Source: a virus
Reading direction: 5' to 3' (one strand)
Length of the DNA stretch: 64,000 bases
IMG/VR virus record: IMGVR_UViG_3300021181_000010
Span: 1-64,000 of that record
The position numbers were made by a program, and so were the translations under genes. Shown here one piece after another: positions 1 to 64,000 of this stretch. Position 1 is the stretch's first letter, and every line of letters begins with the position of its first letter. Below the pieces are notes generated by a model that was not told the origin of the DNA, ran no database searches, and saw only the letters and a program-made list of their open reading frames with translations.

Positions 1-7
1 CGAAGTG

Positions 8-3000
8 TTAATTAGCGTTAGTGTATGGCGACGGATAGTCAAGCACACCAGAAGAATTGATTGCACTCAAAATCGGATTATTTGGATAGAGTGTTTTCTG
101 AGAATATGGAACAACATCCTGTGATGGATAACCATTGACCATACTACGAATTTGCATCGTGACGGGAACTGACGGATCAGCCGACTGGAAGTAAACATCG
201 ACCGCAGTCAAGAATAGACCGCCAGCCGACTTAACCAAGAACGACTGAGCAAGCGGATCAACCCACAATGTCAAGTCAACTACTTCAGGACTACCACTTG
301 TTTGTGCAACCGCAGTCTGTTGTGATGTTGTCGTCGTCGAACCGAGATTCTGAGTGACAATCTGTGACTGGCTGACCTGTTGTGTCTGAATTTGTGGTGT
401 GGCAATCGACGTAATGGTTTCTTGGTTCTGATCAACAATACCAGACGCATTGTAAGTAGCATCACCGTATGTCGAAGCAGTTGCAGCATTCGTCAAACTT
501 GAGGTTAAACGGAACACACGAGCACCGACACGAAATTCATTTGCAGTATTGCACGGAATTTCAAAGAATAAAGTTATGCTTCCGGTTGCATCGGTGACCA
601 AAGGATCATTCAAAGCACCAACCAAAAGTGTAGCTGTCTGATCAGTATCGGTAGGATCTTCAGATACACCTTCGTCAATGTTGTCTTGAGGGCTATAATC
701 TCCACCCCATGTAATCGTTATCGTTTCCCAATCTGCTGTTGACGGTGCATTTGGTGTGATTTGAGGATCAAGATAAGGACGACAGAAAGCCGACACCAAT
801 GTTCCATCAAAGAATGGATACAAAGTTGTACTTGGCTTAAAGTGCGTACCAATAACTTTGATACGGCGACTTCTAATGTAAGGAGTCAGGCTGACATTAA
901 CGACAGAATTGTTGACTGTCTGAGTAATATTAGCCGTGACCATCGTCTGAATACCAGTACGAGTTTGGCTGATTTGCTGTGACGTGCTGACCGTTGTGTT
1001 CGTTGTTGTCGTAGACGATGTAGAAGCGCCTGGACCCTGAACAGTATAAGGAACCTGGACAGAGTTTTGACCATTCCATTCAGGACTCGTCGAATATGGA
1101 GAACCATTGATGTAAATGACGGTGTGTGAATACTCGTCTCCTTCGCTCGAACCGGCGTTTGCTGTGTTGTTCGTATAGGTCCAGCTACCAGGAGTTGCGA
1201 TAAGATTTGCAATGACATCCTGAGGATTCGTGCTACCACTACCAGCAGTTGATGATGGTGTTGAAGAGGTCGATACCGTAGATGATGTGGTGCTTACAGG
1301 CGTACCGACCCAATTAGTCTGCCAGTCACCCCAAGTTACTCCGCTCCATTGATTGACGTACTGATAACCATCCATTGCCGAGTTATCTGTCAAATTAATA
1401 ACTGGACGTTGGACCGTAGAATACCATGTATCAGTCGGCGGAACTAACGAAACACTGCCATAATACGTGAAAACGGCGAATGGATTGATATTGATTGTGT
1501 CGGTAGCAAAGCCTTGCGTAATTGCCGGGATTTGAGTGTACGGCAAAACGCAGATGTTGTCTCGAACCACATATCCCGACGAACCTGTTGCATAAAAATC
1601 AAGGTTGTTAGAATTTTGAATAAAGGTTGGACGTAAAGTTCCCGAACCAGGATCTACAGAACATGCAAAGTCAGGATCAAAAACATCTCCGACACCCATG
1701 CCTTGGAAATTGTCTACGACGAATCCATTTTGGAAACGATCCAATCCAGTTGCCGTGTTTGTTACGGTATAATTGGCTGCGCTTGTCTCAAGTTGGTTTA
1801 AACTGACATAGTATTCAAGGTTAGCAATACGCTGTTCGAGCTTACCAATGTCCTGCATAGTGTATGAAGGGTTATTGGTCGTAATCCAAGAAAGGTCTGT
1901 TGTAGAAAGTGTGTACGGATTAAGAGTAATCGTGTACAACATCATACCATCGAGAGGATCTGCTGGCGGTAGAGGAGCCAACGCCGGGGTTCCTGTGATG
2001 TCATCAAAATTGCCGTATCTATCGACGTAAATTTTATCGATACGTCCGAGATAGTATTGGAAATCAGCAATGATATTATTCGATGTCTGGAGAGGAGCCG
2101 AATAGCTTCCGCCCGTTCCAGAGAATCCCAGTCCATCATCTTCGAGGCGAGGACGGAAATCCATACAGTCACGAAGGACCATAAAACTTCCATTAGAGGC
2201 CGGATAAACAGGGATATTGTTATAAGAAACTTGGTTAGTGTAGCTATCGACCGAGAAGTAGTCACCAGATCCCGAGTGGGCAAAGTATTTGAACGAAATC
2301 AAAACACGGCCACCTGGATTCGGTGCTCCCGGTGAAAGGATTATTCGACCGATGTCATAGTAATAGTCACGTTGACCACCATCCAAGACATAACGACCGC
2401 TAATGTCCATGTCGCTTGTAGTTGCATCAACACCAGGATCTCCTGAGTCATAAACATTTAAAAGCGAATACACATCACCTTTTGAAAGTGACATGATCGG
2501 AGTTGGATTTGGAAATGCAATTGTTGCTGTGGTTAGAGCCTTGAGTTTCTCTTGTGCTCCCGTCTTGTAAAGTGTAGCCATCAACTTTACAGTCGTTCCG
2601 GTAATACCACCCAAGATTCCAGCATTGAAAATTGTAAACGTAAGCTGAGTGCCTGCTGGACTTCCGCCGAAATTCCCCGAGTTGATGTACTGGTCAAGAT
2701 CAATGATCTTACCAATCTGTCCCGAGTTGGAACATGCTACGATGACAGCCATATAATCAATGTTGTTATATGGTGCAAATGTTGCTGTTGGTGAAGTGTT
2801 GAAGATGTACTGTCCAGAACTGTTGCTGGTTGCAATGAAGGTCTGACGAACATAGTAATTGGTTCGGCAAGTAGTGTCAGATGCACGAATGGTCGAAACC
2901 AATTGGATCGGCATTTGATAGACCAACAGAGCTAATGACGAATTGAAAATTTGACGACGATTAGCTAAAGTTCCTGTTGTAGAACTTGGTGCCGTGAACT

Positions 3001-4918
3001 GACCGCTCGACAAAATTTGAAGTGCGTTTGTATTGTTTGGTTCAGTGATGATGATATTGTTAATTGCATCGTACTCATCCAGAATTTCAGTTCCGATTCC
3101 ACTTGGGCCGGTAATCGTTGCACCTGGAACTAGACCTGTACCGTTGATGTTTGTTGCATCGAACATGGTGCAAACGTCACCCCAGCACGCTAGACCATTG
3201 TTATTGTTGTGTGAGGAATCGTTTACTAAGTAGAACGAACGAACGTTATCGATGTTCACACCAGGGTTCAAATTGATGTCAAAAATGAACAGCTTAAACA
3301 GAGCACTTGGATCACCAGCATTAAGTCCACTGTAGTATTCCATTGCATGAATTCTGGCTGTTCCTAATCCGTTCGTAGCAAGATCAAAAGAACCATTGCT
3401 CTTCCGATTTGAAAAATTGATTGTCAAAAAGTTTTTCGGAACGCTAGAATCCGGCAATGGGAAATTTGAAATGTTCTTGACCAGAAGATAATTTCCAATG
3501 GGCGCTGCAACCTGAGCACTTACTGCCTGGGCTGTCGTTCTTGCCTTAGCAACTGTCACAAATTGGGTGGACAAAGTGTCGATACGATAACCATCTACAT
3601 ATGCACGACCAGACTCCATTCCGACAGCCAACTTCGTAATGTCTCCGATTCCAAACGGTGGTGGAGGATAAACTCCGTTGTTAACCATCGTCGGATCAGA
3701 CACAATGTACGTTGTAGTCGTGTCAGGAACTTTGTTTGCTGCAAAAGGATTGTCAATAACTGCTATCTTCGTTGCTCCAGTGTATCCAGTGATGGTGAAA
3801 TTTTGTCCTGCACCTGTGCCATTGGAAAGGTAGATTTGATTATTGACATAAGCACCATCGACGGCTGAGGCTGATGTCGCCAACATGATAGATGCTGGTG
3901 CTGCCGGTCCAGGATTAGATCCTACAGCTTGCGTTGCACCGGCCACCTGTCCTTCAGTTACAAAGGATGTGTCTAAGTGTTCACGCACATTGATTTGGAA
4001 ATTACGAACTGCAAAGTCACCTGCGCTGTCGGCAACATATCCGGCAAGCTCTTGAGCAATAACACTGTAAGTATCAGTCTTTACCTGAGTCTGAGTAATG
4101 CTGTTCAAAAGACGAACAAGCTCGATGAAATTTGGATTTGTCGGTGGATTTAATGTCACCGAAGCAGAAACCGGAACGCTGGTCAAAATCAAATCAATTT
4201 TGTAACGATCCGCACCAGGAGCCGCATAATTTGGGCTACCGGCTGCATTGTCCAAAAGAGAAGAATCTGATGCCGATGTCACAATACTTTCGACAATCTG
4301 CAAACCTACTGCACAAGAAACAAGATTGCTGTACTTGTTCAAAAGAATATACTGTGCTTCTACACGAACAAAATAGCCCCAAATGTAGTAGACACCTTCG
4401 TCAATTTGAGCCGAAATACAAAGACCTGTTCCGTTCGATGCCTGAACTGTTGCCAATCCAGTGGTCGATCCTTGCAATGTCAAAACTTCGCCGCCAGCAA
4501 ACACTTCTGCGCCTGCTATTCCAGTATTCAAATACTTTACAAATAGCGTCGGATTGTCTGAGTTGACAGCCGGGGTAGAATATACAACTTGTGCCTGAAG
4601 ACCTGTGGTTTGTCCGACGACGATTTGACCTGTAAAAAGTGCAAGATTGACTGGAATCGGGTTTGGCCCAAGCATTCCATAAGTCGGATTCAAAATGACA
4701 TAAGCAGTCATTGGATCAGTTGCAATCTGACCAGGGAGAACCATTGATCCATTTTGATAGATGGAATCGCCAAGATTTTTGATTTGTTGCTGGAGGATAC
4801 TTTGTTCGGTCGTAAGTTCACGAGCCTGGACAGCTACCGCAGGCTTGAACAGCACTCGGTAGAAATGCTTCGTATCGCTGAAGTCATCATTGTACGGCGA
4901 AATATTGAAATTTAACAT
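8..4918 (-). CDS. Very large virion structural protein (tail fiber or baseplate-associated), 1636 aa
   Basis: Uninterrupted 4.9 kb ORF; Ser/Thr/Gly/Asn-rich, fibrous low-complexity composition; last gene of a minus-strand baseplate operon after gp6-like and gp7-like genes; continues beyond window start? (ORF begins at 4918, stop near window edge). Confidence 0.6.
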   Translation of the reverse strand: MLNFNISPYNDDFSDTKHFYRVLFKPAVAVQARELTTEQSILQQQIKNLGDSIYQNGSMVLPGQIATDPMTAYVILNPTYGMLGPNPIPVNLALFTGQIVVGQTTGLQAQVVYSTPAVNSDNPTLFVKYLNTGIAGAEVFAGGEVLTLQGSTTGLATVQASNGTGLCISAQIDEGVYYIWGYFVRVEAQYILLNKYSNLVSCAVGLQIVESIVTSASDSSLLDNAAGSPNYAAPGADRYKIDLILTSVPVSASVTLNPPTNPNFIELVRLLNSITQTQVKTDTYSVIAQELAGYVADSAGDFAVRNFQINVREHLDTSFVTEGQVAGATQAVGSNPGPAAPASIMLATSASAVDGAYVNNQIYLSNGTGAGQNFTITGYTGATKIAVIDNPFAANKVPDTTTTYIVSDPTMVNNGVYPPPPFGIGDITKLAVGMESGRAYVDGYRIDTLSTQFVTVAKARTTAQAVSAQVAAPIGNYLLVKNISNFPLPDSSVPKNFLTINFSNRKSNGSFDLATNGLGTARIHAMEYYSGLNAGDPSALFKLFIFDINLNPGVNIDNVRSFYLVNDSSHNNNNGLACWGDVCTMFDATNINGTGLVPGATITGPSGIGTEILDEYDAINNIIITEPNNTNALQILSSGQFTAPSSTTGTLANRRQIFNSSLALLVYQMPIQLVSTIRASDTTCRTNYYVRQTFIATSNSSGQYIFNTSPTATFAPYNNIDYMAVIVACSNSGQIGKIIDLDQYINSGNFGGSPAGTQLTFTIFNAGILGGITGTTVKLMATLYKTGAQEKLKALTTATIAFPNPTPIMSLSKGDVYSLLNVYDSGDPGVDATTSDMDISGRYVLDGGQRDYYYDIGRIILSPGAPNPGGRVLISFKYFAHSGSGDYFSVDSYTNQVSYNNIPVYPASNGSFMVLRDCMDFRPRLEDDGLGFSGTGGSYSAPLQTSNNIIADFQYYLGRIDKIYVDRYGNFDDITGTPALAPLPPADPLDGMMLYTITLNPYTLSTTDLSWITTNNPSYTMQDIGKLEQRIANLEYYVSLNQLETSAANYTVTNTATGLDRFQNGFVVDNFQGMGVGDVFDPDFACSVDPGSGTLRPTFIQNSNNLDFYATGSSGYVVRDNICVLPYTQIPAITQGFATDTININPFAVFTYYGSVSLVPPTDTWYSTVQRPVINLTDNSAMDGYQYVNQWSGVTWGDWQTNWVGTPVSTTSSTVSTSSTPSSTAGSGSTNPQDVIANLIATPGSWTYTNNTANAGSSEGDEYSHTVIYINGSPYSTSPEWNGQNSVQVPYTVQGPGASTSSTTTTNTTVSTSQQISQTRTGIQTMVTANITQTVNNSVVNVSLTPYIRSRRIKVIGTHFKPSTTLYPFFDGTLVSAFCRPYLDPQITPNAPSTADWETITITWGGDYSPQDNIDEGVSEDPTDTDQTATLLVGALNDPLVTDATGSITLFFEIPCNTANEFRVGARVFRLTSSLTNAATASTYGDATYNASGIVDQNQETITSIATPQIQTQQVSQSQIVTQNLGSTTTTSQQTAVAQTSGSPEVVDLTLWVDPLAQSFLVKSAGGLFLTAVDVYFQSADPSVPVTMQIRSMVNGYPSQDVVPYSQKTLYPNNPILSAINSSGVLDYPSPYTNAN

Positions 4919-4961
4919 GGGTACTCAGTCGGTATTTAGGCTGCTTGAAAACGCCTGTCAA

Positions 4962-6518
4962 TCAGAACTGGATCAAAATTTTGGAATCCTCAATCTGATC
5001 ACTTGCACGCTCTACTGGACGACGATTTTCAAGATAAAGAATTTTACCAGAATACGGTAAAATATCCGGCTTGATGATACTTGCAATCGTAAAGACACTA
5101 GTATTATCTGGCGGTGTAGTCCAAGTCGTGCTTACCGTTGCTGTACGACTGATGCCCACATAAGCTGAAATAAGTCTCGTTTGACCACTACCTGTTCCTG
5201 CTGTAATCTTAATGGTCTGTCCGTTATAAAAACTATTGACACTCGATGCGCCAGCCGGAAACACAATGGTTGTTCCTGTGCCACTCGACGCTGTTGCTGC
5301 ATAAGTCGAAAGAACACCTGTTGCATCTGCTCCAATAACCGTTTCGCCCGGTATAAAGGTTCCAAGACACTGAACCAGACGAAGAGTTTTTGCCGCAGGC
5401 CCATCAGGTACAACAGTAGTTGGGGTCCAATCAAGAACCACACCAGTCGCTCCACTAGTGCTGCCAGTCACAATTTCGTCAGGATTGAAAATGGTTCCAC
5501 TGACTGAACTAAAATTGAGTCGAACAGCCTGATCATAATCGGTAGCTGTTGCTGGATCGCCGCTGCCATCATTCAAAATTGGATTTGACAACAAACCAAG
5601 TACACGATAGTCGTTCGATACCGTAAAGTTTCCGTTTTCGTCATAGATCAACTGAACGTCAACTAACACATTGAAACCACCAAGCTCAGTGACCGGATCT
5701 GATCCATGACCACCAAAAGGACTGATTGTTGCCGTCGCCGTCGCACCGTTGGAAGACACACCACCATTCGTAATCGCTACGTTTGCATAGGTGTAACCGG
5801 AACCTGTTGCCGTCATATTGATGCCTGTCACGTTGCCGCCTGCAATTGTTGCTGTGGCCGTTGCACCAGTTCCATCTCCAGTAATCGTGATCGTCGGCAC
5901 CTGAGTGTACGATGTGCCTGCTGTTACGATATTGATTCGATCAACTGTTCCGGGAACTGCTGCCGTCTGGACTTGCCATTGAGACGATCCATCATTTGAT
6001 GCCAAAGTTGAAACCGGAATCCAATTGGTCGTGACGAAACTTACTACATCGGCTGAGTTGACCGTGTACATGTACTTCCACTGATAGCCATCTGCGCTCG
6101 TAACCACACTTGTCGAAGTTCCTGATGGTTGGACCGTCGAAGGCACTCCATTATTGTTGTTCAGACACTTATAAACCTGCAAATTGGTGTTGGTTACATA
6201 AAATGGCGGATTTGGAGAAGCTGGATCGAACAAATCGATGGTATTGTCGTATTGTGAATAAGTCGTGTTGACCACCCAGGTATTTCTTGGAATAGCCAAA
6301 CTCACATTGTTTGCTGTGATGTTTTTAAGAGACAACATATTTCTATATGCTGTCGAAAGGTTTAACTCACAATCAATCGGTGACGGCGGCGAGTTATCAT
6401 CAACCCACGGCAATGTGCCAGCGATAAAAAGGTACATGTACTCACCTGACGTGGCAAAGCTGTCTTCAAACTGTGAAGCGGCGTAAATTCGGCAATTGGT
6501 TGTGACTATAGCAGCCAT
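4962..6518 (-). CDS. Tail fiber-like / baseplate structural protein, 518 aa
   Basis: Thr/Gly/Ala-rich tracts (TITITGDGTGATATATIAGGNVTG...) typical of fiber/beta-helix proteins; within baseplate operon. Confidence 0.5.
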   Translation of the reverse strand: MAAIVTTNCRIYAASQFEDSFATSGEYMYLFIAGTLPWVDDNSPPSPIDCELNLSTAYRNMLSLKNITANNVSLAIPRNTWVVNTTYSQYDNTIDLFDPASPNPPFYVTNTNLQVYKCLNNNNGVPSTVQPSGTSTSVVTSADGYQWKYMYTVNSADVVSFVTTNWIPVSTLASNDGSSQWQVQTAAVPGTVDRINIVTAGTSYTQVPTITITGDGTGATATATIAGGNVTGINMTATGSGYTYANVAITNGGVSSNGATATATISPFGGHGSDPVTELGGFNVLVDVQLIYDENGNFTVSNDYRVLGLLSNPILNDGSGDPATATDYDQAVRLNFSSVSGTIFNPDEIVTGSTSGATGVVLDWTPTTVVPDGPAAKTLRLVQCLGTFIPGETVIGADATGVLSTYAATASSGTGTTIVFPAGASSVNSFYNGQTIKITAGTGSGQTRLISAYVGISRTATVSTTWTTPPDNTSVFTIASIIKPDILPYSGKILYLENRRPVERASDQIEDSKILIQF

Positions 6519-6545
6519 TTTTATTCTCCGTTCCTATTTAGTAAG

Positions 6546-9500
6546 CTAGGAAATGTGTGATACGCCTAAAATTGTCCGAGGCGTCGTGATCTGAATTCTT
6601 GAAACTCCGAGTTGGATCTGCAAATCCGTCGTTCGGATATCTGCACTACCTGCAATGGTCTTCGGTCCAGTTGTCACCTGAAGACGAGCAACACCGCTTT
6701 GTGTCTTGGCGGTTAAGATTGTGATTCTTGCTGTACCACTTTGTGTCTGAGTTGTTGCCGCAGTGATCAACGAGAGACCAATCATAGTTCTCTCATTACC
6801 AGCAATCTGAATACGAGCCTTACCCAACTGTGTCAAGAACTCTGTCTTGTAGATGTCGGCGCTGCCCATGATATTATGAGCGTTATTGGAAACTGTGATT
6901 CTTGTTACGCCGCTTTGAGTTTTGAGCGTCGTATTGCGGATTGCTGTATTTCCGATTTGTGTTCTATCTGTCGTATTGCGAAGGTTTGCCAATCCGGTAA
7001 TGACATGAGGCGTTGTGATCTGAAGACGAGACAAACCAGTAAGGGTCTGTGTTGCTCCATGTTGAATGTTTGCTGCACCAATCTGAGTTTGAACTGTTGT
7101 AACTTGAAGACGAGTCAAACCAGTAATAGTGTGTAATTCAGCACCACGTTGAATACGAGCTACACCATTCTGAGTCTTGAGACGAGTAAGTTTGAGGTAA
7201 GCGCCACCAAGCTGAGTCTGTTGTGTTGTTCTTCTGATTGCAGCGGAACCCTGTTGTGTCTGGGAAACTGTTCCAGCATTGAGGTTAACGCCACGCTCAT
7301 TGAACAATTCAACACTAAGCTGGTTATAAATGGTGTCTAGTTCATAATCAAACAAGGCACGATCATAAAAGAGCGCATAGGCCAAATATCCATCAAAATA
7401 GCCCATTGTCGTCGGACTTGCAGATACTTCGGTCTGACCAAATTTACTTGAACCAAAAGTCGAATTTTTAAACAATGCAGCATTCTGAGCCACCGGAACA
7501 AATTCTACCGAAGGCTGACCAAAATACCATCCATCTGAATTTGTAGTTGGATTGATCGGATAGGTAGAAAATGTCGCCGAAATACTATCTGTCGTCTGAA
7601 GAGTCTGAACCGTTTCGACGTTACCAGTGATAATCCCGTCATTGAAGCGCAAAGCCGCCATGAAGAAGTTTCCACTTCCGATGGATGCTGGTGGGAAATT
7701 AACGGTTTCTTCTACGCCGTCATATCGTGCTCGGAAAGAGACTGCGCCGCCTGTTCTTAGATCGATTGCAAATCCGTTATTACCGGAATCTGGAATCATG
7801 CCAACCAAAGTGGTGTTTTGGCTGACATCATTAGCACTGGCAATGACTACGACAGTGCATTCTTTCAAATTGACAGGAACACCAGTTGCATTTACAATTT
7901 CGCTGTTGGTCGCATTAAGATGGACACCCTGACTTACAAAGGTTCCATCGTTAGACTCAGACAGAATACTTGTACCTAAAGTGCCATCATACGGCTCAGT
8001 ACCGGAATAATTTGGGCTAACATTATAGACGATTTGCGGATTGATACCTTCCAAAAACGAATAGATGACTTGATTTCCAACGGCTGGAATGGATTGTTGG
8101 TTATTAGTGATCAACAACGAACTGTCTATACAAATGTTCGAGCGAATGCTACGTGGGTCAGTGAGCACGTCGCCAATCACAAGATTTGCGAACATACTTA
8201 ACTGTGTATTACCATAACCACCAAGACTTCCGGCCCAGTAATTTTGATTTGGCGATGGGTAAGTCTCGTTGAATCCTTCGTAAGGAGGGAATCCTATGAA
8301 ACGAAATTGAGAAAGCGTACCAAGATTCGGACCAAGAACACCAACTTCAGTGAGTGAGTTACCATTTGTGATCACCACGTAGGCGTCTGCATTGATCTTC
8401 GTGCGGCGTTCTGGGAAATTGATGATCGAGCCAATGACTACGTTCTGAAAATTACTGATTTGCGTATTACCAGGACCATTAGTGCTCCAGTAGTTTTGGT
8501 TCGGAAATGGATAAATCCGATTGAACGTATAGTTTGGTGGGAATGCATAGAACTTCATTGCATCCAAATCTTTGTTTCGAGCACCTACCACACAAGGAGT
8601 CAGAGTGTTGAATTGCAGCGTGAACGTATTGTCTACTTCAAGGGATAGATCAAAAAATTTAACTCCAATAAGAAGAGTAAAGACACGAACAAGCTCCAAA
8701 AAATTGGTTTCTGGCTCATTGAACGAAACAACGGTTCCGAACATTTTAAGCCCAGCCGGATGCAACAACGTTTTTACGATGTCACGGTACTTGTCGATAG
8801 TCTCACCAACTCGCAAGTCATATGAAAAATCTTGCCAGTAAAACGAATCTTGAATGATCTTATTTGAGCTTGCAAAGCTGTCCGTTGTGGTCGGTGCATC
8901 TCCAATTCCACCTGCTTTGCCCGGAAGCCACATTCCTGCGGTATTAGCAGTAATTCCCAACATCGGAGGTAAGACTGCGCCGGAACCTTCTGCTGTATGA
9001 ATGGTCACCGTTGGATTGGTCAAGAAACCCAAACCAAAATTTGTAATTGCAATCGATTGAATTCCGCCCTTTACGTGAGTGATCGAATATTCAGTAGTGC
9101 CATCCGGGATTACCGTCCAGGCCGTAGCGACCGTAGCTACCTTAGTTGTGCCATTGTACGAGACGATTGTATTGCGTTGGCCTTGACCTGTGCCGCCAAT
9201 CAAATCGATTTCATCGCCTGCAAAAAAATTGTCTTGAGTAGGTGAATTGGCCGACAACAAAATTTGTGTTGCGTTTAAAAGATCACCACTGGAAAAATCT
9301 GAGTGTACATCCGAAAAATAATAAAGACCAGGGATACAAACACCATCCGTCTGTGGATCGGGATTTGTGTTCACAGTATCATCTGGACCAAAATATGGTT
9401 CCAAATAAAATGTCGTCGGAGGAGGCTGGCAACCACCGACATAGATCGTCTGAAAAATTGACGTAATGACAGCCGTCGCCGGGGCCAGTTCTCCACCACC

Positions 9501-10577
9501 ACTGATCGTGATAGTTTCGCCTACCTGATAGTTTTCCCCTGGCGTGTTAATTAGAAGCTGCTGGAGCAATTGATAAGCCTGCTCCCACTGAACGTCCGTC
9601 GATGGCTCTTCAAGGTCTTGTACGTCGCCTAAATCGCTTTGCGGGGGTGGTGCGACAGGATAGGAAATCTTGACTTGTTCTGGAAGATTTGTATTTGGAT
9701 CGATCTGAAATGTGCCATTGACGCTCGAAAGGGTCAATTCAGTAATCGTTCCCCCAGCGACATATTGTTGTGTTGCAGATTCGACACTTGCAGTTGCGCC
9801 CGAATAGACACCAACCAATTGACGATTTACGTATCCGAATGTATCCGTCGTTGTCGTGGTCTTCATGATGGTCTGAACGTACCAAACTCCATCAGAAGCC
9901 CGGAACAAGTCAACCTTTGGATAGTAAAACTCCATCTCCTGGTTGAAAAGAATACGGAACAAGAAACGGAAAGAATTTTCAGTGCCTCGTGCTTGATAAA
10001 AATCTTTAATGTGTTTCAGGATGTTTCGTTTGTCAGCCAGGATGTTACCTGGAATCTCGTACATGAAATCATCACGGAAGTAGTCGATAAACCGATCAAT
10101 TGTGGTGTCAATGTCTCGGTACTGAAGCAAAGTTCGAGGATAGAGAGCATCACGAATCGAAATCCTGGTGTTCGGCAACGGAATAAACGAAGAGTCCCAG
10201 GCATCGACCGTCGCAATCATAGTGACAGGATCGTATGCAGTAATTTTTCTGGTGTAACCTTTCGTCGGGCCGTTGGTACAGACTACATGCATTCCTACAT
10301 AAGCGTCGATTTTCGTAGAAGGTGCATTCAAAGCGATATTTGATGAAACCTCTAGCGGAATAGGATTCAAAGTTACAGACGTAAGCGTGGCATCAATAAT
10401 TTTGCAGGCGTATGCTTCTTCACCATTCTTTTCCAACCATTCATAATATGCTTTCAAAAACGCAATGAACGTAGGATCAGCATCACGAACAAAGTCAGGA
10501 AGCTGTGTCTCGATGATTTGTGAGATCGTTCTTTGCGGATTAGGAAGACTCAGTGGGAGCGAAGGAATTGTTGGCAT
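6546..10577 (-). CDS. Large baseplate wedge-associated structural protein (gp7-like by position), 1343 aa, C-terminal 11-residue fibrous repeats
   Basis: Immediately downstream of gp6-like gene as in T4-type baseplate operons; C-terminal about 230 aa is a tandem approximately 11-aa repeat (TQxGxARIQ...). Confidence 0.5.
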   Translation of the reverse strand: MPTIPSLPLSLPNPQRTISQIIETQLPDFVRDADPTFIAFLKAYYEWLEKNGEEAYACKIIDATLTSVTLNPIPLEVSSNIALNAPSTKIDAYVGMHVVCTNGPTKGYTRKITAYDPVTMIATVDAWDSSFIPLPNTRISIRDALYPRTLLQYRDIDTTIDRFIDYFRDDFMYEIPGNILADKRNILKHIKDFYQARGTENSFRFLFRILFNQEMEFYYPKVDLFRASDGVWYVQTIMKTTTTTDTFGYVNRQLVGVYSGATASVESATQQYVAGGTITELTLSSVNGTFQIDPNTNLPEQVKISYPVAPPPQSDLGDVQDLEEPSTDVQWEQAYQLLQQLLINTPGENYQVGETITISGGGELAPATAVITSIFQTIYVGGCQPPPTTFYLEPYFGPDDTVNTNPDPQTDGVCIPGLYYFSDVHSDFSSGDLLNATQILLSANSPTQDNFFAGDEIDLIGGTGQGQRNTIVSYNGTTKVATVATAWTVIPDGTTEYSITHVKGGIQSIAITNFGLGFLTNPTVTIHTAEGSGAVLPPMLGITANTAGMWLPGKAGGIGDAPTTTDSFASSNKIIQDSFYWQDFSYDLRVGETIDKYRDIVKTLLHPAGLKMFGTVVSFNEPETNFLELVRVFTLLIGVKFFDLSLEVDNTFTLQFNTLTPCVVGARNKDLDAMKFYAFPPNYTFNRIYPFPNQNYWSTNGPGNTQISNFQNVVIGSIINFPERRTKINADAYVVITNGNSLTEVGVLGPNLGTLSQFRFIGFPPYEGFNETYPSPNQNYWAGSLGGYGNTQLSMFANLVIGDVLTDPRSIRSNICIDSSLLITNNQQSIPAVGNQVIYSFLEGINPQIVYNVSPNYSGTEPYDGTLGTSILSESNDGTFVSQGVHLNATNSEIVNATGVPVNLKECTVVVIASANDVSQNTTLVGMIPDSGNNGFAIDLRTGGAVSFRARYDGVEETVNFPPASIGSGNFFMAALRFNDGIITGNVETVQTLQTTDSISATFSTYPINPTTNSDGWYFGQPSVEFVPVAQNAALFKNSTFGSSKFGQTEVSASPTTMGYFDGYLAYALFYDRALFDYELDTIYNQLSVELFNERGVNLNAGTVSQTQQGSAAIRRTTQQTQLGGAYLKLTRLKTQNGVARIQRGAELHTITGLTRLQVTTVQTQIGAANIQHGATQTLTGLSRLQITTPHVITGLANLRNTTDRTQIGNTAIRNTTLKTQSGVTRITVSNNAHNIMGSADIYKTEFLTQLGKARIQIAGNERTMIGLSLITAATTQTQSGTARITILTAKTQSGVARLQVTTGPKTIAGSADIRTTDLQIQLGVSRIQITTPRTILGVSHIS

Positions 10578-10585
10578 TGCTTACC

Positions 10586-12409
10586 TTACAAAACAGTGGT
10601 CGTCGGGACCGGAACAGCTACGACCGCAACATCTGTCGGCTGAATGAAGAGAATATTGTTGAGGCTTGGTGACACATCATTCAGTTGTGGAGTCATGATC
10701 AAATTAATGTTTCCATTTGCGTTCGCCTGATACGGCATGAACGAAGTCAAATTTAGAACTCCATTCGTATAATCGACAGTCCCCACTTTTCTGACCGAAG
10801 TCGTCGCAATACCAATTCCTTGCTGAAACAAAAGTAAATTACCATTTCTGTCGTCATTGATATAGTATGTGTTTCCATTTTGATACGGAACCAAAAGCAA
10901 TGGATCTTGAACGACAACGAATGTACTTGAAGTCACCGATCCCGGCAGAATTGCATTGTAAGTTTGGAACGTATAGTTCGTCGCAACGTTCAATACTGGC
11001 TGAAACTGTTTGTACATTTGAATCGAAGTCTGGTTATTGGTAATGCTCGGATCGCTGTTGTCGATTGCCGCCAGGAGCTTCGAGTAACGAAATTCCAAAT
11101 TGAACTTATCCAGATCAGAGGTTGCATAGTTTACGATTGCATTGTACGCCCCGGTCTGAATGTCACCATCGGTCTTAAAAGTGTTCGCTGGGTTATACTT
11201 GACCGAACAATTTACGATAATGAACGTATAGTCAGGGTCAACAAACTCAGGAATTACGGAAACTATGTTGTATTGTCTGATGATATTATTGACGACCAAA
11301 GTCTTTGCTGCTTCAGTGATGACAAAACCATCTACTGGTTTGATCGAAATGAAAACTTTTCCATATTGTGGCGGAACTGCATCCTCGCCGCCCCACACCG
11401 TGCATGAGTCAGTATTTGTATATTGTTGAGTGATCGTCAGAATATAGTCAGACACCGTAACTGCTCGACCCTGCGCCTGATAGTTCTTGGGAGCCGTAAA
11501 TCGAATTTCATCGGTTGTCTCGGGATCTAATCCGCCAGCCGCAGGAATAAGCGTCGTAACTGTCGTGAGATTTTGTGGGTAACCTGCCAATGGTGCGGTC
11601 GGATAGAACGTCGTAGCACTATTTGCAACAGAACCATCTGACAAAATGTAATCGATGATGATAATGTTGCCGTCAACTAGAGCTTGACCAATGACACCAT
11701 CGCCAAAGACAAGTTCAAACTGCTGATTCTCAACTTCTTGTAAAAAGTAAGCCGTTGTTGTGCTGGTCAGCGTGATTAAGTCAGTCGCCAGAACAAAGGT
11801 CGTAAGCGTCGTGTCCGTCGTAGAATTTTGAACACGAACCGAAAGCGTAGAAGTATCGATACTCGGGTTCGGTAGAATAAATCTTTGGTTTGGAATCGAA
11901 TTGTCTACCGTGATTCTGAACGTATAAGCCAATCCTTCGATCAACGTAATATTTGGAAAATAATACTTGCCGCTGGAAAGTGTCGCTCCATAGGTCGCCG
12001 CCGCCACAAAATTGTAAGTCGTTCCGTCCACGTTTGCAGAAAATGGTGTGTTTTGCTCGATCACTGCGACCGGAGCCGAATTATTTGAAGTGATTGTTAC
12101 ACTGATGTTCGCCTGGGCGCTGGTGACCGAACGTGGTGTATAGTTCAACATCTTCGCCAATGAGACAACCGAAGAGCGCAAATTGGCCGAATCCAAGAAC
12201 ATTTCATTACCAATCATGTTCATGTAAAAGCCAAAGTAATGTGTATTGTACGTCAGGATGTCAAGAAGTACGGCAAGGCCAGATCCTTCAAAATCATAAT
12301 CTTTGAAGACTGCCTGACTACGAAGGTAATCTCGCAGCGACATCTTGATCGTGTCAAAATCAAGGTATCCAATATTCAGCTTTGAGGAAGTCGCAGGTGC
12401 ATTAGGCAT
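10586..12409 (-). CDS. Baseplate wedge protein, T4 gp6-like (baseplate J family)
   Basis: N-terminal region has DYDFEGSGLAVLLDILTYNTHY ... ANLRSSVVSLAK, matching the conserved T4 gp6 N-terminal block (DYDFEGSRLNVL..LLAYNT ... ANLRSSVVQ) recalled from memory. Confidence 0.75.
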   Translation of the reverse strand: MPNAPATSSKLNIGYLDFDTIKMSLRDYLRSQAVFKDYDFEGSGLAVLLDILTYNTHYFGFYMNMIGNEMFLDSANLRSSVVSLAKMLNYTPRSVTSAQANISVTITSNNSAPVAVIEQNTPFSANVDGTTYNFVAAATYGATLSSGKYYFPNITLIEGLAYTFRITVDNSIPNQRFILPNPSIDTSTLSVRVQNSTTDTTLTTFVLATDLITLTSTTTAYFLQEVENQQFELVFGDGVIGQALVDGNIIIIDYILSDGSVANSATTFYPTAPLAGYPQNLTTVTTLIPAAGGLDPETTDEIRFTAPKNYQAQGRAVTVSDYILTITQQYTNTDSCTVWGGEDAVPPQYGKVFISIKPVDGFVITEAAKTLVVNNIIRQYNIVSVIPEFVDPDYTFIIVNCSVKYNPANTFKTDGDIQTGAYNAIVNYATSDLDKFNLEFRYSKLLAAIDNSDPSITNNQTSIQMYKQFQPVLNVATNYTFQTYNAILPGSVTSSTFVVVQDPLLLVPYQNGNTYYINDDRNGNLLLFQQGIGIATTSVRKVGTVDYTNGVLNLTSFMPYQANANGNINLIMTPQLNDVSPSLNNILFIQPTDVAVVAVPVPTTTVL

Positions 12410-12410
12410 G

Positions 12411-12824
12411 TTATCTCAATCTCTCAAGGAAAAAATCTACGGTCTGTAAGTCTCGAACATTCAACACATAAAATGTAATCGTTGCGTTGTATCCGTTGTT
12501 GTCCGGGTCCGCAACTACCGCAACCGTTTGCAGTTGGACTCGCTTCTCAAAATTTGTGATCACATTTTGTATTGAAGTTTTAATGCCCAATGCCGTGATC
12601 GGACTGATGTTTTCAAACAAAAGTGCTGTCGCATTGCAGCCGATCTCTGGATGAAACGGGCGCTCATAGTTTTTTGTCAAAACTAGATTCACCACGGCTT
12701 GCTTCACAGCATCGGCATCGTACAGAATACCGATATCTTTTCGCACTGGATTGGCGATAAAGGAAAGGTTTAGATCAGAGTAACGATTGGTGATAGTCTG
12801 CGGCACAAGACTATTTAGTGCCAC
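12411..12824 (-). CDS. Baseplate wedge protein, gp25-like (GPW/gp25 lysozyme-like fold)
   Basis: ERPFHPEIGCNATALLFENISP matches gp25 family core (RPFDPEFGC..LFE); about 137 aa, adjacent to gp6-like gene. Confidence 0.75.
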   Translation of the reverse strand: MALNSLVPQTITNRYSDLNLSFIANPVRKDIGILYDADAVKQAVVNLVLTKNYERPFHPEIGCNATALLFENISPITALGIKTSIQNVITNFEKRVQLQTVAVVADPDNNGYNATITFYVLNVRDLQTVDFFLERLR

Positions 12825-12839
12825 TGACTTGCGAGGATA

Positions 12840-13292
12840 TTAAGGCTTGTACTGTTCCAAAATGTTAGGAAGCCAGAACATGTTGTGTCTGTCCCGGAGT
12901 GGTAGCCATTTGTTCACTTTGTCGGTGGTGTTGTGATTACCTACATCCAATAGCGCCATTTTTTCAATACCAACATCAAGAAGGGCCACGGCGAGCACAC
13001 TTACAGGAACGTCGTTTGGATTTGCGTACTTTTCTTCAAACGGAGTTGCCATCAACCGTCGAAAGTATATGCCGATCTTACCAGAATAAAGATCCTGATC
13101 GAACTTTAGACATTCCATTAGCAATTTGTACGGTGGGGAATTACGTGCGGCCAGAATAAAATTTCTAGTTCCGGCAACCACTTCAATCTCGACCGCAAAC
13201 TGAACTGTAGTAAGCTCTTTGATCGCTGCTCTCAGCTTCTCGTCGTACTCATCGGTGGGTAACATGATGTACCAGGGCAACGATGAACCCAA
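12840..13292 (-). CDS. Hypothetical protein
   Basis: 150-aa ORF in baseplate operon, no recognisable motif. Confidence 0.4.
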   Translation of the reverse strand: MGSSLPWYIMLPTDEYDEKLRAAIKELTTVQFAVEIEVVAGTRNFILAARNSPPYKLLMECLKFDQDLYSGKIGIYFRRLMATPFEEKYANPNDVPVSVLAVALLDVGIEKMALLDVGNHNTTDKVNKWLPLRDRHNMFWLPNILEQYKP

Positions 13293-13614
13293 TCACCGCT
13301 GCTGTCGTCAAAACTTTTGCGATCCGAACGCTCACGTCGCCATCCCGGTAGAAAAATCCGATGTCCGACACACGTAAGTACAAACCAGTCGCTTGATAGA
13401 ACACAAATCGAAATACTCGAAATGGTATGCAGACAATCCACCAAATGATCCGAAACGGAAGTGTCACGAGAAACCAGAGCACTTCCATCATATGGCTACC
13501 ACACCACCAAAGACCAATCAACAAGATCGCAGCAAGCTCAAAAACAAATTTGAGGTTGAAAAGAATGACCAATCCAATGATAACAGCAATGATGACAGAT
13601 ATCGTAAGCAGCAT
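13249..13614 (-). CDS. Small integral membrane protein (3-4 TM helices)
   Basis: Highly hydrophobic, Trp-rich 121-aa ORF between gp5-like and downstream genes. Confidence 0.4.
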   Translation of the reverse strand: MLLTISVIIAVIIGLVILFNLKFVFELAAILLIGLWWCGSHMMEVLWFLVTLPFRIIWWIVCIPFRVFRFVFYQATGLYLRVSDIGFFYRDGDVSVRIAKVLTTAAVIGFIVALVHHVTHR

Positions 13615-13632
13615 GTTAACAATTATATCAGA

Positions 13633-15225
13633 TCAACAATCGCTTTGGTTTGGACAGGTCGTCGGATTCACATCAGGCTGCGTTTCCTTCACCGGCTCTG
13701 GACCAGTTTCGTTTCTGGTTTCGATGATGCCAGTCGGGTCCGGGAAGGGAGGAATGACCGGCGCTGAAGGCGATCCAGGAGAAGATGGACTGCTCGGACT
13801 GTGTGGCGAACCTGGATGCGGACTACCAGATGGAGTCACAATTGCATTTGCTAACCACGTCCATCCACCAGCACCACCAACAATAGCCGAAGCGGTCACA
13901 CCAAACTGACCTCCCGCCGAAGATTCAATTTCACCATCGGCATTCATTTCAATCGTAGCGGCGCTTTCAGAATAGGAACCACCGATTTTCACATCGTAAC
14001 TGCCGCCAGCACTCAACGAATCAGAATCACCAATGTTCGTCGTTCTGGAATCGCCAATGTGCAACGTCTCTCCGTTACCAATTTTTGTAGTTCGACCATC
14101 ACCAATATTCACGGTCTCCCCGTTGCCGATATTTGTGGTCCGTCCTTCGCCCACGTCCAATTCTTCCGATTCAGCAATTCGGACGATACGCTTTCCACCG
14201 ATATCAGTAAAATAATCACCACCGATCTTCTCAGTATAGTCGCCCTGGACATGGACATTCATATCACCATCGGCTTGAACATTGATGGTATCTTGGCAAT
14301 AAAAATTCACTTCACCACGTACTGTGACGTTCAGCGTATTTTGGTGCTGGATGTATGAATTCTCCATGTGAATTTCAAAAGTCTTCCCGACGATCTTCAT
14401 TCCAAAATCGCCACTCAGACCAGGATTGTCTTCTTGTCCAGTTCCAATTTCGATGTACGTACCAGAACGATGATAGATGTGAATTCGTTCGGCATTCGGT
14501 GTATCGTCAACTTCCAAAATATGACCAGACTCCGATTCATAGACGTGATTGTACGGATAAGCAGAGTCGTACCCCGGCAATGGTTCGTTGAATTGTCGGC
14601 CAGGAGTCGTATGAGCAAATGCAATAGGAACACCAACTGCACGCTGTCTCTGTCGAACGCCAATGATCGTATCGCTAATATTTTCTGCTCGGGCGAGACG
14701 GTTCACATCCGATTCGCCAATGATGCAACCCCAAGGATGAGTTTGGCGGGGATACAACGATGCCTGTGACTCGTTTGTGTTCTGTGCGCCGGTTCCGTCA
14801 TTCGGATAATAACGAATACGAGTCTTCCTTGGTGCATTTTGAAGATCGTGGAATGGTGTGGACGGATCGTAGAACCCAATGCAAGGTTGTGGCTGCTCTT
14901 CGGGAATGCCAGCAATGGTTCCAAGCACGACTGGATCTTGAGCACTTTCATTATCTTTGAAAAATCCCCAGACCCATGTTCCTTCTGCTGGTCCTGTCGG
15001 AGAGTGACCAAGGCCATTCATTGCCTGATTCCAAGTAATTGGCTGATAGACGTAAGCCCATTGCAATTCGCACGTCGGAATCAACTGCTTGTTTTCTGTA
15101 TGTGCTCCCAAAATGCGAACACGTAGCCGACCCAACATAACTGGATCATTACGATCTTCGACAACTCCCATCCACCAGTAGAAGGAGTCTTTGCCCATAA
15201 AATTCGGCTCTATCTTCATGCACAT
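13633..15225 (-). CDS. Baseplate hub / central spike protein, gp5-like (VgrG-like OB-fold N-domain plus beta-helix repeats)
   Basis: FYWWMGVVEDRNDPVMLGRLRVRILGAH is the classic gp5/phage_base_V N-terminal motif; C-terminal VGEGRTTNIGNGETVNIGDGRTTKIGNGETLHIGDSRTTNIGD triplicated beta-helix repeats; unusual Pro/Ser-rich tail ending in Cys. Confidence 0.7.
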   Translation of the reverse strand: MCMKIEPNFMGKDSFYWWMGVVEDRNDPVMLGRLRVRILGAHTENKQLIPTCELQWAYVYQPITWNQAMNGLGHSPTGPAEGTWVWGFFKDNESAQDPVVLGTIAGIPEEQPQPCIGFYDPSTPFHDLQNAPRKTRIRYYPNDGTGAQNTNESQASLYPRQTHPWGCIIGESDVNRLARAENISDTIIGVRQRQRAVGVPIAFAHTTPGRQFNEPLPGYDSAYPYNHVYESESGHILEVDDTPNAERIHIYHRSGTYIEIGTGQEDNPGLSGDFGMKIVGKTFEIHMENSYIQHQNTLNVTVRGEVNFYCQDTINVQADGDMNVHVQGDYTEKIGGDYFTDIGGKRIVRIAESEELDVGEGRTTNIGNGETVNIGDGRTTKIGNGETLHIGDSRTTNIGDSDSLSAGGSYDVKIGGSYSESAATIEMNADGEIESSAGGQFGVTASAIVGGAGGWTWLANAIVTPSGSPHPGSPHSPSSPSSPGSPSAPVIPPFPDPTGIIETRNETGPEPVKETQPDVNPTTCPNQSDC

Positions 15226-15230
15226 ATATA

Positions 15231-15779
15231 GTGGTGATGCTTTACTACGTTTACGCTTACTACGATCCTATTACCAATTTGCCGTTCTACATCGGCAAAG
15301 GTCACGGCGCACGAGCGCACTCTCATTTGAGCGAATTAAAAACTACTACCAAAAACATTCGGAAATGGAACAAAATCAATTCTATCAGAAAACACGGCCA
15401 CGAACCTGAAGTAAGAATATTGAAAACTGATCTTACTGAAGACGCTGCATACGACCTTGAAGAAAAACTCATCCGTACCTGGGGTCGGAAACGAATTGAT
15501 CAGAATGGTGTGCTAACTAACATCTGCCTTGATGCTCGTCCACCAGGAAATCCTACAGCACATCTAGGAAAAAAACATTCGACGGCGACTAAGAAAGTAA
15601 TGGCAGAACGCAAAGCAAAAGATTGGCGCATCACTTCACCAGATGGCGTAGTGGAGACTATTACAAATCTTCGAGAATTTTGTCGTTCTCGACAATTGAA
15701 TCAGTCAACACTCGTCAAAATTGCTCACGGCCAGCAACAGAAATCCCACAAAGGATACTACTGCGAATTGGTCACGTAG
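15231..15779 (+). CDS. GIY-YIG homing endonuclease
   Basis: YVYAYYDPITNLPFYIGKGHGARAHSHL = GIY...YIG motif with downstream catalytic Arg/His; basic C-terminal DNA-binding region; plus-strand insertion between minus-strand structural genes. Confidence 0.75.
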   Translation: MVMLYYVYAYYDPITNLPFYIGKGHGARAHSHLSELKTTTKNIRKWNKINSIRKHGHEPEVRILKTDLTEDAAYDLEEKLIRTWGRKRIDQNGVLTNICLDARPPGNPTAHLGKKHSTATKKVMAERKAKDWRITSPDGVVETITNLREFCRSRQLNQSTLVKIAHGQQQKSHKGYYCELVT

Positions 15780-15858
15780 GATATCATCTCACTTTCATTT
15801 AGACCATACAATTTTGAAGAACTTGACGAAAGATGCATCTTTGTGCTAGGGTCAGTTC

Positions 15859-16206
15859 ATGGACTTTCAAATTGAATTTCATGAAGCACCAAACGGAGAC
15901 CTTTTGTTGTCGGTCGATTCCAAAACACAAATGATGCTTCAGGTGATCAAAGGTATCGATCCAATTGCGTTCGCCACCAGCGTTACTCAATTTGACATCT
16001 TCGGTTGGTTCATTACAAATACTGAATATTCCTGGATTACACCGGAAGAGATCGACGCCTTTACCGATGCTCCGATTCTTGGTATCAAAGGATCGAACGA
16101 ATATGGCGATGTTATCCGGGCCTGGGCGTTCATGGATTTTGAATCACGGTCACCCCAAGATGATTTGGCCGATAAAGGCCGGGTTCGATTTACTGGAAAC
16201 GACTAA
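15859..16206 (+). CDS. Hypothetical protein
   Basis: 115-aa plus-strand ORF preceded by a palindrome 'AAGATGCATCTT' next to a TTGACG -35-like box. Confidence 0.4.
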   Translation: MDFQIEFHEAPNGDLLLSVDSKTQMMLQVIKGIDPIAFATSVTQFDIFGWFITNTEYSWITPEEIDAFTDAPILGIKGSNEYGDVIRAWAFMDFESRSPQDDLADKGRVRFTGND

Positions 16207-16250
16207 TTTAGATACATCTATTGACATTCGCACTCGATCCTGCTACTATG
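16207..16250 (+). promoter_or_regulatory. Sigma70-like promoter with conserved upstream inverted repeat (TTTAGATACATCTATTGACA -17 bp- TACTAT)
   Basis: TTGACA, 17-nt spacer, TACTAT; the element TAGATACATCTATTGAC recurs at 16716 and 63851. Confidence 0.55.
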
Positions 16251-16255
16251 GATTC

Positions 16256-16408
16256 ATGAGCAACGAACTAGACGATCTGATCCGGTTGAGTCCTGAAGAA
16301 GTCTACGGCGCAGAGCCAACCGAACTCGAAAAGGCCGAAATGTTCAATGCCGCAGAAGACATTCGCATCGAGCGCTACATGATTGAACGTCACCTGGGAG
16401 GCAAGTAA
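16256..16408 (+). CDS. Small hypothetical protein (51 aa)
   Basis: ATG just after promoter motif; translation MSNELDDLIRLSPEEVYGAEPTELEKAEMFNAAEDIRIERYMIERHLGGK; stop overlaps downstream RBS GGAGG. Confidence 0.35.
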   Translation: MSNELDDLIRLSPEEVYGAEPTELEKAEMFNAAEDIRIERYMIERHLGGK

Positions 16409-16714
16409 ATGCCAACCAAACACAAGCCTGACACCACGATTCCCTGCAACATCTGCAAAGGAACAAAGCGCAACGGCAACCATGAATGCGGGGCCTGCTT
16501 TGGCACTGGTCTTTCGACGGCATCTTACGATCAGCGCCGAAACGCCACCACGATTACGGTATGGGAAGGCGAAAAAATGCCCGATATGGAAGGGCTGGAA
16601 GTTCATTCTCGACGGGCAACCAATCGTACAAATGGCTCGACTGTGATGCCCAAAATTCAACACGGCGTCATCATGCTCATCTCCTGGACGAATAAGGATT
16701 ATCGAGGCGAATAA
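16409..16714 (+). CDS. Small Cys-rich zinc-ribbon protein
   Basis: CNICKGTKRNGNHECGACFGTG: four Cys in CxxC...CxxC arrangement; GGAGG RBS 8 nt upstream. Confidence 0.5.
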   Translation: MPTKHKPDTTIPCNICKGTKRNGNHECGACFGTGLSTASYDQRRNATTITVWEGEKMPDMEGLEVHSRRATNRTNGSTVMPKIQHGVIMLISWTNKDYRGE

Positions 16715-16715
16715 T

Positions 16716-16760
16716 TTAGATACATCTATTGACTTAAAGACCTGAAACTGGTATTCTTAA
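16716..16760 (+). promoter_or_regulatory. Second copy of the TAGATACATCTATTGAC promoter element (TTGACT -17- TATTCT)
   Basis: Same 17-mer as at 16207 followed by -10-like hexamer; precedes ORF 16764. Confidence 0.5.
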
Positions 16761-16763
16761 CTC

Positions 16764-17129
16764 ATGAACAGCGCACAACGAGATTGGATGATTCGGATGG
16801 AAGCGAATGTCGGAACGCTACGAGAACAGTATCACGGTGCCTCAGCATTTGATAATGAACTTCTCGCCGAAACGCTTCGCAAGGTTCGTGAAGCTGTGCG
16901 CCGCCTGAAGCTGAAAGTGGTCGATGAGGTACAAAATGCCATCGATAACGAATTCTGGGACGGCGAGGCCGATTCTCGTGTCGAATGGCTGGCCGAAGCT
17001 CTTCGCATCATCAGCATCTACACTGCGGAGCCGGATGACGACGGATTCAACGAAGAAGTAGAGTACGAACAGGAAATGGATCGCCGGTATCATTTACTTC
17101 ATGGCGGCGACCCGGAGTGGGCACAATGA
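16764..17129 (+). CDS. Hypothetical protein
   Basis: 121-aa acidic ORF, first gene of a three-gene plus-strand cassette. Confidence 0.45.
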   Translation: MNSAQRDWMIRMEANVGTLREQYHGASAFDNELLAETLRKVREAVRRLKLKVVDEVQNAIDNEFWDGEADSRVEWLAEALRIISIYTAEPDDDGFNEEVEYEQEMDRRYHLLHGGDPEWAQ

Positions 17130-17356
17130 CGGAACAAGAAACAGCCTTTGTCGAAATGGTCTCCAAGCACGATTTGACCTTCGACTACTCAGACGACTTT
17201 CGATGCTGGAAAGCTGGCAATGCTTCTCTGGCGGCGATCCACGAAGCTGCAAAATCGCTTCCTCGTGATTTCGTTGTTGAAACGTGGAATGCTGCCGTAG
17301 ACAAGAAGATCGTCCCCGGTCGGCGTGAACAGTGGTATTGGAAGGAAACAGTATGA
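17117..17356 (+). CDS. Hypothetical protein
   Basis: 79-aa ORF, start overlaps stop of upstream gene (translational coupling). Confidence 0.4.
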   Translation: MGTMTEQETAFVEMVSKHDLTFDYSDDFRCWKAGNASLAAIHEAAKSLPRDFVVETWNAAVDKKIVPGRREQWYWKETV

Positions 17357-17643
17357 AAGCAATTCGATGTGACAGTGGAAACCCTTTTGAAGTCCTGCGG
17401 TCGTTTGTGACGAAAAATCCAGACTTCTTGCCGGTCTCGATGATCATGGACATTGGTTATGCTTCGACGCTGGTGACGATCAACAAACTAGAAGACATAG
17501 ACGGGATTGAGGCGTTTCAACAAAAAATGCGTGAGACCGATCCAGTCAGAGATGCGCTGGGAATGGCGATGAAAGCGAGCCAGCCGAATACCGTGTACTC
17601 TTCCGATTTGAAACTCTTGGTGAAGAACGGGAAGTTCGTATGA
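17332..17643 (+). CDS. Hypothetical protein
   Basis: 103-aa ORF overlapping upstream gene by 25 nt. Confidence 0.4.
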   Translation: MVLEGNSMKAIRCDSGNPFEVLRSFVTKNPDFLPVSMIMDIGYASTLVTINKLEDIDGIEAFQQKMRETDPVRDALGMAMKASQPNTVYSSDLKLLVKNGKFV

Positions 17644-17748
17644 CCTGTTCCAAAAACTTCAAGAAGGTGCGTTGGTCGAACGTATTTGTTGACACAAGAC
17701 CTCGGCCTACCTGTGTACGTATTGATCGGTGTCGCCGCAGGATACGTT

Positions 17749-18345
17749 CTAATCGAATTTCTTGATCGTTAAAGGCGGATCGGACGCAGCAAGAGGCATT
17801 GTCTGCCAGCTACCATTCGCATTTGTAATCATCAGAGGCGTAGCCGGAATGTTCACATAAGGTCCCAACTTCGTTCCATCGGCAAGCACAAGCTGGATCA
17901 TCTGAAGACCGGCGCAATTCCATCCCAGAGGGCCATCCACAATCGTAACCGTCAAAACATCGCCGACAGTATACCCAGATGCAAACGGCGCAGCCAACCC
18001 AGTTATGACCCCATTCGTGAAATAAACTGTGATGCTTCCTGCTGTACCAGTCCCGCCCGTAATCGTTATTTGTGGATTGACGTAGCTGGAGCCGCCCGAA
18101 CCGACAACCAGGGTCAACACTGAAGCAGACACCACCGACGCCGTAGCGCTCGCCCCAGTGCCAGCAGCAGGCTTTGTAACGCCACTTCCAACACACTGCC
18201 ACCGTTGGACAGAAGCGATTGGCGAAACCATCAAATTTTTGACTTGTGATTGTCCGTCAGCCAACGTTTGTGCATTGCTTTGCTGAATGATGAGAACGAT
18301 TAATGCAAGAAAAAGAATCAACCATACAACTCTAAGTGTTTTCAT
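17749..18345 (-). CDS. Secreted protein with N-terminal signal peptide, paralog A
   Basis: MKTLRVVWLILFLALIVLIIQQSNAQ signal peptide (start taken at internal Met); C-terminal ITGGTGTAGSITVYFTNGVITGLAAPFASGYTVGDVLTVTIVDGPLGW domain shared with next gene. Confidence 0.55.
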   Translation of the reverse strand: MKTLRVVWLILFLALIVLIIQQSNAQTLADGQSQVKNLMVSPIASVQRWQCVGSGVTKPAAGTGASATASVVSASVLTLVVGSGGSSYVNPQITITGGTGTAGSITVYFTNGVITGLAAPFASGYTVGDVLTVTIVDGPLGWNCAGLQMIQLVLADGTKLGPYVNIPATPLMITNANGSWQTMPLAASDPPLTIKKFD

Positions 18346-18355
18346 GTCGTCTTTC

Positions 18356-19228
18356 CTAATAGAGATAAGCAACTGTGATGTAATCGTCCAAATTCCACGC
18401 TACAAGCGCCCCAGAAGCATCTTGATAGAGAACTGGGATAATGTAGCCAGTCGTCGTATTGAGCGTATAGTCGGGACCGAGACGCTGTAGAAGGCCATTC
18501 CGCCAGACCTGGACGTTGCGCCCCGGCTTCGGATACTTCCATGTCTGTGGAATGTCCGTGATCGTTACTGTCAGAACGTCGCCAATCGTGTAGCCAGTGG
18601 CATTGGGTGCATTAATCGCTGTGATGACCCCTCCAACGACAGTAGCAGTGACATTCCCAGGAGTGCCGGTGCCGCCAGTGATCGAGACCATCGGTAAAAC
18701 GTAGCCACTTCCACCGCTGACACTTGTGAACGACAATGACGTGAGTGTTGTTGTTCCAGGCGGATTAAAAACAACTCCCTGGAAAACGGCACCTGTCCCA
18801 AATGGACCGTTATTGACAACAGCAATTTGATTCACATACTGTGTCGGAAAAATCCCACGAAGCTGACCCCCAGAACATGCAGGCGAACATGATGCACCTG
18901 ATGCAAATTCAATCCAGACACCTAGTGGAAAGGTCTGAACAGTGCCATCACTCATGAGCACTTGAACACCAACTGGAGTAGGAGCAGCACCACCAACAAC
19001 TGCCCGAGACACTTTGTTCTCAAACATTCGCATGAACCAATTTGGTTTTTGAACCTTGGCCGGTGCTGGCGGTGCGATTGGCGGCGGCGGTTCTTCAGAC
19101 GCAGCGACCACTAAGGGAAAGGGCGCTGTAATATTGCTTTTTTGTTTTGTCTGTTGTGCGCTCAGTGTAAGCGAAAGAATGGTCGCTGTGAGTCCTGTTG
19201 CTCGAAGTATGACTTTCATCAAAGACAT
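18356..19228 (-). CDS. Secreted protein with signal peptide and Pro-rich linker, paralog B
   Basis: MKVILRATGLTATILSLTLSAQQ signal peptide, PPPPIAPPAP linker, C-terminal ITGGTGTPGNVTATVVGGVITAINAPNATGYTIGDVLTVTITDIPQTW domain homologous to paralog A. Confidence 0.55.
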   Translation of the reverse strand: MSLMKVILRATGLTATILSLTLSAQQTKQKSNITAPFPLVVAASEEPPPPIAPPAPAKVQKPNWFMRMFENKVSRAVVGGAAPTPVGVQVLMSDGTVQTFPLGVWIEFASGASCSPACSGGQLRGIFPTQYVNQIAVVNNGPFGTGAVFQGVVFNPPGTTTLTSLSFTSVSGGSGYVLPMVSITGGTGTPGNVTATVVGGVITAINAPNATGYTIGDVLTVTITDIPQTWKYPKPGRNVQVWRNGLLQRLGPDYTLNTTTGYIIPVLYQDASGALVAWNLDDYITVAYLY

Positions 19229-19686
19229 TTAGTTCGTTCCTTTTCTGATGGCAAGGATTCCCGATTCTCCACCTTGCATTTCCCGCTGAGAGATTTTACC
19301 CCTACTGGCCAACTCTTGACGGAGTGACATTAAGCTGCGGACGTGCTAATTTGTGGATCGTTTCTTACGCCCTGTGGATTCATGTATTATCCCACAGTCC
19401 GTGCCGAGTCAAGCTCGATCTTTGCACCACATCAGGCTTTCATCTTCGCATAGAGTGGGTTAAGGTGTCAAGGCTATATACTGCCATGAAAAACCATCAT
19501 CACCAAACAATGCAACTCAGAGTATGGCTGGAGAAAATTCTAGGACCAACCGCAAGGGTTTCTGAATGCTCGGATCGTCGAGTAAGAGAACGGGCCTGGA
19601 CAGTCAAGAATTTTTATGGCAGTTCGATCTTGGAAAAATGGGGATACCCGCTTCCATTTGACGAACCGATTTTGAATTAGAAATTT

Positions 19687-19761
19687 TGGAGCGAAGAGTG
19701 GGAGTCGAACCCACCTACACTTGATTGGCAACCAAGGGCACAGCCGCTATACCATCCTCGC
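19687..19761 (-). tRNA. tRNA-Gly (anticodon GCC)
   Basis: Manual fold: acceptor GCGAGGA/TCTTCGC, T-arm GTGGGTTCGACTCCCAC, anticodon stem CTTGG/TCAAG with loop TTGCCAA, encoded CCA. Confidence 0.75.
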
Positions 19762-37458: not shown

Positions 37459-38593
37459 GCAAACTGTCGAACCTAGGACCGCCCTCCACTAAATGAGCCA
37501 CGTATCCAGCGTCTTCGGGACCGATCTTTTTTGGTCGAATCGCAAACAGCACTGCCGGATGATAAACTGTCGTCGGCACCAACGGTATAGAAGATGGCAT
37601 CGAAATTCCAGTTTCAGCCTTCACATTCAAATTGTAAAAAGCATCGAACACAATGAAGACCGGCCATTGCGTATCGGTACGAACGACGGCACGCATTTTC
37701 ACTTTTTTCAATGCATCTTCCAATTTCAAAGGGTCCAAAGTCCGATGCTGCCCCAAGTGCAACATGACGATCTTGATGTCTGAATCACCCTTTGTCGAAT
37801 GAGTCTGCAAGAATTTATACACCGACTGTGACAACTTCCCGGCTGGCGACGAATTGAACAATTTTTCCGCTGTCTGATACGCCCATCCAACGGCTTTCGC
37901 TACGGTTCCATGTGTCGGACTTTCGGTGATCAATTTCATGTACCGATCTTCATTGGTCTTGGTCGCCAGGGGAAGCATCAGGCCGACATCCTTCGACTTA
38001 GTTCGTTCGTTGTATCCTTCATTGAACAGGCGTAAAACCGAAGACCAAGAATTACCGCCAACTTGTCCCAGTGTCTTTCCTGATTTCTTGGCACCGGCTT
38101 TCAATGAAATTTTCTCGAAGATGTACTTGTCAGTTTTTACGGTAATATCGGCTTTGGTTCCAGTGTTGTTTGAAATTCCATCAACATCAATCTCAAGTTT
38201 GTTGTCGATGTTGTTCTGATACATCGCTTCGGCCAGAGCTTCAATACGAGGAGAGTTGACATAAGAAGCAGCAGCATCACCGACACGAGCCAGGAGTTTC
38301 AGGTCCAATGCTCTTAAGTCGGCCATCATGCGTTTACCAAGATTCAGCAGGAAGACGATTTTGTCTTTAGCTGTACCGCCCATGTCCATTTTAACTTGAG
38401 ACTTGGTGCTGCCTTTTGGTGTGAGAGGAGCCTTCTGCATGACCTTCAGAGCTTTCATGACATCTGAAGACGTGACTTTGCCGATTTGACCGTTTGGCTT
38501 ACGGAGAATGAGTTTGGCTACGATGGCGGCACCAAGCACACCTTCTGCTAGATTGCCTTCGTTGACTACTTTGTCTTTTTGTTTGAGTGCCAC
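37424..38593 (-). CDS. Hypothetical protein, 389 aa
   Basis: Long Lys-rich ORF without a motif I recognise. Confidence 0.45.
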   Translation of the reverse strand: MALKQKDKVVNEGNLAEGVLGAAIVAKLILRKPNGQIGKVTSSDVMKALKVMQKAPLTPKGSTKSQVKMDMGGTAKDKIVFLLNLGKRMMADLRALDLKLLARVGDAAASYVNSPRIEALAEAMYQNNIDNKLEIDVDGISNNTGTKADITVKTDKYIFEKISLKAGAKKSGKTLGQVGGNSWSSVLRLFNEGYNERTKSKDVGLMLPLATKTNEDRYMKLITESPTHGTVAKAVGWAYQTAEKLFNSSPAGKLSQSVYKFLQTHSTKGDSDIKIVMLHLGQHRTLDPLKLEDALKKVKMRAVVRTDTQWPVFIVFDAFYNLNVKAETGISMPSSIPLVPTTVYHPAVLFAIRPKKIGPEDAGYVAHLVEGGPRFDSLLEEKNERIQTV

Positions 38594-38597
38594 ACGC

Positions 38598-39392
38598 CTA
38601 TTTAGAAAGAGCGTGTACTACTTTCTGAGGATTGACGTGATACCAACCGGAACAATGCAGACAGTTGATTTCGCCGACTTTGAGTCCTTTGTCAGTCTTA
38701 AAAATGTCAATGACGTAGCTGTCAGTAGCGAAGGGGAACTTTTCTACCATGCGTTGGGCGTAGCTGGTGACGTACCAATTCTCGTCGGCATTGGAATACT
38801 GAATGTCACCATTGCGGACGTATTGGGAAGCTGAGACTACTTCACCGTTAATGACCCAGACTCGCCATTCATCAGTGATCGTTTTGACCGGCGCAGTGAC
38901 GAACAGAGAATCGCCATTGATCGGATGCCAGTCGTGATGATGTGGATTAGAATCGTTTTCTCGATCTTCTGTAAAACCACGAACCCAATCCGGCCATGCA
39001 TAGGCGTTGATAACTTTGCCTTTGATGATGTTAAATCCGGCAGCTTCACGAATATAAATTTTGCCTTGGTCTGGAACCACCAACTTGTCGAGCGGACCAA
39101 CCGTCATGTCGTAGTTGATGAATTCTTCGCCAAGAGCAAGCAGGCTGGAGTATTCGTAACTTTTGTCCCAGAACACTTTCCATCCTTGTTTCATTGCATA
39201 GGCGACGAAGGATCGTGTACCAAAAGGAATCAGTTCGCTTGGTACAGTGTCGGTGAGCTTGAGATCAATCGTGGATTCCCAGAACACATAGTCGAGTTGG
39301 ATACGGCGGTCGCCAGTTGCATCGATAGCGGCTGTGAATTGGTCGATCCCAAATTCGTCACCAAACATTGCATTTTGTACGAGCCAGATCAT
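38598..39392 (-). CDS. Hypothetical protein, 264 aa (possibly ATP-grasp-like)
   Basis: No firm motif; assignment speculative. Confidence 0.4.
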   Translation of the reverse strand: MIWLVQNAMFGDEFGIDQFTAAIDATGDRRIQLDYVFWESTIDLKLTDTVPSELIPFGTRSFVAYAMKQGWKVFWDKSYEYSSLLALGEEFINYDMTVGPLDKLVVPDQGKIYIREAAGFNIIKGKVINAYAWPDWVRGFTEDRENDSNPHHHDWHPINGDSLFVTAPVKTITDEWRVWVINGEVVSASQYVRNGDIQYSNADENWYVTSYAQRMVEKFPFATDSYVIDIFKTDKGLKVGEINCLHCSGWYHVNPQKVVHALSK

Positions 39393-39520
39393 AGTGGGTC
39401 CTGAGATTTTTCAATCATGTCGATATTGCAATAGGGACAGGTCGCCGGGAAATTTGTAGATTCGCACTGACAGACGGGACAGGCCGAAAGAAAGGTCTGA
39501 TTGAAAGTTGATTTAGTATC
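39389..39520 (-). CDS. Small zinc-ribbon protein (43 aa)
   Basis: MDTKSTFNQTFLSACPVCQCESTNFPATCPYCNIDMIEKSQDPL: CxxC...CxxC; start placed after stop of upstream gene. Confidence 0.35.
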   Translation of the reverse strand, partial: DTKSTFNQTFLSACPVCQCESTNFPATCPYCNIDMIEKSQDPL

Positions 39521-39977
39521 CATTTTTGGCAATAAAGTCCAATGTATCTTTGAGTGGCGTAACCAACAGAGGATGTCCAAGAGGCGTTTCGTAAAACCCT
39601 TTGCTGATTTCCATTCGCTTGATCGGATTGTGAAGGATCTTGAAATCGCCTTCGACTGGTTTCTTATTGACCGATTCAATTTTACCACAGACCAGACACA
39701 TACGAGTTTCAGGATGCCAGTCGTCGTTGTCCCAGGAATACGAACCACCGTAGTAGGAGTGTAGAGTAACAACAACTTTGTGCGTACACTCAGCCTTAAG
39801 AGCTTCGATCTCGGCGTTCAATTCCCTAGTAAGTTTTTGCTTGAGAATTTCTTTGGTACGAATCTGCTTGGCGAGAGATTTGTAAGTCATTGACAACCAC
39901 CTGCATAAACCAGTAATACTGCTATGGTCAATGTTAACAAACCACCCACGCCGAAAGCTACTGGAATAGACCACCAA
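39513..39977 (-). CDS. Hypothetical coiled-coil protein with CxxC pair
   Basis: 154-aa ORF. Confidence 0.4.
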   Translation of the reverse strand: MVVYSSSFRRGWFVNIDHSSITGLCRWLSMTYKSLAKQIRTKEILKQKLTRELNAEIEALKAECTHKVVVTLHSYYGGSYSWDNDDWHPETRMCLVCGKIESVNKKPVEGDFKILHNPIKRMEISKGFYETPLGHPLLVTPLKDTLDFIAKNGY

Positions 39978-40024
39978 GGAACCGAATTCCTCTTCATGAA
40001 TTCTTCAATCATGAAATCATTCTA

Positions 40025-40564
40025 TCACGATTGTTTGACAGGCGCAATCAGAGCGACAGCGAGTTTGCCATCTTGACGTGGAATCGATTCAGGCTTTCCA
40101 AATGGCTCCAGGTCGGCAATGAGACGTTTGAGAAGATCGTATCCAATGTTGGTATGAGCGATCTCTCGGCCACGGAACTGAACGACGGCTCGGACTTTGT
40201 TGCCGTCTTTCAGGAATTCAATTGCATGTTTCTTTTTGAAATCGTAATCGTGATCGTCAGTGTTTGGCCGGAACTTCAGTTCTTTGATGACGGTGACGTG
40301 TTGGTGACGCTTTGCTTCTTGTTTTTTCTTTTTCTCTTCAAACAAATACTTACCGTGGTCCATAACTTTGGCGACGGGCGGCTTGGCAGTTGGAGAAATG
40401 CAGATGAGATCAAGGTTGAGTGCTCTGGCTCGTTGGATTGCTTGATTGGTTGGAAGGATGACGTTGGAGCCATCTGGGAAGATTGTCCGAACTTCAGGAA
40501 ACCGGATACCTTCGTTTACGTTATCTTTGATTTTTGGTCGTGGGGTTCTTGGTTGATATGCCAT
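40025..40564 (-). CDS. infC: Translation initiation factor IF-3 homolog
   Basis: 179 aa; VNEGIRFPEVRTIFPDGSNV...ALNLDLICISPTAKPPVAKVMDHGKYLFEEKKKKQEAKRHQHVTVIKELKFRPNTDDHDYDFKKKHAIEFLKDGNKVRAVVQFRGREIAHTNIG follows the conserved IF-3 N-/C-domain sequence pattern. Confidence 0.8.
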   Translation of the reverse strand: MAYQPRTPRPKIKDNVNEGIRFPEVRTIFPDGSNVILPTNQAIQRARALNLDLICISPTAKPPVAKVMDHGKYLFEEKKKKQEAKRHQHVTVIKELKFRPNTDDHDYDFKKKHAIEFLKDGNKVRAVVQFRGREIAHTNIGYDLLKRLIADLEPFGKPESIPRQDGKLAVALIAPVKQS

Positions 40565-40585
40565 TAAGTGTAATTATTTAGACCT

Positions 40586-40984
40586 TTACCACTTGATTAA
40601 TAAAGTCCATTCGGTGTAGGCAGCATGAGAGTAGTCACCTTCACCACAACTGGCGGCAGTGTCCTTATATTCTGGATAGTATTTGGAAATAAGGGCCACA
40701 TGATACCCTTCGTTTTCTAGTAGTTGTCTAGCGGCAGTAGTGACAACCCGTCCATTATCATCTTTCCACCAATCAGGAGAGACTTCTAAAGATTGAAGAC
40801 CTTTGCTGGCAGCTTCTTCAATTTTCTTGTGAATCTTTTCGACCATCTCTTTTGGATACTTGTCTTTCAAGTCCAATTGAAATTTTTTGGTTTCTTCTTC
40901 CCGCCTGATCCGGTCGGCCTCACTCTTTTCCCAGGCGAGTTGATTGGCTTTTTTGGTTGCGGCGGCAGCTTCTTTTGCAGTCAT
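40586..40984 (-). CDS. Hypothetical protein
   Basis: 132-aa ORF, Lys/Glu-rich N-terminus. Confidence 0.4.
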   Translation of the reverse strand: MTAKEAAAATKKANQLAWEKSEADRIRREEETKKFQLDLKDKYPKEMVEKIHKKIEEAASKGLQSLEVSPDWWKDDNGRVVTTAARQLLENEGYHVALISKYYPEYKDTAASCGEGDYSHAAYTEWTLLIKW

Positions 40985-41041
40985 AGTTTATAACGTGGCC
41001 GGATGCTATTAGTCACCCGGCTACGCCCACAGCGATGGATA

Positions 41042-41548
41042 TTACTCCACCAAATCGAATGCCCAGTTTGCCGCTTGAATCGACGTATCGAGCAGACGAA
41101 GTTCTTGACTCAGGTCATCGACGAGCTTGGTAAAATAGGCCAAGCTGACACCAGGAGCCACGAGCATTTTCGGAGCGTTCTCACCGTACATGCGGCGAGA
41201 CTGATTACGCCCACGAATTTGCTCTTTGATATTTGCAAAATGTTGGATCTGCGATTTCAAGGCATCACGATGAGCAAGCGCCTGCATCATGGTTCGTTCG
41301 CCGACCATCGTAGAATTGTTGGAAGTGTTGATGGAAACCGTCAGTGCTTCCCAACGATGAAATGCACTATGAAGAGAGATTAACAGTGCAGCAGCGTCTT
41401 CTCTTTCATCGTCATCGGCTACAAGACCGGGTAGCCCGAGACCAATCGTTGGTTCTTCAACTAATGCTGCTTCTGAAAAACGACGGTTCAGGTCTGTAAT
41501 ACGTGCGCCCAAGGCTTTCTTTTCGAGCAATGCTTCTGCAAGTTTCAT
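41042..41548 (-). CDS. Hypothetical protein
   Basis: 168-aa ORF. Confidence 0.4.
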   Translation of the reverse strand: MKLAEALLEKKALGARITDLNRRFSEAALVEEPTIGLGLPGLVADDDEREDAAALLISLHSAFHRWEALTVSINTSNNSTMVGERTMMQALAHRDALKSQIQHFANIKEQIRGRNQSRRMYGENAPKMLVAPGVSLAYFTKLVDDLSQELRLLDTSIQAANWAFDLVE

Positions 41549-41557
41549 AATGTCCTT

Positions 41558-41770
41558 TTAATCTCGTCCCGATCCCCAAGTGTTGTTTGGCTCGTATGAG
41601 CATTGTTCGACCGTTGCCATTGCACGAACAAAAACGATGCCACCATGTTCTACCTCTGGAAGAGAGAAATCAATATCTTTGATGTCACACTTAAGATTTT
41701 TGCGGATTAGATATTGTTTAATTGCTAATTTGATCTCTGGCTCGTCAAGAGTTACTTGGTGTGTCAACAT
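41558..41770 (-). CDS. Hypothetical protein
   Basis: 70-aa ORF. Confidence 0.3.
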   Translation of the reverse strand: MLTHQVTLDEPEIKLAIKQYLIRKNLKCDIKDIDFSLPEVEHGGIVFVRAMATVEQCSYEPNNTWGSGRD

Positions 41771-41810
41771 GCTTTGATGATACTGTATTTTTGTTGAGTT
41801 GTAAAGGGGT

Positions 41811-41842
41811 GCTGCGAAAACACCCCCTTTTGATGGCCGCAG
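41811..41842. terminator. Rho-independent terminator-like hairpin (GGGGTG-ctgcgaaaa-CACCCC then TTTTG)
   Basis: 6-bp GC-rich stem, 9-nt loop, T-run on plus strand; complementary strand gives GGGGGTG...CACCCC plus TTTAC, so it may act in both directions at the edge of the tRNA-like array. Confidence 0.5.
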
Positions 41843-42129
41843 GATTCTACTGTTTCCAATCCTGCCAAAGTCAACCGCTAAACTTTCCCGGTTGGTCAGC
41901 CTACGTCTCGTGCAGGCTACGCTATTCTTTCACAGTATGTCACGATACTTGCCGAACCAATTAAGGCCGGGGAACTGACTGTCAGCTACTCGATAAAGAA
42001 TAAATTTTAGTGGAAGCATCCGACCATCTTACGATGACTTTGCTGCCCCGTCCACAAGCGGGAACGTTTTAGCCTGTTTCGATTACTCTAACAGATTACT
42101 CTTTCGAGAGACGTTCGTGACAGACTTTT

Positions 42130-43100
42130 TAACCCAGGTCTGCCAGCCGGATTCTCCTCAAATGGAGTTGTCGGCGAACCGATTCCATACACTCAGGAGT
42201 CGAGAAATTTTTGATCCGAACAAATGGGAGCAATGGATGTTGTTAGGTGCTCTACCATTGAGCTACGTCCTCCATAATAATTTTGGGAGGACGATGGGAC
42301 TCGAACCCATAACCACCCGCTTAATAGGCGATAACCCATCACGAACGGCTCGAATCAAACTTGAATCGTGAACAAATAAGCGCCATCCGAGGTTTAGCAT
42401 CTTAACCATTAGACGATACTAGTTTTACCCAGCAGCGGGACTCGAACCCACATCGCTCGTTTTATAGACGATAACGGACAACAAACGGCTCACGAAAATT
42501 TTGGTGCGAACAAATGGCGACAGTAGGGAATGCTCACTCTTTTCAAGTTTTGCTGAACTTCGCCCAGGCCGAGACCTTTACGAGCGGTGAGGATTCGACC
42601 CCACTCTTTCATTACCCTTGCGGATAATGACGTTCCAAACCAATAGATAACCTACCAATCAACGGCTCACACTAAACTCTTCTACTTGTTTTTATAATCG
42701 GTCTCGTAGAACCCCGATCCTTTGAAGTGAATCGCAACAGGCGACATCAACTTCTCCAGCTTACCACCGCACTCATGTCTGTCAAGCGGTGCATCATCCA
42801 TTCGTTGTCGAACTTCAAATATTTCTCCGCACTTTTCACAAACGTATTCGTACAGTGCCATTCAAATTTATTGTCCGAACAAATGATCGCCTAAGGAAAT
42901 TTGTGACGGTCGCTCTACCAACTGAGCTACATCCAACGTTAACGTTCGCACGCCTAGATGGAAGACAGGACTCGAACCTGCGGCCTACTGTTTGGAATGA
43001 TAACCCTAAACTACGGCTCGAACAAAACTCTATCTCCCGAAAGGATCTTCCTTCACTTCTGGCTCCATATTACCGTTCGCACGACTTTTTAGCCATCGTT
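42130..43100 (-). other. Array of atypical tRNA-like units (T-arm, acceptor and D-arm segments with shared flanking motifs)
   Basis: Four T-arm-like GGTTCGA(G/A)TCC hairpins (rc at 42306, 42447, 42590, 42969), D-arm-like GCTCA(A/G)TGGTAGAGC segments (rc at 42249 and 42908), repeated motifs CGAACAAATG (42221, 42372, 42496, 42876) and AACGGCTC (42335, 42484, 42660, 43003); none folds into a canonical tRNA by eye. Confidence 0.4.
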
Positions 43101-43125
43101 CTAGCTTAAACTACAGGAGAAAATC

Positions 43126-43202
43126 TGGTAGTCAGTCTCGGACTCGAACCGAGGGCCTTCTCCGTGTAAAGGAGTTGCTCTAACCAACTGAGCTAACCGA
43201 CT
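43126..43202 (-). tRNA. tRNA-Val (anticodon TAC)
   Basis: Acceptor AGTCGGT/ACTGACT, D-arm GCTCAGTTGGTTAGAGC, anticodon stem ACTCC/GGAGA loop TTTACAC, T-arm CTCGGTTCGAGTCCGAG, CCA. Confidence 0.8.
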
Positions 43203-43207
43203 AAAAT

Positions 43208-43284
43208 TGGTAGCGGATCTAGGAGTCGAACCTAGTATCTCAAGGTTATGAGTCTTGAATGGTTGTCCGTTCCACTCACCCGCA
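43208..43284 (-). tRNA. tRNA-Met or Ile2 (anticodon CAT)
   Basis: T-arm CTAGGTTCGACTCCTAG, CCA encoded, anticodon loop CTCATAA; acceptor has one T-T mismatch at 1-72 as read by eye. Confidence 0.6.
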
Positions 43285-43401
43285 AATCGAAACCGGAGCA
43301 TACTGCGCTCTACGGTAAACTTGTATTCCTGCCTACGTCCTCTCGCCTTCAGTCATTATGGTACGAAACCCATGCATAGATTCCGCACTGAGGATCATCA
43401 G

Positions 43402-43851
43402 TCACCGTAAAGCTCGGTTCGCATCTACGAACAACTGCAACGCTACGGAATGCCGTTTTTCCGGCAGGAAATTCTCATATGTTTCTATCCTGTGGCAATT
43501 GGCACACAGAACTTCACATTTTGCAATCTCAGCACGTACCCTAGCTTCGCTCCAACATTTACGAACCGCATCGGCCACGTTTGCTACTTTATCACGCAAA
43601 TGATGAAAATCAAGAACTCTAAAATCCTTGATCCCACATTCTACGCATCCACTCGCCTCTTTCAAAGTTCTAACCAACAACAGAAGACGCTCTTTCGTAG
43701 CACGATTATGAATCAATGCCCTAGCTTTTAACTTGGCTTTGTTATTCAAATAATGCCGATGAGCACTCTCTTTCTGTTTGATCTTACACTTATGAGGCAT
43801 TCTGGTTGCGGCAGATGGCTTCGATCCATCGACTTCTTGCTTATGAGGCAA
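43402..43851 (-). CDS. HNH endonuclease
   Basis: CVECG...LDFHHLRDK...CANCH HNH zinc-finger nuclease motif; sits inside the tRNA-like region. Confidence 0.65.
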   Translation of the reverse strand: MPHKQEVDGSKPSAATRMPHKCKIKQKESAHRHYLNNKAKLKARALIHNRATKERLLLLVRTLKEASGCVECGIKDFRVLDFHHLRDKVANVADAVRKCWSEARVRAEIAKCEVLCANCHRIETYENFLPEKRHSVALQLFVDANRALR

Positions 43852-44174
43852 GCGTTCTACCGGGCTGAACTATACCGCAAAAACTTTCGCAATGAACAAA
43901 TTTTTCAATGTCGGGTTTTCCTGGCATCTTAAAAGAACGCTGATAACCAACATCTTCGGCTCATCACTGCTTTACTATCTATACACGCAAAAATTGTGTA
44001 GAGCGAACAAATATGTAGGTCTCCGCTTGTAACTACCGCCCGGACGCAATCAATATTACTACTGACTGCGGTATGGAATCGAACCACATCGCCTTTTTTG
44101 CAGAAAGAGAACAGAAACCCAGGCGGCTCACTCTGACTTATTTAGAATACCACACCCAGTCACAGTGTCAAGTA

Positions 44175-44480
44175 TTATTTTCCGAGAAAGAACAAAGACG
44201 AATAGATGCCGGTCACCGTACCAAGAACACCACCGGCAGTATAACCGATCCATTGAATAAAAGTGTCCTCATCTTTGCCTTTCATCATTTTCTTGATCAC
44301 AAAAAATGTCAATGAGGCCAGTGTTGTATCTGTGATGATAGCCGCCAGAACGTTAGCCTGTGCGACGGCTCTCCATGAGATTGTACAAAGACCCCAATTG
44401 AAAAACTGCATGGCTCCAATTTCAAGTGCATCAATGATCTGTTTCTTGTTGACTGCTGGAAATCGGAAAATTACTTTCAT
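44175..44480 (-). CDS. Small membrane protein
   Basis: 101 aa, two TM helices. Confidence 0.35.
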   Translation of the reverse strand: MKVIFRFPAVNKKQIIDALEIGAMQFFNWGLCTISWRAVAQANVLAAIITDTTLASLTFFVIKKMMKGKDEDTFIQWIGYTAGGVLGTVTGIYSSLFFLGK

Positions 44481-44493
44481 GCTTGGATTTAGA

Positions 44494-44967
44494 CTAAGCT
44501 AAAACTGCAACATGCTTACCCAGGCGTGCAGAAAAATAACTTACAGCTTCTTCATACGAAGAGAAAATGTTCGCAGTCGGAAACCTTTCACGAAGATCCT
44601 TTTCAGTCTTCTTCAGAGCTTTTAAGAGATGGCCGCTGTACTCTCTGTTGTCGAACACAATCACAGTAGTACTTGGCTTATCGTACAAGCCCATCACAGC
44701 CTCGACAATGCTGTAGACAGAAACATGTGTCGCATCGCCGGGGTTCGGAGAGCAGATGTAAAAGAGGTTATATTGCGCCTCACGTTTTGCCTGATCTTCT
44801 GCGACTTGACATTCCGGTGTCCAATCAGGAACTACAGGATTATAAAGGGATTCTGCCGGAACACCAGCAGCTACAAGATCATCAATGAAAGTGGACCGCC
44901 ATGTGGTAGATCCGACAGTACCGCCAAGGAAAATGGATGTGTGTGACATGAATTTATCACACCACAT
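44494..44967 (-). CDS. Nucleoside 2-deoxyribosyltransferase-like protein
   Basis: N-terminal IFLGGT glycine-rich motif typical of the nucleoside deoxyribosyltransferase-like fold; weak. Confidence 0.35.
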   Translation of the reverse strand: MWCDKFMSHTSIFLGGTVGSTTWRSTFIDDLVAAGVPAESLYNPVVPDWTPECQVAEDQAKREAQYNLFYICSPNPGDATHVSVYSIVEAVMGLYDKPSTTVIVFDNREYSGHLLKALKKTEKDLRERFPTANIFSSYEEAVSYFSARLGKHVAVLA

Positions 44968-44971
44968 ATTC

Positions 44972-45322
44972 CTATTCTGTCAACATTGAGGCGTAGATAA
45001 GAAGCTCTTCTTGAGATCTAAAGTAATGTTCGATTTTGCGAGAACATTCAAGATGACTCGGCATGAAACTACTGTACATGCATAAAGTACAGCCCATATC
45101 ATGCCGAGAGCGTAGAAACGTCGTCAGAGGCGCTGGAAGATCCTTTCGGTCCTCTAGGTCATACAAGTCCTGTTCAGCACGTCCTAACGTCTTCATGCGC
45201 TCGGCACACTCTTTCATCACACTATCTTTGAAATTCGATTCAGTAATCAGACGTGCATTCACACTGGCAGCTTTCTTTGCTACCATCCACGTCCGTAATG
45301 TATCGAAAATCAGTTTATCCAT
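44972..45322 (-). CDS. Hypothetical protein
   Basis: 116-aa ORF. Confidence 0.35.
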   Translation of the reverse strand: MDKLIFDTLRTWMVAKKAASVNARLITESNFKDSVMKECAERMKTLGRAEQDLYDLEDRKDLPAPLTTFLRSRHDMGCTLCMYSSFMPSHLECSRKIEHYFRSQEELLIYASMLTE

Positions 45323-45647
45323 TTATTGGGGTTGCCAAATACTTCAAAAGATCGGTCGGTGTTCTTGGACCGTCATATCGTGAAACTTCAACCCCGCCTT
45401 TGAACAGAGCCAAGGCGGGAATGGACCGGATTTTGAACTGCTCGGTCTGGATTGGATTTTCGTCAATGTTCAATTTACCAACTTTCACTGCACCGGCAAT
45501 ATCGTTCGCTACGATTTCCAAAACTGGCGTCAGCTTCACACACGGACCACACCAGGGTGCCCAAAAATCCACCAGGACGGGTAACTCAGACTTCAGTACT
45601 TCTTCCTCAAAATTTGCGTCAGTCAATTCTACAATGTTCTCGCTCAT
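45315..45647 (-). CDS. trx: Thioredoxin
   Basis: FWAPWCGPC active-site motif, 110 aa, full thioredoxin fold pattern. Confidence 0.9.
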   Translation of the reverse strand: MSENIVELTDANFEEEVLKSELPVLVDFWAPWCGPCVKLTPVLEIVANDIAGAVKVGKLNIDENPIQTEQFKIRSIPALALFKGGVEVSRYDGPRTPTDLLKYLATPING

Positions 45648-45770
45648 GCTTTCCTTCCCTTAATTGGTTCCTTCCGATGATTCTTGCAGTAATATTGCCC
45701 GTTTTCCATGTGCCGGGTTACTTTACCGCAGCCAATAACACACGGTCTTGCTTTGTTTCGTCCAGTCATT
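45645..45770 (-). CDS. Small zinc-ribbon protein (41 aa) translationally coupled to thioredoxin
   Basis: MTGRNKARPCVIGCGKVTRHMENGQYYCKNHRKEPIKGRKA; stop TGA overlaps the thioredoxin ATG; below ORF-track cutoff. Confidence 0.3.
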
Positions 45771-45929
45771 TGTCCTCTTGTTTAGTATAGCATTCCAGGC
45801 ATCTTACCGTCGTCGTTCGATTGGTCAGGATGGTATGTCCACACTCGCCTCGCACCACGTTAGGATAACCATTTAGCGCCGGTCTGATCACTTCAGTAAT
45901 TTTCACCGAAGGCCAGTTCTTTAGAAACA

Positions 45930-46529
45930 TCATTCCCAATAGTTACGATACTCTGTGCCGTAAACTTCATTTAGCTTCTTGAAGTAGGCATCAGTTTTGA
46001 TCTTCACCTGGAAACCATCACCCTTTGCCACGACGCCTTCCCATACAGGATACACCCCTTTTCGCACATCGTCAATGAACTGCTTGTTGAGGTTGCCTTC
46101 GTAGACTACCTGTGCAGCTTGGGGCATGTCACCGAACGTCTTCAGGAATGTTCTAGGGGCCATGAAACCACGTTTGAACAAGAATGCATCGATCAGACGA
46201 AGTTCCATCAAATCGTTAGGATCATGTTGACCGGCAAAACTGTTGGGGCCGAAAAATTCTGTGAAAACTGTGATGCGTTGGATGCCTCGCTCCAAATGTT
46301 TCACCCGACGCACGATCTCATCGCCCAATGTGTCTTTGAAAATTGGAATTGCTTTGGCATACAACGGATCAGACTCATCGAACAACTGATGCTTGGTGCC
46401 GTACTTATGCCAGCCTTGTTTCGGCGACCATTCCCAACGCAAGTTGCTTCCATCGTACTTGTAAAAAGCAATGCAAGGCTTTCCCAATGGTGCCTTAGCG
46501 CTGCCGTCGATGGAAGGGAACTGTTGCAT
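45930..46529 (-). CDS. Small nucleotidyltransferase of the RNA/DNA ligase family (KxDG motif)
   Basis: CIAFYKYDGSNLR contains the adenylyltransferase motif I (KxDG) of ATP-dependent ligases; 199 aa is short for a complete ligase. Confidence 0.45.
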   Translation of the reverse strand: MQQFPSIDGSAKAPLGKPCIAFYKYDGSNLRWEWSPKQGWHKYGTKHQLFDESDPLYAKAIPIFKDTLGDEIVRRVKHLERGIQRITVFTEFFGPNSFAGQHDPNDLMELRLIDAFLFKRGFMAPRTFLKTFGDMPQAAQVVYEGNLNKQFIDDVRKGVYPVWEGVVAKGDGFQVKIKTDAYFKKLNEVYGTEYRNYWE

Positions 46530-46713
46530 TATTTTAGTGACTTTAGATATTCCGAAATTCGTGCATCTCTTATGGCTTGATCCTGTTTGAATGCTTTCAT
46601 CTGAGCGTTGAACTTGCGTCGTTCTTCATTTGGCAAAAACCATCCAATTAACAGGCCGACGACAGCCGATCCTGCGAGAAACATCCAAATTTCAGAATTG
46701 GTCATTTATAAGT

Positions 46714-46795
46714 GAGCGGGTGCGGGAGTTGAACCCACATTTCCATCGGTGATCAAACCGGGCTAGGCGTCCTGTCCATTTAGACGAACCCTCTC
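46714..46795 (-). pseudogene. tRNA-like element with aberrant anticodon arm
   Basis: T-arm GTGGGTTCAACTCCCGC, acceptor GAGAGGG/ACCCGCT (one mismatch), D-arm CGTCTAAATGGACAGGACG, but the anticodon region CGGT-TTGATC-ACCG has a 6-nt loop; no CCA. Confidence 0.3.
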
Positions 46796-46804
46796 ATAAC
46801 CTTT

Positions 46805-47188
46805 CTATCCCGTTGCCTTCATCATCAACGGGGCGGTGTCGATCTGCTTCGCACAGGCAGTCGTATAAAGCTGTCGAACGTTGGTCGCCGTAAATTCTTG
46901 ATTGAACCGGGTCTTGAATCCATCATGATTTAGAATTCGTGCAATGGTATTGAACGACGAATTCACTTTACGGAGTGACATCATTCGCTCGGTCACTGCT
47001 TCCAAATTGTAATCAGGATTGGTCGGCTTCTTTCCGATGTTCACACCAGCTTCTTTTGAGACATGAGCACTCAATTCGAGAATCAAACCTTCGTGGTTCT
47101 TTTCCTCGAATGCAACGTCTTCTTTAAGATTGGCAATCCGATTTTTGGACTGCCGGATCTTATTCATGATTTCTTTGTACGATGGCAC
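46805..47188 (-). CDS. Hypothetical protein
   Basis: 127-aa ORF. Confidence 0.4.
   Translation of the reverse strand: MPSYKEIMNKIRQSKNRIANLKEDVAFEEKNHEGLILELSAHVSKEAGVNIGKKPTNPDYNLEAVTERMMSLRKVNSSFNTIARILNHDGFKTRFNQEFTATNVRQLYTTACAKQIDTAPLMMKATG

Positions 47189-64000: not shown

Follow-up and report, generated by a model that had tools for sequence, protein, structure and literature searches.

The window analysed here, a 64,000-nt stretch of viral DNA, carries near-identical short blocks with an embedded inverted repeat at the heads of plus-strand small-gene cassettes, and the question is what these blocks do and what reads them. A preliminary description had proposed a family of sigma70-type promoters sharing an operator. 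We found the promoter family to be well backed by comparative evidence, and the copies very probably represent a functional, lineage-specific module of early type. The motif, its geometry, its conservation among relatives, the fixed ATG offset and the open reading frames are direct observations; where transcription begins, which polymerase acts and when in infection, whether a protein binds the dyad and in which direction it would regulate are inferred.

The window is a piece of a distant T4-like myophage of ~405 kb. It encodes a gp5-like hub together with gp6- and wedge-like baseplate proteins, and its best cultured relatives share ~40% protein identity. Where they overlap, the window and a 404,282-bp contig agree at 99.98% identity, and a protein identical to the IF3 of this phage (40025-40564) was found on a 405,631-bp contig. 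The cellular homologues nearest to this IF3 (62-63% identity) are named Bryobacterales or Acidobacteriota; judged from this one gene, the host is probably an Acidobacteriota bacterium. Megablast of positions 14000-20000 against INPHARED phages gave no match, a gp5 search of genome contigs yielded only three distant MAG matches without a host clue, and scanning genome contigs for the motif plus promoter pattern returned 0 matches. No database contig encoding ORF 63418-63882 is on record.

Four promoters of this type, P0 to P3, lie in the window as follows.

15823..15861, plus strand: promoter P0, spacer-operator class; -35 TTGACG at 15823-15828, 18-nt spacer
15829-15842, plus strand: perfect palindrome AAAGATGCATCTTT of P0, with the core AGATGCATCT at -28..-19
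15847-15852, plus strand: P0 -10 TAGGGT, with TG at 15844-15845
15859, plus strand: ATG of P0, 6 nt (CAGTTC) after the -10, opening a 115-aa ORF (15859-16206)
16204..16258, plus strand: promoter P1; the upstream gene's stop codon is 16204-16206
16209-16220, plus strand: P1 dyad TAGATACATCTA, followed by -35 TTGACA at 16221-16226
16244-16249, plus strand: P1 -10 TACTAT, 17-nt spacer, TG at 16241-16242
16256, plus strand: ATG of P1, the predicted +1, 6 nt (GGATTC) after the -10
16256..16714, plus strand: the two genes that P1 would drive, a 50-aa ORF and a 101-aa protein
16256-16408, plus strand: 50-aa ORF, whose family shares L-x-R-L-SPEEVYGxE as a conserved motif at the N-terminus
16409-16714, plus strand: 101-aa protein with DnaJ-type CxxCxGxG zinc-finger motifs and its own GGGAGG Shine-Dalgarno
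16712..16766, plus strand: promoter P2; upstream stop codon 16712-16714, dyad 16717-16728
16729-16734, plus strand: P2 -35 TTGACT, with TG at 16749-16750 and -10 TATTCT at 16752-16757
16764, plus strand: ATG of P2, 6 nt (TAACTC) after the -10
16764..17129, plus strand: 121-aa ORF, beginning at the predicted +1 of P2
63848..63897, plus strand: promoter P3; AAGATACATCTA at 63848-63859, -35 TTGACA at 63860-63865
63883-63888, plus strand: P3 -10 TACGAT, with TG at 63880-63881
63895, plus strand: ATG of P3, 6 nt (TGGTTC) after the -10; the ORF extends beyond the window

Three identical 17-mers had been reported at 16209, 16718 and 63853. What is identical in all three copies is the 16-mer AGATACATCTATTGAC, at 16210, 16718 and 63849; exact copies of the 17-mer TAGATACATCTATTGAC span 16209-16225 and 16717-16733, and the third copy (63848-63864) reads AAGATACATCTATTGAC and differs from the other two in its first base. 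The observation is thus real, with small errors of position. The -35 TTGAC(A/T), the 17-nt spacer and the -10 sequences TACTAT, TATTCT and TACGAT are as claimed for all three. Two further features are absent from that description: the TG of an extended -10 and the ATG at the predicted transcription start. Allowing up to three mismatches, the motif has 3 matches in the window against 0.15 expected, a number that none of 100 dinucleotide shuffles gave. Likewise, AGATNNATCT occurs 5 times (1.1 expected; 5 reached in 0 of 100 shuffles), 4 of the 5 lying within these promoters, and TGNTANNNT-N6-ATG occurs 7 times (2.0 expected; 7 reached in 0 of 100 shuffles).

Taken together, the module has a fixed architecture: an A-rich tract at -55..-49, the dyad at -47..-36 centred on -41.5, TTGACW, a spacer of 17-18 nt, TGnTAnnnT, six nucleotides ending in a pyrimidine, and ATG. 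Within the window, TGnTAnnnT is found in all four promoters, with spacers of 18 nt in P0 and 17 nt in P1, P2 and P3, and the -35 hexamers (15823, 16221, 16729, 63860) are all close to TTGACA. Scanning with the exact 16-mer led to related phage contigs in which the architecture is complete. Although they share only 65-70% identity with the window in coding DNA, the -47..-30 and TGnTAnnnT blocks are conserved in them, the spacers being unrelated and the flanks divergent. Most of the 71 IMG/VR matches to the 16-mer were chance hits or unrelated conserved coding sequence (...GATGGACTAGATACATCTATTGACTGGCG...) and were discarded, and loci L208-L210, from the spacer-type scan, were rejected as unrelated. 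A logo of 33 promoters shows the conserved -47..-36 block and the A-rich tract at -55..-49, as a profile that is biased because many of the collected sequences were retrieved with patterns containing the motif. Loci retrieved through gp5, for which the motif was not used, likewise have the module, or a variant form, beside gp5. The metagenome scan gave 51 loci with 41 distinct promoters, and at positions that the search pattern left free, -47 is occupied by T in 38/41 and -45 by G in 37/41; in the extended -10, T is found at -15 in 34/41 and G at -14 in 39/41. At -54, -52 and -51, A is present in 29-31 of the 41. Two orthologues of the 121-aa ORF, at 77% aa in L167 and 63% aa in L072, begin at the same kind of ATG, the L072 gene being preceded by the variant AGATGTATCTAc upstream of TTGACA; a related-locus search with the 121-aa protein, run with over-strict peptide seeds, returned no relatives. 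In 14 of 41 variants, -47..-42 reads TTGATA; this candidate second -35 was dropped, as no -10 lies at a suitable distance. A reverse-strand CTAAAT (16211 and 16719, minus strand) was likewise rejected as a late promoter, the flanking bases that create it not being conserved in the family.

In P1-P3 the ATG lies exactly 6 nt past the -10 in 3/3. Family DNA totalling 188 kb contains 85 TTGAC-N-TAnnnT sites, of which 33 have an ATG at offset 6, and each other offset accounts for 0-4. Offset-6 ATGs open ORFs of at least 40 codons in 84 of 89 cases; the figure for the two remaining frames is 24 of 181. Orthologous N-termini are conserved starting from this ATG. Since the ATG is fixed 6 nt after the -10 and opens reading frames, the mRNAs are predicted to be leaderless: transcription of these small early genes likely starts at the ATG itself. 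The six intervening nucleotides leave no room for a Shine-Dalgarno sequence. The base composition around +1 fits initiation at the ATG, as a pyrimidine at -1 followed by A at +1 is seen in 40/41 promoters, and none of 64 promoters with a 17-nt spacer (64/64) has a purine at -1. One candidate promoter, at 61002 on the minus strand, was rejected as a gene start, its ATG being followed by a stop after two codons.

We propose that a host housekeeping polymerase of sigma70/sigmaA type would read TTGACW, the 17-18 nt spacer and TGnTAnnnT, and that initiation at the A of the ATG, 6 nt past the -10, would leave neither leader nor Shine-Dalgarno and commit the message to a leaderless route of translation. 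The dyad (T)AGAT-RY-ATCT(A), 10-12 bp directly upstream of the -35, would be the site of a small dimeric regulator encoded by phage or host. Centred at -41.5, such a protein would touch RNA polymerase and modulate the promoter, most likely by stimulating it; bound in the spacer (-28..-19), as at P0 (15823), it would repress. The near identity of the module before successive small ORFans would probably also provide a homology patch for cassette shuffling of the PeSL kind. We lean modestly towards this overall reading, a leaderless early promoter module of host-sigma70 type whose dyad is read by a small dimeric regulator; for the dyad as the putative site of a dedicated regulator, the chances are about even.

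The evidence on the dyad includes two sites in the window that depart from the standard module.

62343..62395, plus strand: degenerate relative of the module, opening a second plus-strand cassette
62343-62355, plus strand: tandem ACATCTA ACATCTA of this relative, with a -35-like TTGTCA at 62358-62363
62367-62375, plus strand: AGATACATC in its spacer, then TGC TAGATA at 62379-62387, 5 nt, and ATG at 62393
25600..25621, no strand assigned: half-site cluster GATACATCTAGATTATTAGATG, promoter-free, 30-55 nt upstream of a minus-strand promoter

The cluster at 25600 corresponds to what had been listed as a degenerate copy at 25604; it has neither TTGAC nor a usable -10 and is not a promoter of this family. 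The neighbouring minus-strand promoter reads TTGACA-18-TATAGT, with its -35 at 25571-25566, and the orthologous position in L056 holds an ATCTA/TAGAT cluster with different spacing, so that half-site clusters recur at orthologous sites where no promoter of this type is present. The palindrome described next to the TTGACG box of the 15859 gene does exist (AAGATGCATCTT at 15830-15841), lying inside the 18-nt spacer and not merely beside the -35. At the degenerate promoter at 62343, half-sites lie in the spacer as well as upstream. More generally, the core AGAT-RY-ATCT has two preferred centres within promoters, -41.5 and about -23.5; three phages have AGATGCATCT in the spacer (-28..-19), each at a different gene, the spacer dyads of the window, L040 and L207 being centred at -23.5 or -24.5. 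Upstream dyads with AC, GT and GC centres all occur with their arms intact. The proposal of a shared operator is plausible and gains some support from a core tolerant of its centre, two promoter positions and promoter-free sites; no binding protein was found in the 75 kb covered.

The main competing explanation is that the -47..-36 block is read by the alpha-CTD of RNA polymerase, possibly in a phage-modified form (cf. T4 Alt ADP-ribosylation), as a lineage-specific, UP-like proximal subsite in which the palindrome is incidental. UP elements reportedly consist of A/T-rich subsites made of A- or T-tracts, distal at -57..-47 and proximal at -46..-38, and Estrem et al. are said to have given, in 1999, AAAAAARNR as the E. 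coli proximal consensus. The block coincides exactly with the proximal subsite, and the A-rich -55..-49 tract with the distal one; the register of the dyad to the -35 is nearly fixed, with shifts of 0 or +1 nt only; and the core promoter, being near consensus, could do without an activator, a point that also counts against a regulator as such. Lineage-specific conserved sequence upstream of the -35 in T4-like early promoters has moreover been described to interact with the ADP-ribosylated alpha subunit (Nolan et al. 2006; PMC1524935). Within the arms, conservation is only roughly symmetric (n = 33), with T at -39 in 15/33 versus A at -44 in 23/33, and neither symmetric co-variation nor compensatory pairs were seen among the 33 promoters. 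Against this explanation, the proximal region is a specific sequence, AGATACATC, with no A-tract, and misfits the E. coli consensus, even if the distal region is A-rich; the 10-bp core recurs in the spacer of three genes, where alpha-CTD does not bind, and also clusters away from any -35 box; and the AC/GT/GC centres are what would be expected of dyad recognition. Sites inside spacers and away from promoters favour a dimeric regulator over a simple polymerase contact, and we regard the alpha-CTD explanation as somewhat unlikely. As to which protein might bind, Pfam and PHROGs searches of all cassette proteins of the window and L155 matched only GIY-YIG and gp5 families, and no DNA-binding domain was found among the cassette proteins in the 75 kb covered of ~405 kb; the sole HTH match is an HNH homing endonuclease (47935-48495).

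It might also be argued that the block has no role in transcription, the module being the boundary of PeSL-type mobile cassettes homogenised by recombination or gene conversion. As in PeSLs (Arbiol et al. 2010; PMC2839356), small ORFans flank the modules, whose AT-rich part contains the stop codon of the preceding gene. The gene content between modules varies among relatives: the zinc-finger gene comes directly after the 50-aa gene in the window, is preceded by a promoter of its own in L040, and is missing from the interval between the orthologous promoters in L072. However, recombination within a genome cannot keep a 16-mer identical across contigs whose coding identity is 65-70% and whose spacers are scrambled, and a patch of 16-17 bp is short for homologous exchange; shuffling could moreover operate alongside the other explanations and does not compete with them, and as a sole account it is quite improbable. 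Much the least credible, and effectively refuted on folding, is a hairpin in RNA or DNA that terminates or attenuates read-through from upstream, like the stem-loop of PeSLs. The repeat does follow directly after the stop codons of co-directional genes, yet its stem has 4-5 AT-rich pairs around a loop of 2-4 nt with no U-tract behind it, its folding energy is no better than that of shuffled sequence (z = 0.01, 1.05 and 0.63 for the three motif promoters), and the terminator scan is empty at the repeat. Neither the GC-rich hairpin nor the U-tract of an intrinsic terminator was found, no significant RNA fold exists across the region (z -1.07 to +1.05), and Rfam reported tRNAs only, with no match at the promoter region.

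Among known systems, T4-type early promoters and PeSL cassettes are the kinds closest to the module. The former (Nolan et al. 2006; PMC1524935) likewise belong to a T4-like phage with many near-consensus sigma70-type promoters before small novel ORFs, and share the TG before a conserved TAnnnT as well as conserved sequence upstream of the -35 plus an A-rich tract. They differ in their -35 (GTTTAC in T4, TTGACW here), in having an A-rich stretch where the module has a specific near-palindrome (-47..-36), and in that the ATG here lies at the predicted +1, without leader or Shine-Dalgarno. With the PeSL cassettes of RB49 and phi1 (Arbiol et al. 2010; PMC2839356), the module shares early-promoter units repeated between ORFans in a plastic region, an upstream stop in an AT-rich part, and a cassette content that varies between relatives, recombination being putative here. 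Unlike them, it contains no stable GC-rich (GGGG...CCCC) stem-loop or terminator and no Shine-Dalgarno, its dyad being an AT-rich inverted repeat of 5+2+5.

Operators that act from two positions offer a parallel for the dyad: lambda cI at OR2, near -42, activates PRM, and class II sites of CRP and FNR lie at -41.5. Short palindromes of 8-12 bp are typical of ribbon-helix-helix dimers (P22 Arc, MetJ-type), the met box being AGACGTCT. In the module, too, the dyad adjoins the -35, with its centre at -41.5, and its spacer copy would repress; in contrast, no cognate protein was found in the 75 kb covered, the -35 is of consensus type, unlike those of typical activator-dependent promoters, and the dyad falls well short of the 22 bp that CRP-family sites occupy.

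In Actinobacteria, Deinococcus-Thermus and Acidobacteria, leaderless genes resemble what is predicted for the phage genes in that a -10 (TANNNT about 6-7 nt before the start codon) puts the start at the ATG without a Shine-Dalgarno; Zheng et al. (2011; PMC3160421) predicted 9.7-19.4% of genes to be leaderless in each of the three Acidobacteria genomes that they studied. By contrast, the phage promoters form a family organised around this arrangement, and they have in addition a complete -35, a TG-extended -10 and a dyad upstream. The literature searched contains no description of leaderless genes in T4-like phages. If the predicted starts are true, a T4-like phage would be translating early genes without leaders and, with a phage IF3 and ORFs that abut tRNAs, the interplay of phage takeover with the leaderless route would become testable. 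A wider reading, which we consider unlikely as a whole, would have a single small dimeric regulator (activating at -41.5, repressing at -23.5) acting across a clade of ~320-405 kb phages, probably with Acidobacteriota hosts. Leaderless mRNAs would then arise from the sigma70-type early promoters, from late-type CTAAAT(A) promoters and from excision of tRNAs that abut an ATG, and the phage IF3 would tune leaderless versus leadered translation.

For an uncultivated clade of huge soil phages, the module may serve as a precise signature of both transcription and translation starts, and its dyad as a simple handle on a candidate regulator of early transcription. Standard gene callers get at least one of the predicted starts wrong: at P3, which overlaps the 3' end of ORF 63418-63882, the public gene call after 63895 begins 18 codons downstream of the ATG.

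We confirmed that the repeated motif of the preliminary description is real and that its reading as a promoter is correct. The 17-mer TAGATACATCTATTGAC occurs exactly at 16209-16225 and 16717-16733, and a third copy, AAGATACATCTATTGAC (63848-63864), carries one mismatch; the identity claimed for three 17-mers holds for the 16-mer AGATACATCTATTGAC, and of the positions first given (16209, 16718 and 63853) only the last two were slightly off. With up to three mismatches allowed, these are the only matches in the window; 0.15 would be expected, and three were reached in none of 100 shuffled sequences. Sequence reading and pattern scans bore out the sigma70-type elements as claimed, with TTGACA or TTGACT, a 17-nt spacer and a -10 of TACTAT, TATTCT or TACGAT. 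All copies further have an extended -10 (TGn), and in all of them the ATG of the downstream ORF lies exactly 6 nt past the -10 hexamer. This ATG at the predicted +1, overlooked at first, is the most informative feature of the promoters. This TGnTAnnnT-6-ATG layout recurs in the promoter of the 15859 gene; the palindrome reported next to its TTGACG box, AAAGATGCATCTTT (15829-15842), is present, but inside the 18-nt spacer and not merely beside the -35. The supposed degenerate copy at 25604 proved to consist of clustered ATCTA/TAGAT half-sites, with neither TTGAC nor a -10.

Scanning IMG/VR for the exact 16-mer returned 71 loci, most of them chance matches or an unrelated coding family, and about ten with the complete architecture (16-mer, 17-18 nt spacer ending in TGn, TAnnnT, 6 nt, ATG). 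Four loci from related contigs (L056, L065, L025 and L013) have proteins in common with the window, their coding DNA being 65-70% identical at the nucleotide level; the 16-mer copy in L013 is without the promoter architecture. In loci fetched through gp5, where the motif was not used in retrieval (L072-L078), the module also adjoins gp5, in canonical or variant form (e.g. TGATACATCTA, AAATACATCTA, AGATACACCTA, GGATGTACCTA, AGATGTATCTAc). A metagenome scan with ATACATCTATTGAC-N18/19-TAnnnT-N6-ATG gave 51 loci with 41 distinct promoters, in which positions left free by the pattern were T(-47) in 38/41, G(-45) in 37/41, T(-15) in 34/41, G(-14) in 39/41, a pyrimidine at -1 in 40/41 and A(+4) in 27/41. 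The logo of 33 non-redundant promoters is conserved at -47..-36 (T A G A T A C A T C T A), with an A-rich tract at -55..-49 and no conservation further upstream than -55. The genome of this phage continues in locus L155, with a fourth canonical copy at window-equivalent 64952 and a partial copy at 72999, and a related 321-kb contig holds at least seven copies in the ~18 kb sampled. Since spacers and flanks of the family promoters are unrelated to one another, conservation at -47..-30 and -15..-7 reflects selection rather than recent duplication.

The offset of the ATG was counted across 188 kb of family DNA. Among 85 distinct TTGAC-N17-19-TAnnnT sites, an ATG stands at offset 6 in 33 and at any other offset from 0 to 24 only 0-4 times each; for TGnTAnnnT alone, the count at offset 6 is 48/425, versus 1-14 elsewhere. 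Of 89 such offset-6 ATGs, 84 begin an ORF of 40 codons or more (median 101), as against 24/181 in the other two frames, and orthologues are alike from their first residues on (e.g. MSNELDDLIRLSPEEVYG vs MSNELEDLIRLAPEEVYG). In all 64 of the 64 promoters with a 17-nt spacer, base -1 is C or T, and a pyrimidine at -1 followed by a purine at +1 is the pattern usually seen where transcription starts. The 6 nt between the -10 and the ATG are too few for a ribosome-binding site. The second gene behind the promoter at 16204-16258 (16409) has a GGGAGG of its own, and the host therefore uses Shine-Dalgarno sequences on internal genes. From the geometry we infer that transcription begins at the A of the ATG, which would make these mRNAs leaderless. 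Public gene calls treat such starts unevenly: behind the promoter at 63848-63897 the call begins 18 codons past the leaderless ATG predicted at 63895 (L155 11234 vs 11288), and behind the 64952 copy it coincides with the leaderless ATG, so leaderless starts of this clade are inconsistently annotated. In the literature searched, we found no account of T4-like or huge phages in which early genes are leaderless, and a dRNA-seq study of phiKZ reported none (PMC8244752).

With +1 at the ATG, the dyad TAGATACATCTA covers -47..-36 and is centred at -41.5. Its centre varies among upstream copies between AC, GT (AGATGTATCTA, the reverse complement of the canonical core) and GC (TAGATGCATCTA), the arms remaining intact. 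The core AGATGCATCT also lies in the spacer, at -28..-19 or -29..-20, ahead of a different gene in each of three phages (window 15823, L040 1237, L207 3271). The promoter that opens the second plus-strand cassette (62343-62395, plus) is a degenerate relative, with tandem ACATCTA ACATCTA upstream, TTGTCA, AGATACATC in its spacer and TGC TAGATA, 5 nt, ATG. Half-site clusters occur at orthologous non-module sites (window 25600, in the 25566-25621 region; L056 ~8440-8480), each lying 30-55 nt upstream of a TTGACA-18-TATAGT promoter, conserved and on the minus strand, that drives the gene of an 862-aa protein; half-site spacing differs between the two, and the place is the same. Together, the variable centre, the spacer cores, the 62343 promoter and the half-site clusters would favour a discrete, protein-bound module.

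The shared operator proposed at the outset thus gains plausibility from a dyad that recurs at several positions with its arms kept, but no DNA-binding domain was found in any of the cassette proteins. The dyad block might instead be contacted directly by RNA polymerase through the alpha-CTD: it takes the place of the proximal UP subsite, as the A-tract does that of the distal one, and it keeps a nearly fixed register to the -35. A core promoter already near consensus likewise counsels caution over an operator, as do the half-sites, which in the 33-promoter logo are unequally conserved, symmetric co-variation being absent. Weighing this evidence for and against a protein-bound dyad, we give roughly even odds to its being an operator for a small dimeric regulator, regard polymerase contact as possible yet rather doubtful, and consider other readings to have low probability. 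As an RNA element or terminator the dyad was rejected: it folds no better than shuffled sequence, the terminator scan was blank and Rfam matched only tRNAs.

The early promoters of T4-like phages belong to the sigma70 type, occur in large numbers and stand ahead of novel ORFs; their lineage-specific conserved sequence upstream of the -35 is a presumed contact for the ADP-ribosylated alpha subunit (PMC1524935). In RB49 and phi1 they lie within repeated PeSL (promoter-early stem-loop) cassettes, which combine a GC-rich stem-loop terminator with a Shine-Dalgarno sequence and mediate ORFan shuffling (PMC2839356). Our module is similar in being a repeated early promoter ahead of ORFans, with cassette content that differs between relatives (e.g. 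a zinc-finger gene). However, it is not a PeSL, because two of the defining features are missing, namely a stable stem-loop and a Shine-Dalgarno sequence; its additions are an AT-rich dyad of specific sequence at -41.5 and a predicted leaderless start. Directly behind the motif promoter is the usual place of a small early protein family with N-terminal (L/Y)R(L/I)SPEEVYGPE and variable C-termini (window 16256-16408, L072, L075, L077, L167, L170), for which Pfam and PHROG gave no matches.

Left of the cassette, minus-strand genes specify a baseplate hub like T4 gp5 (13633-15225) together with gp6- and wedge-like proteins. In the wedge protein, identity to the closest phages in culture (Melnitz, HTVC008M, cyanomyoviruses) is only ~40%, and a megablast of 14000-20000 against INPHARED gave no nucleotide match. 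The window has 24 tRNA genes, its translation initiation factor IF3 is identical to a protein on a 405,631-bp contig, and a 404,282-bp ENA contig is 99.98% identical to the window across 11.3 kb. On these grounds the source is a huge, distant T4-like myophage.

40025-40564, minus strand: IF3 gene, full-length translation initiation factor (IF3_N + IF3_C)

Among cellular homologues of this IF3, the closest (62-63% identical) carry the labels Bryobacterales, Bryobacteraceae or Acidobacteriota, a weak pointer, from a single gene, to an Acidobacteriota-type host. Work by Tedin et al. in 1999 is said to have found that IF3 antagonises leaderless mRNA translation in E. coli, which makes a phage-encoded IF3 intriguing. 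A leaderless start fits an acidobacterial host, as 9.7-19.4% leaderless genes were predicted in all three Acidobacteria genomes analysed by Zheng et al. (PMC3160421).

Of moderate interest alone, the module gains from this IF3 and from two further kinds of site.

26627, 28321, 30612, 30919, 47850, 52518, minus strand: tRNA-abutting ORF sites (examples)
62650, 48507(-), 44492(-), 27176(-), 38605(-), 40581(-), 6541(-), 4939(-): CTAAAT(A) sites

Nearly all 24 tRNA genes (19687-53054, minus) end in an encoded CCA and then AAATTT(T), and in 7/24 an ATG 5-6 nt past the CCA opens an ORF of 25-72 codons; tRNA 3'-end processing would therefore leave an mRNA leader of at most 6 nt, in what would be a 'tRNA punctuation' arrangement. 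The late-promoter-like CTAAAT(A), comparable to T4 TATAAATA, precedes structural and other genes by 5-6 nt. Since this distance is exactly 6 nt in at least five cases in the window, late transcripts may also be leaderless; in family DNA, CTAAAT sites have an ATG at offset 6 in 8/85, versus 0-4 at other offsets. Dyad-less, leaderless-looking promoters precede an ATP-dependent DNA ligase gene (51425-51452, minus; TGgTATAAT, 7 nt, ATG) and gene 20231-20533 (20533-20569, minus; TTGACA-17-TGgTACTAT, 7 nt, ATG). A consensus TTGACA-16-TATAAT promoter (28117-28147, minus) stops just 2 nt short of the 5' end annotated for tRNA-Ser(gga), and its predicted start is thus inside the tRNA.

Other genes in the window include the following.

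15237-15779, plus strand: GIY-YIG homing-endonuclease-like gene, between gp5 and the first motif cassette
47935-48495, minus strand: HTH+HNH homing-endonuclease-like gene in the tRNA region, with CTAAATaggattATG upstream
53851-54690, minus strand: ABC-transporter ATPase
55544-56404, minus strand: binding-protein-dependent permease
56830-58692, minus strand: ~614-620-aa protein with OmpA domain

Pfam also matched major-vault-protein-like domains (MVP shoulder, Vault_3) among window proteins, which we attribute by size to the 862-aa protein (22906-25494, minus), whose phage-database relatives (37-39% aa) come only from 462-735 kb uncultured megaphage records.

What the first reader, a model, noticed from the sequence alone, without database searches (positions are those of the whole stretch)
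42130..44170. Two-kilobase ORF-poor region packed with a family of tRNA-like units carrying shared motifs
Between a strong terminator hairpin (41811-41842) and 44.2 kb the only convincing CDS is an HNH endonuclease. The rest contains at least five units that each carry a T-arm-like GGTTCGAGTCC hairpin, plus D-arm-like segments, often in non-canonical order. They are flanked by recurring motifs: CGAACAAATG (42221, 42372, 42496, 42876, 44000) and (A)ACGGCTC(A/G) (42335, 42484, 42660, 43003, 44100). There are additional strong hairpins, for example the 8-bp stem with GCAA tetraloop CATTATCCGCAAGGGTAATG at about 42613-42640 (minus strand). Only two units (Val, Met at 43126-43284) fold as canonical tRNAs. 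The rest may be intron-containing, split or permuted tRNAs, or a tRNA-derived repeat family acting as decoys or processing substrates.
Basis: seen in the sequence. Interest (0 to 1): 0.7.

Follow-up and report, generated by a model that had tools for sequence, protein, structure and literature searches.

The report
Phage Y RNA (tRNA-mimic) gene array
The "scrambled tRNA" units are genes for Y RNAs, small non-coding RNAs that combine a tRNA look-alike domain with a docking helix for the Ro60/Rsr protein; seven of them sit among the tRNA genes of a 404-kb phage, so this is a known class of RNA in an unusually large and unusually placed set.

Summary
On the minus strand, 42214-44133 holds six units, and a seventh lies at 33570-33727. 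Each has the same plan: a 5' strand GAGCCG, then GGUUAUC, an optional small hairpin, a T arm, an acceptor-like stem closed by a loop, a D arm, and a 3' strand UUUGUUC that pairs back to the 5' end. This is the architecture of bacterial and phage Y RNAs of the YrlA type: a tRNA body in circularly permuted order set on a Ro60/Rsr-binding bulged helix.

- Rfam YrlA matches two units below its threshold.
- A covariance model built here finds 158 relatives in IMG/VR phage contigs, with strong covariation.
- The model also finds the RNA directly upstream of the Ro gene of mycobacteriophage Catera.
- In Rsr loci chosen by protein alone, it hits 42 of 80, always on the Rsr strand.

No Rsr gene lies within 28-47 kb of the array. 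The rest of the 404-kb contig could not be read. Other giant phages keep such RNAs in tRNA arrays more than 100 kb from their Rsr gene.

The units are not split or intron-containing tRNAs. The RNA class is known; the copy number, the placement and some motif details are unusual.

The parts
44144..44171 (-). Sigma-70-like promoter (TTGACA, 16 nt with TG, TATTCT) about 7 nt upstream of the first base of unit U1
   Evidence: Consensus scan, (10 of 12 matches). This is a consensus match only; transcription was not shown.
44001..44133 (-). Y RNA-like unit U1. It has GAGCCGC, UGUUCUC in place of GGUUAUC, a hairpin with loop CUGCAAA, a T arm, a closed acceptor hairpin, a degenerate D arm, and AUUUGUUCG.
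   Evidence: Model R1, 44.9 bits, E 2.7e-8. U1 was not in the model. Sequence read.
43890..43966 (-). Short Y RNA-like unit U2 with no T or D arm. It has GAGCCGAAG (an exact GNCGAAG motif), GGUUAUC, one hairpin with loop CUUUUAA, and AAUUUGUUCA.
   Evidence: Model R1, 30.2 bits, E 5.5e-5. Similar short units lie next to Rsr in other loci.
43803..43879 (-). Canonical tRNA-Met (CAU)
   Evidence: ARAGORN; Rfam tRNA 62.1 bits.
43402..43800 (-). HNH endonuclease gene inserted between tRNA genes
   Evidence: PHROG 2255 HNH endonuclease, 3.5e-21. No Pfam hit.
43211..43284 (-). tRNA with CAU anticodon and an atypical D arm
   Evidence: Rfam tRNA 39.6 bits, above the gathering score. Missed by ARAGORN.
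43126..43202 (-). Canonical tRNA-Val (UAC)
   Evidence: 65 bits.
42873..43023 (-). Y RNA-like unit U3, with a 10-bp closing stem, GAGCCGUAG, GGGUUAUC, a T arm, a closed acceptor hairpin, a canonical D arm and CAUUUGUUCGG
   Evidence: Model R1, 79.6 bits, E 4e-16. U3 was not in the model. Rfam YrlA 27.7 bits, E 0.0035. G15:C48 Levitt pair.
42682..42861 (-). 59-aa zinc-ribbon ORF between units U3 and U4
   Evidence: Pfam PF09723 Zn_ribbon_8, 3.5e-12, above its cut-off.
42504..42672 (-). Divergent unit U4. It has GUGUGAGCCGU...GGUUAUC, a 9-bp hairpin with a GCAA loop (42609-42630) at the V position, a T-like arm with a 6-nt loop, no clear D arm, and CAUUUGUUCGCAC.
   Evidence: Both motifs and the complementary closing stem were read directly. 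The model score is weak: 9.5 bits, E 2.6.
42366..42495 (-). Y RNA-like unit U5 (V hairpin loop CUAUAAA)
   Evidence: Model R1, 94.2 bits; U5 was in the seed. A15:U48.
42214..42355 (-). Y RNA-like unit U6, the clearest example. Sub-elements: 5' Ro-helix strand GAGCCG 42346-42351; GGUUAUC 42330-42336; V hairpin with loop CUAUUAA 42317-42331; T arm 42294-42310; closed acceptor hairpin 42266-42293; D arm 42249-42263; 3' strand UUGUUC 42218-42223.
   Evidence: Rfam YrlA over the full model, 40 bits, E 1e-6. Model R1 108.9 bits; U6 was in the seed. Sequence.
41843..42213 (-). 371-nt non-coding stretch between U6 and the terminator-like hairpin; function unknown
   Evidence: No ORF of 40 aa or more on the minus strand. 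Fold z-score -0.48. No Rfam or R1 match. No similarity in any fetched locus.
41806..41827 (-). GC-rich hairpin (GGGGUG/CACCCC) followed by UUU, the likely end of the transcription unit
   Evidence: Read directly. Not called by the terminator scan because the T run is short.
33570..33727 (-). Seventh Y RNA-like unit, U7, inside the tRNA-Leu cluster. Its tRNA-like body is of the class II type, with a variable-arm hairpin. Its D arm plus anticodon-stem strand match the phage's own tRNA-Leu (CAA and CAG) at 21-22 of 23-24 nt.
   Evidence: Model R1, 47.2 bits, E 8e-9. U7 was not in the model. Comparison with the window's tRNAs.

Best explanation
The units are genes for Y RNA-like non-coding RNAs of the YrlA type.

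How each RNA is built:
- Its 5' and 3' ends pair into a long stem.
- The base of that stem is a conserved bulged helix: 5'-GAGC[C]G-3' opposite 5'-UUGUUC-3', with C9 bulged and a G.U pair next to it. This corresponds to the Ro60-binding helix of animal Y RNAs (GGUC[C]GA opposite UUGACC).
- The far end of the stem carries a tRNA body in which the Y stem takes the place of the anticodon loop and the acceptor stem is closed by a loop. Along the gene the order therefore reads V hairpin, T arm, acceptor hairpin, D arm.

How it most likely works:
- The six clustered units are probably transcribed together with three tRNAs from a promoter at about 44171, ending at the hairpin at about 41806, and are then cut out of the precursor (inferred).
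- The RNAs probably bind an Rsr/Ro60 ring protein, encoded either elsewhere in the 404-kb phage genome or by the host.
- They would then use the tRNA-like domain to recruit a second factor, such as PNPase or a tRNA-recognising enzyme. This would retarget RNA degradation, quality control or repair during infection, as described for bacterial Rsr-Y RNA-PNPase complexes and for Thermus phage phiLo.

Shown here: the anatomy, family membership by model and covariation, the family's linkage to Rsr genes, and tRNA-like tertiary covariation.
Inferred: transcription, processing, Rsr binding and the downstream effect.
For: 1. Rfam RF02553 YrlA aligns U6 over the whole model (40 bits, E 1e-6) and U3 in part (27.7 bits, E 0.0035).

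2. A motif scan of IMG/VR returned 80 loci. A model built from 24 units finds 158 matches at E<=1e-3. It finds the window units that were not in the seed at 30-80 bits.

3. Covariation supports the structure.
- 24 of 31 predicted pairs show compensatory changes.
- On 141 distinct sequences, 94.2% of cells are paired, against 62.4% in shuffles and 42% or less with slid partners. All five helices vary on both sides.

4. The tRNA Levitt pair 15:48 is G:C or A:U in 68 of 85 units, against a mean of 36 and a maximum of 51 in 2000 shuffles. U3, U5, U6 and U7 conform.

5. The family is linked to Rsr.
- 37 of the 80 RNA-selected loci encode Rsr.
- In 80 loci chosen only by the Rsr protein, the model hits 42. 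All 92 hits are on the Rsr strand.
- It hits the RNA directly upstream of the Ro gene of mycobacteriophage Catera at 88.5 bits.

6. The helix columns are nearly invariant: G5, G7, C8, C9 and G10 are each present in 134-138 of 141 sequences, and A6 in 114. G10 faces U (118) or C (17). Chen et al. 2014 (PMC4201824) describe:
- the GNCGAA/GGUCCGA Ro-binding motif;
- the T, AS, D and V stem-loops;
- the conserved YUAY that begins V, which corresponds to UUAUC here.

7. Doubling the units turns them into ARAGORN-callable tRNAs with the Y stem as an insert at the anticodon loop.

8. A promoter-like site lies immediately upstream of U1.

9. Other giant phages hold such units inside tRNA arrays far from their Rsr gene. 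On contig 3300049044_000033 they lie at 184-197 kb and Rsr at 304-312 kb. On 3300034073_003340 they lie at 319-321 kb and Rsr at 10-18 kb.
Against: - No Rsr/TROVE gene lies in the window or in the 5 kb and 8 kb beyond its ends. tblastn gives E>0.1, and a profile gives E>2 while positive controls reach 1e-222. The discovery criterion of lying within 4 kb of Rsr on the same strand is therefore not met.
- An Rsr homolog search listed no hit on a 404,282-bp contig. It showed only 120 of 844 hits, so this is inconclusive.
- All units score below Rfam's YrlA gathering score. However, that model also misses the Catera RNA and every phage locus tested.
- Six of the seven units have U or C where the published motif GNCGAA has A. 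Rsr-adjacent units in other phages show the same variation.
- U4 scores only 9.5 bits. U1 and U4 have degenerate D arms. U2 has no tRNA-like body.
- Nothing here shows transcription, processing or protein binding.
- The alignment used for the large covariation count was fitted to the model.
Confidence: 0.85

Rival explanations
1. They are functional circularly permuted or split tRNA genes. The transcripts would be circularised or cut in the acceptor loop (RNase P, 3' trimming, CCA addition) to give decoding-competent tRNAs, possibly two-piece. These would supply amino-acid specificities missing from the phage's tRNA set.
For: - The topology is that of a permuted tRNA.
- Four units carry a hairpin with an anticodon-loop signature: CUAUUAA, CUAUAAA, CUGCAAA and CUUUUAA. 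The middle triplets correspond to Asn, Tyr, Cys and Lys. No tRNA for any of these four is found in the window.
- M. smegmatis YrlA is cleaved by RNase P and receives CCA (PMC4201824).
Against: - The conserved flanks are a Ro-binding helix, not a bulge-helix-bulge splice motif, and the family sits next to Rsr genes.
- The acceptor loops are as short as about 5 nt (U5).
- The acceptor stems are 6-8 bp, some with mismatches.
- Two of the 'anticodons' begin with A, which is unusual for real tRNAs.
- U3, U4 and U7 have no such hairpin.
- The tRNA set outside the window is unknown.
Confidence: 0.03
2. They are Rsr-independent tRNA mimics that act as decoys or sponges. They would soak up host anticodon nucleases, or other tRNA-targeting defence or modification enzymes, and so protect the phage's and host's real tRNAs.
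For: - Across the family, 25 of 84 long units have a hairpin of at least 3 bp with a 7-nt loop reading CU-NNN-AA. The rate in shuffles is 0.5%.
- No Rsr gene is nearby in this window.
- The units are embedded in a tRNA array, with an RNA ligase gene about 6 kb beyond the window end.
Against: - The most conserved part of every unit is the Ro-binding helix, which a pure decoy would not need.
- The family's linkage to Rsr is strong.
- Giant phages with the same layout do encode Rsr far away.
- The decoy role could coexist with Rsr binding rather than replace it.
Confidence: 0.07
3. They are non-functional debris: tRNA pseudogenes and rearranged tRNA fragments left by recombination or homing-endonuclease activity in a tRNA array. 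Alternatively they are search artefacts in which the T arm of one tRNA and the D arm of the next imitate a YrlA.
For: - An HNH endonuclease gene sits in the block.
- Chen et al. warn that tandem tRNAs give false YrlA matches.
- The model does give such cross-hits at real tandem tRNAs, for example 43173-43252.
- U4 and U1 are partly degenerate.
Against: - The units do not overlap any tRNA call.
- Each has its own closing stem and closed acceptor hairpin.
- All helices, including the Y stem, covary across 141 distinct sequences from dozens of unrelated phage contigs.
- The Levitt pair covaries.
Confidence: 0.03

Closest known systems
YrlA (Y RNA-like A) of bacteria and mycobacteriophages: Rfam RF02553; Chen et al. 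2014, RNA 20:1715 (PMC4201824); Wang et al. 2018 (bioRxiv 312249)
   Same: - A Ro-binding motif near the 5' end.
- A conserved YUAY (here UUAUC) that begins a V stem-loop.
- A T arm, a closed acceptor-like stem-loop and a D arm, in that order.
- tRNA tertiary pairs, including the covarying 15:48 pair.
- Several copies per locus, and presence in phages.
- The model built here scores the RNA directly upstream of the Ro gene of Catera, a mycobacteriophage, at 88.5 bits.
   Different: - Both strands of the Ro helix are conserved (GAGC[C]G opposite UUGYUC). For Salmonella and M. smegmatis only the 5' strand is reported as recognisable.
- Six of the seven window units have GCCGU or GCCGC instead of GNCGAA.
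- All units score below Rfam's threshold.
- There are seven copies.
- The units lie inside a tRNA array, with no Rsr gene within 28-47 kb.
- One unit has a class II tRNA-Leu-like body.
- The V hairpin often looks like an anticodon stem-loop.
Animal Y RNAs and Deinococcus radiodurans Yrn1
   Same: - A long stem formed by the two ends.
- A bulged-C helix with both strands conserved, flanked by a G.U pair, as the Ro60 docking site (as described in PMC4201824 for GGUCCGA and its 3' partner).
- From my memory of the human Y1, Y4 and Y5 sequences, they also carry GGGUUAU(C) just above the upper stem. I did not verify this here.
   Different: - Animal Y RNAs have no tRNA-like T, acceptor and D body.
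- Rfam Y_RNA gave no match to the window units even at E<=10.
- Yrn1 has a different arm order.
Yrl1 and Yrl2 of Thermus phage phiLo (NAR 2025, PMC12135203)
   Same: They are phage-encoded Y RNA-like RNAs with a CGAA-type motif in a stem-bulge-stem. They bind a phage Ro60, and together with it the host PNPase. This gives a concrete precedent for the proposed mechanism.
   Different: - phiLo has two RNAs, directly upstream of its Ro60 gene.
- The paper does not use the term 'tRNA-like' for them.
- Here there are seven RNAs in a tRNA array, and no Ro60 gene is in view.
Circularly permuted tRNA genes (Cyanidioschyzon merolae; Thermofilum) and split tRNAs of Nanoarchaeum. This comparison is from my own knowledge, not checked here.
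   Same: The 3' part of the tRNA body (T arm, acceptor 3' strand) precedes the 5' part (acceptor 5' strand, D arm) along the gene.
   Different: - Those genes mature into normal tRNAs through a bulge-helix-bulge motif and the archaeal/eukaryal splicing endonuclease.
- Here there is no bulge-helix-bulge motif.
- The junction carries a conserved Ro-binding stem.
- The acceptor stem stays closed.
- The system is bacterial and viral.

Membership tests
YrlA-type Y RNA | Ro60/Rsr-binding motif near the 5' end (published as GNCGAAN0-1G, related to vertebrate GGUCCGA) | tested here: inconclusive
   The core G-N-C-C-G is present in all seven units (GAGCCG). The exact GNCGAA(N)G motif occurs only in U2 (GAGCCGAAG). 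U3-U7 have GCCGU and U1 has GCCGC. Across 141 family members the position after CCG is A 78, G 31, C 17, U 12. Rsr-adjacent units such as L045/L049 (GAGCCGUAG) share the window's variant.
YrlA-type Y RNA | tRNA-like domain with a T arm, a closed acceptor-like stem-loop and a D arm, in that order, with tRNA-invariant nucleotides | tested here: met
   Met for U3, U5, U6 and U7. Covariation of all three arms is shown. U1 and U4 meet it only in part. U2 lacks the domain, as short YrlB-like RNAs do.
YrlA-type Y RNA | tRNA tertiary interactions, notably the covarying Levitt pair G15:C48 or A15:U48 | tested here: met
   68 of 85 family members have the pair, against 36 expected. In the window: U3 G:C; U5, U6 and U7 A:U.
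YrlA-type Y RNA | Conserved YUAY beginning a V stem-loop upstream of the T arm | tested here: met
   UUAUC is present in six of seven units (UUCUC in U1). A V hairpin is present in U1, U2, U4, U5, U6 and U7.
YrlA-type Y RNA | Encoded within about 4 kb of an Rsr/Ro60 gene on the same strand (the operational criterion of the discovery paper) | tested here: not met
   No TROVE/Rsr homolog lies in the window or its flanks, so none lies within 28 kb on one side and 47 kb on the other. This is a search criterion rather than a property of the RNA. Two giant phage contigs hold family members more than 100 kb from their Rsr gene.
YrlA-type Y RNA | Score at or above the Rfam RF02553 gathering threshold (69 bits) | tested here: not met
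   The best score is 40 bits. The same model also fails on mycobacteriophage Catera's Ro-adjacent RNA and on five other phage loci. The threshold therefore does not discriminate for phage members.
YrlA-type Y RNA | Physical binding to Rsr/Ro60, and modification by tRNA enzymes (TruB, DusA) or cleavage by RNase P | not testable with these tools
   This needs biochemistry or RNA sequencing.
Canonical, intron-containing or split tRNA gene | Cloverleaf with open acceptor ends in the 5'-to-3' order acceptor, D, anticodon, T, acceptor, with or without an intron | tested here: not met
   ARAGORN with and without introns, and Rfam tRNA, call only the three ordinary tRNAs in 41800-44250, plus one artefact with a 561-nt 'intron'.
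Circularly permuted tRNA gene (algal/archaeal type) | Permuted halves whose leader and trailer form a bulge-helix-bulge splice motif, leading to a mature tRNA with an anticodon loop | tested here: not met
   The permuted order is present. However, the leader and trailer form a long conserved Ro-type stem, not a bulge-helix-bulge motif. The anticodon-loop position is occupied by that stem.

The most novel reading that the evidence does not exclude
In this phage Y RNA family the 'V' hairpin is a deliberate anticodon stem-loop mimic. It has a 7-nt loop reading CU-NNN-AA in 30% of units, against 0.5% in shuffles. Each paralog would then imitate a particular tRNA almost completely.

On this reading, the seven-member set in the tRNA island works as a panel of tRNA-specific baits. 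They could present look-alike anticodon loops to host anticodon nucleases, or to repair or modification enzymes, while tethered to Rsr. Or, after cleavage of the acceptor loop, they could act as two-piece tRNAs for Asn, Tyr, Cys and Lys.

My evidence does not exclude this, but it does not test it either.
Probability: 0.08. Interest if true: 0.75.

Novelty: new member of a known kind. Interest (0 to 1): 0.4.

Why it matters
What bacterial and phage Y RNAs do is still poorly understood, and they are almost never annotated. None of the units here, nor those in Streptomyces phage Jay2Jay, is annotated or reaches Rfam's threshold.

This case shows three things:
- A giant phage can carry at least seven different Y RNAs.
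- These RNAs are placed among tRNA genes rather than beside Rsr.
- A single simple model recovers more than 200 such RNAs in viral contigs.

That gives a practical way to annotate them. It also gives a natural panel of paralogs for asking what the tRNA-like domain recruits during infection: RNA decay through PNPase, RNA repair, or protection from tRNA-targeting defences. Finally, it warns that odd 'permuted tRNA' signals in phage tRNA islands are likely to be Y RNAs.

Tried and rejected
- **Self-cleaving ribozymes, group I intron halves or BHB splice sites in the flanks.** The flanks are too short. An Rfam scan at E<=10 gave no ribozyme or intron family. The flanks pair with each other as one long stem.
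- **An extra unit at 43024-43125 ('U2b').** The TTTTGTTCG there is simply the 5' strand of U3's 10-bp closing stem. The model gives no match.
- **DNA similarity of the region to cultured phages.** Only tRNA matches were found.
- **Exact match of U6 in IMG/VR.** None.
- **Syntenic relatives via the neighbouring 157-aa protein.** Five loci were found, none with Y RNAs.
- **Locating Rsr in the source genome.**
  - tblastn and a profile search on the window and flanks found nothing.
  - A homolog search seeded with the Rsr of the phage carrying the most similar Y RNA variant listed no protein from a 404,282-bp contig. Only 120 of 844 hits were shown.
  - The rest of the contig could not be read with these tools.
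- **The 371-nt stretch at 41843-42213.** No ORF, no exceptional fold, no family match and no similarity elsewhere. It remains unexplained.
- **A vault-like link (MVP homolog + TROVE protein + small RNA).** One phage contig has Rsr, four Y RNAs and an MVP homolog within 6 kb (L048/L208). Of 79 MVP loci, only that one has Rsr, and 2-4 have Y RNAs. I rejected this as a general association.
- **The 2020 Annual Review on bacterial Ro60 and the supplements of Chen et al. 2014.** Neither is held.
Full report
**Context.** The window is part of a 404,282-bp contig (ENA ERZ27253678, k141_5803278). It comes from a distant T4-like giant phage.
- It carries gp5, gp6 and gp8 baseplate genes.
- The baseplate wedge protein is at most about 40% identical to that of any cultured phage.
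- Nearly all genes, and all 25 detected tRNA genes, are on the minus strand between 19.6 and 53 kb.

**Checking the observation.** On the minus strand, the flagged region contains repeated units with a fixed plan:
- a few variable bases
- GAGCCG
- 7-9 bases
- GGUUAUC
- often a small hairpin
- a T arm (GGUUCGAGUCC type)
- a hairpin that looks like a tRNA acceptor stem closed by a loop
- UA
- a D arm (GCUCAAUGGUAGAGC type)
- about 25 bases
- (C)AUUUGUUCG
- a few bases complementary to those before GAGCCG

There are six units in the block. I numbered them U1 to U6 in the direction of transcription:

| Unit | Coordinates |
|---|---|
| U1 | 44001-44133 |
| U2 | 43890-43966 |
| U3 | 42873-43023 |
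| U4 | 42504-42672 |
| U5 | 42366-42495 |
| U6 | 42214-42355 |

A seventh unit, U7 (33570-33727), lies in the tRNA-Leu cluster.

The block also holds three ordinary tRNAs (Met, a second CAU tRNA, and Val), an HNH endonuclease gene (PHROG hit) and a 59-aa zinc-ribbon ORF (Pfam hit). The statements 'only CDS' and 'only two tRNAs' therefore need correcting.

**What the units are.** A permissive Rfam scan gave one informative family. YrlA (Y RNA-like A) aligned to U6 over its full length (40 bits, E 1e-6) and to the core of U3. Both are below the curated threshold of 69 bits.

Published YrlA RNAs have a Ro60/Rsr-binding motif near the 5' end. They also have a tRNA-like domain made of a V stem-loop introduced by a conserved YUAY, a T arm, a closed acceptor-like stem-loop and a D arm (PMC4201824; bioRxiv 312249). 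That is exactly the order seen here.

I tested the topology directly. ARAGORN with introns allowed finds no further tRNA in the region. If each unit is duplicated head to tail, so that the permutation is undone, ARAGORN calls U3, U6 and U7 as tRNAs with a 34-64 nt insert at the anticodon loop. At a lower threshold it also calls U1 and U5. That insert is the Y stem.

**Relatives and structure.**
- A pattern built from the conserved pieces found 80 stretches in IMG/VR. Most are clear relatives, often in tandem arrays of three to six.
- An alignment of 24 units gave a consensus of five helices: basal stem, upper stem, T arm, acceptor hairpin and D arm. Compensatory changes occur in 24 of 31 pairs.
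- The covariance model R1 built from this alignment contained only U5 and U6 from the window. It still recovered U3 (79.6 bits), U7 (47.2), U1 (44.9) and U2 (30.2). U4 scored only 9.5 bits. I keep U4 as a divergent member because both terminal motifs, UUAUC and a complementary closing stem are present.
- Over 81 sources the model gave 158 matches. On 141 distinct sequences, 94% of pair cells are standard pairs, against 62% after shuffling and about 40% with slid partners. All helices change on both sides. That alignment was fitted to the model, so the earlier MAFFT-based count is the more independent one.
- The tRNA Levitt pair covaries: G15:C48 or A15:U48 in 68 of 85 units, against 36 expected. 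This argues for a real L-shaped fold.

**The flanking motifs.**
- In the family alignment, G5, G7, C8, C9 and G10 are each present in 134-138 of 141 sequences, and A6 in 114.
- G5, A6, G7 and C8 pair with C, U, Y and G of the 3' strand.
- C9 has no partner.
- G10 faces U (118 sequences) or C (17).
- This is the geometry described for the Ro60-binding bulged helix of vertebrate Y RNAs, GGUC[C]GA with its 3' partner (PMC4201824).
- Both strands are conserved here. For Salmonella and mycobacterial YrlA only the 5' strand is said to be recognisable.
- The window's units mostly read GCCGU rather than GNCGAA. That position varies across the family. The same variant occurs in units lying within 2 kb of an Rsr gene (L045 and L049).

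**Link to Rsr.**
- 37 of the 80 RNA-selected loci encode an Rsr homolog, usually just downstream on the same strand.
- As an independent test, I collected 80 viral loci using only the Rsr protein. R1 hit 42 of them, and all 92 hits are on the Rsr strand.
- In cultured phages, R1 scores 88.5 bits on the RNA directly upstream of the Ro gene of mycobacteriophage Catera. Mycobacteriophages are the group in which phage YrlAs were first reported.
- R1 also finds two unannotated units next to tRNA genes in Streptomyces phage Jay2Jay.
- Rfam's YrlA model reaches its threshold on none of these.

**The missing partner.**
- The window and the 5 and 8 kb beyond its ends contain no Rsr. This holds by tblastn and by a profile that scores controls at 1e-222. 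None therefore lies within 28 kb on one side and 47 kb on the other.
- I could not read the other roughly 330 kb of the contig. A homolog search did not reveal an Rsr from it (inconclusive).
- The layout has precedents. On two contigs of 436-462 kb, the Y RNAs sit in tRNA arrays more than 100 kb from Rsr. On two smaller contigs the distance is 10-15 kb.
- I therefore consider a distant phage Rsr, or the host's, the likely partner. This is inference.

**Expression.** A sigma-70-like promoter (TTGACA, 16 nt with TG, TATTCT) ends about 7 nt before U1. A GC-rich hairpin followed by UUU lies at 41806-41827. The simplest reading is one transcript carrying U1, U2, tRNA-Met, the HNH gene, two tRNAs, U3, the zinc-ribbon ORF, U4-U6 and a 371-nt tail, processed into small RNAs. 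None of this is shown.

**Mechanism.** By analogy, the RNAs dock on the Rsr ring through the bulged helix. They would use the tRNA-like domain to bring in a second factor or to gate Rsr's cavity. The phage would thereby redirect structured-RNA decay or repair. The precedents are:
- Rsr-Y RNA-PNPase complexes in Deinococcus and Salmonella;
- YrlA as a substrate of TruB, DusA and RNase P (PMC4201824);
- phage phiLo Ro60 with Yrl1/Yrl2 binding host PNPase (PMC12135203).

An RNA ligase gene about 6 kb beyond the window end fits an RNA-repair setting.

Having seven paralogs with different bodies suggests several targets or partners. The differences include:
- U7 has a class II tRNA-Leu-like body that matches the phage's own tRNA-Leu D arm at 21-22 of 23-24 nt.
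- U2 has no tRNA body.
- U4 has a long GCAA-capped V arm.

**An unexpected detail.** The V hairpin often looks like an anticodon stem-loop. In 25 of 84 long units it has a 7-nt loop reading CU-NNN-AA, against 0.5% in shuffles. The first 'anticodon' base is G or U in 22 of those 25. In the window the loops are CUAUUAA (U6), CUAUAAA (U5), CUGCAAA (U1) and CUUUUAA (U2). This is the basis of the low-probability 'bait' or 'two-piece tRNA' reading.

**Verdict.** The units are new members of the known YrlA-type Y RNA class, in an unusual number and genomic setting. Interest is moderate.

Noticed in passing
window 22906-25494 (-): An 862-aa ORF is a full-length homolog of the eukaryotic major vault protein.
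- Pfam MVP_shoulder 6.9e-22 and Vault_3.
- PDB MVP chains 1e-14 over residues 491-791.
- At least 130 relatives in IMG/VR, which is many more than the two phages in the 2023 preprint.
- 46 of 79 such loci have tRNA genes within 10 kb.
- Only one (L048/L208) also has Rsr plus four Y RNAs within 6 kb.
   Followed up: partly
family-wide (alignment A2); window 42317-42331, about 42457-42471, about 43925-43941, about 44093-44107: The 'V' hairpin of phage Y RNAs has an anticodon-loop signature: a 7-nt loop reading CU-NNN-AA. It occurs in 25 of 84 units, against 0.5% in shuffles. The published YrlA descriptions I read do not mention this.
   Followed up: partly
window 33570-33727 (-): Unit U7 sits in the tRNA-Leu cluster. 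Its D arm plus anticodon-stem strand is nearly identical to the phage's own tRNA-Leu(CAA/CAG). This suggests that Y RNA bodies are renewed by recombination with neighbouring tRNA genes.
   Followed up: partly
window 41843-42213 (-): A 371-nt stretch between U6 and the terminator-like hairpin has no ORF, no notable fold, no RNA family match and no similarity in any fetched locus.
   Followed up: yes
window 40025-40564 (-): A phage-encoded translation initiation factor IF-3 (IF3_N 3.7e-24, IF3_C 3.8e-29) lies just downstream of the array.
   Followed up: no
window 19687-53054 (-): The 25 tRNA genes are grouped by amino acid: Gly-Gly; Ser x3; Leu x4; Pro; Ser; Leu; Pro-Pro; Val; Met x2; His; Gln-Gln; Glu-Glu; Thr; Asp-Asp. 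No Ala, Arg, Asn, Cys, Ile, Lys, Phe, Trp or Tyr tRNA was found in the window.
   Followed up: no
window about 46712-46795 (-): A T-arm match (46722-46738) and a D-arm-like segment with a partly matching acceptor stem suggest an atypical tRNA-like gene. ARAGORN and Rfam do not call it, and its anticodon arm is irregular.
   Followed up: no
L088 7673-7816; L089 2420-2566 and 7099-7211: Rfam's YrlA model at its gathering score misses the Ro-adjacent Y RNA of mycobacteriophage Catera. It also misses two unannotated Y RNAs that directly follow tRNA genes in Streptomyces phage Jay2Jay. The model built here finds all three.
   Followed up: yes
L081 4355-5782 (about 6 kb beyond the window's high end); window 50127-51452, 38598-39392, 44494-44967: Nucleic-acid and nucleotide-handling genes lie around the tRNA/Y RNA island: an RNA ligase (PF09414), an ATP-dependent DNA ligase, an ATP-grasp R2K protein, and a nucleoside 2-deoxyribosyltransferase-like protein.
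   Followed up: no
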